Source: Deltaproteobacteria bacterium | Lineage (GTDB): Bacteria; Desulfobacterota; Binatia; UBA9968 | Assembly (NCBI GenBank): GCA_016874755.1 | Contig: VGTH01000009.1 | Coordinates: forward strand, 4,933 to 68,932 | Reading direction: 5' to 3' | Length of the DNA stretch: 64,000 nucleotides | Shown here: positions 1 through 64,000 of the stretch, piece by piece | Numbering within the stretch: the stretch's first letter is position 1 | Layout of the letters: each line of letters begins with the position of its first letter | Notes under the pieces: generated by a model | The model's database searches: none | Seen by the model: only the letters and a program-made list of their open reading frames with translations | Told to the model about the DNA's origin: nothing | Program-made: the position numbers and the translations under genes

Positions 1-435
1 CGCCGCCGCAGCGTTGCCGAGCACATGGGCGATGTCGGCGTGCAGCGTCAGAGCCGTCACGACACGCCACAGCTCACCGTTGAGAATCCGTTCAGCATCG
101 GCGCTGCCGCGTTGCAACCATGGGAAGGCGGGAGTTTTGAGACTCGTGATGAAAAAGAACAAGAGGAGCAGCTCGCCAAGGATGATGCCCGAAAACAAAC
201 TCATCGGTTCAGGCGGTGTCACCCGCTCGCGCGCTGCCCGTAGATTTTCCTCGTCGTAAGCAGCAAGCGCAGCGCGAGCCGCAGCCGCTTCGTCGGCCCG
301 CACGCTCAGAACAAAGCCATCCATACTCTCACCGACATGCGGCGCCAGGCCCTGCGAGACCAGCACAAGCTCCCATTCCCGCACCAAGGCATGGTCGTGT
401 GTGATACGCACAGAAATGAAAGACTCAGCGATCAC
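1..435 (-). CDS. Rhomboid-family intramembrane serine protease, partial (C-terminal part lies beyond window start); N-terminal cytoplasmic extension
   Basis: Reverse-strand reading frame open to the window edge; translation contains ...GELWRVVTALTLHADIAHVLGN, matching the rhomboid WR..T..F.H....H...N signature; candidate starts GTG ~435/412 or ATG 204. Confidence 0.45.
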   Translation of the reverse strand, partial: MIAESFISVRITHDHALVREWELVLVSQGLAPHVGESMDGFVLSVRADEAAAARAALAAYDEENLRAARERVTPPEPMSLFSGIILGELLLLFFFITSLKTPAFPWLQRGSADAERILNGELWRVVTALTLHADIAHVLGNAAAA

Positions 436-665
436 AAGAAAGCGGATTCACCACGGAGACCCAGAGGGCATGGAGCTCGGAAAAAAGATTCCACCACGAA
501 GCACACGAACGACACGGAGTTCGGAGAAAACTTTTTGATTCTCTTCTCTTACCTTCGTGATCTTCGTGTCCTTCGTGGTGAACAATTCTTTGGGGACTAT
601 TTCAGCAAATCCACTACCGCACCCTTCACACTTTCAGTTGACGGCAAGAAAGGCCGCTCATCCCA

Positions 666-1119
666 TTAGGGTAGATACTGATCGGCGCCGGCGACGATGC
701 GCGGCGGCGCCTTCAGGGTTCCCGCCGGTAGTTCGTCGAGCACGCAGCGAACGTGCGTCGCGTAGCCGCCCGGCGCTGGTTCGTCTTGGACGATCAGGAA
801 CCGGCCGGTTTTCTTGGCGGATTGCAAAATCGTTTCTTTGTCCAGCGGCTTGATGAATCCCAGGCTGATGACTTCCACGGCAGCAGGATTTTTTTGCCAA
901 TTCATCGGCGACGTCTTCCGCCAGCGCGGCGCAGCGGCGGGCGGCGACGATCGTCAAACAATCACCGGCGCGGGTCACCAGCGCTTTGCCTTTGGGATTG
1001 ACGTCGGCAACGTCGCCCGTGCGGGTCGGCATCGAGCGGTCTTCGAAAAACAACGTCGGCGTCGGGCGATTCAAAGCATCGCGAAAATTCCAGTAGGCTT
1101 CATTCGGCGAGCCGGGCAC
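666..1119 (-). pseudogene. Remnant of 2-oxoacid dehydrogenase E1 beta / transketolase C-terminal domain, N-terminal ~200 aa missing and one internal frameshift
   Basis: Two overlapping minus-strand ORFs (658-1119, 666-905) in different frames jointly read ...FFEDR...GKALVTRAGDCLTIVA... then ISLGFIKPLDKETILQSAKKTGRFLIVQDE, the transketolase C-terminal fold; no upstream N-terminal domain. Confidence 0.5.
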
Positions 1120-1291
1120 TGCTATTTTCTTCTTTCCTTCCCCGCTTCAGGGGAGGATCAAGGTGGGGGCCAGCTCTTCGATGCGGCCCCCATCCTAACC
1201 TCCCCCGAGAGAGACTGTGTCGCAATTATCAGGGGTGCTGCGGGGGAAAATATCTGATAACGGGAAAACATTGCAATAACGCAGAGACGAT

Positions 1292-1603
1292 ATGCTAAGG
1301 CACGCCGAAAGGAAAGGGAACGAAATGGCGTACCGGTGCGGGGAACGAGAACAGTTGGGATTATTGCCGGCGGGCATAGAAGAGTACGTAGGCCGAGAAG
1401 ACCCGGTGCGGGTCTACGATGCGTTTGTCGAGAGTCTAGATTTTGCGGCGCTGGGGATTGTCCTTGATGACGAGCAGGTAGGGCCACCGGAGTACGATCC
1501 CAAAGCGATGATGAAGCTGTTGGTGTACGGGTATAGCTACGGGGTGAAGGGATCGAGAAAGCTGGAGCGCGAGTGCCATCATAATTTGAGTTTCATGTGG
1601 TGA
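1292..1603 (+). mobile_element. IS1182/IS5-type transposase N-terminal fragment (remnant IS; catalytic DDE domain absent)
   Basis: 103-aa ORF with LLPAGIEEYVGREDPVRVYDAFVESLDF...KAMMKLLVYGYSYGVKGSRKLERECHHNLSFMW, the conserved N-terminal region of IS1182/IS5-family transposases; truncated by stop, no downstream DDE region in any frame. Confidence 0.5.
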
Positions 1604-1927
1604 AAGCCGTGTTGTTTTATGACCGAAAATCCATCGATTGCGACACAGTCCCGCGGGAGAGGATAGAGGATAGAGGTGAGGGTGCGTTGTGGGTTGGTCG
1701 AGCCTTCGATCGGCGGGTGATCGAAAGCTACCTCGAAGCTCTTTTGGCGGTCAAGAGAAATGCGATTCCGAGGAAGCGGTTGCACCACCCTCTTGAGAAT
1801 CAGGTCCGATTAAGATATGCATGCTTCCCAAGATGTTGCGTGCAGCTCCGACTTTGCTTCTATTTGTAGTGTAAACGCTCCCAAATTGACCTGAAAAAGA
1901 CAAGTCGCGCTCCAAAGGAGTTCCTTT

Positions 1928-2914
1928 ATGGCCTATGTATTAGCTGTAATCGTCTTCTTCGCCATCGCCGCAAGCAGCGCCCCAACGGCTCGCGGTGCAG
2001 CTTGGGAGCCAACCAAGCCCATTGAATTCGTGATCCCCGCTGGCACTGGCGGCGGCGCCGATCAAATGGCGCGGCTCATCGCCGGCATCGCCGACAAAAA
2101 CAAACTCTCGCCGCGACCGCTCCTGCCAGTGAACAAATCTGGCGGTGCCGGCGCCGAGGGATTTCTCTATGTCAAAGAGAAAAAGGGCGATCCTCACGTG
2201 ATCGTCATCACCCTGTCCAATCTCTTTACCACACCGTTGCACACGGGCATTCCCTTCAATTGGAAGGATTTGACGCCGGTCGCGCGCATGGCGCTCGATC
2301 AATTCATCCTTTGGGTCAACGCGGACACGCCTTACAAAACCGCCAAAGAGTACCTCGCCTCAGTTAAGGAACAATCCGGTGGCAGCGCGCGCATGAAGAT
2401 GGGCGGCACTGGTTCGGCGCAGGAAGATCAAATCATTACGATCCAATTGGAACAGCAGCTCGGTGTCAAGTTCACTTACGTGCCATTCAAGGGTGGCGGC
2501 GAGGTCTGTGTCAATCTAGTCGGTAAACATATCGATTCGACAGTGAACAATCCCGCCGAATGCGTTAGCCACTGGAAGGCAGGACGCGTGCGGCCGTTGG
2601 GAGTATTCGATGGCGCACGTATTACCGAGGGCGATTGGAAGGCGATACCGACCATCAAAGAAGCCCTGGGCGCCGATATCCGCTATCAAATGCTGCGCGG
2701 TATCTTCGCGGCGCCCGACATTCCCAAAGAGGCTTTGCAGTGGCAAACCAGTTTTTTGAAAAAAGTTTTCGACACCGCCGATTTCAAAAAATATCTTGCC
2801 GACGGCGCTTTAAAGCCCGCGTTCAGCACGGGTTCTGAATACATCAAGTGGGTGGACGAGAACGAAAAGATTCACCGCGAATTGATGCAGAAAGAGGGCC
2901 TACTGAAGCAGTAG
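1928..2914 (+). CDS. tctC: Tripartite tricarboxylate transporter substrate-binding protein TctC (Bug family)
   Basis: 328 aa, signal peptide, Bug-family motifs (PIEFVIPAGTGGGADQMARLIA, PVNKSGGAGAEGF); followed by tctB and tctA. Confidence 0.85.
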   Translation: MAYVLAVIVFFAIAASSAPTARGAAWEPTKPIEFVIPAGTGGGADQMARLIAGIADKNKLSPRPLLPVNKSGGAGAEGFLYVKEKKGDPHVIVITLSNLFTTPLHTGIPFNWKDLTPVARMALDQFILWVNADTPYKTAKEYLASVKEQSGGSARMKMGGTGSAQEDQIITIQLEQQLGVKFTYVPFKGGGEVCVNLVGKHIDSTVNNPAECVSHWKAGRVRPLGVFDGARITEGDWKAIPTIKEALGADIRYQMLRGIFAAPDIPKEALQWQTSFLKKVFDTADFKKYLADGALKPAFSTGSEYIKWVDENEKIHRELMQKEGLLKQ

Positions 2915-2915
2915 C

Positions 2916-3377
2916 ATGCGCGCTGCCGAGGTCATCACCGCTTCTCTCCTCGCGCTCTTCGGCGCGCTTGTGCTATTCGATGCTACAAGGTTGGGTATCG
3001 GTTGGGGGAGCGACGGCCCGAAGAGCGGCTTCTTCCCTTTTTGGCTTGCGCTCATCATGGTCGCTTCTTGCATCGTGATCGTCGTACAAGCGCTGCGCCA
3101 AACCCAAAACAAGCCTTTCATCGATCCGCAAGCCCTGCCACCGGTGCTGAAAGTGCTTTGGCCGGCGTTCGCCGCCGTTCTGCTAATGCAGTGGATCGGC
3201 CTCTACGCCGCCTCAGCCATCTACCTGGCGTTCTACATGCGCTGGGTCGGGCGCCAGTCCTGGGGTGCCGTGATAGCACTTTCGCTGGCGATCCCCGTGC
3301 TCAGTTTTTTTGTTTTTGAAAAGTGGTTTCTCGTGCCGATGCCGAAGGGCCCGCTGGAAGCCTGGCTGGGCTACTGA
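2916..3377 (+). CDS. tctB: Tripartite tricarboxylate transporter small membrane protein TctB
   Basis: 153-aa hydrophobic 4-TM protein between tctC and tctA; overlapping stop/start arrangement. Confidence 0.7.
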   Translation: MRAAEVITASLLALFGALVLFDATRLGIGWGSDGPKSGFFPFWLALIMVASCIVIVVQALRQTQNKPFIDPQALPPVLKVLWPAFAAVLLMQWIGLYAASAIYLAFYMRWVGRQSWGAVIALSLAIPVLSFFVFEKWFLVPMPKGPLEAWLGY

Positions 3378-3380
3378 GTC

Positions 3381-4871
3381 ATGGGCCTGGAAAACCTACT
3401 ACTCGGCTTCCAGATCGCGATCACGCCGTACAATATTTTCGTGGCGGTCATGGGCATTCTGCTCGGCACCGTCATCGGTGTTTTGCCGGGCCTGGGCGGC
3501 GCCAATGGCGTGGCGATACTTTTGCCCGTGACCTTCGCCATGCCGCCGACTTCGGGAATCATTCTGCTAACCTCGATCTACTGGGGTGCCCTCTTCGGCG
3601 GCGCCATCACCTCGGTGCTTTTTAACATTCCCGGCGAGCCCTGGTCGGTGGCGACAACGTTCGACGGCTACCCGATGGCGCGCCAGGGCTTGGGTGGCCA
3701 GGCGCTCACAGCGGCGTTTACGTCGTCATTCATTGGCGCGTTGTTTTCGATTCTCCTCATCACCTTTTTCGCGCCGCTTTTGGCCGAAGTTGCGCTCAAA
3801 TTCGGCCCGGCGGAATTTTTCGCCATACAACTTCTCACCTTCTCCAGTTTCGTCGGCCTCGGCGGCAGCAATCCGCTCAAGTCACTGGTTTCAATCTTGA
3901 TCGGCTTTATCCTCGCCGCGGTGGGGTTGGATATTGTCACCGGCCAATTGCGCTTGACCTTTGGTTTCACCGGCTTGATGAAAGGGTTCGATTTTATCAT
4001 CGCCGTCATCGGCCTGTTCGGCATCGGCGAAATTCTTTTGAGCGTCGAAGAAGGCTTGAGCTTCAAAGGCACCAAGACCGGCATGAACTTGCGGGTTGTC
4101 TTCGACACCTGGAAAGAGCTGCCAGGCTACTGGCGCACCTTTCTGCGCAGCTCCTTCATCGGGTTTTGGATGGGCTTCAAACCGGGCGGCGCAACGCCGG
4201 CGTCGTTCATGAGCTACGCCTTCGCCAAACGCTTTTCCAAAAACAGCGCCAACTTCGGCAAGGGTGAGATCGAGGGCGTAGTTGCGCCGGAGACTGCGGC
4301 ACACTCGGCTGGCATCGCAGCGATGTTGCCGATGATTACCCTGGGCATTCCCGGCTCGCCCACGGCCGCGGTGATGCTCGGCGGTCTGATCATCTGGGGT
4401 TTGCAGCCCGGCCCCATGTTGTTCACCGAAAAACCGGACTTCGTCTGGGGCCTGATCGCCAGCATGTATACCGGCAACATCATTGGCGTCTTGATGGTGC
4501 TGGCGTTTGTGCCGCTCTTTGCGGCCATCCTGCGCATTCCATTTGCGATCTTGACGCCGCTGATCGTGATCGTCTGCGCCATCGGCGCCTACGCGGTCAA
4601 CGGCCGCATGCTCGACGTTTGGTATATGCTGGGGTTCGGCGTTATCGGCTACGTCTTCAAGAAACTCGACTATCCAATCGCGCCGCTCGTGCTGGCGCTG
4701 GTGCTTGGCGATTTGGCTGAGAGCGCCTTGCGTCAGAGCTTGATCATCTCACAAGGCTCATTGGCAATATTCTTCACCCGCCCCATAGCCGGAGCGATCA
4801 CCGCGGCGGCCATATTCTTTTTCGTCATGCCGCTGCTGGGCCCCTGGTGGAAGCGGTTCAAAGAACGCTGA
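3381..4871 (+). CDS. tctA: Tripartite tricarboxylate transporter permease TctA
   Basis: 496-aa polytopic membrane protein with TctA-family motifs (GVLPGLGGANGVAILLPVTF, MLPMITLGIPGSPTAAVMLGGL). Confidence 0.9.
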   Translation: MGLENLLLGFQIAITPYNIFVAVMGILLGTVIGVLPGLGGANGVAILLPVTFAMPPTSGIILLTSIYWGALFGGAITSVLFNIPGEPWSVATTFDGYPMARQGLGGQALTAAFTSSFIGALFSILLITFFAPLLAEVALKFGPAEFFAIQLLTFSSFVGLGGSNPLKSLVSILIGFILAAVGLDIVTGQLRLTFGFTGLMKGFDFIIAVIGLFGIGEILLSVEEGLSFKGTKTGMNLRVVFDTWKELPGYWRTFLRSSFIGFWMGFKPGGATPASFMSYAFAKRFSKNSANFGKGEIEGVVAPETAAHSAGIAAMLPMITLGIPGSPTAAVMLGGLIIWGLQPGPMLFTEKPDFVWGLIASMYTGNIIGVLMVLAFVPLFAAILRIPFAILTPLIVIVCAIGAYAVNGRMLDVWYMLGFGVIGYVFKKLDYPIAPLVLALVLGDLAESALRQSLIISQGSLAIFFTRPIAGAITAAAIFFFVMPLLGPWWKRFKER

Positions 4872-4872
4872 G

Positions 4873-5721
4873 TCACACCTCTTTTTTCAACACGAGAATA
4901 TCTTGGTGGCCGTTCACTCCGCGTAGAATGTAGTCCACAATGGTAAAATACTTCGCGAAGTTCTCGATCACATACTCCTTGAGGTGAAACGTCGACTGAT
5001 ACCAATCCGGAAAGGCCTCTTTCCAATAATCGTCGACCACGAATAAGATGCCATCCCGCTTGACCTGCGCGATCAGTTTCGCATTGAGCTGTCTCCACAC
5101 ATGCTCACCGTGTAGCGTGAGCAGCACCACCCCCGCCGGCCGGGTCACGCGCCGCAGCTCTTCCAGCCAACGAAACTGAAACTCCTCATTGAGATGCGTG
5201 AAGATCGACACCGCATAGATCAGATCGAAAGTATCATCGGCATAGGGGAGCGGAGGCAACGGCCGATTGACGCTAAACGTGCCCCAGCGATAGTTCTCTT
5301 GACACCAGCGGATCGCCTCGCCGTCGATATCCGTGCCATAGAAAGCCGTGCTGAGCGCCAGGTCCCACCAAATGAAAGTCCGACCACAGCCGCAGCCAAA
5401 ATCCAATATGCTCTGAAAAGAAGAGATCTCGCGGCCCTGGCTCCGCAGCGCGGCGCTAAGACCTTCACTGCACTTACGCCCCTTATTGAGGAACATATCT
5501 GCGCTGTTCTCGCCGCTCACACGCTGGCGCAACGACGCCGGCGGCAGCGCAACGATCCCTTTGCGCTTGAGATGCGCCCGGTTGGGAATTGCTTGTAGCC
5601 GGTGTTTGGGAATGTCCCAAAGCTCAGCGAGCCACAACCAAACGGAACGACGTATTCCGCTCCATGGTTGGCGCAGTACGGCACGCAGGCGTTGATAACT
5701 CTTTGGGGCAATCTCAATCAT
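4873..5721 (-). CDS. Class I SAM-dependent methyltransferase
   Basis: 282 aa; SAM-binding motif ILDFGCGCGRT and acidic motif-II region. Confidence 0.75.
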   Translation of the reverse strand: MIEIAPKSYQRLRAVLRQPWSGIRRSVWLWLAELWDIPKHRLQAIPNRAHLKRKGIVALPPASLRQRVSGENSADMFLNKGRKCSEGLSAALRSQGREISSFQSILDFGCGCGRTFIWWDLALSTAFYGTDIDGEAIRWCQENYRWGTFSVNRPLPPLPYADDTFDLIYAVSIFTHLNEEFQFRWLEELRRVTRPAGVVLLTLHGEHVWRQLNAKLIAQVKRDGILFVVDDYWKEAFPDWYQSTFHLKEYVIENFAKYFTIVDYILRGVNGHQDILVLKKEV

Positions 5722-5777
5722 GCTGGCTGAAACTGACTTAAGCAGGCACGCGCGGTCAATTCAACGCACCTCTTTTG

Positions 5778-7004
5778 CTAGAGGTGATGGCGAGATACCT
5801 GCGAAATGCTGAAATCTCGCACCAACGGAAATCGCACTATCATGAGGGCCACGATCGCGAGGATCATCAAAGCGCCCGCTGCCACCGACAACTCCGCGCC
5901 GACCACCGCCGCCAGCGCGCCGGCTTGAAACTGGCCGAGTTGCGGCCCGCTATTGGTAAACACACTGTTGATCGCCGACATGCGGCCGCGCAACTCGTCG
6001 GGCGTGCTCAGCTGATTGATCGTCGAGCGCAGCACCGCGCTGATCGTATCGCCGATGCCCGAGCAAACCAGAAAAAAGACCGAGAGCAGAAACCACCGGG
6101 AAAACCCAAACCCAAACAGCGCCAGACCGTAGATGGAAACGCCGATCAAAATCCAGCGGCCGGCGTGGCGCCGCGTCCCCGCGAAACTCATGCCCAGGGC
6201 GCCAATCAACGCGCCAGCGGCGCTGGCGGCGTAGAGTACACCAAGACCCTGGGGCCCCACGGCAAGAATGTCGCGCGCATAAATGGGAAACAATGAGCGT
6301 ACCGTGCCGAAAATGTTGGCGCCCAAGTCCATCATCAAGAACGGAAAAAACACCGCGTGTCCCCAGACAAAACGAAACCCTTCGCCGAGAGCGCTGAGTG
6401 ACACGGTGCGCCAGCCGCCGCGGCCCGGTGCGCGGGCGCGAATCAGTAGCAACGCCGCCAGCATCACCACCCAAGAGGCGGCATCGATGGCGTAGCAGAC
6501 AGCGGGTCCAGCGAAGGCTAACACCAAACCGGCAGCCGATGGACCGGCAATGGTCGCGATCTGACGCTGGGTGCTTTGAATCGCCATGGCGCGCGCCAAG
6601 TCTTCGGCAGGAACCAGGTTCGCAACGATGGCATGGCGCGATGGACCCTCAAGAGATGTAAACAATGCGAGAAAGACCGTTACACCGTAGAGAATCAACA
6701 CATTGATGTGGCCGGTCATCGTGGTCAACGCCAGCGCCGCAGAAACCAAAAACAGGCTGACCTGGGTGATCATCATCAGCTTGCGCCGGTCCACCGCATC
6801 GGCCAGCACACCGCCAAACAGGAGCATCAGCACCTGGGGCACTGCACGCACCAAACCGATCAGGCCAATCTGCAGCGGTGAATTGGTCAGCTCGTAAATC
6901 TGCCAAGCCATCGCCACGGTGGTGAACTGGCTGCCGACGCTGGAGAGCAGTAGACCGATCCAAAAGATCCGAAAATCGCGATGGCGCAGCGGAGATAACA
7001 GCAT
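5778..7004 (-). CDS. MFS transporter
   Basis: 408 aa, 12 predicted TM segments, MFS motif-A-like GxxxDRxGRR region (LADAVDRRKLMM). Confidence 0.8.
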   Translation of the reverse strand: MLLSPLRHRDFRIFWIGLLLSSVGSQFTTVAMAWQIYELTNSPLQIGLIGLVRAVPQVLMLLFGGVLADAVDRRKLMMITQVSLFLVSAALALTTMTGHINVLILYGVTVFLALFTSLEGPSRHAIVANLVPAEDLARAMAIQSTQRQIATIAGPSAAGLVLAFAGPAVCYAIDAASWVVMLAALLLIRARAPGRGGWRTVSLSALGEGFRFVWGHAVFFPFLMMDLGANIFGTVRSLFPIYARDILAVGPQGLGVLYAASAAGALIGALGMSFAGTRRHAGRWILIGVSIYGLALFGFGFSRWFLLSVFFLVCSGIGDTISAVLRSTINQLSTPDELRGRMSAINSVFTNSGPQLGQFQAGALAAVVGAELSVAAGALMILAIVALMIVRFPLVRDFSISQVSRHHL

Positions 7005-7421
7005 GGGTCAGAGGCAAATCCATCGCAATATAGCGGAGATCAAATCGATAAGGAAATTCCCCGCCTGGCATTCCCGCATCGATAAACTGCCAAACCAGGA
7101 ATTTTCAATGAAAGGCGACGCTGGCCGGGTGTCAGTGGCAGTAAAAGTGTTTCTGTTTCGCCGGGTTCTCCAATTGCTGCCCAGCTCAAGATCATTGATT
7201 AAAAAAGCGACTATTGCTTGCTTTCGCGATTGCACTGGACGCCATATTGACCGATTCAAAATAGCGAGTGCCCTTTGCCCATCTGATGAGCAGCTCCCCT
7301 TCCGGGCCTTCCTCTTTCTGGCCCCTGAGTTTAGAAGCGAGTGCGCGCGCCGACTGGAGATCAGACAGAGCGCTTGATGATTCGATGTTATGAGCGAGCT
7401 TTGAGCAGCCGAAAAATCGCA

Positions 7422-7712
7422 CTAAACGCGGGGCCAGAAGAGGTTGAGAAAGTCGACGTGGTCATAGTCGGGTAAGCGGTAGTGAATCAGCAGGTTCCCC
7501 GATCGATAAAGATAACTGGGCGTGGCCGGGTTGTAATAGCTGGGCATCTTGCCGGGCAAGTTTGGGTTGGCGGCAATGGCCGCCATGGTCATTTCAAGGT
7601 GTTCTAAGTCGCTACGACTGGCGGTTTTTTGAAACAGCGCGAGGTTTTCCAAGAACTGTCGCCCGAGGATGAAGTCAGCCACGCAGCAGACCCTTCTTGC
7701 GAGCCGCAGCAA
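7422..7712 (-). CDS. Type II toxin, ParE/RelE family (start uncertain; annotated ORF uses TTG and overlaps antitoxin by 38 nt)
   Basis: C-terminal YRSGNLLIHYRLPDYDHVDFLNLF matches RelE/ParE core; immediately downstream of a Phd/YefM antitoxin gene on same strand. Confidence 0.6.
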   Translation of the reverse strand: MLRLARRVCCVADFILGRQFLENLALFQKTASRSDLEHLEMTMAAIAANPNLPGKMPSYYNPATPSYLYRSGNLLIHYRLPDYDHVDFLNLFWPRV

Positions 7713-7995
7713 GGATTTTTTCCACCTTAGGAGTTCCAGAGAACTTCAGAGTCCGTCCTGCTTTCGCATCCTCCAACGCCAGGCGCATCGATCGGAGCGC
7801 CTCCGGGTCTTGCCAAAGCCTGGCCACCGCTTTTAGCGTCTGCAGCTCTTCAAAACTGATGATCGCCGCTTTGGGAACCCCCCGCTTGGTGATGATAACC
7901 TGATCACCGTCTTCAACGTCGTCGACAAGATTTAGAAACTTTTGCCTGGCTTCGCTGGTGGTCAAAAACTTATCCATCGTTACACCTCGTCTCAC
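7675..7995 (-). CDS. Type II antitoxin, Phd/YefM family
   Basis: MDKFLTTSEARQKFLNLVDDVEDGDQVIITKRGVPKAAIISFEEL is a canonical Phd/YefM N-terminus; probable true start MDKFL at 7977. Confidence 0.7.
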   Translation of the reverse strand: MRRGVTMDKFLTTSEARQKFLNLVDDVEDGDQVIITKRGVPKAAIISFEELQTLKAVARLWQDPEALRSMRLALEDAKAGRTLKFSGTPKVEKILAAARKKGLLRG

Positions 7996-8308
7996 AAGGA
8001 AGTGTACAGAACGTTGCTAGCAACCACAAGCGAGGAACTAACCCAAATCAGACGGCCGCGCCAGACAGAGCCAACTTGCTCTCACTGAATCGAAAGCTCA
8101 AGAAGTTCAAGCAGGGACTGCGGCTACGTATTCGAAACCACTTGGTGGCGCAGTACTTCCCGGAGCCGGATCACTGTCATTGGGGAGCCAATGGGGGATA
8201 GGCTAACCCCGTCTTTGGTGTCCCCATTTTGTGTCTCTGGAGGAATAGTCCACTGGAAAGCAGCGAACCACGCTGAGCGTGGTCGATTGGCAGGACTGGG
8301 ATCAACCT

Positions 8309-9136
8309 TTACCTTTGACAACTCGGGCAATAAAACGCGCTACGATTTCCTAGAGTAACGCGCTTGATCTTGCTGGCGCATTGGCGGCAGGGCTCTCCGT
8401 GGCGGTCGTAGACGCGCAGGTGATTTTGGAATTCGCCAGATTTGTCGTCGGCGTCGCGGTAATCTGAGAAACTTGTGCCGCACCAGCGGATGGCGTCACC
8501 TAACAATTCTGGAATTGTCCTAGCGACATCCGCAACTTCTCTTTTCGTCAAACGGCATGCGCGCCGCGTCGGCTTGACGCCGACGATGGCCAGCACTTCG
8601 TTGGCGTAGATGTTACCGAGCCCTGCGACGATCTGCTGGTCGAGTAAGAGATCGCGCATGCGCCGCTCGGACTTGCGCGTGTGTTCGAACAAGAAAGCAG
8701 GTGTCAGTTGAGCGCCGAAGGGATCGACGCCAAGCTGGCGGAATTGCGGCAGCGTTTCGAGCTCAGGCTCCGCCGCCACCAGCGATAGACCGAATCGGCG
8801 CGGGTCGTGGTAGCGCAGCTCGCTTCCATCGTCGAGCTGGACGACGATGTGATCGTGCTTCTGCCGCGCGAGGTTGTCGGTGACACAAATTAACTTGCCC
8901 GACATGCCGAGGTGAAAGATCCAATGCCGCCCGTCGGTCAGCGAAATCAAGATATACTTCGCCCGGCGTGTGATCGCCTCGATGCGCTGGCCCCGCAAGC
9001 GTGCCAGAGCGCGCTCGTCGACGCGCACACGCAGGCGCGGTTCGTAGACTTTGATCTTTTCGATCCGCCGTCCCAGCAAATGTGGCCGCAAACTTCGGCA
9101 CACCGTTTCGACTTCCGGCAATTCAGGCATTCGCAA
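8309..9136 (-). CDS. mutM: Formamidopyrimidine-DNA glycosylase (Fpg/MutM)
   Basis: N-terminal MPELPEVETV (catalytic Pro2/Glu3), C-terminal zinc finger CRQC...CPSCQR. Confidence 0.9.
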   Translation of the reverse strand: MRMPELPEVETVCRSLRPHLLGRRIEKIKVYEPRLRVRVDERALARLRGQRIEAITRRAKYILISLTDGRHWIFHLGMSGKLICVTDNLARQKHDHIVVQLDDGSELRYHDPRRFGLSLVAAEPELETLPQFRQLGVDPFGAQLTPAFLFEHTRKSERRMRDLLLDQQIVAGLGNIYANEVLAIVGVKPTRRACRLTKREVADVARTIPELLGDAIRWCGTSFSDYRDADDKSGEFQNHLRVYDRHGEPCRQCASKIKRVTLGNRSAFYCPSCQR

Positions 9137-10001
9137 GGCCTCGTTGTGCGGGCACGAGCCAACCGCGCGCGCGCAGTCCGCTCATCAAAGCGACAAATTC
9201 ATTAACGGCGAGGCTTTCACCGCGCCGTTTGGGATCGATCTTGTGCTCGGCGAGCAAGTTATCGATGGCGCCGCGCTCGCGCTGAAGCCACGTGACAAGT
9301 CCGTTGCTCAAGGTCTTGCGCCGCTGGCCAAAGGCGGCGCGCAGGAGATTTTTCATTGCCGGAAACTCTTTTTCATCAACTAACGATTGCTCGCGCAAAT
9401 CGATGCGCAGCACCGTCGAACGCACCGTTGGCTTAGGGAAGAACGCTTCCGGCGACACCGACACTTTGTCGGTCACAACGCCATGCAGCTGGCACCACAC
9501 CGAAAGCACGCCGTAGTCTTTCGTGCCCGGTCCGCTGGCAAGGCGATCGGCCACCTCTTTTTGCAGCATGATCACCAAACAGGAAAAATGCCCGCGCAAG
9601 TCGAACAAGCGAAACAAAACTTCCGTCGAAATATTGTAGGGCAGATTGCCAAGGACTTTTATTTTGCGGTCGGGCAGCCAATCAACGATTGGGACTTGCA
9701 AAATATCGCCGGCGATGAGCTGGAAGTTTGCACGCGCCGACCAGTCGCGCCGCTGCAAATATTCGATCAGTCTCCCATCCACCTCCACGGCCCAGACTTT
9801 CTTTGCGTCGGCCACTACGCGCCGCGTCAAAAAGCCGAGTCCTGGGCCAATCTCCAAGACTTCGTCCTCGCTCTCCAGGTGAAGCAATCGCAGGATCGCT
9901 TCGACAACATGCTCGTGAATCAAAAAATTTTGCCCGCGGCTCTTTTTGGCGCGGAGGTCCAACTCGCGCAGTGCGGAGCGAACCTCTTGGTGGAGCGTCA
10001 T
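9123..10001 (-). CDS. rsmA: 16S rRNA (adenine1518/1519-N6)-dimethyltransferase RsmA/KsgA
   Basis: KKSRGQNFL and LEIGPGLGFLT SAM-binding motifs; start trimmed to MTLHQ (annotated ORF extends to 10100). Confidence 0.85.
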   Translation of the reverse strand: MTLHQEVRSALRELDLRAKKSRGQNFLIHEHVVEAILRLLHLESEDEVLEIGPGLGFLTRRVVADAKKVWAVEVDGRLIEYLQRRDWSARANFQLIAGDILQVPIVDWLPDRKIKVLGNLPYNISTEVLFRLFDLRGHFSCLVIMLQKEVADRLASGPGTKDYGVLSVWCQLHGVVTDKVSVSPEAFFPKPTVRSTVLRIDLREQSLVDEKEFPAMKNLLRAAFGQRRKTLSNGLVTWLQRERGAIDNLLAEHKIDPKRRGESLAVNEFVALMSGLRARGWLVPAQRGLANA

Positions 10002-10126
10002 GCGGCCCCTAAGAGACCGGCGCGCGCAGAACTTGCGGAGTCCTTCGATAAGCTCAGGACGAACGGAACTGAAATTCTCCGAAGTCGGGAAGACATGCAA
10101 ATCCGCTCGGGAGCCTTGCGATCAGT

Positions 10127-11125
10127 TCAAAGCGTCAGGTCGGCGTCGGCGTTCAAGGCGTAATCGTCGCGCCGGCCGCGCCGCAGCCAGTCATGTCCCG
10201 CCAACGCGATCATCGCGCCATTGTCGGTGCAAAATTTCGGCGCCGGGGCAAAAACTTTGAACCCGTCGGCTTGGCCCAACTCGGCCATCTTAACGCGCAG
10301 CCGGCTATTGGCCGCCACGCCGCCGGACAACACAATTTGCTTTACACCCAACGCATGGCACGCCGCCAAGGTGGGCTTCACCAGCATATCGACCACCGCT
10401 TCTTGGAAACTCGCGGCGATGTCGGCCTGGTGATTTCTCCAATGCGCTTCGCCCTGGGTCTTGAGATAGTGCCACACGGCGGTCTTGATGCCGCTGAAAC
10501 TGAACTCGTAACTGCCCTTGCGAAAGCGCGCGCGCGGAAACTTGAGCGCTTTCGCGTCGCCGCTCCTGGCCAAATTGTCGATCGGCCGGCCGCCCGGATA
10601 TCCGAGATCCATCATCTTGGCGACTTTATCGAAAGCTTCGCCGGCGGCGTCGTCGCGCGTGCCGCCTAAAAAAACATAATCGCCGACGTCTTTGACATGG
10701 TAGAGCAGCGTATGTCCCCCGGAAGCGATCAATGCGATATAGGGAAAGCTGACGTCATGCTCCAAACGAATCGCCAGGAGATGGGCTTCGAGATGATTGA
10801 TGCCAACGAAAGGAATGCCCCAACGAAACGCCATTCCTTTGGCCATGGAAAGTCCGACCAGTAGCGAGCCCACCAGACCTGGGCCGTAGGTAACAGCGAT
10901 GCCATCGATCTGTTGAATCGTCACCCCGGCCTTTTGCAGCGCGCTGTCGATGATCGGCACGATATTTTTTATGTGCTGGCGCGAGGCCAGCTCCGGAACG
11001 ACGCCGCCGTAGGGGCTGTGAATCTGGTCCTGCGAAGAAACGATATTGGCGAGAATTTCCCGTCCGTCGCGCAACACGGCGGCGGCGGTGTCGTCGCACG
11101 AGGTCTCAACCCCCAGAACCAGCAT
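10127..11125 (-). CDS. tsaD: tRNA N6-adenosine threonylcarbamoyltransferase TsaD (Kae1/Gcp)
   Basis: MLVLGVETSCDDTAAAV N-terminus, HxxAH metal site (HLEAHLLA), full-length 332 aa. Confidence 0.9.
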   Translation of the reverse strand: MLVLGVETSCDDTAAAVLRDGREILANIVSSQDQIHSPYGGVVPELASRQHIKNIVPIIDSALQKAGVTIQQIDGIAVTYGPGLVGSLLVGLSMAKGMAFRWGIPFVGINHLEAHLLAIRLEHDVSFPYIALIASGGHTLLYHVKDVGDYVFLGGTRDDAAGEAFDKVAKMMDLGYPGGRPIDNLARSGDAKALKFPRARFRKGSYEFSFSGIKTAVWHYLKTQGEAHWRNHQADIAASFQEAVVDMLVKPTLAACHALGVKQIVLSGGVAANSRLRVKMAELGQADGFKVFAPAPKFCTDNGAMIALAGHDWLRRGRRDDYALNADADLTL

Positions 11126-11134
11126 GATCGGATT

Positions 11135-11902
11135 TCAGTGTGGCGCGCCGGTGCTATCGGCGGGCTGTAGCCGTGACAACCCGTCGCTGGCGGTCCGATT
11201 GCCGGAGTTTAACCGCAGGGATTGGGCGTAGGAAGATTGCGCTTTATCGATCATCCCAAGAGCGCGAAAATTGTCGCCGCGCAGCGCATGAATTTCCGCC
11301 ACCCAAAACGGGTCGCCGCCCATTCGCGCTTGCGCCACATCGAGAAAGTTAAGCGACTCTCGATAGCGCCTGAGCTGGTGTTGCGCCTTGGCCAGATAAA
11401 AATAGCCGTAGGGATTGCTGGAGTCGATCACAATCGTCTGTTCAAGACGAGTCAGGGCTTTGGTCGCATCACCGGCATCGAGCAGCCTACGTCCCTCTTC
11501 CGTCAGCCGCAGCGAGGCGGCTCGCTGTGGCGAGGTTCCAGGTCCGATCTTTGCCAGCAGCGAACTATTGTCAGGCAGCGGCGGCGCGGTATTTTCCGGC
11601 ACGGACGACGGCGGCTCCTTAGCGCTTTCCCTGCTGCTGCTTGGCGGCACCGTGCCGCGTTTCAGATCCTGCTCGGGAATCTTGGCTTCTTGCGGCAGTG
11701 TTTTGCGCGCCGGTTCAGCCGCTGCCGGCGGTGGTGGCGGCGCGGGTGGTACGCGCACGGTTTGCGGCGCGCTGGGCACCGGCGCCGGCGGTGTCCGATA
11801 AGGTCTTTGCGGCGCACAGCCGTAAACTATCGCCGCGCCGGCTAAAAGCAGAACGAGTCTTTCGTCGAGCATCGTGTGTGGGGATCGGGTTATTAAAGGC
11901 AA
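11135..11902 (-). CDS. Tetratricopeptide-repeat protein with Pro-rich N-terminal linker
   Basis: 255 aa; PPAPVPSAPQTVRVPPAPPPPP low-complexity region then TPR-like helices (YFYLAKAQHQLRRYRESLNFLDVAQA). Confidence 0.6.
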   Translation of the reverse strand: MPLITRSPHTMLDERLVLLLAGAAIVYGCAPQRPYRTPPAPVPSAPQTVRVPPAPPPPPAAAEPARKTLPQEAKIPEQDLKRGTVPPSSSRESAKEPPSSVPENTAPPLPDNSSLLAKIGPGTSPQRAASLRLTEEGRRLLDAGDATKALTRLEQTIVIDSSNPYGYFYLAKAQHQLRRYRESLNFLDVAQARMGGDPFWVAEIHALRGDNFRALGMIDKAQSSYAQSLRLNSGNRTASDGLSRLQPADSTGAPH

Positions 11903-11906
11903 TGGC

Positions 11907-14180
11907 TTACAGCTTCTCCGCGGTCTGTCTCACCGGTGTCGCCGCCGGCATGCAACCCTCAGCACCGGGATCTGTTTCACATTTGCTTTTTGGCGCACTC
12001 TCTTGCGGCACCTCGGGGCTCGGCGGTGGGAGAAAATCGCTCACGGGCATGCTCGCCGTGGCGCTTTTCATGAACTCAGTCCAGATCGGCAGCGCGGCCT
12101 GGGCACCGGAAAGACCGACCTTATTCTGGTTATCGAAGCCCACCCAGACCAACGCCAGCAGATCGGGCGTGTAGCCGACGAACCAGGCATCTTTGTAATC
12201 GTTGGTCGTGCCGGTTTTTCCGGCCGCCGGACGATTGAACCCCCAGCTGCGCGCCTGCGCCGCGGTGCCTCGATCGAGCACGCCCTTGAGCAGATTGTTC
12301 ATCATGAAGGCCACGCTGGGCGAAAGAATTTGCTCGACGCGCACGTCGCGCTTCTCCAAAACTTTCGTGTCGGCATTGACCACTTGCTTGACCGCCAGCG
12401 GTTGGGTGCGCACGCCGTTGTTGGCCAGCGTAGAAAACGCCACCGCTATCTCCAGGGGGGTTACCTCCGCCGATCCGAGTGACAATGACGGCACAGCCGG
12501 AAGAGTGCTTTGAATGCCCATGCGATGGGCGATATCGCGCACCCGCCTGATGCCAACATCGCGCGCCACTCTGCTGGTGGCTGAGTTGAGTGACATTTCC
12601 AACGCCCGCCGCACCGTCACCGAGCCGAAATAATCGTCATTATAGTTGTTTGGCTGCCACTCCTGCTTGTCGTAAACCCAAGTAAACTTCGAATCGCTGA
12701 CCTGTGTGTCCGGATAGTAGCGCCCGCCTTCTTGTCCGCCGTATATAAAGGCCGCCAGGTACACGAACGGTTTGAACACCGAGCCCGGCTGCCGCTTGGC
12801 TTGGAACACCCGGTTGAACTGCGACTTGGCATAGCTCCGCCCGCCGACCATCGCTTTGATCTCGCCGGTCTGCGGCCGCAGCACGATGATGGCGCCTTCC
12901 AAAGAATCTTCATCCGGCTTGCGGCGCAGGGAAGCATGGCTTTCTTCCAGCTTCTTCAGTCCGGAGCTGAGCGCGCGCTCGGCGATCTTTTGCAGATGCA
13001 AATCGAGGCTGGTAAAAATACGCAAGCCTTCCTGCTTGAGCACCTCGTCGGAATAGTTCTCCGCCAACTCCCGCTTCAGATAGTCGACGTAGAACGGCGC
13101 ATCATTGACGACTTTGATCAACTCGCGATGACGCAGCGGCTCCTTACTGGCGATATCGTACTGCTTGCGGGTGATAATTTGATCGTCGAGCAGCTTCGTG
13201 AGAACCACGTTGCGCCGCTTGGTGGCGGCTTCCAAACTACGGTAGGGGGAAAGTCTGTTGGGGGCGCGAATGAGCCCCGCCATCAGCGCCATCTCACCCA
13301 CCGACAGCTCGTTGAGCTGTCGGGAAAAATAAAATTGTGCTGCTTCGGAAACACCGAAAATCCCCTGGGAGCCCTTCTGCCCGAGGTAAATTTCGTTGAG
13401 GTAATTCTCCAAAATTTCGTCCTTGGAATATTTCCGCTCGGCGATCAGCGCCATGACCGCTTCTTTGGCTTTGCGGCTGAGCTTGCGCTCATCGGACAGA
13501 AAGAAGTTCTTCATGAGCTGCTGGGTCAAGGTGCTGCCGCCCTGGACCAAACCGAGGTTTTTTAGATTGACCCAGCTAGCCCGCAAAAGCCCGATGGGAT
13601 CGATACCGTGGTGGCTGTAGAAACGCTCGTCTTCGATAGCCAACACGGCTCTTATCAGCAACGGCGGCACTTCGTTCAACTTGACCACTTGCCGCTCTTG
13701 CCAGGTGCGCTCGTAGAGCCCGGTCGCCAGCTCGGGTTCGAGCTCGAGCGAAAACAGCTCCTGCGCATTGGTGGCGTTTTCAATGCGCGTAACGACCGAG
13801 TCTTGCAGCGATATCTTTACCGGGATGCCTTTGAACGCTTCGGTGGGGTAGGCGAAATCGTGCAGATACACCTCTAACAGCGCGCCGCCGGCTGGGTAGC
13901 GATATTCGCCTTTGCTCCTGGGCTGACTGGCGGTCTGCACGTAGCCCAACCGGCGCAGCTTTTCGCGCAGGTCTTCCGGGCGGACCCTGATACCGACGTA
14001 TAGGAGATAACTATCCGAATAGATTTTTGAAGGGTGAACCCACTTGCGCCCTTCAAATTTTTTGGTGACCGCGTCCTGCCAATCCTTCAGCAGCCAACCG
14101 CCGAAAACCAACCCGGTGGTGGTCAGCAAGAGCGTAACGACGATGGAATTGGTGAAGATTCGAAGCTTGGACTTATTCAA
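11907..14180 (-). CDS. mrcA: Penicillin-binding protein 1A (bifunctional glycosyltransferase/transpeptidase)
   Basis: GT51 motifs (EDERFYSHHGIDP, GGSTLTQQL) and transpeptidase SxxK/KTG motifs (KTGTTND). Confidence 0.9.
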   Translation of the reverse strand: MNKSKLRIFTNSIVVTLLLTTTGLVFGGWLLKDWQDAVTKKFEGRKWVHPSKIYSDSYLLYVGIRVRPEDLREKLRRLGYVQTASQPRSKGEYRYPAGGALLEVYLHDFAYPTEAFKGIPVKISLQDSVVTRIENATNAQELFSLELEPELATGLYERTWQERQVVKLNEVPPLLIRAVLAIEDERFYSHHGIDPIGLLRASWVNLKNLGLVQGGSTLTQQLMKNFFLSDERKLSRKAKEAVMALIAERKYSKDEILENYLNEIYLGQKGSQGIFGVSEAAQFYFSRQLNELSVGEMALMAGLIRAPNRLSPYRSLEAATKRRNVVLTKLLDDQIITRKQYDIASKEPLRHRELIKVVNDAPFYVDYLKRELAENYSDEVLKQEGLRIFTSLDLHLQKIAERALSSGLKKLEESHASLRRKPDEDSLEGAIIVLRPQTGEIKAMVGGRSYAKSQFNRVFQAKRQPGSVFKPFVYLAAFIYGGQEGGRYYPDTQVSDSKFTWVYDKQEWQPNNYNDDYFGSVTVRRALEMSLNSATSRVARDVGIRRVRDIAHRMGIQSTLPAVPSLSLGSAEVTPLEIAVAFSTLANNGVRTQPLAVKQVVNADTKVLEKRDVRVEQILSPSVAFMMNNLLKGVLDRGTAAQARSWGFNRPAAGKTGTTNDYKDAWFVGYTPDLLALVWVGFDNQNKVGLSGAQAALPIWTEFMKSATASMPVSDFLPPPSPEVPQESAPKSKCETDPGAEGCMPAATPVRQTAEKL

Positions 14181-14286
14181 AGCCAGCGCCCTACCACTGA
14201 TTCATATTCCCGCAGTTCGGTCGCAAAAGCAACAAAACGAGACACGGCGAAAGCCGGGTCTCGTTCGTTGCCGCGAACCGGCTGCC

Positions 14287-15801
14287 TCATTTCTGTGGCT
14301 TGAGTGCCAAGAACAGCGTGCTCTCACCCCGGCGAACCAAGAAGAGCACTCCGCGTCCTTTGCGAATGGTTGCCACCGATTTCTTGTATTCATCGACGCT
14401 GCGCACCGCCTTGCGGTCGATCTCAAGGATAACGTCGCCGCGCCGAATGCCGGCTTCGTCGGCGGCGCTCCCGGGCTCGACCTGAGTCACGACGACGCCT
14501 TCGGTCTTTTCCAGGCCCAAGCTCTCCGCCACCTGTGGCGTCAAGCGCTGCACCGTCATACCCAACTCGCCTTTTTCCGGGGCCGAGGCGACAACTTCTT
14601 CCTCTTTGAGCTCACCCACCGCAACGTTGAGGATCACTTCTTTCTTGTCGCGTAGCACCTTCATGCGGACTTTTTTCTCCACCGCCGTGCGCGCCACGAT
14701 GATCGGCAGCTCGGATGAGTCTTTGACTTCCTTGCCGTCGAATTCGACAATGACGTCGCCAACCTTGACGCCGGCTTTCTCCGCCGGCCCATCCTTGGAA
14801 ACATTGGCCACCAGCGCGCCGTAGCCGCGCTCCATGCCCAGGCTGTCGGCGATTTCGGGCGTGACTTTCTGAATTAGCACGCCCAGATAACCGCGCGTCA
14901 CTTTGCCTTTGCCACGCAGCTGCGGCAGGAGTTCTTTCACCAGATTGACTGGGATAGCAAAGCCAATCCCGATGTTGCCGCCGCTGCGCGTAAAGATCGC
15001 CGTGTTGATGCCAACCACTTCGCCGCGCAAGTTGATCAAGGGCCCGCCGGAATTGCCCGGGTTGATCGATGCATCGGTCTGGATAAAATTATCATAGGGC
15101 CCAGCGTTAATGTGCCGCCCCTTCGCGCTGACGATGCCTGAGGTCACGGTGCTGTCGAGACCAAACGGGTTGCCGATCGCCACGACCCATTCGCCGACTT
15201 CAAGTTTATCGGAGTCGCCCAATACAGCCACGGGCAAGGAGGTCTTGGCTTCGATCTTGATCACGGCGATGTCGGTCTTGGGGTCACGGCCCACCACCTT
15301 GGCCTCATGCTCGCTGTCGTCGGACAGCTTGACGACGATCTTTTGGGCATTTTCGACAACGTGATTATTAGTAAGAATGGAGCCGTCGCGATCGATGATA
15401 AAGCCCGAACCCGAACTGCGCTGGCGCTGCGGTCCGCGCGATCCGGGCCCGCCCGGCCCGCCGGGTCCACCAAAAAAGCGCCGCCAAAAATCATTGAACG
15501 GATCTTCTTCACCGAACGGGCTGCCAAAGTCCTGTCCGCCACCGCCGCGGCCTTCGCTCACAGCGGTGGTCGAGATATTGACAACCAGCGGCTTCATCCG
15601 TTTGGCCAGCGAAACGAAATCGGGTAGCCCGCCACGAACTTCTGGCGTTGCCGCCTCGCCCATGAGGTTGGCCCGGGTCGGCGCCAACCAGTCCAAGCTA
15701 CCGCTAATGCCCAGGCCAATGGCCAAAGAAACCAATGCCACCAACACCACCGCTTTGGTGCTAAAGTTCTCACTCCACAGGTTTTTCAAGTTCATCGACA
15801 C
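14287..15801 (-). CDS. degP: Periplasmic serine endoprotease DegP/HtrA (Do family, two PDZ domains)
   Basis: Catalytic triad region with GNSGGPLIN, two C-terminal PDZ-like segments; unusual Gly/Pro-rich insert FFGGPGGPGGPGSRGP. Confidence 0.9.
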   Translation of the reverse strand: MSMNLKNLWSENFSTKAVVLVALVSLAIGLGISGSLDWLAPTRANLMGEAATPEVRGGLPDFVSLAKRMKPLVVNISTTAVSEGRGGGGQDFGSPFGEEDPFNDFWRRFFGGPGGPGGPGSRGPQRQRSSGSGFIIDRDGSILTNNHVVENAQKIVVKLSDDSEHEAKVVGRDPKTDIAVIKIEAKTSLPVAVLGDSDKLEVGEWVVAIGNPFGLDSTVTSGIVSAKGRHINAGPYDNFIQTDASINPGNSGGPLINLRGEVVGINTAIFTRSGGNIGIGFAIPVNLVKELLPQLRGKGKVTRGYLGVLIQKVTPEIADSLGMERGYGALVANVSKDGPAEKAGVKVGDVIVEFDGKEVKDSSELPIIVARTAVEKKVRMKVLRDKKEVILNVAVGELKEEEVVASAPEKGELGMTVQRLTPQVAESLGLEKTEGVVVTQVEPGSAADEAGIRRGDVILEIDRKAVRSVDEYKKSVATIRKGRGVLFLVRRGESTLFLALKPQK

Positions 15802-15803
15802 TC

Positions 15804-16226
15804 CTATTTCTGCTTCACCCGCTCCACGTACCGCATGCGCAAATCGAACAGAATATCCTCGATCAGCTTATCTTCATTGTGGGTCAAATTGCCTTTGGTC
15901 TTATCCTTGAGCATGGCGACAAGATCGATCATCTGTTTGGCCACCGGGATGTCCTGCTCAAGGTTACCGTTGGCCGGGTTGGGGATCTCACCCAAATGCA
16001 TCAACGCCTGTGTGCTTAAGCTGACGACAAACGTAGAGAAATTAATCTCCGGCAACGGATCGTCACGGTGCGGGTCGGTTGCCGTGGTCGCAGTCGCGCT
16101 CGGTGGGGGCTGACTAGCGGCGGAAGCCACGGTCTCGGCGGTGTCTGCTTTAGCATCGCCCGAATCGGTAAAACGACGGCGATCCTGCACCGTGAACCCT
16201 TTTCCTTTGATCTCCTCTTCAGCCAT
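15804..16226 (-). CDS. DUF1844 domain protein
   Basis: 140 aa; INFSTFVVSLSTQALMHLGEIPNP...AKQMIDLVAMLKDKTKGNL...LFDLRMRYV matches DUF1844 conserved core as remembered. Confidence 0.5.
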   Translation of the reverse strand: MAEEEIKGKGFTVQDRRRFTDSGDAKADTAETVASAASQPPPSATATTATDPHRDDPLPEINFSTFVVSLSTQALMHLGEIPNPANGNLEQDIPVAKQMIDLVAMLKDKTKGNLTHNEDKLIEDILFDLRMRYVERVKQK

Positions 16227-16242
16227 AAAACCATCCCTTTAG

Positions 16243-16297
16243 AGCAAAAAAGCCTGGAAACGTCCCCGCGGCTGCTTCCAGCAGCGGATTTCCAGGC
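16243..16297 (-). terminator. Rho-independent terminator candidate downstream of the GT9 gene
   Basis: Nested hairpin GCCTGGAAA...TTTCCAGGC with inner GCTGC/GCAGC; on minus strand followed by UUUUUUGCUCU. Confidence 0.45.
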
Positions 16298-16498
16298 AGC
16301 ATTAATCGACCACCGAGTTAGCCCCGCCGGTCACAGACTGTATACACAAGGTTTTTTGAGAACCGCAACTAAAATCAGCTAGCGAAATCGATTCAAACTC
16401 TAATCTGTGACCCCTAACCTTGTCAAGTTTAGGGAAACTTGAGTGGCGCAGCAAGCCGTCCTGGCGGTTAGCGACCAAGCATTCGAAACAGAGGATTC

Positions 16499-17488
16499 TC
16501 AGCGGATCACGGTCTGCTGCCTCAGCCGCGCGATGACCATATCAGGCGTTAGCAGTGTTAGGCATTTGCGATGGGGACAGCTCTTCATGACCGGCCCACT
16601 GCAGGGTGCGCATTCGACATGCAGAGATAATGCTTCCACGGCTCGCCCTCGCGGCGCCCACTGGGAGGGGTCCGACGGTCCAAACAAAGCCACCGTCGGT
16701 GCGCCCACGGCAGCTGCCAAGTGGCTCATGCCGCTATCGTTGCCGAGATAGCTCTCGCAGTGCGCCAACAATGCCGCGGCTTGGCCGAGGGTGGGCGAAC
16801 GCAAGACCAGCATGTTCGATCCGTCGGGGCTGCCACGCTCCGCCTCCACCGGGCCCAGCAACATGAGCACTTGGCCCTTTTTTTCACGGCGCCACCAGTC
16901 GGCCACTACGGCGAAAGAAGACGCCGGCCAATTCTTCTCCAGCGCGCCGCTGCCCGGCGCCAGGACGAGCAAGGGCCGGCTACCGAGCCCATGCTCATTG
17001 GCGTAGTCATGCCACCAAGTCAATGCCGCCGGCGGCAACGGAATATTAGGAAGTGGTGCAGCCGCCGCGCCCGCAACACAAGAGAAGTAATAGTCTGCTT
17101 GATGTTGCGACGCTTGGGACGGACGAAAGGGATAAACGTCGCTTTCCGCGACCAGCCGGAGTTGCTCACGAAAGACCGGCTGGCCGCTTCCAGTCCACGA
17201 GTAAACCCTCCGATAGCAAGCAAAGAAATCGCCCACCCGGTCCTCCGCGGCTGCGCCGTCGACGAAGAGTCGAGCGATCTCCGGGCGTTCAATAGAATAG
17301 ACTCGGATCTCTTCACGTACCAGGTCGGCGTATGCGTGACGGGCAAACACATCGAGCGGCGCTTGTCGCGCTAGATGATGTAGCGCGGGGAGCAGGCAAA
17401 TGAAATCGCCCAACGCGCCCGGAAACAACACACAAACGCGCTGCGGAGTTTCCAACGAATGCGCCTTCAGAGGTAGTTTCATTGACAA
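16499..17488 (-). CDS. Glycosyltransferase family 9 (LPS heptosyltransferase-like)
   Basis: 329 aa; N-terminal LFPGALGDFICLLPALHHL GT9 signature and C-terminal GNDSGMSHLAAAVGAPTVALFGP. Confidence 0.75.
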   Translation of the reverse strand: MSMKLPLKAHSLETPQRVCVLFPGALGDFICLLPALHHLARQAPLDVFARHAYADLVREEIRVYSIERPEIARLFVDGAAAEDRVGDFFACYRRVYSWTGSGQPVFREQLRLVAESDVYPFRPSQASQHQADYYFSCVAGAAAAPLPNIPLPPAALTWWHDYANEHGLGSRPLLVLAPGSGALEKNWPASSFAVVADWWRREKKGQVLMLLGPVEAERGSPDGSNMLVLRSPTLGQAAALLAHCESYLGNDSGMSHLAAAVGAPTVALFGPSDPSQWAPRGRAVEALSLHVECAPCSGPVMKSCPHRKCLTLLTPDMVIARLRQQTVIR

Positions 17489-17513
17489 CGGCCGGACCAG
17501 AATATAGCATTAG

Positions 17514-18512
17514 TTGCAGTCCAGTCTAAGATTCCCCGCGGAGAAAGAGCGAAGTATCGTGGCCAGCAATAACGGTCATCGGTCGGTCATCGACCTCATC
17601 GGTACCACTCCCGTTGTCAAATTGCGCTGTCTCCCTGACAAGGACAGCGCCGAGGTGTGGGCAAAGTTAGAATCTTTCAACCCGGGTGGCTCGGTCAAGG
17701 ACCGCATCTGCCTCAACATGATCGAGACTGCCGAGCGCGCCGCCAAGCTCAAACCCGGCGCGACGATTGTCGAGCCCACCAGCGGCAACACCGGCATTGG
17801 CCTAGCGTTGATCTCGGCAGTGAAAGGCTATCGTTTGATACTCACCATGCCCGACACCATGAGCGAAGAACGTCGCAGCCTGCTAGCAGCCTACGGCGCC
17901 CACTTGGTGCTGACGCCCGACACCAAGGGCATGGGCGGTGCGATTCACAAAGCCGAAGAACTCTTGCAGGAACATCCAGAATACTTCATGCCGCAGCAAT
18001 TCAACAACCCGGCCAACCCGGAAATGCATCGCAAAACCACTGCGCAGGAGCTCTTGAAACAATTCAAACGCATCGATGCTTTTGTCGCCGGGGTTGGCAC
18101 CGGCGGCACCATTACCGGCGTCGGCGAGGTGCTCAAAGAAAAGATGAAAGGCGTGCGCATCTGTGCCGTAGAGCCTGCGAATTCCCCGGTCATCTCCGGC
18201 GGCGAACCGGGCTATCATAAGATCCAAGGCATCGGCGCCGGCTTCGTGCCGGCGGTGCTCAATCGCCAATTGCTCGACGAAGTCATCGCCGTCAGCGACG
18301 ACGACGCGACCCAATATGCACGGCGCTTGGCGGCTGAGGAAGGCATCCTCGTCGGCATTTCTTCCGGCGCCGCCTGCTGCGCTGCGCTGAAAGTCGCGCG
18401 CAAACTCGGCAAAGGTCATGTGGTCGTGACGGTGTTCGCCGATAAGGGCGAACACTATCTCAGCACGGATCTGTTTCACAACAAGCGATGGATGCAAAAT
18501 ACCAGCAACTAG
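17514..18512 (+). CDS. cysK: Cysteine synthase (O-acetylserine sulfhydrylase) CysK/CysM
   Basis: PLP-fold motifs [33 protein letters not shown]; true start may be internal to annotated ORF. Confidence 0.85.
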
Positions 18513-19327
18513 AAGCGATCCTGCATAAAGCCCGGCGCGCGCTCATCGCCTTCTCCGCTGGCGTTGATTCCACCTTCCTGCTCAAAGTAGCTCACGACAC
18601 ACTCGGCTCCCGTGCCGTCGCGCTGACCGCTTCGTCGGCCAGCGTGCCGCCCGGCGAATTAGAATCTGCCAAAGCGTTCGTCCAACAGCTCGGTTGTCAG
18701 CACATCGTGCTCGACTCCCACGAGCTGGACAATCCCTTCTACGCGCAGAATCCGGTGAACCGCTGTTTTTTCTGCAAAGACGAGCTTTATCGCATCTGCC
18801 GTGAAGAAGCCGACAAAATCGGCATTGAAACCATCTTCGACGGCACCAATTTGGATGACTTGAAAGACCACCGTCCCGGCCTCAAGGCCGCCGAGCAGTG
18901 GCATGTGCAACATCCGCTGGTCGAAGCCGAGATGACTAAAGACGACATCCGCCGCTACAGCCGCGCGCTCGACCTGCCGACCTGGAATAAACCATCGAGC
19001 CCCTGTTTGTCATCGCGCTTCCCATACGGCACCGCGATCGATTTGGCGAAACTCAAACGGGTCGGCGCCTGCGAAATTTTTCTCAAAGAAAAAGGCTTCC
19101 GTGAGTTCCGCGTCCGCTACCACGGCGACTTGGCACGCATCGAAGTCGCGCAAACCGAACTGGACCGGCTTTTCGACAAAGATCTGCGCAGCGCCATCGT
19201 CGAGAAGTTCAAAGCCGTTGGTTTCAAGTACATCAGTCTCGACCTGCAAGGCTTTCGCAGCGGCAGTTTGAACGAAGGACTGAAGGTTAATCGCTCTATT
19301 TATTTGCGAACCAGCGGATCGTATTGA
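18488..19327 (+). CDS. larE: LarE-family PP-loop ATP-dependent sulfur transferase (TIGR00268-like)
   Basis: PP-loop [12 protein letters not shown], conserved [11 protein letters not shown] cysteine motif plus CxxC (RCFFCKD); overlaps cysK stop by 25 nt. Confidence 0.7.
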
Positions 19328-19392
19328 TATCATCGACAAGTACTGACAGGAGGTTCAGTTATTCGAAGCGCCGAGTCGGTAAGCCTACGGGA

Positions 19393-19818
19393 TCATGGCC
19401 CAAGAACTGAAAACCCTTCACGTTCTGCGGCGTTGGCTAAGTTGCGATCGAACGTCACGAACTCGAAACTGGTGGGATCGTGTTCCGCGGCGACAAGTGC
19501 GGCCCCAACTTGAAGCGCGTCTGCAGCGCGCAATGGGTGACTCTCGATGAGCCGCTCCGCCAATTGCCGAGTGATTTCAACGGCTGTCACTTCAGACCAC
19601 TGATCCCAGGCTCGCAGCAGATCGCGCCGAGCCACACTCAAAGCAGCCGCGGCTTGCGGTTCTTCTCTGCGTCTTCTCGCAATCGCAGAAAGCAACTCCA
19701 CCCGCGTAAGCGTCCAGACCACTATTTCGGAGTCTTGCCTATACCAACTCTGAACGCGAGTAGATCCTCGTTCGGCAATAAAAAGCGGAATAATCGCGGA
19801 TGTGTCCCAAAACCTCAC
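19393..19818 (-). CDS. vapC: Type II toxin VapC (PIN-domain ribonuclease)
   Basis: MRFWDTSAIIPLFIAE PIN N-terminus with acidic residues; 4-nt overlap with upstream antitoxin. Confidence 0.75.
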   Translation of the reverse strand: MRFWDTSAIIPLFIAERGSTRVQSWYRQDSEIVVWTLTRVELLSAIARRRREEPQAAAALSVARRDLLRAWDQWSEVTAVEITRQLAERLIESHPLRAADALQVGAALVAAEHDPTSFEFVTFDRNLANAAEREGFSVLGP

Positions 19819-20114
19819 CAGCCACTCCGACGTTCATTCAACAGATCTTTCAGCACGCTTTCTTCGACCCGTGCCAAGGGACGTTTGAGCAACCAAGCAC
19901 GATCACCTGACGAACCACGGCGAACAAGGCCTTTTCGTTCTAGCCGCGCGAGGCGCTCTTCCGGTGCGAGCAAAGCTCGCGACGAACCCTGCAAAGGAAC
20001 GATTTTCGCCACAGGTTGGTTGCGATCCATCACCAAAATGGACTCGCCACTTTTAACCTGGTCCAGATAGCGCGAAAGATTATTCTTAAGAGCGGCGATT
20101 CCGGCTTTCTTCAT
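19815..20114 (-). CDS. vapB: Type II antitoxin (Phd/YefM-type, VapB partner)
   Basis: 99 aa, MKKAGIAALKNNLSRYLDQVKSGESILVMDRNQPVAKIVPL antitoxin fold; directly upstream and overlapping vapC. Confidence 0.65.
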   Translation of the reverse strand: MKKAGIAALKNNLSRYLDQVKSGESILVMDRNQPVAKIVPLQGSSRALLAPEERLARLERKGLVRRGSSGDRAWLLKRPLARVEESVLKDLLNERRSGW

Positions 20115-20183
20115 ATGGCTATAATAGCCATCAATAGGCCTGCGGTCAAACAGCGATGGCGAGGGCGCTCAGCGGTTGCACTG

Positions 20184-21731
20184 TTAAGCTTCCACGATCA
20201 AAGACCTCCCAGTCATTTCAGACGGTAACGGCAATCCGAGAAGTTGCATCACTGTCGGCGCCACGTCGATGGCCGTCCCTTCTTTTAGCTTGCATCTCTG
20301 GCGGGCTTCGTCGACGAGAATCACCGGGACGCGGTTGGTCGTATGCGCGGTGTGCGCCATGCCGGTGTCGTAATCGATCAATTGCTCGATGTTGCCGTGA
20401 TCGGCGGTGATCACGACGCGGCCTTTCTTGCTGTGCACCGCGTCGACCACTTTGCCGAGACATTCATCGATCACTTCGCAGGCTTTCACCGATGCTTCGA
20501 AATTGCCGGTGTGGCCGACCATGTCGGCGTTGGCATAGTTGCAGATCACCAAGCCGACGTCCTGCTCGCGCAGGTGCTTGACCAAAGCTTCGGTCACGGG
20601 ACGAGCGCTCATTTCCGGCTTCAAATCGTAGGTCGCGACATCTTTGGGTGACGGGATCAGAATTCTCTCTTCCCCTGGAAATTTATTCTCTTCGCCGCCG
20701 TTGAAGAAATAAGTCACGTGCGCATACTTTTCCGTTTCAGCAATGCGCAATTGCTTGACTCCGGCGCCACTCGCGACTTCGCCGATGATTTTTCTCACCT
20801 CACGCGGTGGGTACGCCATCGGCACTTTGATCGTTTCGTCGTACTGCGTCATGGTCGTATAAGAGCCGAGACCGATGCGGCGCCGGCGCGGAAAATCGCT
20901 AAACGCCTCATCGACAAAGGCGCGCGTCAACTCACGCGCCCGGTCGGCGCGGAAGTTAAAAAAGATGATGCTGTCGCCGTCGCGCACCAAACCATCGGGA
21001 ACGTTGCTCGTGATCGCCGTCGGCAATACGAATTCGTCCGTGACTTTTTCCCTATAGCTGTTGCGAATCGCTTCCAAAGCGGAAGCTGCCTTGTTCCCCA
21101 CACCTTCGGTTAAGCATTGATAGGCTTTCTCGACGCGATCCCAACGCTTGTCACGGTCCATCGCATAATAGCGTCCGCTGACCGTGGCGATTTTGGCATC
21201 GGGAAAGTTCTTCAGCTTCTCGTTCAGATCGAGCATGAACTGCTCAGCGCTGGTGGGCGGCGTATCGCGGCCGTCGAGAAACAGATGCAGATAAACTGTG
21301 CCGACTTTCTCGCGCTTGGCCATCTCGAGCAGCGCTTCCATATGCAGCTGATGGCTATGCACACCGCCGTCGCCTAACAGGCCCATCAAATGCAGCCGGC
21401 CACCATCGGCTTTAGTTTTGCGCATCGCCGCGAGCAACACTTCGTTGTGAAAGAACTTGCCCTCGTCGATGTCTTTGTGGATTAGCGTGAGGTCTTGATA
21501 GACGACCCGGCCGGCGCCGAGAATCATGTGGCCGACTTCGGAATTGCCCATCTGGCCGGCGGGCAAACCGACATCGACACCGGACATGGAAAGAGTCGCG
21601 GTCGGATACTTGCGCAAGAATTCATTAAAATTAGGCATCGCCGCGTTGGCAATCGCGTTGCCTTCTTTGCGCGGGTTGATGCCGAAACCATCGAGGATAA
21701 TGAGGACCACTGGTTCAACTAGCTTGCTCAC
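20184..21731 (-). CDS. gpmI: 2,3-bisphosphoglycerate-independent phosphoglycerate mutase
   Basis: 515 aa; VVLIILDGFGI N-terminus, catalytic Ser region, metal-binding motifs of iPGM. Confidence 0.9.
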   Translation of the reverse strand: MSKLVEPVVLIILDGFGINPRKEGNAIANAAMPNFNEFLRKYPTATLSMSGVDVGLPAGQMGNSEVGHMILGAGRVVYQDLTLIHKDIDEGKFFHNEVLLAAMRKTKADGGRLHLMGLLGDGGVHSHQLHMEALLEMAKREKVGTVYLHLFLDGRDTPPTSAEQFMLDLNEKLKNFPDAKIATVSGRYYAMDRDKRWDRVEKAYQCLTEGVGNKAASALEAIRNSYREKVTDEFVLPTAITSNVPDGLVRDGDSIIFFNFRADRARELTRAFVDEAFSDFPRRRRIGLGSYTTMTQYDETIKVPMAYPPREVRKIIGEVASGAGVKQLRIAETEKYAHVTYFFNGGEENKFPGEERILIPSPKDVATYDLKPEMSARPVTEALVKHLREQDVGLVICNYANADMVGHTGNFEASVKACEVIDECLGKVVDAVHSKKGRVVITADHGNIEQLIDYDTGMAHTAHTTNRVPVILVDEARQRCKLKEGTAIDVAPTVMQLLGLPLPSEMTGRSLIVEA

Positions 21732-21810
21732 GGGAGTTTCCTTTCAAGTTGAATTATAGCTAGCACCAGGGACGTCGCCAAGCCTTTCTTTGGCGAGGAG
21801 AATGGAGGAG

Positions 21811-22200
21811 TTACGCTTCTTCAGCGCTTTGAAACTGTTCAGCGAGTTTGGAGTAAGCTTCTGGCAATTGCACCCGCGGCGCCTGGTCCCAAAGACCATC
21901 GAGATCGTAGAACTTGCGGACCGGTTCGTAGAAGACATGCAGCACGACATCGGAGAAATCCATCAGCACCCAGTGGCCGCGGCCGACACCTTCCACCGCC
22001 AGCGCCCGCTCGCCGTCGCTACGCGCACCCTCTTCGACACCTTGGGCGATGCTTTGTACCTGCCGGTCGGAGCGGCCCGAGCAGATGATAAAATAGTCGG
22101 CGATCGAAGTCAGCTCATTGACCTCCAGCAACACCAGGTCAACCGCCTTCTTCTCCAGCGCGTAGCCGCACAAACGAAGAGCCTTTTCTTTGGTGTCCAT
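21811..22200 (-). CDS. rsfS: Ribosome silencing factor RsfS (Iojap)
   Basis: 129 aa; DLVLLEVNELTSIADYFIICSGRSDRQVQSIA. Confidence 0.85.
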   Translation of the reverse strand: MDTKEKALRLCGYALEKKAVDLVLLEVNELTSIADYFIICSGRSDRQVQSIAQGVEEGARSDGERALAVEGVGRGHWVLMDFSDVVLHVFYEPVRKFYDLDGLWDQAPRVQLPEAYSKLAEQFQSAEEA

Positions 22201-22213
22201 CTTAGCCTAGTGG

Positions 22214-22867
22214 TTAACGCTGCGCTCGATAAAGGCGATGCGCCTTAATGTATTTTCCCACCGAAGAGGGAATCAGGTAACGCACCGATTTGCCCCTAGC
22301 CACGAGGGCCCGAACTTCTGAGGCGGAGATCGCGATATCGGTCAACTCGATGAAATAGACTCTCCTGCCACTTTTGTGCACGTAGTTTTTCTGTTTTGGG
22401 TCATAACAAAACAGCCTGCGCACAGCAATGCCGGTGCCGCGCAACGGATCACTTTCCTTGCTGCCGGGGCGCGAGGTCACAATAAAATTACAGAGCGGAA
22501 AAATTTCCTTGTACTCCCACCAGGAACCGATCTCGCGAAAGGCATCCAAGCCGATGATAAAAAACAGCGAGTCGCCTTTGCCGAGATTGCCAGCGAATTC
22601 ACGGATGGTGTCGACCGTGAACGACACTCCAGGGCGAGAGATCTCGACAGTAGAGACAGCGAAGCGGGGATTGTTTGCCACCGCCAGGCGAACCATTTGC
22701 AGCCGGTGGCGCGCCAAAGTCGTGGTCTGACCCCGCTTATGCGGTGGAATGGAAGCAGGAATGAAATAAACCCGGTCGAGCTTGTAGGTCTCGCTGACTT
22801 CCTCCGCGCTGCGCAAGTGACCCCAATGAATCGGATCGAAGGTGCCGCCGAAAAGTCCAATCCTCAC
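22214..22867 (-). CDS. nadD: Nicotinate-nucleotide adenylyltransferase
   Basis: MRIGLFGGTFDPIHWGHL (HxGH nucleotidyltransferase motif), 217 aa. Confidence 0.85.
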   Translation of the reverse strand: MRIGLFGGTFDPIHWGHLRSAEEVSETYKLDRVYFIPASIPPHKRGQTTTLARHRLQMVRLAVANNPRFAVSTVEISRPGVSFTVDTIREFAGNLGKGDSLFFIIGLDAFREIGSWWEYKEIFPLCNFIVTSRPGSKESDPLRGTGIAVRRLFCYDPKQKNYVHKSGRRVYFIELTDIAISASEVRALVARGKSVRYLIPSSVGKYIKAHRLYRAQR

Positions 22868-23014
22868 GCCACACCAGAGAAGTAGGAATTATGAAAGCGG
22901 AAAGCGAAAAGCGGAAAACGGACATTGGGGAACGGCGACATTGGATTATTTTTCTGCGTCTGAGCCTTGCCGTTTTCCGTTTTCATGTTTCCGCGTTTGT
23001 TTCCTATTCCGAGT

Positions 23015-24277
23015 TTACTCTCTCACTTGGCCTTCGCCAAACACGATAAATTTCGTAGTCGTCAGCTCTTCCAATCCCATCGGCCCGAAGGCGTGAATCT
23101 TGCTCGTACTGATGCCGATTTCCGCGCCGAGGCCCAGCTCGCCGCCGTCATTGAAGCGCGTTGAAGCATTGACCATCACCGCCGAAGAATTTACACGGTC
23201 GATGAACTCGCGCGAGCGCTGATAATTAGTCGTGATGATGCTTTCGGTGTGCTCCGAGCCATATTTTTCGATGTGCTCGATCGCTTGGTCCATGTCTCTC
23301 ACGACACGAACCGAAAGAATCAATTCGAGATACTCGGTCGACCAGTCTTCTTCGCTTGCTTTCTTGATTCCCGGAACGAGTGCAACGGTCTTTTCACAGC
23401 CGCGAACTTCCACCCCTGCGGCCTGCAACTTAGCCACACCGCTTGGCAAAAACTTCGGCGCCACCGCTTCATGCACCAACAAAGTCTCCATCGCGTTGCA
23501 CACCGATGGCCGTTGCACCTTGGCGTTCAATGCGATGCGCTCAGCCATTGCCAAGTCAGCATCGGCATCGACGTAAACATGACAGACACCTTTGTAATGC
23601 TTGATCACCGGGACTTTGGAATTGGCAACGACGGCGCGGATCAGATCTTCGCCGCCGCGCGGAATGATCAGGTCGAGATATTCTTCTAATTGCAGTAATT
23701 CATGGACGAGCTGGCGATCGATGGTCTGCACGACCTGGATTGCGTGTTGCGGAATCTTGCTTTGGGCGCAAGCCTCGCTCAGCACCTGGCCTATCGCACG
23801 ATTCGAAAACTGCGCTTCGCTACCGCCGCGCAAAATGACCGTGTTGCCGGACTTCAAACACAACGCCGCTGCATCAGCCGTCACGTTGGGGCGCGCTTCA
23901 TAAATGATGCCGATCACGCCGAGCGGAATGCGCATGCGCCCCACTTGCAAGCCGTTGGGCCGGCGCCACATCTTGGTGACTTCGCGCACCGGATCGGGCA
24001 GCGCAAGCACGTCGCGCAGCCCTTTGGCCATCGCCTTCACACGGTTGGGATTGAGCGCAATGCGATCGAGCACTGCCGACGAAATTTCCGCCTTTTTTGC
24101 CGCGTCGAGATCTTTCTGATTTTCGGCAAGCAAAAACTCCGACCGCGCTTCAAGAGCGTCCGCCATCAGAACCAGCGCGCGATTCTTCTCCTCGGACGAA
24201 ACCACCGCCAGCTTGCGCGATGCGGCCTGGGCGCGCTTGCCTAGTTCGACCGCTTCATCTCTCAATGAATTGCTCAC
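23015..24277 (-). CDS. proA: Glutamate-5-semialdehyde dehydrogenase (gamma-glutamyl phosphate reductase)
   Basis: 420 aa aldehyde-dehydrogenase fold with ProA-specific regions; adjacent to proB. Confidence 0.9.
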   Translation of the reverse strand: MSNSLRDEAVELGKRAQAASRKLAVVSSEEKNRALVLMADALEARSEFLLAENQKDLDAAKKAEISSAVLDRIALNPNRVKAMAKGLRDVLALPDPVREVTKMWRRPNGLQVGRMRIPLGVIGIIYEARPNVTADAAALCLKSGNTVILRGGSEAQFSNRAIGQVLSEACAQSKIPQHAIQVVQTIDRQLVHELLQLEEYLDLIIPRGGEDLIRAVVANSKVPVIKHYKGVCHVYVDADADLAMAERIALNAKVQRPSVCNAMETLLVHEAVAPKFLPSGVAKLQAAGVEVRGCEKTVALVPGIKKASEEDWSTEYLELILSVRVVRDMDQAIEHIEKYGSEHTESIITTNYQRSREFIDRVNSSAVMVNASTRFNDGGELGLGAEIGISTSKIHAFGPMGLEELTTTKFIVFGEGQVRE

Positions 24278-24402
24278 GGGATTCCAACTATTGTCTTTTA
24301 CGCTGACAAACTCCTCGGAGCCCTTCGACTCGGCTCAGGGCGAACGGATCAGAGGTTAAGAGCGTTGAAAAATCCGTTCATGCTGAACTCGTCGAAGCAT
24401 TC

Positions 24403-25578
24403 TCACGAGTCTTTAGCAGCGTGCTGCCTATTGCCTTCTTGTAAGAGCACCAAATAATCGCGATGAATAATCTCGTCGTAGCCTTTATAGCCTAGCACTT
24501 CGTCAATTTTGCTTGTATGCAATCCCTTGATCTGATTCAACTCCGTCGAGCTGTAGTTGACCAGACCGCGCGCAAATTCTTGTCCCTGCAAGTCTAAACA
24601 ACGCACGCAATCGCCGACGCCAAAGGCGCCGCGCACTTCCTTCAGTCCAGACGGCAATAAGCTCTTGCCCTTCTGCGTCACGGCCTCGTGCGCCCCTTGA
24701 TCGACGACCAAATCGCCGGCCGGTTTCGGGTTATAGGCCATCCAGTGCTTGATACTGGCGAGCCGGTTGTCGTCCGGGATCACCAGCGTGCCGACTTCGT
24801 CATCGGAAAACACTTTGGCGAGCACGTTGGCTTGTAAGCCGCTGGTGATAATCGTCGGAATGCCCGCCGCCGCGGCTTTTTCCGCAGCGCCCAGCTTGGT
24901 CGCGATGCCGCCCGTGCCAAACTGGGTTTGGCTCGCCCCGCCGATGCGCCGCATTGCGTCTTTGATATCGTCGATCAATGGAATCAACTGGGCATCTTTG
25001 TGCGCCCGCGGGTCGCGATCATAGACTCCCTGCACGTCGCTGAGAATCACCAGCAGGTCCGCCTCCAGCAGCGTCGCCACCAGCGACGACAGATTATCGT
25101 TGTCGCCAAATTTCATCTCCTCGACCGCGACCGTGTCGTTCTCGTTTACGATGGGGATGATCGACGACTCCAACAGCATCTGAAACGTGTGCTTGGCGTT
25201 GATGTAGCGCTGCCGGTTGGCCAGATCGTCAGCAGTCAAAAGCACCTGTGCGACGCTCTTGTCGAATTTGGAAAAAGCCCGCTCGTAGAGCGCCATCAGC
25301 TTGATCTGTCCCACCGCTGCCAACGCCTGTTTTTCAGGAATCGTCTTTGGCCGCTCTTTGCGGCCGAGCCGCGTCATGCCCGCCGCCACGGCGCCTGAGC
25401 TCACGACCACCAGCGATTTCTTGTCGTCGTGCAGCGATGAGAGATCTCGCACCAAAGATTTGAGCCGCGCCTCTTCAATGCCATCGCTGGACGAAAGAAT
25501 CTGGCTGCCGATCTTGACAACTACGCGGCGCGCGCGGCGCAGGATTTTTTGCTTATGCTCGCGCTGCGTCATATTCAT
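24403..25578 (-). CDS. proB: Glutamate 5-kinase with C-terminal PUA domain
   Basis: 391 aa; amino-acid-kinase fold (RVVVKIGSQILS...) and PUA tail. Confidence 0.9.
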   Translation of the reverse strand: MNMTQREHKQKILRRARRVVVKIGSQILSSSDGIEEARLKSLVRDLSSLHDDKKSLVVVSSGAVAAGMTRLGRKERPKTIPEKQALAAVGQIKLMALYERAFSKFDKSVAQVLLTADDLANRQRYINAKHTFQMLLESSIIPIVNENDTVAVEEMKFGDNDNLSSLVATLLEADLLVILSDVQGVYDRDPRAHKDAQLIPLIDDIKDAMRRIGGASQTQFGTGGIATKLGAAEKAAAAGIPTIITSGLQANVLAKVFSDDEVGTLVIPDDNRLASIKHWMAYNPKPAGDLVVDQGAHEAVTQKGKSLLPSGLKEVRGAFGVGDCVRCLDLQGQEFARGLVNYSSTELNQIKGLHTSKIDEVLGYKGYDEIIHRDYLVLLQEGNRQHAAKDS

Positions 25579-26605
25579 TTTCGACCGGCTGCTGCTTCAT
25601 CGTATCGAGCCTTCGTCCGACCAGATGCACCAATGCTTGCACGCCTTCCGTGGTTGCCGCTGAAATCATGTGCAGCGGGCGATCGGCTTTCGGCAGTTTC
25701 TTGGCAAACAACTTGGCCTTTTGCCTGCCTTCGGGCAGGTCAACTTTATTGGCAACCACGATTTGCGGCTTCTGAGCTAACTCCGGATCGAAGAGTTCCA
25801 GCTCGCGATTGATGATGGTCCATTGCGCTAGCGGATCGTCTTCGTCGATTTGCGACGCGTCAATCAAGTGAATCAACAGACTCGTGCGCGTAACATGGCG
25901 CAGAAACTTATCGCCGAGCCCCTGCCCTTCGTGCGCGCCTTCGATCAACCCGGGAATGTCAGCCACAACGAAGCTCTTGTGGTCGTAAGCAACCACGCCG
26001 AGATTCGGCACCAGGGTGGTAAACGGATAGTCGGCGATTTTCGGACGCACCGCCGAAATCACCGAAATCAGCGTCGACTTGCCGGCGTTCGGCAGACCGA
26101 TAATGCCGACATCGGCCAGCAAGCGAAGCTCGATGTAAAGTTCTTTTTCTTCGCCGGGTAAACCAGGTTGGGCGAACTTGGGGCCCTGATGGGTCGATGT
26201 GGCGAAGTGTTTGTTACCTTTGCCGCCGCGCCCGCCGACGGCGACCACGGCACGCAGCCCCGGCTCCTTGAGATCGCCCAGCAATTCGCCGGTTGCCGCG
26301 TCACGAATGATCGTGCCCACTGGCACCGGGATCATGCGGTCATCGCCGCGCCGGCCATCGCAATCGCTGCCCATGCCGTGCTGGCCGCGCTTGGCTTCGT
26401 AGTGTTTTTGGTAGCGCAGATCGAGCAAAGTGGTCATGCCCGGCTCGGCGACAGCAATGACGCTGCCGCCATCGCCGCCGTTGCCGCCGCTCGGCCCGCC
26501 GCGCGGCACGAATTTCTCCCGACGGAAACTCACACACCCGCGTCCACCGTCGCCGGCTTTCACCTTGATTCGGGTTTCGTCGATGAACTTCATTACAGTC
26601 TGCAA
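25553..26605 (-). CDS. obg: GTPase Obg/CgtA
   Basis: MKFIDETRIKVKAGDGGRGCVSFRREKFVPRGGPSGGNGGDGGSV Obg fold, G1-G4 motifs (GLPNAGKST). Confidence 0.9.
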   Translation of the reverse strand: MQTVMKFIDETRIKVKAGDGGRGCVSFRREKFVPRGGPSGGNGGDGGSVIAVAEPGMTTLLDLRYQKHYEAKRGQHGMGSDCDGRRGDDRMIPVPVGTIIRDAATGELLGDLKEPGLRAVVAVGGRGGKGNKHFATSTHQGPKFAQPGLPGEEKELYIELRLLADVGIIGLPNAGKSTLISVISAVRPKIADYPFTTLVPNLGVVAYDHKSFVVADIPGLIEGAHEGQGLGDKFLRHVTRTSLLIHLIDASQIDEDDPLAQWTIINRELELFDPELAQKPQIVVANKVDLPEGRQKAKLFAKKLPKADRPLHMISAATTEGVQALVHLVGRRLDTMKQQPVENEYDAARA

Positions 26606-26782
26606 CCGCTGGACGCTGGCTTCTTAAAGCACAATACCATGAAATCGCGGCATTCGCCCGCGCTCGGAAGGCGGCCAGCCGGTCGCCCCTACGAAAAACA
26701 TCCGACGCACCCCATTTATCGTTGAAGCCGCAGCCAAAAAAAAAGCCCCTTGCGGGGCTTTTCAGATCGTATCACGCCCAAC

Positions 26783-27040
26783 TTATTGGGCCGGCAGGAC
26801 ATCCACTTTCTTACGGGTTTTGTCGTAGCGGCCGTATTTCACGATGCCGTCGGTGAGAGCGAAAAGCGTAAAGTCACGCCCCACGCCGACGTTCTGGCCC
26901 GGATGAATCTTAGTGCCGAGCTGGCGCACAAGAATATTGCCGGCGCGCACGGTTTCGCCGCCAAACACTTTGACGCCGCGCCGCTGCCCTTGGCTATCGC
27001 GCCCGTTTCTTGAACTGCCGCCTGCTTTCTTATGTGCCAT
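26783..27040 (-). CDS. rpmA: 50S ribosomal protein L27
   Basis: [24 protein letters not shown]. Confidence 0.9.
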
Positions 27041-27054
27041 GACTGACTCCTGAA

Positions 27055-27369
27055 CTACGCTTCGATCGCGGTGATTTTTAGCGCGGTTTGATACTGGCGG
27101 TGACCCTGTTGCCGGCTGTAGCTCTTGCGCCGTTTCTTTTTGAACACGCGGATCTTTTTCGCCCGCACCTGACCGACGATCTCGCCGGTCACTTTGGCGT
27201 TGGCAACCAGCGGCGTGCCGATCTTCACGTCGTCGTTGCCGCCAACGAACAACACGTCGCCGAGCGTCACCGTCGCGCCGACGTCGCCGTCGAGCTTTTC
27301 GATTTTGACGACCTCACCCTCGGCCACGCGGTATTGCTTGCCGCCTGTTCTGATTACTGCATATTTCAT
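27055..27369 (-). CDS. rplU: 50S ribosomal protein L21
   Basis: [26 protein letters not shown]. Confidence 0.9.
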
Positions 27370-27478
27370 AGTTTTTTCCCGGAATTTGATTGTCTAAAGG
27401 AAAAAACCGCCAAAGTCAAACAAATCGCGCCGGTGGGCAGGGTCCGCCAGCGGTGATGTCTCCATCTCTACCCAGAGA

Positions 27479-28549
27479 TCAGTGCAAATGAGGTAGCACT
27501 TTCTCCGCGAAGAGCCGCATCGCCTTCAGCGTCTTTGCCTGGTCCAAACTGCCCGACGCAATGTTGAGCATGACCTGCTCCGGCTGCATCGCGTTGACAT
27601 AGAACTCGATCTTTTCAATACACTCATCCGGCGTGCCCCAGACCGCCATGACGTTCGGCCCTTCGGCCGCGACGGCAGCTTTAGCCTTTTCCAGTGTGCA
27701 AAGTTTCTCGAAGGCCTCACGCGACGCGCTCTTCGTCGCATACGTGTGAATGGTTTCGGTCTGCACTGGGCGGCTCAGTCGGCCGCGCAAAAAGACATCC
27801 GCCTGCGACGATAGGGCGAGGGCGCCGTTTTCGATCGCCTCTTCGCGGCTGGCGGCGACGTGGCAGTGAATTCCTAGCACGACATCACTCTTAGAACCCG
27901 CCGGTAAATTCTTTCGGTAGGTCTCGGTCAAACCGCGCACGAGGTCGAATGGAATGCCGAGATAGCCCGGCTGCACCAGACCTTGACCCACTACGCCGGC
28001 AAACTTCGCACTCTCCGGCGTGGTCGCCGCCGCCGTGTAGATCGGCGGATGGGGCTGCTGCACCGCCGGTGGGCTCAGTTTGAAATCGCGCACCTGCCAA
28101 TATTTTCCGTCGAGTTTTTCAACGTAATCGCCTTTGAACAACTCGATCAGCATGCGAATGCCTTCTTCGAACCGCGGCGCGCTTTCGGCCGGATTGACGT
28201 TCATGCGGCTGATCACCCACGGGTGGCCGCGGCCGATGCCGAGCATGATGCGGCCGTTGGTCAACAAATCCGCCGCGGCTACTTGGCTCGCCAACATCGC
28301 CGGATGGTGAATCGGCATGCTGATGATTCCGGTCAGAAAACGAATGCGCCGCGCCGTCTGCGCCGCGGCGACGTAGAGACCCAGCGGAAACGGCGAGCAG
28401 GAAAATAAATCTTTGCCAAAGCTCTCCGTGATCGAAAAGAAGTCGTAGCCGAGCTGATCGGCCAGCGCGATCTGCTCGAGCACTTCGGCGTAAAGCTGCT
28501 GCTCGGTTTTACCCGGATAGGAGAATTCGGTGAACAGGCCGATTTTCAT
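27479..28549 (-). CDS. LLM-class (luciferase-like) flavin/F420-dependent oxidoreductase
   Basis: 356 aa TIM-barrel LLM family (MKIGLFTEF..., GIGRGHPW). Confidence 0.75.
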   Translation of the reverse strand: MKIGLFTEFSYPGKTEQQLYAEVLEQIALADQLGYDFFSITESFGKDLFSCSPFPLGLYVAAAQTARRIRFLTGIISMPIHHPAMLASQVAAADLLTNGRIMLGIGRGHPWVISRMNVNPAESAPRFEEGIRMLIELFKGDYVEKLDGKYWQVRDFKLSPPAVQQPHPPIYTAAATTPESAKFAGVVGQGLVQPGYLGIPFDLVRGLTETYRKNLPAGSKSDVVLGIHCHVAASREEAIENGALALSSQADVFLRGRLSRPVQTETIHTYATKSASREAFEKLCTLEKAKAAVAAEGPNVMAVWGTPDECIEKIEFYVNAMQPEQVMLNIASGSLDQAKTLKAMRLFAEKVLPHLH

Positions 28550-28736
28550 TTTTACTACGAGAGGAATTCCGAGTTCCCTCGTCCTTTTGGGAGAGGGTTA
28601 GAGCCTGCCCCGGACCTGATCCGGGGCTGAGGCTGCTCGAAGCATGACAGGATCGTGCCACAAGTGCCCTCTATGCTCTCCCAGAGGGAGAGGAAGAAGA
28701 GACTATACTCAGCGAGTGCAGTAGCTGTTCTAGTTT

Positions 28737-29114
28737 TTACAGATCATTCCGCCGCACCGGCCCCCAACCCGTCGTCGAGATATCGATCAAATTGCCGTCG
28801 GGATCGGCGCAGCGGCCTTCAGCATAAGTGGCAATGCGATCCTTTGGCGCGCCGGCTGGATAAACTTCACTGATGCGCTTAGTGGTTTCCTGTGCATCTT
28901 CCACATGAAAACCGAAATGATAGAGGCCATCCGCATGGCCCGGCTCTTTGGGATCGTTGGCGTTAAGAATCGCTAGATTGACCTCGCCGTCGGACAGATG
29001 CACCGAGCCATTTTTCGTTCGATACATCTCCTTCATGTCGAAAACTTTTTTGTAATATTCCGCCAGCTTATCCGGTTGGCGCGTCAGTAAAGCCAAGTGG
29101 CGCAGCTTTGCCAT
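28737..29114 (-). CDS. VOC-family (glyoxalase/bleomycin-resistance fold) protein
   Basis: ~125 aa from MAKLRHLALLTRQPDKLAEYYKKVFDM...HFGFHVED. Confidence 0.55.
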   Translation of the reverse strand: MAKLRHLALLTRQPDKLAEYYKKVFDMKEMYRTKNGSVHLSDGEVNLAILNANDPKEPGHADGLYHFGFHVEDAQETTKRISEVYPAGAPKDRIATYAEGRCADPDGNLIDISTTGWGPVRRNDL

Positions 29115-29238
29115 AAATTGTTCCTCCGCGACAAAGAATTCAGTCAGCGCTATCACCGCGGCGGAAGCCTGTCAACGCAAAGATCGCGGCGCGCGCCGAC
29201 CGAGCCGAAACAATGCTTGAACTTTCCTCTGCACCGGG

Positions 29239-29353
29239 CGATTGAGGTGAAACTCTGGAGGAGCGATGGTGCGACCGAACGGTCGCGTCTTGCATAAGGC
29301 GCGTTAAAGCGCAGGCCTCTTATTTTCACTCCGGAAGAGTTTCACCTCGATCG
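29239..29353. repeat. Short member of the GTGAAACTCTGGAGGAGCG hairpin-repeat family (shares arms with the 258-bp repeats at 40.3 and 50.7 kb)
   Basis: Arms CGATTGAGGTGAAACTCTGGAGGAGCG (29239-29265) and CACTCCGGAAGAGTTTCACCTCGATCG (29327-29353) with inner GCGACCGaacGGTCGC palindrome. Confidence 0.55.
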
Positions 29354-29578
29354 ACAGCGCGTGGTTTCCACAACGCATGAATCAATCCGGTGTGAGGTAT
29401 CTTAAAAATGCTACTTCCGGCGAGGTCGGATTGTGCTAATCTAACGGTAGTCGCGGAAGCAACGCGGTTCGCACGTAAACAGAGGCTGCGGTCGGACACT
29501 GACAGTCAGAGGCATCGCATCTTGAAAAGCCCAGAAGTCAAGACGATCATCGGAAATCTATCCAGCAAAAAGATCACC

Positions 29579-30460
29579 ATGCCGGATGTCAATCTTGCAC
29601 CGATGCCGGCTTTGGCTCCTCCCGGCGTGGTTCACAATGGCAAGAAAGCCGATGGCTACGGTGAGATCGATGTCTCCCGGGGATATCCCGATGTTCGGAG
29701 TTTCAGAAGGAAGTTCGGACTGGTGATTCCCGCTACGAATACCAGCATGGAGCACGATCTTTGGAGCATTATTTTCAAAAACCAAGGCCCACGCGGATTA
29801 AGAGGGATCGGCCTTCACACCACGAATGTTATTACGTCCAACCCGCGGTTGGAAAATGAAGAAGATCTGCTGGAGTACAAGAGCCCGTTCTTGGGTGGCC
29901 TGAAGTCGGCCGTCGATGCCGGTTTGTTGGCGCAGCCACAGTACATGATCATGGGCATGAGTCTGGAACATATTCTTGGCGGCATCGAAGCAATCCGGGC
30001 GCCCATGCTCGAGATCGAGGCGTACTCCGGCCTGTCTTGGGCCGCCTGGCATGATGCCATTTTAGCGGCATTGAAAAGATACCGAGCCAAGAGAGTCGGC
30101 CTTTTAACTCCGTTCGATAAGAAAGGAAACGAGTTTGCGACGCAGATGTTCGAAGAATTGGGCTTTGAAGTCGTGTCGAGTGTTGGCTTCTGCTGCGCCA
30201 ATGCGCTTCATATCGCGCATGTTCCGGACTGGGCCAAGGAAAAAGCTATCGTCGAGCTCTTGGCAAATAACAAAAATAACCTGGATGCGGTGGTTCAATG
30301 CGGAACAAACATGAGCTTGATTGACGTTACGGAGAAGTTGGAGCCCGTGGTCGGGATTCCGATCCTTGGGATCAACCCGGTGACTTTCTGGTACGCGCTG
30401 CGGGAAAACGGATTCGACGAAGCTTTACTGGGCGGAGGGCGACTGCTGCAAGAGTTCTGA
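29579..30460 (+). CDS. Asp/Glu/hydantoin racemase superfamily protein (maleate isomerase / arylmalonate decarboxylase-like)
   Basis: ~293 aa from MPDVNLAPMP; family assignment from overall fold-like pattern (GLVIPATNTSMEHD..., conserved Cys residues); weaker than other calls. Confidence 0.5.
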   Translation: MPDVNLAPMPALAPPGVVHNGKKADGYGEIDVSRGYPDVRSFRRKFGLVIPATNTSMEHDLWSIIFKNQGPRGLRGIGLHTTNVITSNPRLENEEDLLEYKSPFLGGLKSAVDAGLLAQPQYMIMGMSLEHILGGIEAIRAPMLEIEAYSGLSWAAWHDAILAALKRYRAKRVGLLTPFDKKGNEFATQMFEELGFEVVSSVGFCCANALHIAHVPDWAKEKAIVELLANNKNNLDAVVQCGTNMSLIDVTEKLEPVVGIPILGINPVTFWYALRENGFDEALLGGGRLLQEF

Positions 30461-30512
30461 GGCGTCGCTGGCGCCCATTTGACTTAGCGCATCACGAAAG
30501 GAGGAAAATAAA

Positions 30513-30953
30513 ATGCCCCTGCAACATCCAAATATGACAGTTGCGCATCGGCAGTTGACCGCGAAGGAGCGCCAGTTACTGGAGAAACCCGTGCTCGTTC
30601 ATGTCGGCATCGTCTTGCCAGACGGCACTCCTCACGTTTCCGCGATGTGGGTCGACCTAGAAGGTGAGGATATCATTCTCAACACAGCAGAGGGACGGAC
30701 CAAGGCCAACGTGCTGCGCCTCGGCAGCCCGGTCGCGCTCAGCGTCGTTGATTCTGAAAACCCCTACCGCAATCTCGGCCTGCGCGGCCGCGTGGTCCAA
30801 GTCGTTAGCGAGGAGGAGGGCGCCGGCGCCGGGATCAACCGCCTCGCCAAGAAGTATCTCGGAGTGGAAGAATACCCCTATCGCGCTCCTGGAGAGCGCC
30901 GGGTACAGTTCCAGCTGCGCCCGACGGTCGTCAGCGGTTGGGGAAAAGACTAG
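30513..30953 (+). CDS. PPOX-class (pyridoxamine 5'-phosphate oxidase-like) probable F420-dependent enzyme
   Basis: 146 aa; LLEKPVLVHVGIVLPDGTPHVSAMW split-barrel signature. Confidence 0.6.
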   Translation: MPLQHPNMTVAHRQLTAKERQLLEKPVLVHVGIVLPDGTPHVSAMWVDLEGEDIILNTAEGRTKANVLRLGSPVALSVVDSENPYRNLGLRGRVVQVVSEEEGAGAGINRLAKKYLGVEEYPYRAPGERRVQFQLRPTVVSGWGKD

Positions 30954-31070
30954 CCGCACCGGTTGTGCGAGCAAGGTCCGCATAGAAAGATGATCTGGCT
31001 TGAGGTTTACCGCGTGAAGCACTCTCAGGCCAGTCATCCGTGGCCTTCGCAAAACCGCTGCATCCAAGAA

Positions 31071-32024
31071 CTACCCGCCGATCACCATCGTCGTGCCCAC
31101 GCTATTCGGCGTAAACGCGTCAGGAAATTCTCGCGCGATCAAATGGGTCGCTTTCCAACCGGTGCAGTGCTGCGGCACGATCACGGCGGGATTGAACTCG
31201 CGCAGCGCTTGCACGGTGGGCTGGACAATCGGCTCAAAGATCGGCCCGGTGAGATGAAACCCGCCGATGACCGCGTGAATCTGCTTAACGCCGGTCATCT
31301 CCCGCGCACACTTCAAAGTATTGACCACACCGGCGTGGCCGCAGCCGGTCAGCACGACCAGGCCTTGGTCTTTGACGTTGATGACAATCGCCTGATCGTC
31401 GTGAATCCACGGGTCGGGCTGCCATTTGCCGTCGATCAGCGCGACTTGATTGGGGCTGCCTTTTTCAAACGCCGTAGTGCGGGGGATCTGTCCCGTCACC
31501 AGCGCGTTGCCGCCGATTAACATCGTCGGGCCGCGTTCTTCGACGATTTGCACGTCTTCCGCTTCCAAATCTTTCTTGCTCGGTGGAATGTGTTCCGACT
31601 CATGGCCGTCGCCGTGGACGTTCTTGCGCTTTAAATAGGCGTCAGGATGGAGCACGATCGGCACTCTGGGCCGGCCATAGCGTTTGATGAAACCCAACAA
31701 ACCGCGCGTATGATCGGTGTGACCATGGCTCAGCACTACCGAGTGAAGCTCGTTGCCCTTGATGCCGAGCACGTCCATGTTGTGCAGCACGCCGTCCACG
31801 GTGACGCCGGTGTCGAAAAGAAAAGAATCCTTGTTGCCGCCCGAGTAGGTTGTTACGAGCATCGACACGCCATGCTCGGCGCGAAGTTGCGGCCCTTTGT
31901 GCGCGTCGCTGCCGCGTTTGTGCCGCTTGGCCACCGGTGTGTTGCCCATCAATACATCGATCGAGTTGTCCATCACGCTGAGAATTTCGACGCGATCGAC
32001 GGTCTTGAGCGGCACGGTTGCCAT
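31071..32024 (-). CDS. MBL-fold metallo-hydrolase
   Basis: HxHxDH motif (VLSHGHTDHTRG) and downstream His/Asp ligands. Confidence 0.75.
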   Translation of the reverse strand: MATVPLKTVDRVEILSVMDNSIDVLMGNTPVAKRHKRGSDAHKGPQLRAEHGVSMLVTTYSGGNKDSFLFDTGVTVDGVLHNMDVLGIKGNELHSVVLSHGHTDHTRGLLGFIKRYGRPRVPIVLHPDAYLKRKNVHGDGHESEHIPPSKKDLEAEDVQIVEERGPTMLIGGNALVTGQIPRTTAFEKGSPNQVALIDGKWQPDPWIHDDQAIVINVKDQGLVVLTGCGHAGVVNTLKCAREMTGVKQIHAVIGGFHLTGPIFEPIVQPTVQALREFNPAVIVPQHCTGWKATHLIAREFPDAFTPNSVGTTMVIGG

Positions 32025-32032
32025 AGCGCCTC

Positions 32033-32845
32033 CTACTTTACTTCGGTCTGGAATGGCTTCTTCAACATCCAGTTGACGATCTGCTCGACGGTTTGGTTTT
32101 CTTTACCGAGAAAGCCGTGCTGGCTGCGCGCATCGCAAGGGCCGGATTGCGGCGTGTCACCGCCAAAAACGGAGATCAACGGGTATTTTTCCGACAGCCG
32201 CGCCGCATCGCCGTAGGGGGTAAACTGGCACTGATCGCTGACGTGATGCGCAAACAAGAGTGGAACGCGAATCGTTGCGAAATCGAAACGACTGAGCCCG
32301 GGGCCGGGCTCTTTGGATCTCGGCGGCACGGCGCGAAATAGCGAGGCCGTCATTACGACGCCGGCGATCCGGGAGCCGAAGCGGGCTCCGAGCGCCGCTG
32401 CCGAGATTGTGCCGCGGCTCGTGCCGATCAAAAATAATGGCAGATTCGAAAAGCGCCGCTGCAAATCGTCGATCACAGCGCCGATGTCTGCGGCGTGCTC
32501 TTCGCCCAACCGGAACTCATCGCTCATGCCCCAACCGCTTTGCTGATCCGACGGCGCATCGATGATCGCCGCTCGGGCGCCATATTTGATAAATTCGCTG
32601 CGGCTGCGCACGAGAAAATTGCCGCTGTCAAATCTTGGCCTGCCGCCCTCGTCGCGCAGGCGAATCGCGCCGCCCGAGCCGGGAAAAAGCACGACCATCG
32701 CCTCGGTCCGTTTCGGCGCGCTGGTGAGAAAAAAAGACTGGGTCACATGGGGCCGGGTCGGCAGTGTAACAATCTCCTGCGCCACAGCGTTGCCGGCGCA
32801 ATGGCAGACCCAGCTCACAACAATAATTCGCAGGAAATAATTCAT
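32033..32845 (-). CDS. Secreted alpha/beta-hydrolase (dienelactone-hydrolase-like)
   Basis: Signal peptide, GTSRG nucleophile elbow, 270 aa. Confidence 0.6.
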   Translation of the reverse strand: MNYFLRIIVVSWVCHCAGNAVAQEIVTLPTRPHVTQSFFLTSAPKRTEAMVVLFPGSGGAIRLRDEGGRPRFDSGNFLVRSRSEFIKYGARAAIIDAPSDQQSGWGMSDEFRLGEEHAADIGAVIDDLQRRFSNLPLFLIGTSRGTISAAALGARFGSRIAGVVMTASLFRAVPPRSKEPGPGLSRFDFATIRVPLLFAHHVSDQCQFTPYGDAARLSEKYPLISVFGGDTPQSGPCDARSQHGFLGKENQTVEQIVNWMLKKPFQTEVK

Positions 32846-32993
32846 GGGTTCCTTTGTGCCCCCTCACTAGGCTACGCGAAAGTTCAGCAAACCGTCAAGC
32901 ATTATAACGGAAGAGATCCTAACTGAATTGACGGCGCCGCGCCCTCTGTAATAGCCTGCAGCGGAATCGCGGCCTCTGCAAAGGAGAACAGAT

Positions 32994-34022
32994 ATGACAA
33001 AAGTCCTTGCCGCGCTGCTTTGGATAGCGCTGCTCGCTGGAGTTGTGCACCCTCAGGCTCCCTACTATCAGGGCAAGACCATCCGCATCGTCACTGGCTA
33101 TCCCGCCGGCGACGTTAACGACCTCTGGCCGCGGCTGATCGCGCGCCATATGGGCAAATACATCCTCGGCAATCCCAGCTTCATCGTACAGAACATGCCG
33201 GGGGCCAGCTCGATGATCGCAGCCAACTATGTCTATGGCGTCGCCAAACCCGATGGTCTCACACTCGGCTGGATTGCGCCGACGCTTTACTTCGATCAAC
33301 TGGTCGCCCGCAGAGAGGTCAAGTATGACTGGGCCAAATACAGCTTCATCGGCACGCCCGCGCCGAGCGAGCACCATCTCTACATGCGCAGCGACAGCGC
33401 CTATAAAACCATCGAGGATGTGCGCAAAGCGAGCGAGCCGCCCAAGTGCGGCTCCGGCGGCGCAGCCGGAACTGGATTTTACTTTCCCAAACTGCTGGAA
33501 GAAACCGTCGGTGCCAAGTTCAATATCGTGCTTGGCTACCAAGGCGGCGGGCCCATCGACCTCGCCGTCGAGAAAGGAGAGATCCATTGCCGGGCCATGA
33601 CCATCGAATCGTTCATGGCGCGCGAACCGTTTCACACCTGGAGGAAAAACAAATTCGTTCATAGCGTGGCCCAGTCGTCGCGCAAGCGCGACCCCCGGCT
33701 GGCGGACACGCCGACAATTCACGAGTTGATGGATCAGTATAAAACCAGTGAGCAGTCGCGCCGCGTCGCGACAGTGATTCTAGCCGGAGGATTCTTCGGC
33801 AGGCCATTGGTTGGGCCCGCCGGCATGGCGCCGGAAATTACCAAACAGTTGCGCGTTGGCGTGGCGAGCGCGCTCAAAGACCCGGAGTTGAAGGTCGAAG
33901 CGGAAAAACGCAACTACGAGCTGGAACCGGTCGGCGGCGAAGAAATGCAGCGGTTGGCCAAGGAAGTCATGAGCCAACCGCCGGCGGTGTTGGAGCGGAT
34001 GAAGAAAGTGCTGGGCGAATGA
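32994..34022 (+). CDS. Orphan TctC/Bug-family periplasmic substrate-binding protein
   Basis: 342 aa, signal peptide, Bug-family core (TIRIVTGYPAGDVNDLWPRLIA...); no adjacent tctAB. Confidence 0.8.
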   Translation: MTKVLAALLWIALLAGVVHPQAPYYQGKTIRIVTGYPAGDVNDLWPRLIARHMGKYILGNPSFIVQNMPGASSMIAANYVYGVAKPDGLTLGWIAPTLYFDQLVARREVKYDWAKYSFIGTPAPSEHHLYMRSDSAYKTIEDVRKASEPPKCGSGGAAGTGFYFPKLLEETVGAKFNIVLGYQGGGPIDLAVEKGEIHCRAMTIESFMAREPFHTWRKNKFVHSVAQSSRKRDPRLADTPTIHELMDQYKTSEQSRRVATVILAGGFFGRPLVGPAGMAPEITKQLRVGVASALKDPELKVEAEKRNYELEPVGGEEMQRLAKEVMSQPPAVLERMKKVLGE

Positions 34023-34166
34023 GATCCATGTGTGAGGCATCTACATTTAAACGAGGCTTCAGCACGGAATCGAAGAATGCTTCGACAACTTGATGACCGG
34101 ATAACTTACCCAACGCTTTTCTCTTTCCGTTCGTCCTGAGCTTGTCGAAGGACTCCGAGGGATTTC

Positions 34167-35315
34167 TCACGGGTTCTTCTCCAGCAACCTCGGCCCGTAG
34201 AGTCGGATCGAGTTATCCCACAAGATTTTCCGCTTGCTCTCGTTCGAGATCGGCTGCGCCTCAAACCACGGTAAGACTTTCTCCGGATCCGGTGCGTCGG
34301 GGTGCGGATAATCGGTGTTCCACACTAGATTGTCATCGCCAAAAAACTTGACGATGTCATCGAGCCCCGGTTCATCCGGATCGGCGGAGATCACGCATTG
34401 GCGTTTGACGTATTCGCTCGGCTTCATCGGCAAACCTTGACCCAAGATGACGCGCCGGCCGTGCGAGTGGTCGTCCATGCGCGGCAGGAAGAAATTGAGC
34501 CAACCGGCGTTGGCTTCCAAAATTCCCAGTCGCAGCTTCGGATAGCGGTCTAGAATGCCGGTAAACACGTAGTGCGCCAACGTGATCATGTTATCCATCG
34601 GAAAGCCCATGATGTGATCGAGGGCCGCAAACGGTCCTTCCTGGCCGCCGTGCACGGCAAGAGGACGAAACGGCGCGGCGCGCCGGTGGCGTGACTCGCC
34701 GTGGACAGAAATCGGAAAATCCAAGTCGCTGGCCATCTGCCACAGGCCATCGTACTCGGGATCGTGCAGCCATTTGCCTTCGGGCAACAGAGGGTTGCGC
34801 ACCGAGACCGCGCCGAGCTTTTCCACAGCGCGGCGCGCCTCGGTAAGCATCATCGAGCTGTCGCTGGCAGGCAGCGTCGCGGTAAACTTCAAACGCGCCG
34901 GATCGGTGCTGCAATAGTCGCGGCACCAGTTGTGATAGGCGCGCGCCATCGCGGCACCGACGTCGGGCCTCTTCAGCGCCGTTTCCATGACGCGGTTGCC
35001 GTTGGTCGACAGAATCACCTGGATGTCCCAACCAAAGCGGTCCATGTCTTTCAGCCGAACCTCCGGCGACCACCAGTGATCATAGGCCACGCCGTACTTG
35101 TCTTTCATCCACTGATCGTGATGCGCGGGGATCGCGCCACCGGAATTGAGCGCGTCGTCCAACTTTTCGTCTTTGGCATAGACGTAAAAATTGCGCTGCA
35201 TACCAATGACTTTCGGCACGCGATCTTTGTAAGCCGGCTCCAGGTAGCGATCCCACATGTCACGCGGCTCGTGATGATGCGCGTCGGCGTCGATGACTTT
35301 GAATCCGTTCCACAT
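34167..35315 (-). CDS. Amidohydrolase-2 family (ACMSD-like metal-dependent hydrolase/decarboxylase)
   Basis: 382 aa; N-terminal VIDADAHHHEP metal-binding motif. Confidence 0.75.
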   Translation of the reverse strand: MWNGFKVIDADAHHHEPRDMWDRYLEPAYKDRVPKVIGMQRNFYVYAKDEKLDDALNSGGAIPAHHDQWMKDKYGVAYDHWWSPEVRLKDMDRFGWDIQVILSTNGNRVMETALKRPDVGAAMARAYHNWCRDYCSTDPARLKFTATLPASDSSMMLTEARRAVEKLGAVSVRNPLLPEGKWLHDPEYDGLWQMASDLDFPISVHGESRHRRAAPFRPLAVHGGQEGPFAALDHIMGFPMDNMITLAHYVFTGILDRYPKLRLGILEANAGWLNFFLPRMDDHSHGRRVILGQGLPMKPSEYVKRQCVISADPDEPGLDDIVKFFGDDNLVWNTDYPHPDAPDPEKVLPWFEAQPISNESKRKILWDNSIRLYGPRLLEKNP

Positions 35316-35390
35316 AGGCTCTCCCGTTCAAGGTTCGAAATTCGATCCCACTATTTGGAATCTGAAATCTGCAATCTGGAATTCAGGGCA

Positions 35391-35723
35391 CTAGCGCGGC
35401 ACTCGCCGCGCCAGTGCCCTGTCAATGCGTTTACCGATTCGTTCGGCCATTTGAAAAGTCTTGGCATCCTCGGAGCCTTTTGCCTCGGCAAACATCTCAG
35501 CCGTCTCTTTCTGCTTGCCCAGAAACGGCTTGGCGCGATGAAGAAACTCGTCGTTATACATCGCCCCCTGGGCAATCTTGAAACTGACGTTGGAAATGAT
35601 TTTCGTTGTCGCGTGGCTGCCACATTGTTCGCATCTCACGGCTCGCGCAGCACTATTCACACTTGGCCAATAAGCCTCGGTCAGGCTTTGGCATCTTCTG
35701 CAACGGTATTCGTACAACGGCAT
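35391..35723 (-). CDS. FmdB-family zinc-ribbon protein
   Basis: MPLYEYRCRRCQ...CEQCGS CxxC-CxxC zinc ribbon, 110 aa. Confidence 0.65.
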   Translation of the reverse strand: MPLYEYRCRRCQSLTEAYWPSVNSAARAVRCEQCGSHATTKIISNVSFKIAQGAMYNDEFLHRAKPFLGKQKETAEMFAEAKGSEDAKTFQMAERIGKRIDRALARRVPR

Positions 35724-36069
35724 AGGTGCTTTCGTCTTACAACGGGCTATTCACAAATTGCAACAACAGTGAGAACCGGCGACACACTTGAAGTGAAAAT
35801 CTTGGACTTGAAACCGCGTGCCCTACGGCGGCAACGGCAGTGGTATCGGAAATGATTCTCAGTTTCAGTTAGCACGAGGTCTTCCGCTTTGGGAATTGTG
35901 CCGGAATGCGAGAATCCCGCGATTTGTCATCCTGAGCGCCAGCGAAGGATCTGCTTTTGCGCGCAGTTGCATGAAGCAGATTCTTCGCCTTTGGCTCAGA
36001 ATGACGATTACGGCACAGTCTCCAAGGAGGAGGGGAGTCGGATGTTTTTATTGGGCTTGGAAACTGAGG

Positions 36070-37065
36070 TCAGTTCTTGCCAAAGATCTCTTGAAACTGC
36101 TTCACGTAGCGATCGAAGTTTTCGTAAACCTGCTCGGCGGTAAAAACCGCCGTGAACCCCTGCGCGAGTTTCGGCGGATCGGGTAAGACATCGATGCGAT
36201 CGGGCACGCGGCGCTGCGCTCGGATCGTCTCCTGACCGGTCTTCGACAAAACAAAATCGATGAACAGCTTGCCAGCGTTCGCGCGCGGCGCTTTCGCCGA
36301 CAGGCCCAGCGGATTCAAATTCGCGTAAACCGGATCGAGCGGCACCCAATCCACCGGCGCGCCGTCGCGCTTCAACGTTTCAAAGTTCTGCGAGTAAGCG
36401 GCCAATCCCGAGTTTACCTCTCCTGCGGCAATGAGCTGCGCCAACAAAGTTCGGCCGTTGCGGAGTTGCGGCTGCTGCTTAGCCAACTCACGCATGAAGA
36501 CCAAACCCTTCTCCTGCCCCATGGCTTGCAGCATGACGGCAAACCATTCGTAGGCGGTCTGCACGATGCCCACTTGGCCTTTCCACATTGGCTTGAGCAA
36601 GTCGCTGTGCAACTTGGGCACGTTGTCGCGGCTGACGTGCCGGCTATTGTAGCCGAGCACCGTGTAGTTCGTGTAAACCGAAGTCCACGTCCCCTGGGGA
36701 TCTTTGTGTCCGGTGCGAATAAACTTTCGCTCCGGCGAATCGTAGGCCGCCAACAGGCCGCGCTTTTTCAAATTGTGCGCATAAAAGCCGGTCGTGCTGA
36801 CGATGTCCCATTCAAACTTGCCGGCCCGCGCCTCGGCGAGAATGCGCTCCATCAACTGCGCATCGCCGGCGCGATAAAACTGCGCGTCGATTTTTGGATA
36901 AATTTCTTTGAAGCGATCGATAATGCGGCGCGCGTCGGTCGCGCCGAGTGAGGCGTACCAGGTGAGTTTGCCTTCCGCTTCGGCTTTTTCTCTCCACTCC
37001 GAAGCATGTACCGAAGCAACAAGGGCGATCACGGCAAATGCGATGGCAATACTTTTTACGATCAT
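36070..37065 (-). CDS. ABC transporter substrate-binding protein, Fe(3+)/extracellular-solute-binding family 1
   Basis: ~331 aa from MIVKS; signal peptide, FbpA/AfuA-like. Confidence 0.65.
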   Translation of the reverse strand: MIVKSIAIAFAVIALVASVHASEWREKAEAEGKLTWYASLGATDARRIIDRFKEIYPKIDAQFYRAGDAQLMERILAEARAGKFEWDIVSTTGFYAHNLKKRGLLAAYDSPERKFIRTGHKDPQGTWTSVYTNYTVLGYNSRHVSRDNVPKLHSDLLKPMWKGQVGIVQTAYEWFAVMLQAMGQEKGLVFMRELAKQQPQLRNGRTLLAQLIAAGEVNSGLAAYSQNFETLKRDGAPVDWVPLDPVYANLNPLGLSAKAPRANAGKLFIDFVLSKTGQETIRAQRRVPDRIDVLPDPPKLAQGFTAVFTAEQVYENFDRYVKQFQEIFGKN

Positions 37066-37103
37066 GATCGCGCAACGACCGCGGGCAGGTCTCAGACCCG
37101 CCC

Positions 37104-37892
37104 CTACGGTTTTATGAAGCCGTGCTTCCTGAGAAATTGGAGCATGTGAGCATCGAAGGTTGCGGGATCTTCCAAACAGCAAGCATGCCCGGCGCCGGGG
37201 ATCGTATGATGCACCGCCCCGGCGATGCGCGTGCTCATCTCTTTGCTGCGTTTGAGCGAGTTGTCGAACTCGCCGTTCATGATCAGCACCGGCATTTTAA
37301 GCTCGGGCAAGCGCGCGGTGAGATCGCGGTTCTGTAACGCATTGAAGATTTCGGCAATCGCTGGCGCGCTGAGCTCGGCGTCCATCTCAGTGTGCATGCC
37401 CAACAAATATTTGCCCAATATTGTCTGCGGAAAGTCTTTGCTCACCAGGTCGGTGAGATGCTGGATATGAAATTTCTCAACGCCCTGCTTCATGTAACCA
37501 TCGATGCGGCTGCCGTAGCGGTCGCCCGGCATGCTGCTGCAGCCAACTAGAATCAGCGCTTTGAAAATCTCCGGATGGTCCAGCCCCAACTGCAAGCCCA
37601 TGACACCGCCGACGCTGACGCCGGCAAAAACTGCTTCGCGCGCGCCTTCCTGTTTGCACACGGCGACCACGTCGTCGCACAGATCGTTCATCGTGATCGG
37701 CGTTGCCGGCTTGTCAGAATAGCCGTAGGCGCGCAGATCGATGTTGATCACTTTCACAAACGTCGAAAAGTGCGCCGCCTGGTACATGAACATGCGCCGG
37801 TCAAACGGGTTGGCATGCATCAAGACCAGCGGATAGCCTTCGCCCGAGACTTCGTAGTAGCTTTTGACGCCGTGGTTTGTGCTGTAGGGCAT
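37104..37892 (-). CDS. Alpha/beta-fold hydrolase
   Basis: ~262 aa from MPYSTNHG; GVSVGG nucleophile elbow, HANPFD oxyanion region. Confidence 0.7.
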   Translation of the reverse strand: MPYSTNHGVKSYYEVSGEGYPLVLMHANPFDRRMFMYQAAHFSTFVKVINIDLRAYGYSDKPATPITMNDLCDDVVAVCKQEGAREAVFAGVSVGGVMGLQLGLDHPEIFKALILVGCSSMPGDRYGSRIDGYMKQGVEKFHIQHLTDLVSKDFPQTILGKYLLGMHTEMDAELSAPAIAEIFNALQNRDLTARLPELKMPVLIMNGEFDNSLKRSKEMSTRIAGAVHHTIPGAGHACCLEDPATFDAHMLQFLRKHGFIKP

Positions 37893-37902
37893 GGCAGACT
37901 CG

Positions 37903-38472
37903 CTATTGTTTCTTGGGTGCCGCTTTATCCCCGGCTTTCTTGATATCGACAACCTTGATGTCAAAAAAGAGCGTCTTTCCAGCCATCGGATGGTTGAAGT
38001 CGACGATTACGGTCGAATCCTTGATCTCATGGACGCGCACCGGCATCGGCTGCCCTTGCGGCCCGCTGGCCATCAGCATGGTCCCAACTTTGAGTGCCTC
38101 GGGCGGTAATTTGTCTTTGGGAACTTCTTGAAATGCCGCCGGGTTCACGGGACCATAGCCATCCTCCGGCTTTACCTGCACCTTTTTTTCCTGGCCAACT
38201 TTCATGCCGAGGAGTTCTTTATCCAAACCAGGGATGATCTGGCCGCTGCCCTTGGTAAAAACCAATGGCGGCTTGCCTTTGCTGGTGTCCATCACTTGGC
38301 CTTTGTCGTCTGTCAACGTGTACTCCATCGAAACCACCGAACCATTCTGAACCGCGACTCCAGACTCAGCAGCCGGCGCGGCACGATGGTCGACAAAGAA
38401 CCAAAAGCCAACCACGATAAAGACGGCAAGCTTTAGCGTACTCACACAATTCACAAGACCTCCCAAGCGCAC
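37903..38472 (-). CDS. FKBP-type peptidyl-prolyl cis-trans isomerase (secreted)
   Basis: Signal/TM N-terminus, FKBP core VSMEYTLTDDKGQVMDTS...LVFTKGSGQIIPGLDKELLGMKVGQ. Confidence 0.8.
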   Translation of the reverse strand: MRLGGLVNCVSTLKLAVFIVVGFWFFVDHRAAPAAESGVAVQNGSVVSMEYTLTDDKGQVMDTSKGKPPLVFTKGSGQIIPGLDKELLGMKVGQEKKVQVKPEDGYGPVNPAAFQEVPKDKLPPEALKVGTMLMASGPQGQPMPVRVHEIKDSTVIVDFNHPMAGKTLFFDIKVVDIKKAGDKAAPKKQ

Positions 38473-38596
38473 AAAAGTTTGCTTGAGCCTTCACGCTACG
38501 CGCTGCCGTCGCGGATTACAACACAGACTTCGACGGCTTGATGGTCCGGCAAAGTCGCACTATAACACGATAATCAATCCCCCAAGGAGAACCATC

Positions 38597-40309
38597 ATGC
38601 ACGGCGGACAAGCGATGTTGAAAGCGATCGAGCGAAGCAGCGTCGAATACATTTTTTCCTCTCCGGGTTCCGAGTGGCCGCCCATGTGGGAAGCGCTCGC
38701 GGAAGCGGCGGCGCGCGGCGCGAAGAATCCGGGATACATCAACTGCCGCCACGAAGCGGTCGCTGTCGCCATGGCTGCCGGCTACACAAAAGTAACGAAT
38801 CGGCCGCAGGTCGTCATGCTGCACGCCACCGCTGGGCCGTTGAACGGCGCCATGACCATGCGCGCCGCGCTGCACGAACGCACGCCGATGGTCATTCTCA
38901 CCGGCGAGATTGCTGCCTATGGCGAGAACACCAGAGTCGCCGATCCCGGCGGCCAATGGCTGCATGATCTGACCGATCTCGGCGGCTCGCCCGATTTACT
39001 CCGTAGCTGCGTGAAGTGGGCGGACCGCATTTCGTCCGCTGAACTGCTCGGTCCCACGATCGAACGCGCAGTGCGCATCGCCGTCGAGCCGCCGGCGGGT
39101 CCGGTGCTGGTTGGGATTCCGTTCGAGTGCATGATGGAGCAAGTGAACGACATCGACCACGGAAAGCCGAACGAAGTCGTGCGCGCTGCGCGCGTCGACG
39201 ACGTATCGATCGATCGCGCGCTCAACATGATCGCGGCGGCGAAAAATCCGCTCGCGTTGACCGAACATGTCGGCGGCGACCCGGTCGCCGTGCAAAGGTT
39301 CGTCGAGTTTTGTGAGTTGTTCGGCATTCCAGTGATGGAGACTTATCGGCCGGCGTTCCTGAACTTTCCGCGCACCCATCCACTCTACCTGCACCATGAC
39401 CCCAAAGCGGTGGAGGCTGCGGACCTGATTCTCATGGTCGAATCGGTCACGCCGTGGTACCCGGCGAGCAAAACACCGAAGAACGCAAAAATCATCAGCA
39501 TCACAGAAGAATTTCCAGTCTCGCGTCTGCCCTACTGGGGCTACAACGTCGACCTCGCATTGGTCGCGCCGCCGGCTTCGACGTTCGATCAGCTGATCAA
39601 GAAGGGCAGCGCGTCAGAACAAGTCGCGGCCAATCGCAAAGAATACGCGCAGCGCGCAGCGCGGGCCAAAGAGCAGCATGAAAGCTATTTTGGCAAGCTG
39701 CATGATGAAGCCAAGAAACACGCGGCTGCCAGCCCGCTCGACCCGCGTTGGGCCATCCACGCGCTCGGCGAAGCGCTGCCGGCCGATTCCGTGATCTCCG
39801 AAGAGACCACCGTCTACCGCGGTTTGATTCAAGAAATGATCCCGCGCACTGACGCGCAATCTTATTTCGCTCGCATCACTGGCGGCCTTGGCGTCGGCTT
39901 GAGCTACGCGCTCGGCGTCAAACTCGCCATGCCCGAACGGCCGGTTTTCGCGCTGATCGGCGACGGCGCCTTTCACTACAACGCCGTGCCGTCCTGCTTG
40001 GGCGTCGCGGAAGAGTACGGCCTGCCGATCCACGCCGTCGTCTTCAACAACGGCCGCTATCTGTCGATGGAAACCAGCCTGATCAAATATTTCCCCACCG
40101 GCGCCGCGAAAAACACCGGCGTCCACTTCGGCGCCGAAATCGGCCCGCGGCCCGACTACCAGCACTACGCCAAAGCCCACGGCGGCGAGGGCGTGCGCGT
40201 GAGCGACCCGGGCGCCATCAAAGGCGCCATCGATTTAGCGATGCAGTGCGAAAAGGAAAAGAAACTGAGCGTGATCGATCTCGTGTTGAGCGATTTTAAT
40301 CCACGGTAG
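38597..40309 (+). CDS. Thiamine-pyrophosphate-dependent enzyme (acetolactate-synthase-like family)
   Basis: ~570 aa from MHGGQAM; three TPP-enzyme domains, C-terminal GDGAFHYN TPP-binding motif. Confidence 0.8.
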   Translation: MHGGQAMLKAIERSSVEYIFSSPGSEWPPMWEALAEAAARGAKNPGYINCRHEAVAVAMAAGYTKVTNRPQVVMLHATAGPLNGAMTMRAALHERTPMVILTGEIAAYGENTRVADPGGQWLHDLTDLGGSPDLLRSCVKWADRISSAELLGPTIERAVRIAVEPPAGPVLVGIPFECMMEQVNDIDHGKPNEVVRAARVDDVSIDRALNMIAAAKNPLALTEHVGGDPVAVQRFVEFCELFGIPVMETYRPAFLNFPRTHPLYLHHDPKAVEAADLILMVESVTPWYPASKTPKNAKIISITEEFPVSRLPYWGYNVDLALVAPPASTFDQLIKKGSASEQVAANRKEYAQRAARAKEQHESYFGKLHDEAKKHAAASPLDPRWAIHALGEALPADSVISEETTVYRGLIQEMIPRTDAQSYFARITGGLGVGLSYALGVKLAMPERPVFALIGDGAFHYNAVPSCLGVAEEYGLPIHAVVFNNGRYLSMETSLIKYFPTGAAKNTGVHFGAEIGPRPDYQHYAKAHGGEGVRVSDPGAIKGAIDLAMQCEKEKKLSVIDLVLSDFNPR

Positions 40310-40344
40310 TGGATTCAGATACATCACCACGGAGCACCTAGCCC

Positions 40345-40603
40345 GAATTATTCATGCGACCGGGAAAACCCGTGACACTGTGTCGATCGAAGTGGAACTC
40401 TGGAGGAGCGCAGGCATCAGCGCAAATCGTTCGGTTTGATTCGCCGATGCTGGGCATTTCTTCGACCTTTCCACTGCGATTCGCAGAGCAGGGCGACCGC
40501 CGGTCGCCCCTACAAGGCGGCGTCGAAGCGGATATCTGTTGCCTTCGCTCCGGAAGAGTTTCACTTCGATCGCGCCGCAGCGATGAATAATCCGGGCTAG
40601 GGC
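40345..40603. repeat. 258-bp structured intergenic repeat, copy A
   Basis: ~90% identical to 50682-50937; 27-nt inverted arms 40384-40410 / 40546-40572 and inner REP-like palindrome 40491-40510. Confidence 0.7.
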
Positions 40604-40774
40604 GGCACAGCCGCAACCGACCGGAACAATCTCTCGCAAAGACGCAAAGGTTCGGAGGGGAAATATTCACCACGAAGGGCACGAAGATCACGAAGGTAAA
40701 GGAAACATCAAAAACATCTGTAACATGCGCGCCCCCAGCAAGCTGTTGCCTGTTGCCTACCGACTGTTGCTTCT

Positions 40775-42202
40775 TCAATCTCCCATGCCTCTAACAAACT
40801 GCCTCATGCGCTCTGCCGGCGCCTGATCGTTGTATTGGCCATAGAGTCGTTGGCGCATCCGGTCCACTTCGCCGCTTTGCAAGCGCTCGTAGAGTTGGCT
40901 GCGCTTGCCGAACGGCGTCATCACCATGTCGGCGGCAACCGCCATCAAACGTAAATGTTCTTTCGTATCCTTCGCGCCACCGCGAAAATAGCGCTCGACG
41001 AACGGACCGATGTCTTTGTTAGATAAGTCCGAGGCACCGCCGCTCAGCATGAGCGTACTAGTTAACAAACCTTCCATCGTCCTCTCTGCCCGGTCGGAGG
41101 CTTCGATGCTGTGCACGCGGTAGGCCGCGCTCAGGGTCGGCGCCCAGGTGCCGCCCGCACTGCGATAGCCGGTCTCTTCGGCGACTTTCATGCAGCAGCG
41201 CAGGATTTCAATGTCCTGCATCAAGCTCGACAATAGGATCTGCGACGGCGCGGTCGTGTTGCGCTTGGCGATTTCCGTCAGCAACTGCGCGACACCGAGA
41301 AAAGCCTCGAGCTTGGTGATCAAGCGCAGCATCGTCGAGTACTGTCCCCAGGTGTGAATGTAGTTGATACCGGCCAAGAGCTTCGGATCTTTGTAAACGA
41401 AAATCCGCTCCCACGGCACGACGACATCGTCGAAAATCAACGCCGCATCGACCTCGTCGAAGCGTGTCGTTAGCGGTTGTCGCTCCGGGTCGGCGTGTTC
41501 GGCGTAGAGATCGCGGCAGAGGATCTTCAATCCCGGCGCATTCATCGGAATCGCAAAGGCTATCGCATAGTCTTGCTCGTTGGCTTCGCGCGGCCGGTTC
41601 GGGTAAACGATAACTTCGTCAGAGATCGGCGCCAGGGTTGCAAGCGTGCGCAGCCCACGCACCACCGCACCCTCTTTCTTCTCGCCGACGATATGTAATA
41701 TCAGGTCAGGATCTTCCTGCGCGCCCACCGGCTTGGTGCGGTCGTAGTATTGATCCGTAAGCGCGTGAGTCAGGCACAAGTCGTTGCGGCTGACATAGCG
41801 ATGGTAGGCACGAGCGTTCTCCGCCCACTGTTTGTTGGTCTTCTCGATAATAGTCGACCAGTCAAACAAACCAACGATTAGCTCAGCAACGAATTCGGGG
41901 TAGCGCCCCATCTGGCCAAACGTCGCCTTCGCCCAATATTCGATGTTGCGCCGCTTTAGTAAAAGCTCCTCGGCGTTCTTCGGCGGCAAGTAGCTGTACG
42001 AAATCCGTTCGCCTTCGTGATCCAGCGTCATGATATCGCGGCTTTTTGGATCGTGTTGTTGATCGTACAAGTCAGCCAGCGTTTTGATCGTGCCGGTAAA
42101 GCCCGAATGCGTCGTCACGTCTAAAATACGCTTACCGGCGTACCAGACCTCACGGCCGTCGCGCAGCCCTTTGATGTAATCTGCCCCTTTTCTTAGTGCC
42201 AT
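40775..42202 (-). CDS. 4-hydroxyphenylacetate 3-monooxygenase oxygenase-component family protein (HpaB-like)
   Basis: ~475 aa from MALRKGADYIKGLRDGREVWY, HpaB-like N-terminus and length. Confidence 0.8.
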   Translation of the reverse strand: MALRKGADYIKGLRDGREVWYAGKRILDVTTHSGFTGTIKTLADLYDQQHDPKSRDIMTLDHEGERISYSYLPPKNAEELLLKRRNIEYWAKATFGQMGRYPEFVAELIVGLFDWSTIIEKTNKQWAENARAYHRYVSRNDLCLTHALTDQYYDRTKPVGAQEDPDLILHIVGEKKEGAVVRGLRTLATLAPISDEVIVYPNRPREANEQDYAIAFAIPMNAPGLKILCRDLYAEHADPERQPLTTRFDEVDAALIFDDVVVPWERIFVYKDPKLLAGINYIHTWGQYSTMLRLITKLEAFLGVAQLLTEIAKRNTTAPSQILLSSLMQDIEILRCCMKVAEETGYRSAGGTWAPTLSAAYRVHSIEASDRAERTMEGLLTSTLMLSGGASDLSNKDIGPFVERYFRGGAKDTKEHLRLMAVAADMVMTPFGKRSQLYERLQSGEVDRMRQRLYGQYNDQAPAERMRQFVRGMGD

Positions 42203-42330
42203 TAAGACAGTCCCCCGAACAATTATGATTCCCCCCTTTGTAAAAGGGGGGGCAAGGGGGGATTTTCTTGCGCGCACAAACTACAAATCCCCCTCTACCC
42301 CCCCTTTTTCAAAGGGGGAAGTCAGATGCA

Positions 42331-43302
42331 TTACTTCTTCAGCGCATCCGCATTCACGACATTGATCGGATTCCCCGCAGCGAATGCGGCCAGTTCGTCG
42401 ATGATCGTCGTGTAGAAATTGTGATAGCCTTCCTCGGTGACGTAGCCGAGGTGCGGCGTGCAAACCACGTTGTCCATTTTGAGCAGCGCATGATTCGCCC
42501 CGACCACCGGCTCTTCCTCGTACACGTCAGTGGCGGCCAAGCCCGGCCGACCGCTCTTCAGCGCTTCGACCAATGCGCCGTCAGCCACCAATCCCATGCG
42601 GCTTGGGTTGACGAATAGTGCTGTCGGTTTCATGCGCTTCAAATCTGCTACTTTGACGATGCCGCGAGTGTCTTTGTTGAGCGGCAGGTGCAAACTGATC
42701 ACGTCGCACTCGGAGAAAAACGCTTCGCGGCTGGCGGCAAATTCATAACCCGCCTCCGCGGCCCGCTTTTTGGTGGTCTCGCGCCCCCAGCAGACTACGC
42801 GCATGCCGAAGGCTTTGCCAACGGCGGCGACAATGCCACCGATTTTGCCAAGCGCGTAGATTCCCAACGTCTTGTCCCTCACTTCCACGCCGACGGTTGA
42901 CTGCCATTTCCCTTCGCGGAGCTGCTTGACCTCGAACGGCAACTTGCGCAGCGAGCACAGAATTAGGCCCCAGGTTAACTCGGCAGTCGAATTCGACCGC
43001 CCCGAGCCGGCAGCACAGACGGCAACGCCCCTTTCGCTACAGGCAGCAACATCGATGTGTGCGGTGCCGGAGCCGGTCTGGCAAATCACTTTCAAATTAG
43101 GCAGCCGCTCGATGACCGCGCGCGGGAAACTCGAGCGCTGTTGCGTCAGAACGAGGGCGTTGGCGTCTTTCAGCCGGTCAGCTAAACGCGCCGGATCTTT
43201 CTCCGTATCGGTGAACGCAACGATCTCATGCCCTGCAAGCTTTGCCACGGCTTTCTGCTTGCGAAACGCGTCTTGATAATCGTCGAGGATAGCTATTTTC
43301 AT
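42331..43302 (-). CDS. D-isomer-specific 2-hydroxyacid dehydrogenase
   Basis: 323 aa; NAD-binding GxGxxG (ALGKIGGIVA) and catalytic His/Glu/Arg region. Confidence 0.85.
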   Translation of the reverse strand: MKIAILDDYQDAFRKQKAVAKLAGHEIVAFTDTEKDPARLADRLKDANALVLTQQRSSFPRAVIERLPNLKVICQTGSGTAHIDVAACSERGVAVCAAGSGRSNSTAELTWGLILCSLRKLPFEVKQLREGKWQSTVGVEVRDKTLGIYALGKIGGIVAAVGKAFGMRVVCWGRETTKKRAAEAGYEFAASREAFFSECDVISLHLPLNKDTRGIVKVADLKRMKPTALFVNPSRMGLVADGALVEALKSGRPGLAATDVYEEEPVVGANHALLKMDNVVCTPHLGYVTEEGYHNFYTTIIDELAAFAAGNPINVVNADALKK

Positions 43303-43531
43303 AATCTCTTCTGCCTTTCTGTTGACGTAGAGTTAGCGCCGTTGACTCGCTCACCACCGTGTGGCGAAACAATCTTGAACCGAGTGAGAACTTGAAACCC
43401 GAAACGCGAAACCCGGAACTGTTTCTTACTGGCATTCACGCGCCGCTGTCAACCAATGCCGCCCGCCTTGACAGCCTTCGCACGAGTGCGTTACATCGCG
43501 ATACGTACATTGTTCGTGGACCGGAGAACCC

Positions 43532-44533
43532 ATGCGTAGATTTTCGTCTAGTTTACTCGCGCTGCTTGCCGTTGTCTTGCTCGACGTTGCCGCCCATGGC
43601 CAAGAGCGTTTCCGAGTCGCCTACGGTGGCTTCAACGAAACTGCGAGTTCGATGTGGATCGGGAGCGAGCGCGGCTTCTTCAAGAAATACGGCATCGATG
43701 CGCAGATGATCCAGGTGCGCAGCGGCGCTTTGAGCATCGCGACCACTGTCGCGAAAGAAGTCGAAGCGGTCTGGGCTGCGCAGTCAACCATCCTCAGCAC
43801 CGTCTCGGGTGGCATCAAGATGACTTGTGTCGCCGGTCCCGTCAATAAAATTCCCCGCAATCTCATGGTCCGCAAAGAAGTGCGCCATGCGGAAGATCTG
43901 CGCGGCAAAACCGTCGGCGTCCAAAGCATCGGCGGCGGCTTGTGGCTGCAGACGATGATCATTCTCGATCATCTGGGCGTCGATCCCGATAAGTATGGCA
44001 TCAAGGTGCGCATCATCGGCGACGAAGCGACCATGGCCCAAGCGATGATAACCAACAATATTGACTTCGGCGTGATCACCTACGGCCTGAGCGAAACGCT
44101 GTACCCGCAGGGTTTCAAATCGTTGATCGATGCCGCTGAAATCACCGCACCTTACCAGGGGCCGGAGATCTGCGGGCTGAAGGAATCGGTCACCAGCCGC
44201 AACGACTTCTATCAACGCGTCACGCGCGCGCTTGCCGAGTCGGTCGCCTACATCCTCGACGATAACAACAAGGCGGACGTGACCAGGGTCGTGGCCAAGA
44301 ATCTGCGATTGAACAAGCCCGAGGTCATCGAAGGGTCGTACCGAGTGCTGCGCAAAATGACCACGCTGGACATGGCGCCCAACGCCGCAGCGTTCAAGTC
44401 GGTGCAGCGCATTTTGGCGCGCATCAACCCGAAGATCACCCAGGTCGATCTCAATGAGGTGATCGACACGAGCTTTGTGCGCAACCTGGAGTCGACAGGC
44501 TTTCTCCCCGAGCTGAGGAAAAAACTGAAATAG
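43532..44533 (+). CDS. ABC transporter substrate-binding protein, NMT1/SsuA/TauA-like
   Basis: 333 aa, signal peptide, NMT1-type fold. Confidence 0.7.
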   Translation: MRRFSSSLLALLAVVLLDVAAHGQERFRVAYGGFNETASSMWIGSERGFFKKYGIDAQMIQVRSGALSIATTVAKEVEAVWAAQSTILSTVSGGIKMTCVAGPVNKIPRNLMVRKEVRHAEDLRGKTVGVQSIGGGLWLQTMIILDHLGVDPDKYGIKVRIIGDEATMAQAMITNNIDFGVITYGLSETLYPQGFKSLIDAAEITAPYQGPEICGLKESVTSRNDFYQRVTRALAESVAYILDDNNKADVTRVVAKNLRLNKPEVIEGSYRVLRKMTTLDMAPNAAAFKSVQRILARINPKITQVDLNEVIDTSFVRNLESTGFLPELRKKLK

Positions 44534-44602
44534 CGAAAATGATCCGACCGATCGGCCGGATCGATAGGATCCGTCAGATCTCGTTAACAAACCGGAGGAC
44601 CA

Positions 44603-45142
44603 ATGGGCCAACTACCAAGCCTGACGCGCGAGCAACTCTCGTCGGAAAACCAAAAACTCTGGGACGGCATTTACTCCGGGCGCACGCCTGGCGGCGGCCC
44701 CTACGCGGTGCTGATGCACTCGCCGCAGATGGCTGCGCATTTCTCGGCTGTTGAAGACCATTTCCGCAATCACGGCAAGCTCGACCCGGTCGACAAAGAG
44801 CTGATCATTCTCGCCATCGCGCGGGCCATGAACGTGCGCTACCCGTGGAGCCGCCATGAGATTCGCGCCAAGCAAGTCGGCATGCGCCCGGAAGCGCTGG
44901 AGACTTTGCGCGCCAACACGCATCTCGATGCCTTGAACGCGCACGAGCGCCTGGTGGTTGAAATGACCCGCACTCTTTTACATGAGCGCAAGATGCCCGA
45001 TGAGATGTTCGCCCGCGTGCAAAAAGAGCTCGGCAATGAGCGCTTGGTCGAAGCCGTCGGTTTGGTCGCTCACTACAATTTTATCTCGATGGTCGCGCGC
45101 ACGTTCGACCTGGACGCGCCGCCGGGGACGGTGACTTTCTAA
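44603..45142 (+). CDS. Carboxymuconolactone decarboxylase (CMD/AhpD-like) family protein
   Basis: 179 aa, two CMD half-domains. Confidence 0.75.
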   Translation: MGQLPSLTREQLSSENQKLWDGIYSGRTPGGGPYAVLMHSPQMAAHFSAVEDHFRNHGKLDPVDKELIILAIARAMNVRYPWSRHEIRAKQVGMRPEALETLRANTHLDALNAHERLVVEMTRTLLHERKMPDEMFARVQKELGNERLVEAVGLVAHYNFISMVARTFDLDAPPGTVTF

Positions 45143-45249
45143 GCAGGTGAGAATGGGAGCCGTTCATATCGTCAGGGCGGGCGCGATGAATCGCGCCCCT
45201 ACTCCGAACTTTGCGTTCTTTGCGCGAGAAATTCCGGAGCGCTTCCTTC

Positions 45250-46935
45250 TCAGCAGCTCCGCAGCACCTGCCCCGCAAAACTCCCCGTGTGCGTGCCGTT
45301 TTGCATCATCAGCTTGCCGTTGACGATCGTCCAGTGAACGCCTTTGGCGTGTTGAATGAAACGCGGCGCACCTTCGGGGAGATCGTTCACACGCTCAGGT
45401 TTTTCTTGATCGATGGTCGCGGGATCGAAGACGAAGACATCAGCTGCCAGACCGGCGCGCAAGAGTCCCCGGTCGTGGAAGCCAAAGACCGACGCCGGCA
45501 TGAAAGTTAGTTTCTTAACCGCTTCTTCTAACGGCATAACACCGCGCTGGCGCACCCAATAGCTCAGCAAAAAGGTCGCGTAGCCAAAGCCCGGGTTACC
45601 GTTGGCGACATGGGCACCGGCATCGGACTGCCCGAGCAGCACATACGGACTGCAAAAGATCTCTCGCACGGCCTTCTCGTCCCCTTGGGTAACAGAATCT
45701 TCGAAGACAGTTTCGAGCTCTTCGCTCAGGGCAAGATCGAAGAGGGCATCGACATCTGACTTGCCCTGCAAATGGGCAATTTCGGCGATGCTTTTGCCTT
45801 GATAGTTCTGATTCCAACTGGTCTTATTGACGAACACTAAATCCCAGCGGCGCGAGAAGTTAAGCCGGAATTTGCGATCGCCGACCTCACCGGCAAGCCG
45901 CGCCCGCACGCCGGCATCGCGTAGCTGCGCTTTTCGCTCAGCCAGCGGCAGCAGCATCACGTTCTTCCAACTCGGCAGTGCATCGAAGCGATCGCCTTCT
46001 TTCAAATTCCAACGCCTGATCGCTAATCTCGTCGAAGTCATCGCATAGGCCGCCGCGCCGCGGCGCACCCGCTCTTCGACGTCGTCCAACTGTTTGCGCC
46101 ACAAATCAGGATCGCTCCAGCGATGGCGGATGCTTTCGCCGATCAATGGCCTGCCGCTTTCTCCAGGAATCGCGTCGTACCAACTCTTGAGCTGAGCAAC
46201 ATGCTCCGGCGTCGCAAACGCGCCGTGGGTAAGCTGCACGACGCCGCGATGGCTCTCGCCGAGTGCGCGGCTCAGCTGCGCGATCTCATTTAAATCCGCG
46301 AAGCGGCTCGCCACCGGTTTACCGTCTTCACGATAGTGGGTTTGATTGGAATTGGTCGAGAAGCCGAACGCACCGGCCTTCATACCGTCGCGTACAAGCT
46401 GCGCCATTTGGTCAATCTCGCCCTCGTTCGCAACCCGTTCGACGGCGGCTTCACCCATGACGTACTGGCGCACCGCGCAGTGACCCACCAATGTTGCGAC
46501 GTTGACTGCCAGCGGTCGCCGCTCCAAAGCGTTCAGATATTCACCATGGGTCGTCCACTCCCACGGAATGCCGGCTTGCAACGTGTGGCGCGGCATCGCT
46601 TCCACGCGCACGAAAGTACCGATGAGCGCATCGCGCCCCTCAGGTTTGCAGGGCGCCAGCGTCAGGCCGCAGTTGCCGGTGACCACTGTGGTCACGCCAT
46701 GTTCGCTCGATGATGACGCGAGCGGGTCCCACATGAGCTGCGCGTCGAAGTGGGTGTGAAAATCGATCAATCCAGGCGCGACAGCAAGGCCGGAGACATC
46801 CAACACTTGCGCTGCCGATTCGTTGACTCGGCCGATCGCCGCAATGCGGCCGTCCTTGATTGCCACGTCGCCAACGAACGACGGCATGCCGGAGCCATCG
46901 TAAATTCGCCCGTTCCTCAAAATTAGATCATGCAT
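45250..46935 (-). CDS. N-acyl-D-amino-acid deacylase (D-aminoacylase) family amidohydrolase
   Basis: ~561 aa from MHDLILRNGRIYDGSG; HxH (DFHTHFD) metal site. Confidence 0.8.
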   Translation of the reverse strand: MHDLILRNGRIYDGSGMPSFVGDVAIKDGRIAAIGRVNESAAQVLDVSGLAVAPGLIDFHTHFDAQLMWDPLASSSSEHGVTTVVTGNCGLTLAPCKPEGRDALIGTFVRVEAMPRHTLQAGIPWEWTTHGEYLNALERRPLAVNVATLVGHCAVRQYVMGEAAVERVANEGEIDQMAQLVRDGMKAGAFGFSTNSNQTHYREDGKPVASRFADLNEIAQLSRALGESHRGVVQLTHGAFATPEHVAQLKSWYDAIPGESGRPLIGESIRHRWSDPDLWRKQLDDVEERVRRGAAAYAMTSTRLAIRRWNLKEGDRFDALPSWKNVMLLPLAERKAQLRDAGVRARLAGEVGDRKFRLNFSRRWDLVFVNKTSWNQNYQGKSIAEIAHLQGKSDVDALFDLALSEELETVFEDSVTQGDEKAVREIFCSPYVLLGQSDAGAHVANGNPGFGYATFLLSYWVRQRGVMPLEEAVKKLTFMPASVFGFHDRGLLRAGLAADVFVFDPATIDQEKPERVNDLPEGAPRFIQHAKGVHWTIVNGKLMMQNGTHTGSFAGQVLRSC

Positions 46936-47130
46936 AGCGCCTCCGTGGAGGGATGATTGGAACCGGCGCAACTATAGTCCGACGCACGAAATCGCCGCAA
47001 GCGAATTATTTGCAAGGCTTCAATGTATCCATGAACATCGGATGGCTCGAATCCGTTTGCTCTTAAGGTTATACAAACAGAAAGAGCATCGAGCGGTACT
47101 TGCACCGATAGCGAAAGGCAATCCGAAGGA

Positions 47131-47173
47131 GAAAAAAACCAGAGTATTCGCGGGTTGGGAACTAACCCCGCCC
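47131..47173 (-). terminator. Rho-independent terminator candidate after the MshE-like ATPase gene
   Basis: Hairpin GCGGGTTGGGAACTAACCCCGC; on minus strand followed by a T7 run (plus-strand GAAAAAAACC). Confidence 0.4.
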
Positions 47174-47229
47174 TTTGGAAACCCCACTTCGAAGCGTGGG
47201 TGCATCGACAAGGTCAGGAGATGACCTTG

Positions 47230-49368
47230 CTAACGCATGGCAACGGCTTTCACTTGGTTGTAGTCAGTCCAGCCTTGCAAAACCTTCAAGACACCATCTT
47301 GCACCAATGTCGTCATGCCCTCGGCAAGCGCGAGCTTGTGCAACTCAGCCACCGTGGCGCGGCTGTGGATCCATTGCTTGACCCTTTCCGTGTTGATCAG
47401 GAGCTCGTGCAGTCCAATGCGACCACGGTAGCCGCTGTCGCGGCAGGCAGGACAGCCTTTGCCACGATATAAGAAAAAGCTCTCATCGTATGCGATCTCT
47501 AACTTAGCGAAGGCTTCTTCGCCGTAGCCGTAGATTAAGGCATCGTACTCATCCCGGGTCGGGTGATACTTTTCCCTGCAGCTCTCACAAATGCAGCGCG
47601 CCAGCCGTTGCGCCAGCACACCGAGCAGCGAATCGGCAAAATTAAACGGGTCAACGCCCATTTCCGGCAAGCGAGTCACCGTTTCCACGGAACTATTGGT
47701 GTGAAGCGTCGACAACACTAGATGCCCAGTGAGCGATGCCTCGATGGCCACATCGGCAGTTTCACGATCGCGGATCTCGCCGACCATAATAACGTCCGGG
47801 TCGGCGCGCAAAAACGCCCGCATGGCGGTGGCGAATGTGAAGCCGATTTTGGAATTCACCTGCACCTGGCGCAGCCCCGGCTGCGTCAACTCCACGGGAT
47901 CTTCCGCCGTCCAGATCTTACGATGGGTTTCGTTGATAGCACTCAGGGCTGAGTGCAGCGTCGTGGTTTTTCCCGAACCGGTGGGACCAACGCAGAGAAT
48001 CAATCCATAGGGCTTTGCCAAGATTGTGCGAAACTCACGGAGGTTGCGCGCGATCATGTGCAGTTCGTCGAGGGGCAGCGGTTTTTCCGCGGTGAGCAGC
48101 CGGAGCACAACGTCTTCGTTGCCTAAGCCGGCCGTGGGGATCGTCGCGACGCGCAGCTCGATGCTGCGGTCGCGCAGGCGGAATTTGATCTTGCCGTCCT
48201 GCGGCTTGCGCCGCTCGGCAATGTCGATGCCCGCCATGATCTTAAGCCGCGATACCAGGGCGCGACGATACGCGGACGGGACCCGCAGATATTCAAAACA
48301 ACGGCCGTCAACGCGGAAGCGGATCAACGTTTCAAGTTGCCCGCCCTGCGGCTCGATGTGAATGTCAGACACCCCCTGTTTTGAAGCCTCCGAGATGATC
48401 TGGTTCACCAACCTGACGACACCGCTGTCGTTTTCGTTGACCAGAACCTCTTCCTTAACCTCTTTCTGTTCATCCCAATCGGCTTCCTCCAGTTGACCCA
48501 AGATCGCGCTTAGGGACTCGACCCGTGCTTTGCTCTCCGCTGGCCCGTTGATTGAATTAATGTACCTCAAGATATCGTCGCGCAATCCAACTCGGCGCTC
48601 TATCTCTTTGCCTGGAAACAGGCGCTGGATGTCTTGAACCTTTGTGTGCGCATAGGGATCGTCAAGCAACACAACGACCGATTTGTCCGTCACCCGCAGC
48701 GGCACCCAGAAGTTGGCTTTGAGATAGCTCAGGTTGACACCGCGCAATTGCTCGCGGGCGACAGTCTGCTTCTCGTCAAACTCCATGAATGGACAGCGAT
48801 AGTACACGCTCAGCGCCACGCCGATTTCCTTGCGGCCGACGCGGTAGCGTTCCATGAGAATATTTTCCACCGGGACGGCCATGCGTTGCGCGTCTTTTTG
48901 AGCGGCATCAACCTCCGCTTGCTGCAAACGCCCAGCTATGACCAAAGCGTCGAACTTGCCGCGCGGCTGTTTCGCACCGTTGCCGTCGCTTTGTGATTGC
49001 TCATAAAGTGCCCGGATCAACGTGGCTTCATCGATCAAGCCCTTCTCCATCATCACCGCGCCGAGCTTTTTACGCGGGTTCTGTTTGCGCTGATGTTCGA
49101 GGGCGTCTTGAAGTTGTGCCGCGTTGATCAAGCCCAGGTGCGCCAACAGCTCGCCGAGGGGAATGCGCTTATGGTGCTTCATCAATACAGTGCCAAGTTG
49201 CTGCGTCGAAACGAAGCCCAGCGCGACGCAGACCTTGCCCAGTGGCATCGTCGGACATTCTTTCTTCTGTGCCTCGAGTCCGCGGGCCAGCTGTTCTTTG
49301 CTCAAGAATCCCTCACGAGCCAAGATTTCACCGATCTTAGGATTGCTTAATGGAATCGTCTGCAACAT
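47230..49368 (-). CDS. GspE/PilB-family secretion ATPase with N-terminal tandem MshEN-type (T2SSE_N) motifs
   Basis: 712 aa; Walker A GPTGSGKTTTL, Asp/His boxes, C-terminal tetracysteine (CESC...CPAC); N-terminus has four ~24-residue xLGxxLxxxGxxxxxxLxxALxxQ repeats. Confidence 0.85.
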   Translation of the reverse strand: MLQTIPLSNPKIGEILAREGFLSKEQLARGLEAQKKECPTMPLGKVCVALGFVSTQQLGTVLMKHHKRIPLGELLAHLGLINAAQLQDALEHQRKQNPRKKLGAVMMEKGLIDEATLIRALYEQSQSDGNGAKQPRGKFDALVIAGRLQQAEVDAAQKDAQRMAVPVENILMERYRVGRKEIGVALSVYYRCPFMEFDEKQTVAREQLRGVNLSYLKANFWVPLRVTDKSVVVLLDDPYAHTKVQDIQRLFPGKEIERRVGLRDDILRYINSINGPAESKARVESLSAILGQLEEADWDEQKEVKEEVLVNENDSGVVRLVNQIISEASKQGVSDIHIEPQGGQLETLIRFRVDGRCFEYLRVPSAYRRALVSRLKIMAGIDIAERRKPQDGKIKFRLRDRSIELRVATIPTAGLGNEDVVLRLLTAEKPLPLDELHMIARNLREFRTILAKPYGLILCVGPTGSGKTTTLHSALSAINETHRKIWTAEDPVELTQPGLRQVQVNSKIGFTFATAMRAFLRADPDVIMVGEIRDRETADVAIEASLTGHLVLSTLHTNSSVETVTRLPEMGVDPFNFADSLLGVLAQRLARCICESCREKYHPTRDEYDALIYGYGEEAFAKLEIAYDESFFLYRGKGCPACRDSGYRGRIGLHELLINTERVKQWIHSRATVAELHKLALAEGMTTLVQDGVLKVLQGWTDYNQVKAVAMR

Positions 49369-49537
49369 GATTGTTCTGGAAATGCTCGCGTGATCAGAGT
49401 TCTCTCAAATCATTTCATCGGTAACTGATGCCAAAAGCTTAGCATGGCGGCTTGGGGCTCCATGCTTTTCATGCGAGATGTTAACCACTGTCGAGACTTT
49501 GACAGAGGCTGCGATCAACAAACCTGAAAAGGATTTT

Positions 49538-50677
49538 ATGATTTCGATCATTCGGGTATTTGGGAATTTTCTCTGCGCGCTCGCAGTGCCGCTGTTGTTT
49601 GCTCCTGCGCTCGTATTCGGCGCCGAGTCACGTCCCGGTTGGCAAGCCGATTGGGACAAGACGGTGAAAGCCGCCGAAGAAGAAGGCGGCCTAAACATCT
49701 ATATGACCTCCGCCTTTGAGTCAGTCTTTCGTGAAGCTTTCCAAAAAAAATTCCCCAAGATCAAAGTCTCGACGGTCGTTGGCCGCGGCTTTCAGCTAGG
49801 GCAGCGTGTCATGAACGAACGGCGCGGCGACAAATACATTCCCGATCTCTGCATCACAGGCAACATCACGCCGCTGACGGTTTTCCACAAGGCAAAAATC
49901 CTGGAGCCGATCAAACCTTTGTTGGTTTGGCCCGAAGTTGTGAACGAATCGGTCTGGTACGACCGCAAGCACAACTACAACGACCCGGAGGGGCGCTACA
50001 TTTTTGTCTTCGAGGGCACGCCGCGCGCCGGCGACATCACTTTCAATACCAAAATGGTCAATGCCAACGAGATTCGCTCCTATTGGAATCTTCTCGACCC
50101 CAAGTGGAAAGGAAAGATCGTCACCATCGACCCGCTAGTTGCCGGGCCGATCAACACGCCGCAAATCTATTTTTATAAACACCCCGACCTCGGCCCGGAG
50201 TTTCTCCGCCGGCTCTACGCTGAAACCGACATGACCGTGGTCCGCTCCGACGACCAGTTGATCGACTGGCTCAGCACGGGTAGATACGCACTCGGGTTTG
50301 GCGCGCGCGACGTCGACAAGGCGATTTCCCAGGGGCTGCCGGTGAATCAGTTCGTTTCCAACCACATGAAAGAAGGCGCGTCGCTCGCCACCTACAACGG
50401 CACCTTGAGTTTCTTCAATCGCGCGCCTCACCCAAATGCCGCGAAGGTTGCGGTGAACTGGCTGTTATCCAAAGAAGGCCAGAGCATCTGGCTCGATCAC
50501 AACGCCCGAACTTTCGGCCAATATGACTCCCTGCGCGAAGACATTGCCAAGGACAAAGTCCTGGATTCGGCGAAGCGCGTCAAAGGCGGACGCTATCTGT
50601 GGATTAAGACCGAATGGATCGAAGAGTTGGACACGATACGCGAGTTAATCAAAAAGGCACTGCCGGCGAAGTCTTAG
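49538..50677 (+). CDS. Periplasmic solute-binding protein (extracellular solute-binding family 1, Fe(3+)-type)
   Basis: ~379 aa from MISIIRVF, signal peptide. Confidence 0.6.
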   Translation: MISIIRVFGNFLCALAVPLLFAPALVFGAESRPGWQADWDKTVKAAEEEGGLNIYMTSAFESVFREAFQKKFPKIKVSTVVGRGFQLGQRVMNERRGDKYIPDLCITGNITPLTVFHKAKILEPIKPLLVWPEVVNESVWYDRKHNYNDPEGRYIFVFEGTPRAGDITFNTKMVNANEIRSYWNLLDPKWKGKIVTIDPLVAGPINTPQIYFYKHPDLGPEFLRRLYAETDMTVVRSDDQLIDWLSTGRYALGFGARDVDKAISQGLPVNQFVSNHMKEGASLATYNGTLSFFNRAPHPNAAKVAVNWLLSKEGQSIWLDHNARTFGQYDSLREDIAKDKVLDSAKRVKGGRYLWIKTEWIEELDTIRELIKKALPAKS

Positions 50678-50681
50678 GCTG

Positions 50682-50937
50682 AACTGTTCATGCGACGGGG
50701 AAAACCCATGGCACTCTGTCGATCGAAGTGGACCTCTGGAGGAGCGAAGGCATCAGCGCGAATCGTTCGGTTTGATTCGCCGAGGCTTGGTATATCTTCG
50801 ACCTTTCCAACGCCATTCGCAGAGCCGGGCGACCGCCGGTCGCCCCTACAGGACGGCGTCGAAGCGGATATCTGTTGCCTTCGCTCCGGAAGAGTTTCAC
50901 TTCGATCGCGTCGCAGCGATGAGTAATCAGGGTTAGG
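50682..50937. repeat. 258-bp structured intergenic repeat, copy B
   Basis: ~90% identical to 40345-40603; same hairpin arms and REP-like palindrome 50827-50846. Confidence 0.7.
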
Positions 50938-51086
50938 CTGCTAAAAACTTGCGACTGACTCGCGGCGAACGGATCGGAGATTGAAATCGTTGAAAACAAT
51001 CCATTCATCTGGCTTGTCGAAGCATTCTTATGAGTTTTGCATCGGCCTGCTGGACACGCGATATTTAGACTAGGCGAAGGAATAAT

Positions 51087-52238
51087 ATGAAACACAGCAC
51101 GGAAAGAATTTTAGTTTCCCACGTCGGCAGCTTGGCGCGCCCCAAAGATTTGATGGAAATGTTGGTGGCACGAAACGAGGGCAGAGCCTACGACAAAGCG
51201 ACGCTCAGCAAGCGCATGCGCGAGTCAGTCGCCGAAGTGGTCGCAAAACAAATCGAGTGCGGCATCGATGTCGTCAACGACGGCGAACTCGGCAAATCGA
51301 ACTTTTCCCGCTACACCAAAGAGCGCCTCGGCGGCTTCGTCGAGCGAACCGCCGACCTCAATTTCAAACCGACGTCAATTTTTGGCCGCGACATGAAAGA
51401 GTTCACGGAATATTTCAACCGTGGGGGCCGCACGGCCATCGGCCATCATGCGCGCGTGTTCTACGCGGTGGAGCCACTCAAGTATGTCGGCCAAGAAGAA
51501 GTGCAAGAAGACATCGCCAACTTGAAAGCCGCCCTCCAAGGCAAGAAATATGAAGAAGCATTCCTCCCCGCCATCGCACCCGGCACGATGGAGCATTGGA
51601 TGAAGAACGAATACTACAAGACCAACGAGGAATATTTATTCGCCATCGCCGGCGCCATGGCCGAAGAGTACAAGGCCATCGTCGACGCTGGCTTCGTCTT
51701 ACAGATCGACGATCCCGATCTTGCCGACGCTTGGCAGATGTTTCCCGACATGTCGTTGGCCGATTACCGCAAATATCAAGAGCTGCGCGTCGACGCGCTC
51801 AACCACGCACTCAAGGGTTTGCCCGAAGATCGCATCCGCTTCCACATGTGCTGGGGCAGCTATCATGGGCCGCACAAATACGACATGCCGCTCAAGGACA
51901 TCATCGACATCATTCTCAAAGTGCGCGCAAGCTGCTATTCGATTGAAGCTTCCAACCCGGTGCACGAGCACGAGTGGCGGGTCTGGCAGGAAGTAAAACT
52001 TCCCGCCCGTAAAATGCTCATGCCCGGCGTCATCGGCCACTGCAGCGATTTCATCGAACACCCGCGAGCGATCGCCGATCGCCTCGTGCGCTACGCGAAG
52101 ATCGTCGGCAAGGACAACGTCATCGCCGGCACCGACTGCGGTATCGGTTCACGCGTCGGCCACCCGCAGGTGGGCTGGGCCAAATTCCAAGCCATGGCCG
52201 AAGGCGCCCGCATCGCGAGCAAAGAGCTTTGGGGATAA
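51087..52238 (+). CDS. Cobalamin-independent methionine-synthase-like (MetE C-terminal/UroD-like TIM barrel) protein
   Basis: 383 aa; ILVSHVGSLARPKDL..., zinc-binding-like His/Cys/Glu positions typical of MetE-like family. Confidence 0.65.
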   Translation: MKHSTERILVSHVGSLARPKDLMEMLVARNEGRAYDKATLSKRMRESVAEVVAKQIECGIDVVNDGELGKSNFSRYTKERLGGFVERTADLNFKPTSIFGRDMKEFTEYFNRGGRTAIGHHARVFYAVEPLKYVGQEEVQEDIANLKAALQGKKYEEAFLPAIAPGTMEHWMKNEYYKTNEEYLFAIAGAMAEEYKAIVDAGFVLQIDDPDLADAWQMFPDMSLADYRKYQELRVDALNHALKGLPEDRIRFHMCWGSYHGPHKYDMPLKDIIDIILKVRASCYSIEASNPVHEHEWRVWQEVKLPARKMLMPGVIGHCSDFIEHPRAIADRLVRYAKIVGKDNVIAGTDCGIGSRVGHPQVGWAKFQAMAEGARIASKELWG

Positions 52239-52244
52239 CCAAAA

Positions 52245-52335
52245 ATGGGGTGATGGAGTATCGGAGTGATGGAGTGTTGGAGTGTTGGGTTTTCGGAACC
52301 CATTACTCCACGACTCCAACACTCCATCACTCCGG
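52245..52335 (+). repeat. Long imperfect hairpin built from GGAGTGWT tandem units, immediately 3' of the MetE-like gene
   Basis: GGAGTATCGGAGTGATGGAGTGTTGGAGTGTTGGGTT ttcgg AACCCATTACTCCACGACTCCAACACTCCATCACTCC. Confidence 0.5.
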
Positions 52336-52500
52336 AATGCCTCGGTCAACTTGCCGGTGAAAACTTCATCAGATGACTTTGAGTCGTACCCACCCCAGCG
52401 GCGGCCTCGGTGCTGCTCTTGATGATGCTGCGCGTTTCCGGGCTGTAATAGTAAGTTGACGTGCTTGTACCGGAATTGGCACGGTTGGCGCGGTCAGTTT

Positions 52501-52972
52501 TCACAACTTATAGGCTTTGAAATCGCCCGCCGGCACGGTCACCTGTTCTATGCCAACGACATTCACCTCCACAGATCGTGATTGATCTTGCCGCGCGCCG
52601 GCAGGTCGGGTTTTATACTCGTAGCTCCACTTCTGGCCAACTGAAAGGGGGAACTTCAAATCCTGTCGTTGCTCGCTCCTGCCGATCCATCGCAGCGTCG
52701 TTTGACCTGGCCCATCGGCTTGTATCGGGACCTCTGTTTTTTGATTTCCCTCGATCTGAGAGATTCGCGGTTGCCCCTGCACGATCGTAATCCCAATAGT
52801 TTTCTCCAGCGTTGCGGTCGAAGAGACCAGCTGATTTTCACGGCTTATTTCAATCCGCCAAGTATCACCGTCCTTATGAACCCGGTGCCGATGCCACATC
52901 GTTGCCGAGAACAACATTGGCTTGAGCACTTACGAATAATCCCATCAACAGTACTCTCACGATTTTCATTGC
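52501..52972 (-). pseudogene. Small secreted protein gene split by a frameshift between signal peptide and mature domain
   Basis: MKIVRVLLMGLFVSAQA... signal peptide (start 52972) reads in a different frame from the 142-aa body ORF (52501-52929). Confidence 0.4.
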
Positions 52973-53151
52973 TTTCTCCTCTCGCATTCGGTTAGTGAGC
53001 GCGCACAAAGTCATGCCGCTCATGCCAGTAATCACTGCCAACGTGCACTTACTTCACACGGACGCGTCGTTGCCGCGAAGCACTGAGCAAGAGCGTTGCC
53101 AACCGATGGGATACTGGAAGGAAAACTACAACTGCTTGATTTAGCGAGACT

Positions 53152-54756
53152 ATGCGTGCAGTAGCGGAGGTAAAGTGTATTCGCTTTTCTATTTCTGCAG
53201 CCTTGGTTTACGTTGCTGACAACAATGAAGCCGCAACGGAGTCAACGATTGCGAAACAAGCTGTTTCACTATTTGTGAGGCAAGGTTTTCGCCCAAGCAT
53301 CAGTTGGCGCAGCTCGCGGGCGACCGGCTGTTTGAATGCGACTTTCTATGCGTCGGAAAGCGAGCAACTAGACAGGGTTCTAGGTTTGAGCAACGGGCTC
53401 GATCCCGAGTTCGTCGCCAAGACCGCGGTCTATTGCCGCGAGCAAAGCCTCATGAAGGACATGCCGGCGCTGTTGTGCGCGTCGTTGTCGACTCGCGACA
53501 CTGAGTTGATGCAGGCAACCTTCGTTCGTGTCATCGACAACGGCAAGATGCTGCGCAACCTCGTGCAGATCCTGCGCTCTGGCGCCGTCGGTCGGAAGTC
53601 TTTGGGCACGGCGCCTAAGCGTCTGGTGCAAAGCTGGTTCGACCGTCAAGATGAGAGCGACTTGTTCCGCGCCGCCATCGGGCAGGATCCGTCCATCGAA
53701 GATGTGATCAAGATGGTGCATCCGAAGCCGAAGACTGAGGAGCAGGAAGCTCTGTACGGCTACCTGTTGGGGCGTTCGCACGATGCTGAGTCGCTGCCGG
53801 CTGTAGTTCGTGCGTGCGAGGCTTTCAAGGCGGGTGATACCACCGAGGTTCCCGACGTGCCGTTTATGAAGTTGACCGCGGTGGACTTGAGCGATTTGGC
53901 TTGGAAGAAAATCGCTGAGCGCGCTTCATGGCAGACCACCCGCATGAACTTGAACACCTTTGCTCGCCACGGCGTATTTGCCGATGCGGCTTTGGTGGAA
54001 AGGATCGCGGCGCGCTTGCGCGATCCGAAAGCGATCCGCAAGGCGCGGGCATTTCCGTATCAGTTGATGGTGGCCTACACCACGGCCGATGCAGCAATTC
54101 CTGGAGCGATCCCCGAGGCGTTGCAGGACGCCATGGAAGTGGCGATCGCAAACGTGCCCTGCTTCGCCGGCAAGGTCTACGTCTGCCCGGATGTGTCGGG
54201 TTTGATGTCGAGCGCGATCACCGGCTACCGCAAGGGTGCAACCAGCGCCGTGCGGGCGATCGATGTCGCGGCGCTGGTCGCCGCCGCGGTGGTGCGCAAG
54301 AATCCGTCGGCGGCGGTCTTGCCCTTTGAGCAGGACGTCGTGCCGTTGGCGCTCAACCCGCGCGATAGCGTGATAACCAATGCGGCCAAGCTCGCTGCCA
54401 TCGGCGGCGGTGGGACCAACTGCAGCGCGCCGTTGGCGCAGTTGAACGAGCGCAAAGCCAAAGGTGATCTGGTGATCTTCGTCTCCGATAACGAGGCGTG
54501 GATCGACGCAGGCCATGGCCGCGGCACAGCAACGATGGCCGAGTGGCAGCGCTTCAAGGCGCGCAACCCGGCGGCAAAGTTGGTCTGCATCGACTTGCAG
54601 CCGTACGCCACGACCCAAGCGCAGGAGCGCGCAGATATTTTGAATATCGGCGGCGGCTTCTCGGATGCGGTATTCGACGTGATCGCGCGCTTTGCGCAAG
54701 GTTCACTGAACGCCGATCATTGGGTCGGTGAGATCGAAGCCGTGAGTTTGAATTAA
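53152..54756 (+). CDS. rsr: Ro60-related protein Rsr (TROVE domain + C-terminal vWA/MIDAS)
   Basis: 534 aa; TROVE core (...LVQSWFDRQDESDLFRAAIGQDPSIEDVIKMVHPKP...), vWA with DVSGLMSS MIDAS motif; Deinococcus-Rsr-like length. Confidence 0.85.
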   Translation: MRAVAEVKCIRFSISAALVYVADNNEAATESTIAKQAVSLFVRQGFRPSISWRSSRATGCLNATFYASESEQLDRVLGLSNGLDPEFVAKTAVYCREQSLMKDMPALLCASLSTRDTELMQATFVRVIDNGKMLRNLVQILRSGAVGRKSLGTAPKRLVQSWFDRQDESDLFRAAIGQDPSIEDVIKMVHPKPKTEEQEALYGYLLGRSHDAESLPAVVRACEAFKAGDTTEVPDVPFMKLTAVDLSDLAWKKIAERASWQTTRMNLNTFARHGVFADAALVERIAARLRDPKAIRKARAFPYQLMVAYTTADAAIPGAIPEALQDAMEVAIANVPCFAGKVYVCPDVSGLMSSAITGYRKGATSAVRAIDVAALVAAAVVRKNPSAAVLPFEQDVVPLALNPRDSVITNAAKLAAIGGGGTNCSAPLAQLNERKAKGDLVIFVSDNEAWIDAGHGRGTATMAEWQRFKARNPAAKLVCIDLQPYATTQAQERADILNIGGGFSDAVFDVIARFAQGSLNADHWVGEIEAVSLN

Positions 54757-54767
54757 CTTTAACCGGG

Positions 54768-54827
54768 GCTGAATGCAGTCGAAACTACATTTGCGACATG
54801 TTCTGTCTCGACGACAAACTTGTCAGC
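54768..54827 (+). ncRNA. Short Y-RNA-like element (stem only, no tRNA-like insert), 12 nt after rsr stop
   Basis: GCUGA-AUGCA-GUCGA...UCGAC-GACAAACUUG-UCAGC: same two-helix / asymmetric-loop architecture as the two downstream elements with compensatory helix changes. Confidence 0.4.
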
Positions 54828-54840
54828 TCCGATAAACCCA

Positions 54841-54875
54841 GGGCGACCCACCGGTCGCCCCCACGAAAATCGTGG
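54841..54875. repeat. REP-like palindrome GGGCGACCcaccGGTCGCCC plus adjacent CCACGAaaaTCGTGG hairpin
   Basis: Same palindrome family as 26670-26689, 40491-40510, 50827-50846 and (reverse orientation, compensatory G>A/C>T) 54953-54973. Confidence 0.6.
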
Positions 54876-54988
54876 CGCCGAATGCTGTTGGGATTACATC
54901 ACAACCCTAGTACGGATGTCTCAACAAAAACTTGTCGGCCCAGAAACTTGTAGGGGCAACCGGCGGGTTGCCCTCAGGGATGCACGTA

Positions 54989-55096
54989 GCGAATGCCGAA
55001 GATAACTACATGGGTCGCGGGTTCGACTCCCCCTGGCTCCGTCAAACGGGCCATAGCTCAGCGGGAGAGCAATGTTTCCTTCAACAATTTGTCGCC
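54989..55096 (+). ncRNA. yrlA: YrlA-like Y RNA with circularly permuted tRNA-mimic domain
   Basis: T-arm GCGGG-UUCGACU-CCCCC (55017-55033), loop-closed acceptor-like stem UGGCUCC/GGGCCA, UA, D-arm GCUC-AGCGGGA-GAGC (55056-55070), 5-nt variable loop GGGUC, flanking ACAU/AUGU helix and GCGA..GAAG / CUUC..UCGC outer stem; lies between rsr and rtcB. Confidence 0.65.
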
Positions 55097-55150
55097 ACTA
55101 AATGCGGTTAGAAAGAATGGTGCGAAAAGCGATAGAATATTGAAACTAGC

Positions 55151-55270
55151 GGCGAATGCCGAAGCAACTGCATGGCCTCGCGGGTCTTCGGGTGCAAGTC
55201 CTGAAGCGCAGTCAACTGCGCTAGCTCAGGACAGAGCAACGAGAAAACGCTTCTTCAAGAACTTGTCGCC
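55151..55270 (+). ncRNA. Second, more degenerate Y-RNA-like element with tRNA-like D-arm and extended T-arm analogue
   Basis: Same termini as element 1 (GGCGAAUGCCGAAG ... CUUCAAGAACUUGUCGCC), D-arm GCUC-AGGACA-GAGC preceded by UA and loop-closed helix CGCAG-ucaa-CUGCG, 7-bp stem CUUCGGG-UGCAAGU-CCUGAAG. Confidence 0.5.
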
Positions 55271-55285
55271 GCCCGTGGGGGAAAT

Positions 55286-56514
55286 ATGTCAGAGAGCAAC
55301 TACAACCTGATTCAGCCAGAGAATGGCGTGCCCATCAAGGCCTGGACCAAGGGCGTCGCCATTGAAGGTTCAGCGGAGAAGCAGCTGCGCAACGTCGCGA
55401 CCATGCCGTTCGTCTACAAATGGGTGGCGGCGATGCCGGACGTGCATTGGGGCATCGGCGCTACTGTAGGGAGTGTGATCCCCACCAAAGGCGCGATCAT
55501 CCCAGCCGCCGTCGGCGTCGATATCGGCTGCGGCATGATGGCGGTGCGAACAACGTTGAACGCCAGCCAACTGCCAGACAACCTGCGCAGCGTGCGCTCG
55601 GCAATTGAAAAGGCGTGCCGCACGGACGCACCAACAACGGGCGCAAGGGCGACCGCGGCGCGTGGGGCGAAATCCCCAAGCGCCAGATCGGCGTGTGGCG
55701 CCAGCTCGAGATGGGCTACAAAGCGATCACGGAAAAGTATCCAAACTTAGATCGCGGCAATGATGTGAATCACTTGGGCACCCTCGGCACCGGCAACCAC
55801 TTCATCGAAGTGTGCCTGGACGAAAGTGACCGGGTTTGGTTCATGCTCCATAGCGGGTCACGCGGCGTCGGCAATCGCATCGGGACCTTTTTCATCGATC
55901 TGGCGCGCAACGATATGCGCAAGCATATCGCGAATCTGCCGGATCGCGACCTCGCTTACTTCGAAGAAGGCAGCGAGCACTTCGAAGACTATGTGGATGC
56001 CGTGCACTGGGCGCAGGAGTTTGCCATGTACAACCGTAAACTGATGATGGAGCAGCTGGTCGAAGCGGTGGAAAATTGCCGCGAGCTGCCGGAGTTTTCA
56101 CTGACTGAAACGGCGGTGAATTGCCATCATAACTACGTCGCCCGCGAAGAGCACTACGGCCATGCCGTGTTCGTCACCCGCAAAGGCGCGGTGCGCGCCG
56201 GCAAGGGCGACATGGGGATTATCCCCGGCAGCATGGGGGCGCGCTCGTACATCGTGCGCGGCCTCGGCAATCTCGAGAGCTTCGAAAGCTGCAGCCACGG
56301 CGCCGGCCGCGCCATGTCGCGCAACGAAGCCAAGCGCCGTTTTACGATTGACGATCACATCAAAGCCACTGCTGGCGTCGAATGCCGAAAAGACGCCAAT
56401 GTTATCGACGAAACCCCAATGGCGTACAAGAACATCGACGATGTCATGAACGCGCAGAAGGATTTAGTCGAGATTGCGCATACGCTGCGGCAGGTGGTGT
56501 GTGTGAAAGGATAG
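55286..56514 (+). pseudogene. rtcB: RNA-splicing ligase RtcB, reading frame broken by 1-nt deletion near 55612 (or sequencing error)
   Basis: ORFs 55286-55750 and 55615-56514 together give a full-length RtcB (..AIEKA|VPHGRTNNGRKGDRGAWGE.., HLGTLGTGNHFIEVCLDE.., SCSHGAGR..); expected GCG GTG CCG is GCG TGC CGC. Confidence 0.8.
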
Positions 56515-56606
56515 GCTTGAGGCGCGAGTTGAAAGGATGAAAGATGAAAGCGGAAGTATGAAAGAAGAGTTCGGACAATTCCACCTTCATAATTCCGCTT
56601 TCATAA

Positions 56607-57379
<773 letters not shown>

Positions 57380-57677
57380 GCTAGGAGAACCCATGCCGAG
57401 AATCGCGTTAGATCTAAACAACCTCGATGATCTGAAAAAAGTAAGCCCATTGGCGTCTCGGCCCCGGACTCGTGCCCGGTCAGCCCAACGAAGGGTTGGT
57501 CGCGCAGCTTTTGAATACGCCAGCACGTCTGCCTGAGTACGACGATTCGAGGGTGAATAAGTGCAAGGGGAAAGGCTACCGGACAGAGCCAGGACAAAAG
57601 AACTAACCCTCGCTGGGTGATCGATTATGCTGATCCGACGGATCCGACCGATCGGTCTGAAGGTTCAACCCGACACG

Positions 57678-58586
57678 CTACCCGCCCACACTCAACCCCA
57701 TCAGCGCCAACGCGGCGCGTCCGCCGATACCGTAGGGGTTGCCCATGGTTTCCTGCATCTCGAAGTGATTGAGCCCTTCGCCAACCAAAAGTTCCACCGG
57801 TTTGCCGGCGGCTTTCAGCGCTGCGGCGAAGTCGCGGTTTTGGCGCTGAAACTCGGGCGTCTCCTGCGTGCCATAGGCGAGTGTCACCGGACAGTTTAGT
57901 TTATCGAGATGGCGCTGCGAGCTGAGCTTCTCTTCCACCTCGTCGGTGAATTTTACATACTCGCTGCGCTTGGACATGCGCACCGGTTTTAAGTCGTACA
58001 TGCCGCTGACGCACAAACCGCCTTTGACGATGTTCGGCGGCAAACCAAACTCTTTTTGCCAATCGGTGACGAGTATGCACCCGGTGAGATGCCCGCCCGA
58101 GGAGTGGCCCGACAGGTAAATTCTATTTGGGTCGCCGCCAAAGCTCGCCGCGTTCTTGTAAACCCACGCCACGGCGCTGCGCACTTGTTGCGCCATCGGC
58201 AGCAAATTGCCGCCGGCGTCAGCGATCTGAACGAAATCTAAAATCACGTAATGCGCCCCCGCGTTGACGAACATCTCCGCCGCGAAAGCAAAATCCCTCG
58301 CCGCGCCATTGCGCCACGCGCCGCCGTGGGTAAAAACCATCACCGGCGCATTGGGCTTTTTGGTCTTATAGATGTCGAGCTTCTCGATTTCGCTCGACCC
58401 ATAAGCGCGCCGCTCCGGCGGCATGCGCTTCAACACCGACTCGCTGGCGACTTTGCGCCGCAATGCCAACAGCGGTTGATTCGGTGCGTAGACGGTCTGG
58501 TCGTAGGCGTCGTCTAGTGCTTTCTGATCCATGTCCAACCAAACGATTGGACCTTTAACCCGCGTTTCCGTAGCTGTGCCGGCCAT
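57678..58586 (-). CDS. Alpha/beta-hydrolase fold esterase/lipase
   Basis: 302 aa; HGGAW oxyanion motif, GHSSGG nucleophile elbow. Confidence 0.75.
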   Translation of the reverse strand: MAGTATETRVKGPIVWLDMDQKALDDAYDQTVYAPNQPLLALRRKVASESVLKRMPPERRAYGSSEIEKLDIYKTKKPNAPVMVFTHGGAWRNGAARDFAFAAEMFVNAGAHYVILDFVQIADAGGNLLPMAQQVRSAVAWVYKNAASFGGDPNRIYLSGHSSGGHLTGCILVTDWQKEFGLPPNIVKGGLCVSGMYDLKPVRMSKRSEYVKFTDEVEEKLSSQRHLDKLNCPVTLAYGTQETPEFQRQNRDFAAALKAAGKPVELLVGEGLNHFEMQETMGNPYGIGGRAALALMGLSVGG

Positions 58587-58619
58587 CTTTTTCTCCGTGT
58601 CAGACTATTGCCTATTGCC

Positions 58620-59146
58620 TACTTTTCTATGCCATAAAACCGCTTGGCGTTGGTCGCCAGCACCGCGGCTTTATCCGCCTGATTGATATCGTCGCGCTCC
58701 AGGAAGAACGGCACCTAGGTCACGCCGCCTTCGAGAAAGCCGACGCGCAATTTCGGAAAGCGATCGAACACGCCGTAGGACAACATCGCTGCGGCTTGGG
58801 TCATGAGGCCGAAGGGATGGCCTAAAGCGTGCACCGGATAGTAAACTCCAATCGAGTCCATGCCCAAATGCTGCAGCGCGCACCGATCGAGATCTCTTTC
58901 GCTTTATAATCGGCTTCTATTTCCGCCACGGCTTCGCCCAAGTCCGGGTTGCTCGCCGACAAAGAAACCTGCTGCTGCAGGCGCTACGGCGGGTATCGAT
59001 TCTTTCTCGCCGCCTTCTAGATAATGAAAATGAATGTGATCGAAGGCAGGAAAAACTTCTTGGCGATTGCCCGCCGGCATGAACTTCGAGATTTCGTCCA
59101 TGTGCGGCCGGTCGTTGACGTGGCCGTCGGCGTCGATGATTTGCAT
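58620..59146 (-). pseudogene. Amidohydrolase-2 family remnant (internal deletion, frameshifts, in-frame TAG)
   Basis: MQIIDADGHVNDRP... N-terminus (paralog of 34167-35315) then only a C-terminal piece ..HLGMDSIGVYYPVHALGHPFGLMTQAAAMLSYGVFDRFPKLRVGFLEGGVT*VPFF.. in other frames. Confidence 0.55.
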
Positions 59147-59262
59147 GGGGCGTTCCTTTCGTAGAATCTCTCCGCCTATAACAAGTCTCGAAGCGAGCGT
59201 CTAGTTGAAAATCTTACAAATTACGCGATAATCGAAACATTCCACACAGCGGAGCCCAATGC

Positions 59263-59502
59263 ATGGCGCAAGCTAAAAACAAAGCAGAAGTAAAGCTACA
59301 ACAGTTGATCGCCGGCGCAAAGCAAAAGAACATCGAGATCCGCACTGAGAAGTTGCTGCGGGAGATCGGTTATAGGACTCATAGCGGGCGCTGCAAGGTG
59401 CGCGGCCAGGACGTCATCCTATTGGACCGCGACGCGTCGATCCACGACCAGATTGAATTTCTCACCACCGTACTCGCCGAGAACGCGCCCAACCAAAGCT
59501 AA
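59263..59502 (+). CDS. Hypothetical small protein (79 aa)
   Basis: ORF only; Lys-rich N-terminus, no recognised motif; divergent from DtxR regulator. Confidence 0.3.
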   Translation: MAQAKNKAEVKLQQLIAGAKQKNIEIRTEKLLREIGYRTHSGRCKVRGQDVILLDRDASIHDQIEFLTTVLAENAPNQS

Positions 59503-59564
59503 CGTGGATGGGCTGACGGTTTGAACGGCTTGAACCGTTGGAACGATTTGAACGTTCTTGTAGT

Positions 59565-60230
59565 TTAGTGGACGCGGATTTTTTTGGCGGCTTCGATGCC
59601 CAAGGAGAATTCGTCGGCACCGACTTTGAGCGTCATCATGCCAAGAGATGGCGCGACATCGACGACGTTGACTCTGGCTCCCGGCACCAGGCCGTGATTT
59701 TCCAAGAACCCCAAAAGCCGCACGTCTCGTTCGCCACCTTCGGTAATGAAATCGAGCTGAACTTGCTGTCCGTCGGACGCTTCGCTTAGCGGCACCGTCT
59801 TGGGAAGCTTGCCGGAACCGGTACCGGGAATCGGATTGCCATGCGGACAAGTGGTCGGGTTGCTTAATAGTTTGGCCAAGCGCTCTTCCACCTCTTGCGA
59901 GATCGCATGCTCAAGGCGATGGGCCTCTTGATGCGCCTTGACCCAGTCCAGACCCAACAGGTCGGTCAAGAAGCGCTCCGTCAGAAAGTGGCGCCGCACG
60001 ATTTTCTCAGCGACCTTGCGGCCGTCTTCGGTCAGATGGATTTCTTTGCGCCGGTTAATGGTCACGTAGCCTTCACTGGCAAGGCGGCGCAGCGTGGCGA
60101 ATATCGTCGAAGGCGAAACTCCGGTCTCGGCGGCGATGCGCGCGGCGATCACCGGCTGGTTTTCATCGGCCAGTTGGTAGATCGCTTTGAGGTAGTCTTC
60201 CAGCGCATGGGTGATTTTGGGCGTTTCCAC
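59565..60230 (-). CDS. DtxR/MntR-family metal-dependent transcriptional repressor with C-terminal FeoA/SH3-like domain
   Basis: HTH (ARIAAETGVSPSTIFATLRRLASEGYV), metal-site residues (HEAHRLEH), C-terminal SH3-like domain. Confidence 0.85.
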   Translation of the reverse strand: METPKITHALEDYLKAIYQLADENQPVIAARIAAETGVSPSTIFATLRRLASEGYVTINRRKEIHLTEDGRKVAEKIVRRHFLTERFLTDLLGLDWVKAHQEAHRLEHAISQEVEERLAKLLSNPTTCPHGNPIPGTGSGKLPKTVPLSEASDGQQVQLDFITEGGERDVRLLGFLENHGLVPGARVNVVDVAPSLGMMTLKVGADEFSLGIEAAKKIRVH

Positions 60231-60386
60231 GGTATGGGTGCATGCTATTTGAGGAACCCGTCAAGTGCAAGAGAGTCATCGAAATGTTATTTTTCGCCTG
60301 GGCGAAAGTCTCGGCAGCGCCGTATCTTTTTTGCCCTCGCGTCTGGAACTCTAACGTGGATTTAGATAATAAACGCGAAACCCACT

Positions 60387-61424
60387 ATGGCTGTCATCCA
60401 ACTCGATAAGATTACGAAACGCTTCAACGAAGTGTTCGCAGTCAAAGGCTGCGATCTCGAGGTCGCGTCGGGCGAGATCTTGGCTCTGTTGGGCCCATCG
60501 GGGTCCGGTAAGACGACCTTATTGCGGCTGATTGCCGGATTTGAAAAACCCAACGACGGCAAGATCGTCATCGGCGACCGCACCGTCGTCGACGTAGCCC
60601 AGAGCATTTGGCTGCCGGCCGAAGCCCGCGGCGTTGGCATGGTGTTTCAGGACTATGCCCTGTTTCCCCATCTCACCGTAAGTCAAAACATCCAGTTCGG
60701 CCTAAATCAAAAAAACAAGGCGGAAAATCAGGCCCGCGTCGCCGAGCTGCTGCGCGTCACCGAGTTGCAACCCTACTCCGAGCGTTACCCGCACGAGTTG
60801 TCCGGCGGCCAACAGCAGCGCGTCGCGCTGGCGCGTGCGCTGGCGCCGCGCCCGCCGGTGGTCTTGCTTGACGAAGCGTTCAACGGCCTCGATCCGGAGC
60901 TGCGACCGCAAATGCGCAAAGAAGTGGCGGCGGTCCTGCGCCAGATGAAAACCGCTGCGGTGCTGGTCACCCACGACCAGGAGGAAGCCCTCGGCATGGC
61001 CGACAAAGTAGTGGTGATCCGCAATGGCGAAGTGCAACAGGTGGGATCACCGGAGGACGTCTATCACAGCCCGGCGACGGTCTTTGTCGCTAATTTCGTT
61101 GGCCATGCTGATTTCATTCCGGGTGTGGTCGCCAATGAACGGGTGCAGACAGAGTTCGGCGAATTTCCCTGCGGCACGCGTGTCGCTAGCGGGCCGGTGC
61201 AAGTGATGATTCGCCATGAAGCGGTCAACGCCAAACCCGGCGGCGTCCTCGCCACGGTTGAAGAACGCGAGTTTCTCGGCGGCGAAATCCTTTACCGTCT
61301 GCGCCTCCCCTCCGGCGCGACGGTTCATTTCGAGCAACGCCGCCCCGTGCACTGGCCAGTCGGCCATCAGATCGCCATCGAAGTCCATCTGCCCCACGCC
61401 GTCGTCTTCCCCGAGCCTCAATAG
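60387..61424 (+). CDS. fbpC: ABC transporter ATP-binding protein (Fe(3+) importer FbpC-like, C-terminal TOBE domain)
   Basis: Walker A GPSGSGKTT, signature LSGGQQQRVALARAL, Walker B VVLLDEAF. Confidence 0.8.
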   Translation: MAVIQLDKITKRFNEVFAVKGCDLEVASGEILALLGPSGSGKTTLLRLIAGFEKPNDGKIVIGDRTVVDVAQSIWLPAEARGVGMVFQDYALFPHLTVSQNIQFGLNQKNKAENQARVAELLRVTELQPYSERYPHELSGGQQQRVALARALAPRPPVVLLDEAFNGLDPELRPQMRKEVAAVLRQMKTAAVLVTHDQEEALGMADKVVVIRNGEVQQVGSPEDVYHSPATVFVANFVGHADFIPGVVANERVQTEFGEFPCGTRVASGPVQVMIRHEAVNAKPGGVLATVEEREFLGGEILYRLRLPSGATVHFEQRRPVHWPVGHQIAIEVHLPHAVVFPEPQ

Positions 61425-61638
61425 GCAACAATTTCGCCTGAGTTTGCGCTCGTAGGGTGGCAGCTTCGCCGTCAGCCCATACCTGCGCCATGAGCTTAAG
61501 TGCTAATTGACAAAGCCCGATGTTTTGATTATACGAAGATTTATAATTTGGTTCGCAGCAAATAGAGTTTGCCGAATTCGCATTCATGTTGACAGCGGGT
61601 AGCAACATTGAAACTGAGCTAGGCCAATCGGAGGAATC

Positions 61639-62679
61639 TTGAAACCCTTTTCGCGCGCGAAATTGTTGAGTTATGCACTGACACTGGCGCTGCTTTCGTG
61701 GTCTGCCGTGGCCCAGACGCAGTCAAAAACTTTGAACCTCTACACCGCGCGCCACTATTCCACCGATGAGGCATTCTATAGCGGCTTTACGAAACTGACC
61801 GGCATCAAGATCAACCGCATCGAAGGCGGCGAAGACGCCCTCTTCGAGCGCATCAAAGCGGAGGGCGCAGCCAGCCCAGCGGATGTTTTTCTCACCGTCG
61901 ATGTCGCGCGCATCTGGCGCGCCGAGCAGGCAGGGATTTTTGAAGCGCTCAAGTCGGCCGTATTGACCAAGCAAGTACCGGCGCATTTTCGTGCCGCCAA
62001 CAACACCTGGTTCGGCTTCTCGTCGCGCGCCCGAGTCATCGCCTACGACCGCAGCAAGGTGAGCCCCGGCGACATCGCGCGCTACGAAGACTTGGCGGGT
62101 CCAAAATGGAAGAAAGAAATTTGCACGCGCTCAAGCAGTCATCCTTATAACCTCTCGCTCATCTCGAGCATGATCCATCACTTAGGCGAAGACAAAGCGC
62201 GCGAATGGGCGCGCGGCGTGGCCGGCAATCTAGCGCGGCCGCCGCGCGGCGGCGACACCGATCAACTGAAAGCGGTCGATGTTGGCGAATGTTCCATCGC
62301 CCTCGCCAATCACTACTACTACCTGCGCCTGCTGCGCTCGGCCAAAACGGAGGACCGAGCGCTGGTCGAAAGAGTCAAAATCGTCTGGCCCAACCAGAAT
62401 GATCGGGGCACCCATCTCAATATCTCGGGCGGCGGTCTGCTCAAGACCGCGCCCAACCGCGATGGCGGAATTAAGTTTCTCGAATACCTGGCGAGCGACA
62501 CCGCGCAGACTTACTTTGCCAACGGCAACAATGAATGGCCGACGGTAAAGGGCGTCAAGCTCGACAATCCCGCCCTGGAGCAGTTCGGCCGATTCCGCAC
62601 CGATTCCTTACCGCTGGCAAAGCTTGGCGAAACTCAGGCGGCGGCGCAAAAAATGGCCGATCAAGTCGGCTGGAAGTGA
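61639..62679 (+). CDS. fbpA: Fe(3+) ABC transporter substrate-binding protein
   Basis: 346 aa, signal peptide, FbpA/AfuA family (LNLYTARHYSTDEAFYSGF...). Confidence 0.8.
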   Translation: MKPFSRAKLLSYALTLALLSWSAVAQTQSKTLNLYTARHYSTDEAFYSGFTKLTGIKINRIEGGEDALFERIKAEGAASPADVFLTVDVARIWRAEQAGIFEALKSAVLTKQVPAHFRAANNTWFGFSSRARVIAYDRSKVSPGDIARYEDLAGPKWKKEICTRSSSHPYNLSLISSMIHHLGEDKAREWARGVAGNLARPPRGGDTDQLKAVDVGECSIALANHYYYLRLLRSAKTEDRALVERVKIVWPNQNDRGTHLNISGGGLLKTAPNRDGGIKFLEYLASDTAQTYFANGNNEWPTVKGVKLDNPALEQFGRFRTDSLPLAKLGETQAAAQKMADQVGWK

Positions 62680-62702
62680 TCGTCCAGCGCAGCTAGCTCG
62701 CT

Positions 62703-64000
62703 ATGACAACGCTCGCGGCCACGCTTCGCACGCGCGTTTTCAAAGAGGAATCCCTCAATCGCATCGGCGCACTCGGCTTCGTTTCGCTGGTCACGGCAGC
62801 GCTGGTCGTAGCCCCGATCGTCGCTGTGGTCTGGAATATTGTTCTGCCCAGCGAAGCGACCTGGTCGCACCTCGCCTCCACGGTCCTGCCGGAGTACATT
62901 CTCAACACTTTGTTATTGCTCGCGCTCGTCGCCGTCGGCGTGATCACGAGCGGTGTTTCAGTCGCCTGGCTGGTGACCAACTATCGATTTCCCGGCCAAC
63001 GCATTCTCGAGTGGGCACTGGTCCTGCCCATGGCGATGCCAGCCTACGTCATGGCCTACGCCTACACGGATTGGCTGCAAGCGGCCGGGCCAGTGCAAAC
63101 AACGCTGCGCGAACTAACCGGTTGGCGCGTGCGTGAATACTGGTTCCCGGAAATCCGCTCGCTGCCCGGCGCCGCCGCCATGCTTTCCTTTGCGCTCTAT
63201 CCTTATGTGTATTTGCTCGCGCGCAGCGCCTTTATCGATCAATCGCGCAGCACCCACGAAGCCGCCCAGCTCGCCGGCTACGGCGTGTGGGGACGCTTTT
63301 GGCATGTGTCGCTGCCGCTGGCGCGCACCGGCATTGTCGCCGGCGCGGCGCTCGCGTTGATGGAAACCCTGGCCGATTTTGGCACCGTTTCTTATTTTGC
63401 CGTGAACACTTTCACAACCGGCATCTATCGCGCCTGGCTATCGCTCGGCGATGCGGTGGCGGCAGGGCAGCTGGCGACCTGCTTGCTGGTGTTTGTCTTT
63501 ACCATGCTCGCCATCGAGCGCCGCCAGCGCGGCCGGGCGCGCTACGCCGGCAAGCGCAATCCCATGCCGCCGCAGCCACTGAGCGGCTGGCGAGCTTGGG
63601 GTGCTTGCGCTTTGTGCAGCGCGCCGATTGCGTTTGGCTTTGTCATTCCCGCGGCGATCTTGCTCAAACTCACGCTCACCAATCCCGAGGTACAGTTCGG
63701 CGCGCACCTCTACGGCCTGGTCTTCAATACCTTTATTCTCGCCGGCATCGCCGCCGTCGCTGCCGTCGCCGTCGCGCTCCTGCTCGCCTACGCGGCACGC
63801 ACGCTGACGAGCCCGCTGGTGCACGGCGCCAATCGCGTCGCAGTCCTAGGCTACGCGCTGCCCGGCGCGGTGATCGCCGTCGGCATTCTTTTTCCGCTCG
63901 GGATAATCGACAACGCCGTGATAGCGTTGCTGCGCGAATACTTCGGCATCAAGTCCGGACTGCTGTTAACCGGCTCCCTGGTGGCTTTGATCTATGCCTA
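62703..64000 (+). CDS. fbpB: Iron(III) ABC transporter permease FbpB, partial (continues past window end)
   Basis: Open frame from ATG 62703 to window end, multi-TM, ABC permease EAA-like loop; not in ORF track because no stop in window. Confidence 0.7.
   Translation, partial: MTTLAATLRTRVFKEESLNRIGALGFVSLVTAALVVAPIVAVVWNIVLPSEATWSHLASTVLPEYILNTLLLLALVAVGVITSGVSVAWLVTNYRFPGQRILEWALVLPMAMPAYVMAYAYTDWLQAAGPVQTTLRELTGWRVREYWFPEIRSLPGAAAMLSFALYPYVYLLARSAFIDQSRSTHEAAQLAGYGVWGRFWHVSLPLARTGIVAGAALALMETLADFGTVSYFAVNTFTTGIYRAWLSLGDAVAAGQLATCLLVFVFTMLAIERRQRGRARYAGKRNPMPPQPLSGWRAWGACALCSAPIAFGFVIPAAILLKLTLTNPEVQFGAHLYGLVFNTFILAGIAAVAAVAVALLLAYAARTLTSPLVHGANRVAVLGYALPGAVIAVGILFPLGIIDNAVIALLREYFGIKSGLLLTGSLVALIYA

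Follow-up and report, generated by a model that had tools for sequence, protein, structure and literature searches.

A short intergenic hairpin repeat in an uncultured freshwater bacterium, probably a new family of non-coding MITEs

Introduction

What kind of element is a strongly folding repeat that recurs between unrelated genes of an uncultured bacterium: a small RNA gene with paralogues, or a piece of mobile DNA? The question is raised by a 64,000-nucleotide stretch (hereafter the window) of a metagenome-assembled genome labelled Deltaproteobacteria bacterium (assembly GCA_016874755.1, contig VGTH01000009.1). [quoted passage not shown]

MITEs of prokaryotes are recognized by a set of shared features: they are shorter than 500 bp and intergenic, bear terminal inverted repeats (TIRs), are flanked by direct repeats in young copies, occur in size variants, give rise to stem-loop transcripts and cluster with other repeats (PMC10969869). 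The typical representative is A+T-rich, and its TIRs measure 4-30 bp (PMC10969869). Below we delimit the repeat, follow its copies and their borders, and weigh the candidate classes against one another.

Results and discussion

Extent and parts of the element

The two long copies, here called A and B, proved to be 90% identical over 263 nt by repeat search and blastn, in agreement with the ~90% first noted, and constitute the longest direct repeat of the window (40339-40601 and 50675-50937). That the unit is a repeat thus stands, whereas its extent is slightly larger than first given: copies A and B each measure 265 nt and fold into one hairpin with CCTAGCCCGAATTATTCAT / ATGAATAATCCGGGCTAGG as its outer stem (Table 1). 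The whole unit reads as a single long but imperfect palindrome bounded by terminal inverted repeats, CCCGRATTATTCAT, the two ends of which (CCCGAATTATTCAT and ATGAATAATCCGGG) pair as helix 1 over 20 pairs. Its self-complementary halves are ~110 nt long and its G+C content is 57%. With ~255-265 bp, the element is a discrete unit below ~500 bp and is devoid of a transposase gene.

Several details of the first description were borne out. The 27-nt arms form an 18-bp and a 6-bp helix around a symmetric GGA/GGA loop; we find that they reach further, to 37 nt with 84% complementarity, and that the 6-bp helix resumes past a one-base bulge (helices 4 and 5). The palindrome GGGCGACCGCCGGTCGCCC is perfect and lies at 40491-40509 and 50827-50845. 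The shorter relative at 29239-29353 is indeed related to the long copies, but is in fact the core of a degenerate 198-nt copy, here called C, which can be aligned to the long form over the termini, the arms and the REP-like hairpin. Copy C has lost ~75 nt of the centre, shows CGAG/TGAG in place of the flanking CTAG, and lies between divergent glyoxalase and Amdase-like genes. The double change from GAAGTG/CACTTC to GAGGTG/CACCTC in this third copy was likewise confirmed.

Table 1. Coordinates of the element copies and their parts in the window.
Feature	Position	Strand	Remarks
Copy A, full element, 265 nt	40337..40601	+	Homology to 5 other full copies from C-CTAG to CTAG-G, flanks unrelated; neighbours convergent (TPP enzyme gene ends 40309, HpaB-like gene ends 40775)
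Copy A, left CTAG	40338..40341	.	Candidate target-site duplication (4 bp, or TA inside) or outermost inverted-repeat bases
Copy A, right CTAG	40597..40600	.	
Left terminal inverted repeat CCCGAATTATTCATGCG	40342..40358	+	Helix 1, 20 pairs with 40581-40601
Right terminal inverted repeat CGATGAATAATCCGGG	40581..40596	+	Helix 1 partner
5' inner arm CGATCGAAGTGGAACTCTGGAGGAGCGCAGGCATCAG	40384..40420	+	GGA loop 40402-40404; segment with highest conservation
3' inner arm CTGTTGCCTTCGCTCCGGAAGAGTTTCACTTCGATCG	40536..40572	+	GGA loop 40552-40554; no change in 6/6 full copies
Embedded REP-like unit, GGGCGACCGCCGGTCGCCC + CTAC	40491..40513	+	On the minus strand, GTAG then palindrome
Copy B, older	50673..50937	+	90% identical to A; between SBP gene and MetE-like gene; flanked by TTAG 50674-50677 (contains SBP stop codon) and a second TTAG 50933-50936
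Copy C, degenerate, 198 nt	29200..29397	+	Core arms 29239-29265 / 29327-29353

Copies elsewhere and host

Metagenome contigs were scanned with the 17-mer CTCCGGAAGAGTTTCAC of the most conserved arm, and five true copies emerged among the 95 stretches listed. These at least five further copies (L074, L114, L136, L155 and L158) all reside on other contigs of sample Ga0194131. Identity to A is 94.7-98.1% in the four complete ones, L114, L136, L155 and L158; L074 is truncated by the end of its contig, and the 128 nt that are known, at its 3' side, match A exactly. Overall, identity to A ranges from 90 to 98% among the long copies. Since the family comprises at least eight loci (A, B, C and at least five others), it exceeds the count of two that the first-pass annotation had held to speak against a family. 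The contigs with the extra copies appear to belong to the same genome, as judged from the shared sample, a similar G+C content (56-59%) and other repeat families that they have in common.

Proteins encoded in the window were matched exactly in Lake Tanganyika metagenomes (JGI 3300020193, 3300020197, 3300020198 and 3300020200; Logan SRR7990526) and on the NCBI metagenome-assembled genome 'Deltaproteobacteria bacterium'. The host is an uncultured freshwater bacterium whose nearest named relatives are Candidatus Binatia. When 185,579 species-representative genomes (one per GTDB species) were searched with the same 17-mer, 61 matches were obtained, compared with ~70 by a rough chance estimate, and none of the 61 had a partner arm. 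Because these matches are at chance level, the source genome or the element family is not among the species representatives. Neither plasmids nor viral contigs contained a match to the element, and no further copy was seen in the 7.4 kb past the right end of the window. Among the matches listed, the element has so far been found in one uncultured lineage only.

Borders and flanking tetranucleotides

The six complete copies were aligned together with the 40 nt adjoining each end, and the right end of L074 was added. Similarity sets in abruptly at C[C/T]TAG and stops at [C/T]TA[G/A], outside of which the flanks are unrelated; the combination of unrelated flanks and sharp borders rules out a segmental duplication and marks the repeat as a discrete insertable unit. 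The flanks read CTAG/CTAG in A, L136, L155 and L158, CTAG/CTAA in L114, and TTAG/TTAG, direct and not inverted, in B. Counted by side, the left tetranucleotide is TTAG in B and CTAG in the five others; on the right, B again has TTAG and L114 has CTAA, with CTAG in five copies. All 13 of the 13 flanking tetranucleotides fit YTAR, mostly as CTAG and symmetric about TA, and YTAR borders each of the six full copies left and right. CTAG is strongly rare in the window, with 55 occurrences compared with 239 expected from base composition.

The CTAG borders can be read as a target-site duplication or as part of the terminal inverted repeat, and because CTAG is its own reverse complement, a duplication is inseparable from the tip of an inverted repeat. 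The TTAG...TTAG of copy B is direct rather than inverted, which argues for a duplication. Symmetric duplications come in two sizes here, 4 bp (YTAR) or 2 bp (the TA within YTAR). The 4-bp model needs one later mutation, in L114, and the 2-bp model also needs one, in B; with one mutation per model, the borders offer no choice between the two. Both sizes have precedents: IS5 duplicates 5'-YTAR-3' on insertion (PMC5009759), and the target of IS630 is given as the TA of 5'-CTAG-3', with TA duplicated as in Tc1/mariner elements (Tenzen & Ohtsubo 1991, as cited in PMC2170065). An 8-bp duplication, considered on account of TTAGGCTG on both sides of B, was rejected as it is missing from the other copies.

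Genomic context and empty sites

All seven complete copies, that is, without the L074 fragment, are intergenic, and their orientation to the neighbouring genes is mixed. A and L158 have convergent neighbours; the neighbours of B and L155 are co-directional, and the element shares their orientation; L136 is upstream of a co-directional gene. The first-pass annotation had placed each long copy just 3' of a plus-strand gene, which did not hold as a rule: C sits between divergent genes, and L114 is antisense to both its neighbours, two minus-strand genes, taking up 265 of the 308 nt between them. The left TTAG of B supplies, with its TAG, the stop codon of the solute-binding-protein (SBP) gene.

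The SBP/MetE-like gene pair that brackets copy B is kept in two relatives, L166 and L165, whose SBP orthologues are ~82-87% identical to that of the window. There, the gap between the two genes measures 64-67 nt, compared with 409 nt in the window, where it is filled by the element and part of a second repeat. The element is absent from this gap and from the 25 kb around it in both L165 and L166. With a protein identity of ~82-87% in these relatives, the empty site holds at the level of gene order. The SBP protein cluster contains no relative above ~87% identity, and the nearest relatives are thus too distant for a nucleotide-precise empty site. Contigs recovered by the flanking proteins all carry the element or break inside it, and none represents an insertion-free strain. 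Short-read assemblies of locus A break off ~40 nt into the element from either side, as is usual for a multi-copy repeat that an assembler fails to resolve.

Tests for an RNA gene and for a coding function

The fold is stable, with a folding energy far below that of shuffled sequences: z is -6.5 for the plus strand and -7.3 for the minus strand. The two strands fold alike, at -129.9 and -130.2 kcal/mol. If the copies were paralogous small RNA genes, or Y-RNA-like ones, the long terminal stem and the branched centre would be the functional fold. Apart from the z-score of -6.5, such genes would be in keeping with the tolerance of G-U pairs on the plus strand and with a Ro60/Rsr gene 2.2 kb downstream of B. 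However, the Rfam scan suggested in the first-pass annotation gave no match at the gathering threshold for the whole window, and noise only at E <= 10 for copy A, and no promoter- or terminator-like site was found in or near copy A. That near-identical copies occur at unrelated loci with sharp YTAR borders, in one case antisense to the operon, and are absent in relatives likewise speaks against RNA paralogues.

Covariation was evaluated on the consensus structure of the six full copies. The score was 0.042 compared with a shuffle mean of 0.041, and 194 of 500 shuffles scored as high. Of the pairs that vary, most are merely disrupted, and substitutions abolish pairing as often as they preserve it. 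RNAalifold gave unfavourable covariation terms, +2.1 kcal/mol on one strand and +3.3 kcal/mol on the other, with double changes in 1 of 96 and 0 of 94 pairs, respectively. Among the stem transitions read on the plus strand, nine yield G-U and seven to eight yield A-C; as G-U is about as frequent as A-C, there is no strand preference. The double change in copy C had been taken as an argument that the helix itself is under selection, a conclusion which the six full copies, with covariation no better than in shuffles, do not sustain. The compensatory change between A and C is a single one among five changes in 54 arm positions, for which the rough chance probability is ~0.08, and transposon inverted repeats that have to fit one transposase would co-vary likewise. 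None of the tests applied favours an RNA gene, and the element is unlikely to be a conserved one. We consider paralogous small RNA genes very improbable indeed.

The Ro60 gene near copy B had also raised the possibility of a Y RNA. YrlA (Rfam RF02553) resembles the element in having a long terminal stem and a branched centre, and an rsr (Ro60) gene is near the element; unlike YrlA, however, the element has no match to this family in sequence or model. The YrlA matches of the locus lie elsewhere (54986-55101 and 55149-55275) and are unrelated in sequence to the repeat, and the Y-RNA assignment was dropped.

This locus is an observation in its own right. A Ro60/Rsr-like gene of 534 aa (53152-54756; vWA_Ro60/TROVE) is followed by two tandem YrlA matches, rtcB and rtcA, the whole covering 53152-57400 and starting ~2 kb downstream of B, unrelated to the repeat. 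The first YrlA match (54986-55101, plus strand) scores 56.8 bits with E = 2.9e-11 and the second (55149-55275, plus strand) 33 bits with E = 2e-4; both fall below the 69-bit gathering score and were missed by the default Rfam scan. In Salmonella, the gene order is rsr-yrlBA-rtcBA, and the rsr-YrlA-YrlA-rtcBA locus of this Binatia-like genome looks like it.

With regard to a coding function, two frames are open throughout in all copies. Compared with A and the consensus, copy B carries mostly amino-acid-changing substitutions, as judged by eye from the translations, and the translated minus-strand open frame had no homologue among 5.8 billion proteins. The amino-acid-changing substitutions and the want of a homologue show that the element is not coding, and a coding peptide was ruled out by this substitution pattern. 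Two further candidates were discarded. A terminator was ruled out as the element has no T-run, and an integron attC site does not agree with copies 10 kb apart among metabolic genes of mixed orientation, nor were RYYYAAC/GTTRRRY core sites found on reading the ends.

REP-like units

Each long copy contains a canonical-looking REP unit, which on the minus strand reads GTAG followed by GGGCGACCGGCGGTCGCCC; this unit also occurs free-standing or as an inverted pair at 26670, 54841 and 54950. Its 12-mer has five matches in the window, compared with 0.19 expected. In a version of the third class proposed at first, the element would be REP/BIME- or REPIN-like and be spread by a RAYT (REP-associated tyrosine transposase) acting on single-stranded hairpins, not by a DDE transposase. 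The substrates of HUH enzymes are imperfect hairpins with unpaired bases, which the element resembles, and its copies adjoin other repeats as in BIME clusters. We nevertheless regard such an origin as distinctly unlikely. The unit is single and central, with no symmetric inverted pair delimiting the element, and the 37-nt arms are non-palindromic and lack a conserved GTAG. True TIRs with YTAR on both sides are not known from RAYT/IS200-type elements. The likeness to REP, BIME and REPIN sequences lies in the intergenic palindromic repeats and in the GTAG-plus-palindrome units of this genome, one of which is inside each long copy, whereas the TIRs, the YTAR flanks and conserved arms that are not REP-like set the element apart.

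The free-standing units are located at 26670-26692 and, as an inverted pair, at 54841-54864 / 54950-54975, just 3' of the Ro60 gene. REP-like units are also present at L136 11498-11524 and at L155 5907-5933 and 9687-9711.

Nature and mobility of the element

Taken together, the at least eight loci, the 95-98% identity in five of them, the unrelated flanks, the YTAR borders, the TIRs, the intergenic position and the absence from relatives lead us to conclude that the element is probably a non-coding MITE, of a new family with YTAR/CTAG as its insertion target, like that of IS5-type or IS630-type transposases. Of the three classes first proposed, the MITE is thus the one upheld, by the number of loci, the YTAR borders and the TIRs; the sRNA family fails on Rfam, covariation and strand tests, and the REP/BIME-like element retains the slight chance given above. 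The element is thus of a common type, from a family not described before.

The element would be mobilized in trans, by a DDE transposase whose gene lies at another place in the genome. This enzyme would target YTAR/CTAG and duplicate either 4 bp, as IS5-type enzymes do, or the central TA, as IS630/Tc1-mariner-type enzymes do. The long hairpin would then arise incidentally, the halves being inverted copies of one another, and B and C may be old, decaying remnants. Read-through from neighbouring genes would yield a long hairpin in the RNA, with a possible influence on mRNA processing like that of Correia and ERIC elements. The family of the transposase, its continued presence in the genome and any effects on neighbouring transcripts are inferred. 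An autonomous element with matching ends was not found, there being no other TIR-like sequence in ~130 kb of this organism.

The closest parallels are Correia/CREE of Neisseria, ERIC of the Enterobacteriaceae and Chunjie of Geobacter. Like these, the element is shorter than 500 bp, has no transposase, and has inverted-repeat ends and, at its flanks, short TA-centred repeats that may be target-site duplications. The likeness extends to many near-identical intergenic copies, long and short variants with common ends, a stable stem-loop if transcribed, and clustering with other repeats. In contrast to them, it has an embedded REP-like unit and shares no sequence similarity with any of the three. 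Its 57% G+C and its ~110-nt self-complementary halves are a further difference, and they also stand against a typical MITE. As likely mobilizers, IS5 (4-bp YTAR) and IS630/Tc1-mariner elements (TA; IS630 at CTAG) agree with the YTAR flanks of the element. However, no transposase gene or full-length insertion sequence with CCCGRATTATTCAT ends was found.

The element matters mainly as housekeeping, that is, as a new MITE family and as part of an intergenic landscape rich in repeats, with REP-like units and a second palindromic family, in a freshwater lineage of which little is known. The breaks of short-read assemblies at its sites are also accounted for, and knowing the element guards against misreading it as an sRNA gene.

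Conservation of the inner arms

One feature does not follow from the MITE assignment. Variable columns number 2 of 74 in the inner arms compared with 39 of 189 elsewhere (Fisher p = 1e-4), regions which were delimited with the data already in view. In copy B, eight changes in 41 nt have cost the outer inverted repeats their complementarity, compared with two changes in 74 nt of the arms (p = 0.004). Copies that drift freely are expected to decay evenly, and the low variability of the arms is therefore unexplained if the element is simply a MITE. There are three possible causes: a subfamily structure, in which the differences stem from active master copies whose arms matter for transposition; a subterminal transposase site; or a constraint acting after insertion, through a host factor that uses the arm helix.

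The last of these would make the element a MITE with an exapted module. The arms with their GGA/GGA loop would be held by a host factor, be it an RNA-binding protein, an RNase or a DNA-binding protein, and the copies would serve as dispersed cis-acting sites of processing or regulation. This would fit the arms being the least variable part, both across all full copies and relative to the termini of B, and it would fit copy C, which keeps the arm sequence and the asymmetric GGA/TCC difference and shows one compensatory A-U to G-C change. It also has a parallel, as Correia and ERIC elements are cut by RNase III or RNase E and bind IHF (PMC10969869). We consider it unlikely all the same. There is neither covariation nor strand preference, the orientation relative to genes is mixed, and the test of regions was chosen post hoc. 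Moreover, the 3' terminus of C (19/21 positions) is kept as well as its arms (25/27 and 22/27), and one population variant alters the GGA loop itself. The variant, GGAGGAG to GGGGGAG, is found near position 2184 of L002, a version of copy B from ENA ERZ27247963, and is the sole difference from the copy B of the window across four assemblies. Should the low variability of the arms hold with more copies, the element would be a tidy case of a mobile element that carries or has acquired a host-used hairpin.

Other repeats of the window

A second palindromic intergenic family, of ~100-120 nt, has the form CGGAGTCCTTCGACAAGCTCAGGACGAACGGA ... CCGTTC..CTGAGCTCGTCGAAG, with the core CTTCGACAAGCTCAGGACGAACGGA and its inverse. 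It occurs at 24325-24420, 50950-51045 and L158 10389-10500, with half-copies at 10036-10068 and 34125-34157. Two of its copies abut the 265-nt element, at B and in L158, which shows that the repeats cluster.

Short repeats of the CACGAAGG type make up 45-nt stretches at 544-588 and 40660-40704, in inverted orientation and with 89% identity; one of these stretches lies 60 nt downstream of A, and a variant of it with CGCAAAG repeats is seen where another sample's assembly covers this site (L171). Directly after the MetE-like gene, at 52262-52334, there is a near-perfect 27-bp hairpin (CGGAGTGATGGAGTGTTGGAGTGTTGG and its complement), which gave spurious Rfam matches to microRNA precursors and may be a terminator or another repeat. 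Finally, an inverted repeat of 40 nt with many G-runs and C-runs (TGATTCCCCCCTTTGTAAAAGGGGGGGCAAGGGGGGATTT and its complement) is located at 42226-42324, at the start of the HpaB-like gene region.

Follow-up and report, generated by a model that had tools for sequence, protein, structure and literature searches.

What does the spacer between rsr, which encodes a Ro60-like protein, and the RNA ligase gene rtcB encode in an uncultured deltaproteobacterium? The stretch of DNA analysed here (64,000 nt of a metagenome contig, hereafter the window) carries rsr, rtcB and rtcA in this order on the + strand, and the 529-nt spacer between rsr and rtcB holds four tandem elements, A–D, on the same strand (Table 1). 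We conclude that these are very probably four bacterial Y RNAs, two short hairpins and two tRNA mimics, giving the gene order rsr, Y RNAs, rtcB, rtcA. This kind of RNA and this operon layout are both already known; the locus itself is unannotated. The elements lie 9–517 nt 3′ of the rsr stop codon, and hence less than ~4 kb from a Ro60/TROVE gene. Among solved structures, the Rsr of the window matches Deinococcus radiodurans Rsr (2NVO) and, with the longest alignment and at full length, the Ro60 of Thermus phage phiLo (9KOP and 9L5Y).

Table 1. Positions, component parts and supporting evidence of features in the rsr–rtcBA region, numbered from the first nucleotide of the window.
Feature	Position	Strand	Component parts	Evidence
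rsr (Ro60/TROVE + vWA), presumed protein partner	53152..54756	+		Pfam vWA_Ro60 8e-16, TROVE 5e-6
Y RNA A, short hairpin type	54765..54830	+	outer helix 54765-72/54823-30 (core GCUGA 54768-72 / UCAGC 54823-27); 5′ loop AUGCA 54773-77; inner helix 54778-85/54805-12 with one A.C mismatch (core GUCGA 54778-82 / UCGAC 54808-12); 3′ loop GACAAACUUG 54813-22; apical hairpin ACAU/AUGU	R1, R2, Rfam YrlA local, orthologues
Two G+C-rich hairpins, spacer 1	54841..54876	+	GGGCGACC-CACC-GGUCGCCC, then CCACGA-AAA-UCGUGG	
Y RNA B, short hairpin type	54874..54942	+	GCCGA AUGCU GUUGGGA ... UCUCAAC AAAAACUUG UCGGC; outer helix 54877-81/54935-39 (extendable); AUGC(U) 54882-86; inner helix 54886-93/54919-26; apical helix 54897-900/54915-18; 3′ loop AAAACUUG 54927-34	R1, R2, MFE fold
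G+C-rich hairpin, spacer 2	54954..54973	+	GGGCAACC-GGCG-GGUUGCCC	
Y RNA C, YrlA type, canonical tRNA-like module	54985..55099	+	outer helix 54986-92/55092-98 with one A.C (core GCGA 54989-92 / UCGC 55092-95); 5′ loop AUGCC 54993-97; inner helix 54998-55006/55074-82 (core GAAG 54998-55001 / CUUC 55079-82); 3′ loop AACAAUUUG 55083-91; T arm 55017-21/55029-33, loop UUCGACU, one C.C; acceptor-like stem 55034-40/55047-53; UA 55054-55; D arm 55056-59/55067-70	Rfam YrlA, R2
Y RNA D, YrlA type, variant subclass	55148..55273	+	outer helix 55149-55/55266-72 (core GGCGA 55151-55 / UCGCC 55266-70); 5′ loop AUGCC 55156-60; inner helix 55161-68/55249-56 (core GAAG 55161-64 / CUUC 55253-56); 3′ loop AAGAACUUG 55257-65; 7-bp T-like stem 55186-92/55200-06, loop UGCAAGU; acceptor-like stem 55207-11/55216-20; UA 55222-23; D arm 55224-27/55234-37, loop AGGACA	R2, Rfam YrlA, alignment A3
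rtcB (RNA ligase)	55286..56514	+		Pfam RtcB on both ORFs; tblastn and DNA alignment against L002
rtcA (RNA 3′-phosphate cyclase)	56537..57379	+		Pfam RTC, RTC_insert; tblastn

Four elements with a common stem

All four elements share a two-helix stem that closes the 5′ and 3′ ends around an asymmetric internal loop, with a 5′ strand of the form ..CGA-AUGC-N and an A-rich 3′ strand ending ..(C/U)UUG-UC. A first-pass annotation of the window had described three such tandem elements, corresponding to A, C and D. All three are real, and their helices and loops lie where they were placed, base for base, as do the 7-bp T-arm analogue and the D-arm of the last; the count is nevertheless four, B having been missed. 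In the three elements described there, the 3′ loop strand is 9–10 nt long, A-rich and ends in UUG, and the outer helices end in GA/UC. The published motif of the Ro60/Rsr-binding stem is GNCGAAN0-1G, in RNAs with the module order T/AS/D (PMC4201824). This motif is found in the end-pairing stem of every element: it matches exactly in B (GCCGAAUG) and D (GGCGAAUG), and with one change each in A (GCUGAAUG, a C->U change balanced by an A in the 3′ strand) and in C (AGCGAAUG, in which the first G is A). By analogy, we take the stem and its internal loop to be the Ro60/Rsr-binding module. Three kinds of top are set on this stem, namely a small hairpin (A and B), a circularly permuted tRNA mimic (C) and a conserved variant of the mimic (D).

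To score the elements we used two covariance models, R1 for the short type and R2 for the tRNA-like type, both built solely from related rsr loci with the window excluded. A is matched by R1 at 49.8 bits (E=1.8e-13) and by R2 at 35.3 bits, and its match to the Rfam YrlA model (19.9 bits, E=0.16) is a local alignment of the stem only, at 54766–54832. B gives the top R1 match of the window (52.7 bits, E=2e-14; R2 38.6 bits), and its MFE fold has the same architecture as the model alignment. Neither A nor B has any tRNA-like part, and they are therefore not of YrlA type; both MFE folds and model alignments present them as hairpin-type bacterial Y RNAs of the YrlB or Yrn2 kind.

C and D both contain a T stem-loop, an acceptor-like stem-loop, UA and a D stem-loop in this order. 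C scores 71.5 bits with R2 (E=6e-18) and 56.8 bits with Rfam YrlA (E=3.5e-12), and D scores 69.2 bits (E=3e-17) and 33 bits (E=2.5e-5), respectively. The Rfam alignments cover both elements at full length (54986–55101 and 55149–55275), which, with A being a hairpin only, upholds the earlier suggestion of a YrlB-like and YrlA-like pair.

The variant mimic D differs in its elbow, with a T-loop UGCAAGU in place of UUCGAnU and a D-loop AGGACA that lacks GG. The UGCAA T-loop, the 7-bp T stem and AGGACA are common to the orthologues of D in the two closest related loci (L001 and L002) and to ~15 elements elsewhere. This subclass recurs in other phyla, and its T stem carries compensatory changes (alignment A3). 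On these grounds D appears from its sequence to be a conserved variant class and not a decayed copy, so that its first description as more degenerate does not hold. RNAalifold recovered only the outer and T helices on alignment A3, in which MAFFT misaligned the variable parts; the tRNA-like structure was set by hand on a larger alignment, A4. In a rough parsing with no phylogenetic correction, 15/15 elements with G at position 55 of the T-loop lack the D-loop GG, whereas 84/133 elements with U55 have it. The elbow of the D class (G55 without a D-loop GG) thus looks co-adapted; it would not be pseudouridylatable by TruB and may recruit another partner.

Between the short elements and their 3′ neighbours lie G+C-rich hairpins. 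Those of spacer 1 fold at -24 kcal/mol (z=-5.8), and their motif GGGCRACC-N4-GGTYGCCC is repeated in the hairpin of spacer 2, which is preceded by a partial copy of a Y 3′ strand (CAGAAACUUGUAGG, 54941–54). Such spacer hairpins after short elements are not conserved in the relatives.

Comparative support from related rsr loci

We collected 80 related rsr loci by an Rsr protein search, taking one genome per species (60–76% identity, mostly Acidobacteriota MAGs). Sequence-only anchors (GAATGC ... TTGTC) form 346 pairs on the rsr strand of these loci versus 17 on the opposite strand, and outer-helix positions beyond the anchors are paired in 90–92% of the elements. R1 likewise gives 236 matches on the rsr strand versus 0 on the opposite strand (E<=0.01). 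Because the GA/UC closing pair and the GAAUGC/UUGUC loop anchors are invariant by construction, their conservation is partly circular in our own alignments. In the Rfam YrlA consensus, which comes from other phyla, the two strands of the internal loop likewise carry highly conserved AUGC (5′) and A.A.U.G (3′), and the conservation of the loop is therefore independent of those alignments.

In L001 and L002, four elements occur in the same order as in the window. A–D are 46–77% identical to their counterparts there (70–73% for A), compared with 23–33% in the spacers, which is the random level. The changes include compensatory ones, from U-A to C-G in the outer helix of A and from C-G to G-C in the T stem of C. 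At the position of B, both loci have a longer element (~85–95 nt) with a T-arm. The orthologues of C score 77.0 and 80.2 bits with the Rfam YrlA model, ~20 bits above C itself.

Covariation was assessed in two alignments, eight short candidates having been removed by eye before alignment. For the short type (48 elements from relatives, window excluded), 95.1% of the cells in the outer and inner helices are paired versus 34–54% when the partners are slid. Double changes were counted in 170 cells, as against 54.6 in shuffles, with 0/500 shuffles as high, and 11/15 pairs are compensatory. For the tRNA-like type (49 elements, with five helices set by hand), 94.9% of the cells are paired versus 37–52% when slid; the double-change cells number 285 against 86.8, again with 0/500 shuffles as high, and the compensatory pairs (22/32) fall in the outer, inner, T and acceptor-like helices. 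No variation is seen in the D stem among the 49 elements, as already reported for YrlA (10.1101/312249). The covariation test proposed with the first-pass annotation was thus strongly positive. Models built from relatives recover every element and the covariation is strong, which argues for the structured RNA with a shared two-helix stem and conserved asymmetric loop that had been proposed. The compensatory helix changes cited in its favour are few within the window, and their statistical weight comes from the related loci.

Searches of the window itself agree with this picture. Over both strands (128 kb), R2 returns exactly four matches with E<=10, at E-values from 6e-18 to 8e-8; R1 with filters off drops the long elements, a consequence of the model's window length. 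A scan for the motif (helix + ATGC ... [CT]TTG + complementary helix) finds exactly four instances in the spacer and scattered chance matches elsewhere, and a repeat finder groups the four 3′ strands as one family. The default Rfam scan at gathering scores gave no match in the window, and the spacer was detected in E-value mode. The gathering score of Rfam YrlA (RF02553) is 69 bits and is reached by none of A–D (best 56.8), but it is passed by only 8 of ~80 elements in 20 related loci, and the cut-off is therefore conservative for this clade. Single-sequence folding z-scores range from +0.1 to -3.3, and for A, B and C they are unremarkable; folding by itself does not settle the matter, and the support comes from the comparison with related loci.

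Elements were found in 70/80 loci. Counted with strict anchors, their mode is 3 per locus, with >=4 in 29/80 loci and a maximum of 7. Most related rsr loci hold between three and seven Y RNAs, which fall into at least four structural classes, and about one in ten of the RNAs passes the Rfam cut-off. Multi-Y arrays are thus typical of this Rsr clade.

Proposed working of the array and competing explanations

By analogy with characterised systems, A–D are most likely Rsr-binding adaptor RNAs cut from the operon transcript. They would be co-transcribed with rsr and rtcBA, as the cases of Salmonella, Deinococcus, Mycobacterium and phage phiLo suggest, and the individual RNAs would then be excised from that transcript. 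Each RNA is predicted to bind Rsr on the outside of the ring, by way of the CGAAUGC 5′ strand of its stem. Once bound, it may gate the central cavity of Rsr and tether the protein to a partner, which for at least one Y RNA type would be PNPase and for the tRNA mimics a putative factor recognising the tRNA elbow.

The closest layout is that of Salmonella Typhimurium, whose operon is rsr-yrlBA-rtcBA (PMC7790460). As in the window, rsr is followed by a hairpin Y RNA, a tRNA-like Y RNA, rtcB and rtcA, and the stems carry CGAA in the 5′ strand. Like C and D, Salmonella YrlA has a permuted mimic with T arm, acceptor-like stem, UA and D arm; a crystal structure of the tRNA-like module of YrlA is known (10.1101/312249). 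As a class (Chen et al. 2014), YrlA-type RNAs are also bound by Rsr and need it to accumulate, and their T and D loops are modified by TruB and DusA. The likeness of A and B to YrlB is one of architecture. Salmonella has two Y RNAs, whereas the window has four, including two tRNA-mimic classes, and scores below the Rfam gathering cut-off. Regulation also sets the two apart. A terminator scan of the + strand found no intrinsic terminator from rsr to rtcA, in keeping with a Salmonella-type RNA repair operon, but the divergent rtcR, a sigma-54 activator with a CARF domain, and the sigma-54 promoter of that type were not found near rsr. On its upstream side rsr is neighboured by a 142-aa ORF that matches no Pfam family and by a MetE-like gene, and no sigma-54 consensus lies upstream of rsr on the + strand, the sole nearby match being on the - strand and at chance frequency. 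No sigma-54 activator domain occurs among the scanned ORFs, which upstream of 44000 comprised 9/19 of the ORFs >=330 aa, and a sigma-70 promoter scan gave nothing above chance. Regulation therefore differs from that of Salmonella or sits elsewhere.

Two or more Y RNAs also adjoin rsr in Mycobacterium smegmatis (YrlA/YrlB) and D. radiodurans (Yrn1/Yrn2), where they are processed from one precursor. The Y genes of both species lie upstream of rsr, whereas those of the window lie downstream. M. smegmatis YrlB keeps only the T-arm, like the second element of L001 and L002, and in M. smegmatis YrlA RNase P cleaves an acceptor stem of 7 bp, while the acceptor-like stems of the window are closed hairpins of 5–7 bp. 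The phiLo Ro60 binds two adjacent Y-like RNAs, Yrl1 and Yrl2, with CGAA in a stem-bulge-stem, and forms a complex with PNPase (PMC12135203); unlike the window, this is a phage system in which the RNAs lie upstream of the gene and no tRNA-like module has been described. In metazoan Y RNAs, of which a species carries two to four paralogues, the paired ends likewise hold the Ro60 site, read mainly through the 5′ strand, with a variable effector loop at the other end. These are Pol III genes, however, with a bulged-C helix (GGUCCGA) instead of CGAAUGC and no tRNA mimic. Finally, C and D share the T-/D-loop elbow and the T and D stems with tRNA, the tmRNA TLD and viral TLS, but are circularly permuted and have no free CCA end, no anticodon loop and no ARAGORN call.

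The protein genes of the window look damaged, and the system may no longer work. In rsr, homology to relatives starts at 53320, a +1 nt frameshift lies near 53318, and the conserved N-terminal motifs (..NKLF.. and FSPKHxLAQ) are distributed among three frames, in which a stop codon also occurs. A 1-nt deletion near 55613 divides rtcB between two frames, and the N-terminal part of rtcA (56613–56777) is in another frame, with ~78 residues missing relative to L002. We therefore weighed the explanation that A–D are genuine Y RNA genes in a decaying relic locus, in which rsr, rtcB and rtcA are pseudogenes and the RNAs are not yet eroded. The lesions in three genes suit it, as do the ~15 other large genes of the window with full-length Pfam matches, which make pervasive assembly error unlikely. 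C, with an A.C in its outer helix and a C.C in its T stem, falls ~20 bits below its orthologues, which fits relaxed selection, and B lacks the T-arm seen at its position in L001 and L002. Set against this, A–D still reach 50–70 bits with the clade models and their helices are almost fully paired, the 534-codon rsr ORF is still open, and, in a metagenome assembly in which sequence errors are possible, consensus errors or a mixture of strains could account for single-base indels in G/C runs. We regard a relic locus as a serious but rather unlikely explanation.

It is very improbable that the structures instead act in cis as a leader of rtcB, for example as an attenuator or a T-box-like tRNA sensor. 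Their position immediately 5′ of rtcB, on its strand and without an intervening terminator, would suit such a leader, as would the fact that RtcB acts on tRNA and two elements mimic it. In the relatives, however, the elements lie upstream of rsr, downstream of it or on both sides, and several loci have them interspersed with tRNA genes. Only 30/80 loci have rtcB within the fetched flank, as against the 70/80 with elements, and elements are present in most of the 50 loci without it, so that the arrays follow rsr and not rtcB. Moreover, the Salmonella, Mycobacterium and Deinococcus homologues accumulate as discrete Rsr-bound RNAs (PMC4201824). A reading of the elements as degenerate tRNA genes, or as a dispersed repeat derived from tRNA, is scarcely credible despite the T-arm-like and D-arm-like sequences of C and D, since ARAGORN finds no canonical tRNA cloverleaf and no tmRNA in the window, and Rfam no tRNA, the arms follow a permuted order (T, closed acceptor-like stem, D) inside the Rsr-binding stem, A and B have no tRNA-like part, and neither strand of the 64 kb holds further copies. 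A tmRNA-model match at 54953–55044 is weak (12.9 bits) and corresponds to the T-arm only.

Y RNA classes and tRNA arrays

Chen et al. (2014) listed 355 YrlAs from 276 genomes; outside S. enterica they detected no homologue of YrlB (PMC4201824). A and B would belong to what we term a widely conserved 'mini-Y' family, with an invariant GA-AUGC...GACUACAU...GUC...UUGUC core. This family has >50 members in Acidobacteriota, Verrucomicrobiota, Planctomycetota and others, and is without an Rfam model. Its members usually come first after rsr, and in >30 relatives the gene that directly follows rsr is a short element. This conserved short class may be undescribed so far.

Among the 80 related loci, 39 carry 5–26 tRNA genes directly upstream of rsr, and all 454 of these genes are on the rsr strand. 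Y elements sit between the tRNA genes, with spacers of 3–15 nt, in >=17 loci, and the order Cys, short Y, long Y, His recurs in these arrays. The window and its closest relatives have no such tRNA arrays, and we found no paper that links tRNA arrays to Rsr or Y RNAs.

Taken jointly, we lean slightly towards the view that the array represents distinct Rsr adaptors mostly missed by catalogues, comprising the mini-Y family, a second tRNA-mimic class and embedding in tRNA arrays. The low rate at which elements of this clade pass the Rfam cut-off suggests that bacterial Y RNA diversity is under-catalogued. For the window, which comes from an uncultured bacterium, the annotation gains a module of rsr, four Y RNA genes and rtcBA where a default Rfam scan is silent. 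If true, the embedding in tRNA arrays would link the biology of Rsr and Y RNAs directly with the expression and processing of tRNA operons. The two co-conserved tRNA-mimic classes and the Y genes within tRNA arrays would offer handles on how Ro60 adaptors are used and on the purpose of the tRNA mimic.

Y RNA variants at rsr loci

Among the tRNA-like Y RNAs, a subclass carries the T-loop U-G-C-A-A, with G at position 55, and is represented in the window by element D. The D-loop GG, which in tRNA contacts positions 55/56, is missing from all 15 of these G55 elements, as opposed to 49 of the 133 U55 types. G55 together with the loss of the D-loop GG may represent a tertiary co-variation at the elbow.

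The relatives also hold a further recurrent Y-like class of ~110–130 nt, absent from the window, in which the standard stem GGGUGA...UCACCC lacks both T arm and D arm and a conserved GGAGnnnGAUAACUCC hairpin takes their place. At one related locus, L062, a Y stem surrounds an insert that scores 48.9 bits with the Rfam tRNA model and is called an odd tRNA by ARAGORN; this element would be a Y RNA with a non-permuted tRNA-like body. A single rsr locus can hold as many as seven or eight Y-like elements, and at its gathering score the Rfam YrlA model finds just 8 of roughly 80 elements (20 loci).

Spacers and protein genes of the window operon

A strong G+C-rich hairpin lies ~11 nt 3′ of each short Y element and takes the form GGGCRACC-N4-GGUYGCCC; the window contains three matches to this pattern, for an expectation of 0.11. 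These spacer hairpins have no U tract and show no conservation among the relatives. Immediately 3′ of element B, CAGAAACTTGTAGG repeats part of the Y RNA 3′ strand for a fifth time. In L001 and L002, the loci closest to the window, element B bears a T arm and spans ~85–95 nt; that of the window is shorter, and the partial copy may be the scar of the rearrangement that shortened it.

All three operon protein genes are disrupted in frame relative to their closest homologues, possibly through pseudogenisation or else assembly error; about 15 other large genes of the window appear intact. Two matches elsewhere in the window, a sigma-54-like site that points away from rsr, at chance frequency, and a mini-hairpin weakly matched by R1, the covariance model of short-type elements, are probably both chance.

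Coordinates of features in the window and in related rsr loci (L001–L080)
Feature	Location	Detail
U-G-C-A-A T-loop subclass	window 55186-55237; L014:4925-5062; L047:4829-4969; L066:1919-2054; L067:5281-5417; others	
GGAGnnnGAUAACUCC-hairpin class	L006:3413-3533; L012:4689-4820; L016:4645-4763; L042:2704-2833; L062:2699-2826; L066:2641-2768; L074:2660-2787	
Y stem with tRNA-like insert	L062:4620-4731	insert 4639-4712
Large Y-like arrays	L044:4585-5519; L065:4584-5685; L059; L062; L052	
Upstream tRNA arrays	among L003-L080, e.g. L008:84-2825; L014:5-2843; L017:146-2820	
Interleaved Y/tRNA genes	L062:1086-2826; L052:750-2790; L059:2061-2824; L040:500-900; L045:1100-2820	
Spacer hairpins	window 54841-54876; 54954-54973	
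Partial 3′-strand copy	window 54941-54954	
rsr	window 53150-53330 (disrupted region)	+1 nt near 53318; N-terminal motifs divided among three reading frames
rtcB	window 55600-55630 (disrupted region)	-1 nt near 55613
rtcA	window 56600-56800 (disrupted region)	frame change; ~78 residues missing
Sigma-54-like site	window 53086-53101 (- strand)	TGGCAA-N5-TTGCT, one mismatch
Mini-hairpin	window 14439-14466 (+)	GCCGAAUGCCG...GUCGGC; 15.5 bits, E=0.02

tRNA gene arrays beside rsr

Directly upstream of rsr, 39 of the 80 related loci carry 5–26 tRNA genes within the fetched 3-kb flank, past whose edge the arrays continue, and all 454 of these genes lie on the rsr strand. Among the papers searched, none connects tRNA arrays to either Rsr or Y RNAs. 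At loci such as L062, L052, L059, L040 and L045, tRNA and Y RNA genes are interleaved at a spacing of 3–15 nt, as in the orders Cys-10-Y64-8-Y129-8-His and Lys-10-Met-3-Y131-4-Asn-7-Y116-8-Y128-rsr. A repeated arrangement has Cys followed by a short Y, then a long Y, then His. This gene arrangement suggests that the interleaved Y RNAs are co-transcribed and processed with the tRNAs.

Follow-up and report, generated by a model that had tools for sequence, protein, structure and literature searches.

The nucleotides from 54986 to 55101 on the plus strand of the window, as the whole stretch of 64,000 nucleotides analysed here is called, form a real small RNA gene with a probability of roughly nine in ten; the sequence identifies it as a bacterial Y RNA of the YrlA family, which carries a circularly permuted tRNA-shaped domain. 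An earlier note, made from the letters alone, had proposed a Y-RNA-like element at this place, in which a tRNA is open at its anticodon loop and has a closed acceptor end; this proposal is supported by the alignment of homologues, by their covariation and by the genomic surroundings. The element is preceded, at a distance of 230 nt, by an intact Ro60/Rsr gene in the same orientation (rsr stop at 54756, element start at 54986), and rtcB and rtcA follow it (Table 1). By comparison with the YrlA family, it would very probably be transcribed from the plus strand, downstream of rsr, and its binding to Rsr, its modification and its function may be expected to resemble those of the family.

Table 1. 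Features of the rsr-Y RNA-rtc region and parts of the YrlA element (window coordinates)
Feature	Coordinates	Strand	Description and evidence
rsr	53152..54756	+	Ro60 orthologue (TROVE and vWA domains), intact; Pfam vWA_Ro60 8e-16, TROVE 5e-6
Y module 1	54766..54832	+	YrlB-like short stem-loop with putative Rsr-binding motif GAAUGC / ACUUGUC, without tRNA-like domain
GC-rich hairpins	54841..54876	+	two hairpins between modules 1 and 2, without U tract; -24 kcal/mol, z -5.0
Y module 2	54875..54944	+	short stem-loop with putative Rsr-binding motif, without tRNA-like domain; R1 30.5 bits, E 1e-4
Y module 3 (YrlA)	54986..55101	+	GUAGCGAAUGCCGAAGAUAACUACAUGGGUCGCGGGUUCGACUCCCCCUGGCUCCGUCAAACGGGCCAUAGCUCAGCGGGAGAGCAAUGUUUCCUUCAACAAUUUGUCGCCACUAA; putative Rsr-binding stem and tRNA-like effector domain
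Outer stem, 5' strand, and loop	54987..54997	+	UAGCGA (putative Rsr-binding stem) and conserved loop AUGCC; covariation, motif
Stem 2, 5' strand, to anticodon-like strand	54998..55011	+	GAAG, A19/A20, conserved CUA, anticodon-like ACAU (55008-55011)
Variable loop	55012..55016	+	GGGUC, with the equivalents of G46, U47 and C48
T arm	55017..55033	+	GCGGG-UUCGACU-CCCCC; C·C at 50:64-equivalent
Acceptor-like stem-loop	55034..55053	+	UGGCUC(C) / GUCAAA / (C)GGGCCA; 6 bp, G3·U70-equivalent wobble, C·C at 1:72-equivalent
U8-A9 linker, D arm, A26	55054..55071	+	UA (55054-55055); GCUC-AGCGGGA-GAGC (55056-55070); A26 (55071)
3' strands	55072..55097	+	AUGU (55072-55075), UU, CUUC (stem 2), loop AACAAUUUG, UCGCCA (outer stem)
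Y module 4	55149..55275	+	second YrlA-like RNA; Rfam YrlA 33 bits, E 2.7e-5; R1 38.8 bits
rtcB	55286..56514	+	1-nt deletion near 55614-55615; frames 55286-55615 and 55609-56511; Pfam RtcB on both ORFs
rtcA remnant	56537..57379	+	Pfam RTC covers only profile positions 126-221

YrlA RNAs were defined by Chen et al. (2014, RNA 20:1715, PMC4201824) as RNAs which are encoded within 4 kb of a Ro60 gene on the same strand, start with the 5' motif GNCGAAN0-1G and possess near-invariant T and D stem-loops, which an acceptor-like stem-loop separates, as well as an upstream V region starting with YUAY. The same study describes the arms T, D, AS and V and finds that seven of the tertiary interactions of tRNA are possible, among them a Levitt pair that covaries (PMC4201824), and a crystal structure is available for the YrlA of Salmonella Typhimurium (PDB 6CU1; Wang et al. 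2018, 10.1101/312249). The published definition and the crystal structure match the window element feature by feature. The Ro60/TROVE gene is found within about 4 kb on the same strand. The 5' strand reads AGCGAAUG at positions 54988-54995, i.e. (G)NCGAAUG with A instead of G as the first base of the motif, which would contact Rsr; this base varies, being G in 63 of 79 homologues, in which CGAAUGC is invariant or more than 90% conserved and UUGUCG of the 3' strand is kept. The outer stem UAGCGA/UCGCCA and the stem GAAG/CUUC surround the internal loop AUGCC / AACAAUUUG; the suggestion that this outer stem and its loop are a candidate Ro60-binding site agrees with the homologue alignment, the covariation and the context. 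CUAC stands for YUAY before the V loop, followed in YrlA-like order by the T arm, the loop-closed acceptor-like stem, the linker UA and the D arm, and the domain is closed by an anticodon-like stem of 4 bp, in which ACAU (55008-55011) pairs with AUGU (55072-55075). All nucleotides that are used for tertiary folding of tRNAs are present, namely U8, A9, A14, G15:C48, the GG of the D loop, A21, G46, G53:C61, U54, U55, C56 and A58. Every coordinate and string given in the earlier note can be found in the sequence, and its claim that the nucleotides for U8-A14, G15-C48 and the G18/G19 contacts are all there holds for the window copy. Its implied novelty, by contrast, is unwarranted: the features are those of YrlA in Chen et al. 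(PMC4201824), and since the architecture of a permuted tRNA, its tertiary contacts and the module for Ro60 have all been published, the element adds nothing fundamentally new biologically. Within this family, known since 2014, it is an ordinary and slightly degraded copy.

Judged by its sequence, the element has every feature by which YrlA is recognised, and the only value it falls short of is the Rfam bit threshold. In a permissive E-value scan of positions 54700-55400, the full YrlA model (RF02553) matched 54986-55101 with 56.8 bits (E 3.7e-12), which does not reach the gathering score of 69; at gathering thresholds, Rfam reported no match anywhere in the 64-kb window, and YrlA was seen in the E-value mode only. 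However, the gathering score is a curation cut-off and not a biological feature, and it is conservative for this clade, because a copy at or above the threshold is present in only 6 of 20 related Rsr loci. With its own covariance model, R1, the window copy scores 121.5 bits. Together with the full-length Rfam match, this agrees with the earlier assertion that the element is not a chance match. The prediction that tRNA finders would miss it also proved correct, as ARAGORN and the Rfam tRNA model are silent on the native order. When the domain was un-permuted in silico, with an artificial 7-nt anticodon loop added and the CU bulge removed, ARAGORN called a 75-nt tRNA, both for the window copy and for a close relative. 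Bona fide YrlA genes of Acidobacteriota-like metagenomic lineages are thus below the Rfam gathering score and invisible to tRNA finders, so that Rsr loci in such genomes look RNA-less unless permissive or clade-specific models are used.

The resemblance to tRNA raises the question of whether the element could belong to a tmRNA of the permuted, two-piece type, or whether it could be a tRNA gene, permuted or split, from which a translating tRNA is made. This is extremely improbable. The Rfam tmRNA model does match the T arm and the 3' strand of the acceptor-like stem (12.9 bits, E 0.005), a G3·U70-type wobble is present in the acceptor-like stem, and ARAGORN called a permuted 'tmRNA*' over the homologous YrlA of one related locus (L022). 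However, 12.9 bits is far under the tmRNA gathering score of 47, ARAGORN finds neither a tmRNA nor a tRNA in the window, the domain has no anticodon loop, the window copy lacks a CCA, and the domain sits inside a conserved Y-RNA stem with the Rsr motif, adjoining rsr in 80 loci. A permuted tmRNA was rejected on the tmRNA score and the missing ARAGORN call, and a canonical tRNA on the permuted order, the loop-closed acceptor end, the missing anticodon loop and the silence of both tRNA finders. The call over the L022 YrlA is a miscall.

Further support for a YrlA RNA comes from its homologues. For the comparison, 80 Rsr loci were taken from GTDB genomes and searched with a covariance model, which was built from the window copy and two relatives with a hand-written structure; a search of the loci for candidates with regular expressions was discarded as too loose, since true tRNAs matched as well. 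The model yielded 156 matches at E<1e-3, 79 of them at E<1e-9. Nearly all of the 156 matches are located on the rsr strand and most of them near the gene, often in tandem with up to four to six copies. The covariance-model alignment was used; with MAFFT, the 3' strands of stem 2 and of the anticodon-like stem came out of register, because the variable arms differ in length. In the 79 homologues, 96.4% of the pair cells are paired, compared to 75.6% after column shuffling and 35-53% in slid controls. An alignment fitted to a covariance model favours the structure, but this explains neither the number of distinct pair types nor the result of the slid controls. Double-sided, compensatory changes occur at 27 of the 32 pairs, a number reached by none of 500 shuffles. 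The outer stem (helix 1) is paired in 99.6% of the cells with compensatory changes at five of its six pairs, and helices 2 to 4 reach 99.0% (stem 2), 99.4% and 75.6%, the last value being low because the lengths of the variable arms differ. The T stem (helix 5) is paired to 99.5% and shows compensatory changes at four of five pairs, the acceptor-like stem (helix 6) to 97.1% with such changes at all seven, and the D stem is always paired (100%) and almost invariant.

The nucleotides that would hold the L shape together are conserved to a similar degree. U8, A14, G53, U54, C56 and C61 are found in all 79 homologues, A9, A58 and G46 in 78 each, A21 in 77, G18 in 76, U55 and Y48 in 75 each, and U47 in 72. 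The Levitt pair 15:48 covaries, being G:C in 41 and A:U in 32 of the 79 homologues; covariation is seen for every helix and for this tertiary pair. The near-invariant tertiary nucleotides and the Levitt covariation reproduce the argument by which an L-shaped fold was deduced in the literature. A chance resemblance to tRNA arms in non-functional intergenic DNA, with which a single-sequence fold z-score of about 0 for the window copy would be compatible, is refuted by the Rfam match, the covariance-model matches in 80 loci and the covariation; with an E-value of 3.7e-12 to a curated family and with conservation and compensatory changes in 79 homologues, for which both controls stay below the observed values, its probability is negligible.

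Although the family assignment is firm, the window copy is not a flawless representative, and calling the tRNA mimic 'near-perfect', as had been done, overstates the case. It carries a C·C at the 50:64-equivalent of the T stem, which is found in no other of the 79 homologues, a C·C at the 1:72-equivalent, which reduces the acceptor-like stem to 6 bp instead of the 7 bp seen in most relatives, and an A·C in the outer stem; none of the other homologues examined has as many mismatches. The minimum free energy (MFE) fold predicted by ViennaRNA (-31.2 kcal/mol) contains an alternative GGGUCG/CGACUC helix in place of the T arm, and enforcing the T arm yields -27.8 kcal/mol. In four relatives, the T, acceptor-like and D arms form spontaneously at -41 to -45 kcal/mol. 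Of the folding and alignment check that had been proposed for the arm assignments, the alignment half held, with T and D arms conserved in the 79 homologues, whereas folding of the single sequence, with the T arm absent from the MFE fold and a z-score of about 0, is uninformative for this copy. Sequencing errors do not account for the mismatches, because the YrlA sequence is identical in three independent assemblies. With three helix mismatches, and with broken rtc genes in its operon, the window YrlA may be under relaxed constraint.

The operon itself shows clear signs of decay. In the closest relatives (L084-L089), a divergent rtcR, a sigma-54-type promoter (TTGGCAC/T-N5-ATGCT), rsr, three Y modules, rtcB encoding a protein of 409 aa and rtcA follow each other, and the order of the modules between rsr and rtcB is the same in the closest relatives, whose Rsr proteins are 72-80% identical. 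Neither rtcR or remnants of it nor the sigma-54 promoter was found in the window. tblastn searches with intact 409-aa RtcB homologues split over frames 2 and 1, and the nucleotide alignment reveals a missing base; the rtcB sequence is identical in the independent assemblies that span it (L001, L002). The tblastn match to rtcA is divided over frames 3 and 2 and leaves part of the query unmatched; the N-terminal part is encoded in a different frame (56613-56783), and some 55 residues are lost. The gene rsr, on the other hand, has kept every invariant column of an alignment of 28 Rsr sequences. Its true start is probably located about 16 codons downstream of position 53152, because the relatives are 518 aa long. 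The Rsr of the window is 79-83% identical to metagenomic Ro60 proteins, unnamed metagenomic proteins spanning 72-83%; among thousands of homologues, the closest named ones stem from Pyrinomonadaceae/Blastocatellia MAGs (Acidobacteriota) with about 65% identity.

In such surroundings, the YrlA copy could be a decaying relic that is present by descent and no longer fully selected, in an RNA-repair operon that is being lost. The loss of rtcR and of the sigma-54 promoter of the closest relatives, the 1-nt deletion in rtcB and the split, gapped rtcA fit such a decay, as do the T-stem mismatch seen in this one of 79 sequences, the mismatches in the outer stem and at 1:72, and a predicted stability of about 10-14 kcal/mol below that of the relatives. 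This is nevertheless unlikely: rsr is intact down to every invariant residue of the family alignment, the nucleotides for tertiary interactions and the Rsr motif are all present, the flanking Y modules are conserved too, and the identity of the sequence in the three independent assemblies indicates a stable allele. Moreover, single mismatches at 50:64 and 1:72 are also found in functional tRNAs. The Rsr/Y RNA unit appears to be retained while rtcR, rtcB and rtcA decay, and the persistence of rsr and the Y RNAs amid this decay suggests that this unit can be maintained separately from the enzymes of RNA repair.

Four tandem Y modules, two short and two tRNA-like, are located between rsr and rtcB, and GC-rich hairpins separate the first three. 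Module 1 matches the Rfam YrlA model with 19.9 bits, with the tRNA-like part deleted, and has a fold z-score of -3.15; R1 detects the identical copy in L001 with an E-value of 0.003, and the module is conserved in L088. The two hairpins at 54841..54876 contain no terminator-like site and are not conserved in the relatives. Module 2 is conserved in L084, L086 and L088, and module 4 is conserved with compensatory changes in the same three loci. Module 4 possesses the Rsr motif, a canonical D stem and a 6-bp acceptor-like hairpin with a tetraloop; its T-like arm is a variant of 7 bp with the loop UGCAAGU. It is a conserved paralogue, whose T-like loop follows the variant pattern UGNAAGU and whose D loop is altered. 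A scan for sigma-70 promoters and terminators stayed at chance level with no convincing site, and no terminators were detected between the modules. The last point, as well as the position between rsr and rtcB on the coding strand, would also be compatible with a structure that acts in cis as a leader or regulator of the rtcB mRNA, for instance a tRNA-shaped sensor, instead of a separate small RNA. However, homologous elements in relatives are also found upstream of rsr or beside tRNA arrays without rtcB downstream, the rtcB of the window is itself a pseudogene, and the YrlA RNAs of Salmonella and M. smegmatis are discrete, Rsr-bound RNAs, which are processed from a precursor (PMC4201824). A cis-acting leader is thus very unlikely, and a separate YrlA RNA accounts better for these observations.

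By analogy with the characterized systems, the paired 5' and 3' ends of the RNA would form the Rsr (Ro60)-binding module, in which the conserved (G)NCGAAUGC strand would lie opposite CUUGUCG across an asymmetric internal loop. The interior is predicted to fold into an L-shaped tRNA-like module, whose anticodon arm would be replaced by the Y-RNA stem and whose acceptor stem would be closed by a loop. As described for Salmonella and Deinococcus, the RNA might load onto the Rsr ring and either gate Rsr or tether it to a partner, which in both organisms is PNPase; the tRNA-like module would project from Rsr and might recruit the partner or tRNA-modifying enzymes. The Y RNAs of these bacteria are, in addition, substrates of the tRNA enzymes TruB (Psi55) and DusA. 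For Salmonella YrlA, the formation of Psi55 by TruB and of dihydrouridine by DusA has been reported (PMC4201824).

In its genomic setting, the window RNA resembles Salmonella YrlA, as it adjoins rsr on the same strand in the order rsr-Y RNA-rtcB-rtcA, and the 6-bp acceptor-like stem of the window copy is also found there. In contrast to Salmonella YrlA and the RF02553 model, its score stays below the gathering cut-off and its motif begins with A rather than G; the T-stem C·C and the outer-stem A·C are likewise absent from Salmonella YrlA. The operons differ as well: that of the window lacks rtcR, contains broken rtcB and rtcA genes and carries four tandem Y modules as opposed to two in Salmonella. 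Moreover, the window RNA stems from an uncultured lineage whose nearest named Rsr proteins are those of Pyrinomonadaceae/Blastocatellia. With M. smegmatis YrlA, most relatives of the window RNA share the 7-bp acceptor-like stem, whereas the window copy has 6 bp plus a C·C and its closing loop GUCAAA contains no CCA. M. smegmatis produces several Y RNAs from one precursor; these are encoded upstream of rsr without linkage to rtcBA, while the Y RNAs of the window lie between rsr and rtcB. With Yrn1 of Deinococcus radiodurans and with metazoan Y RNAs, the window RNA shares a stem for Ro60 binding, in which the 5' and 3' ends pair, and an interior effector-binding module. Yrn1 also has a T-arm-like stem-loop with a pseudouridine, but its arms are arranged in another orientation and it has no full D arm; metazoan Y RNAs lack the tRNA-like domain and possess a GGUCCGA bulged helix. 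Finally, tmRNAs, including the two-piece permuted ones, and viral tRNA-like structures (TYMV TLS) are L-shaped tRNA mimics with a T-loop/D-loop elbow too, and the wobble at the G3·U70-equivalent is shared with tmRNA. However, the window RNA has no free CCA end, no tag reading frame and no pseudoknots, its acceptor end is closed, and its partner would be Ro60 rather than SmpB.

RNase P cleaves the YrlA of M. smegmatis, which has a 7-bp stem, within its closing loop, and a CCA is then added (PMC4201824). On this precedent, RNase P may likewise cleave the closing loop of the YrlA RNAs of the acidobacterial/verrucomicrobial clade, which would give two-piece, CCA-ended Y RNAs on Rsr; whether these could be charged with alanine is speculation. 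It is tempting to go one step further and to regard the acceptor-like arm of this clade as a true acceptor end of the tRNA-Ala type instead of a mere closed stem, but this is quite doubtful. A comparison of the domain with 148 tRNAs of neighbouring arrays revealed no isotype-specific similarity; the best scores were obtained for Arg, Met and Thr, Ala ranked low, and the likeness to tRNA-Ala is restricted to the acceptor stem. If the arm nevertheless were of the tRNA-Ala type, the window copy with C1·C72, G73 and UCA would be a closed-loop or decayed derivative. The searchable literature contains nothing on a link of Rsr or YrlA to tRNA arrays or to aminoacylation beyond the CCA addition in M. 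smegmatis.

Besides the persistence of rsr amid the decay of the rtc genes, two by-products of the homologue comparison are of note, namely the tRNA-Ala-like and sometimes CCA-encoding acceptor arms and the frequent adjacency of rsr/YrlA and tRNA arrays. A fully paired 7-bp acceptor-like stem is present in 59 of 73 unique homologues, and 21 of the 73, including the window copy, have a G3·U70-type wobble. This wobble goes together with a discriminator-like A (17 of 21 compared to 11 of 52; Fisher p 3e-6, uncorrected for phylogeny). The sequence N-CCA is found exactly at the equivalent of positions 73-76 in 12 of the 73 unique homologues, while shuffling the loops 2000 times gives 1.7 such cases on average and 8 at most. 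The window has no tRNA genes next to rsr; in 39 of the 80 Rsr loci, the 3-kb flanks contain at least five, and up to 21, tRNA genes on the same strand.

In a covariance-model alignment of 79 homologues of the Y RNA YrlA, the acceptor-like arm is mostly 7 bp long; examples are found at L022:4767-4899, L033:3094-3208 and L073:5056-5184. A G3·U70-type wobble is present in 21 of the 73 unique homologues and goes with a discriminator-like A, and N-CCA is located exactly at the position equivalent to 73-76 in 12/73, compared with approximately 1.7 expected. These arms suggest two-piece Y RNAs that could be cleaved by RNase P and might accept alanine.

Between 5 and 21 same-strand tRNA genes adjoin rsr, the gene encoding the Ro60 orthologue Rsr, in 39 of 80 Rsr loci from GTDB genomes (L004-L083; 3 kb flanks), so that a tRNA array ends with rsr/YrlA in roughly half of the relatives. 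In those loci looked at in detail, the array lies in the 3 kb upstream of rsr. The tRNAs of these arrays appear divergent, and CCA is encoded by some of them. No tRNA gene lies in the window itself, and a literature search did not find a paper connecting Rsr with tRNA arrays.

YrlA is surrounded by three further Y-RNA-like modules, all of which carry the same GAAUGC / CUUGUCG Rsr motif (see table). The tRNA-like one has a variant T-like loop, UGCAAGU, a D loop with the sequence AGGACA and a 6-bp, tetraloop-closed acceptor-like hairpin, and is kept in L084, L086 and L088, loci of close relatives. The two hairpins between the modules are not conserved in relatives and may be processing or protective structures.

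Features around YrlA and in the downstream genes (window coordinates)
Feature	Position	Details
Short Y-RNA-like module	54766-54832	no tRNA-like domain
GC-rich hairpin	54841-54876	no U tract; between Y modules 1 and 2; fold z-score -5.0
Short Y-RNA-like module	54875-54944	no tRNA-like domain
GC-rich hairpin	54953-54974	no U tract; between Y modules 2 and 3; fold z-score -2.3
tRNA-like Y module (YrlA paralogue)	55149-55275	
rtcB	55286-56514	break near 55614-55615; two overlapping frames
rtcA	56537-57379	disrupted; N-terminal piece 56613-56783 in another frame

Sequence comparison with intact 409-aa homologues revealed that rtcB is split by a single-base deletion, with 86-91% amino-acid identity on both sides of the break. 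Two independent assemblies spanning the break, L001 and L002, have the same sequence there, which excludes a sequencing error and identifies the break as a true frameshift/pseudogene. The N- and C-terminal parts of rtcA lie in separate frames, and around 55 homologue residues are absent between them.

In the closest relatives (L084, L086 and L088, positions 700-2500), rsr is preceded by a divergent rtcR gene and a sigma-54-type promoter (TTGGCAC/T-N5-ATGCT), whereas the window, compared over 52240-53151, has neither. This region instead holds a Meth_synt_2 gene and a 142-aa ORF (52501-52929, minus strand) without Pfam matches.

In L022, ARAGORN calls a permuted tmRNA ('tmRNA*') at 4744-5249, which overlaps YrlA. 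The call is probably false and prompted by the tRNA-like domain with its permuted order; such calls are a likely source of mis-annotation in YrlA-bearing genomes. Of 20 Rsr loci scanned with Rfam, only 6 reach the gathering score of 69 bits set for YrlA, whereas a clade-specific model detects strong YrlA copies in almost all of them. Thus, in Acidobacteriota and related phyla, the curated threshold calls too few YrlA genes.
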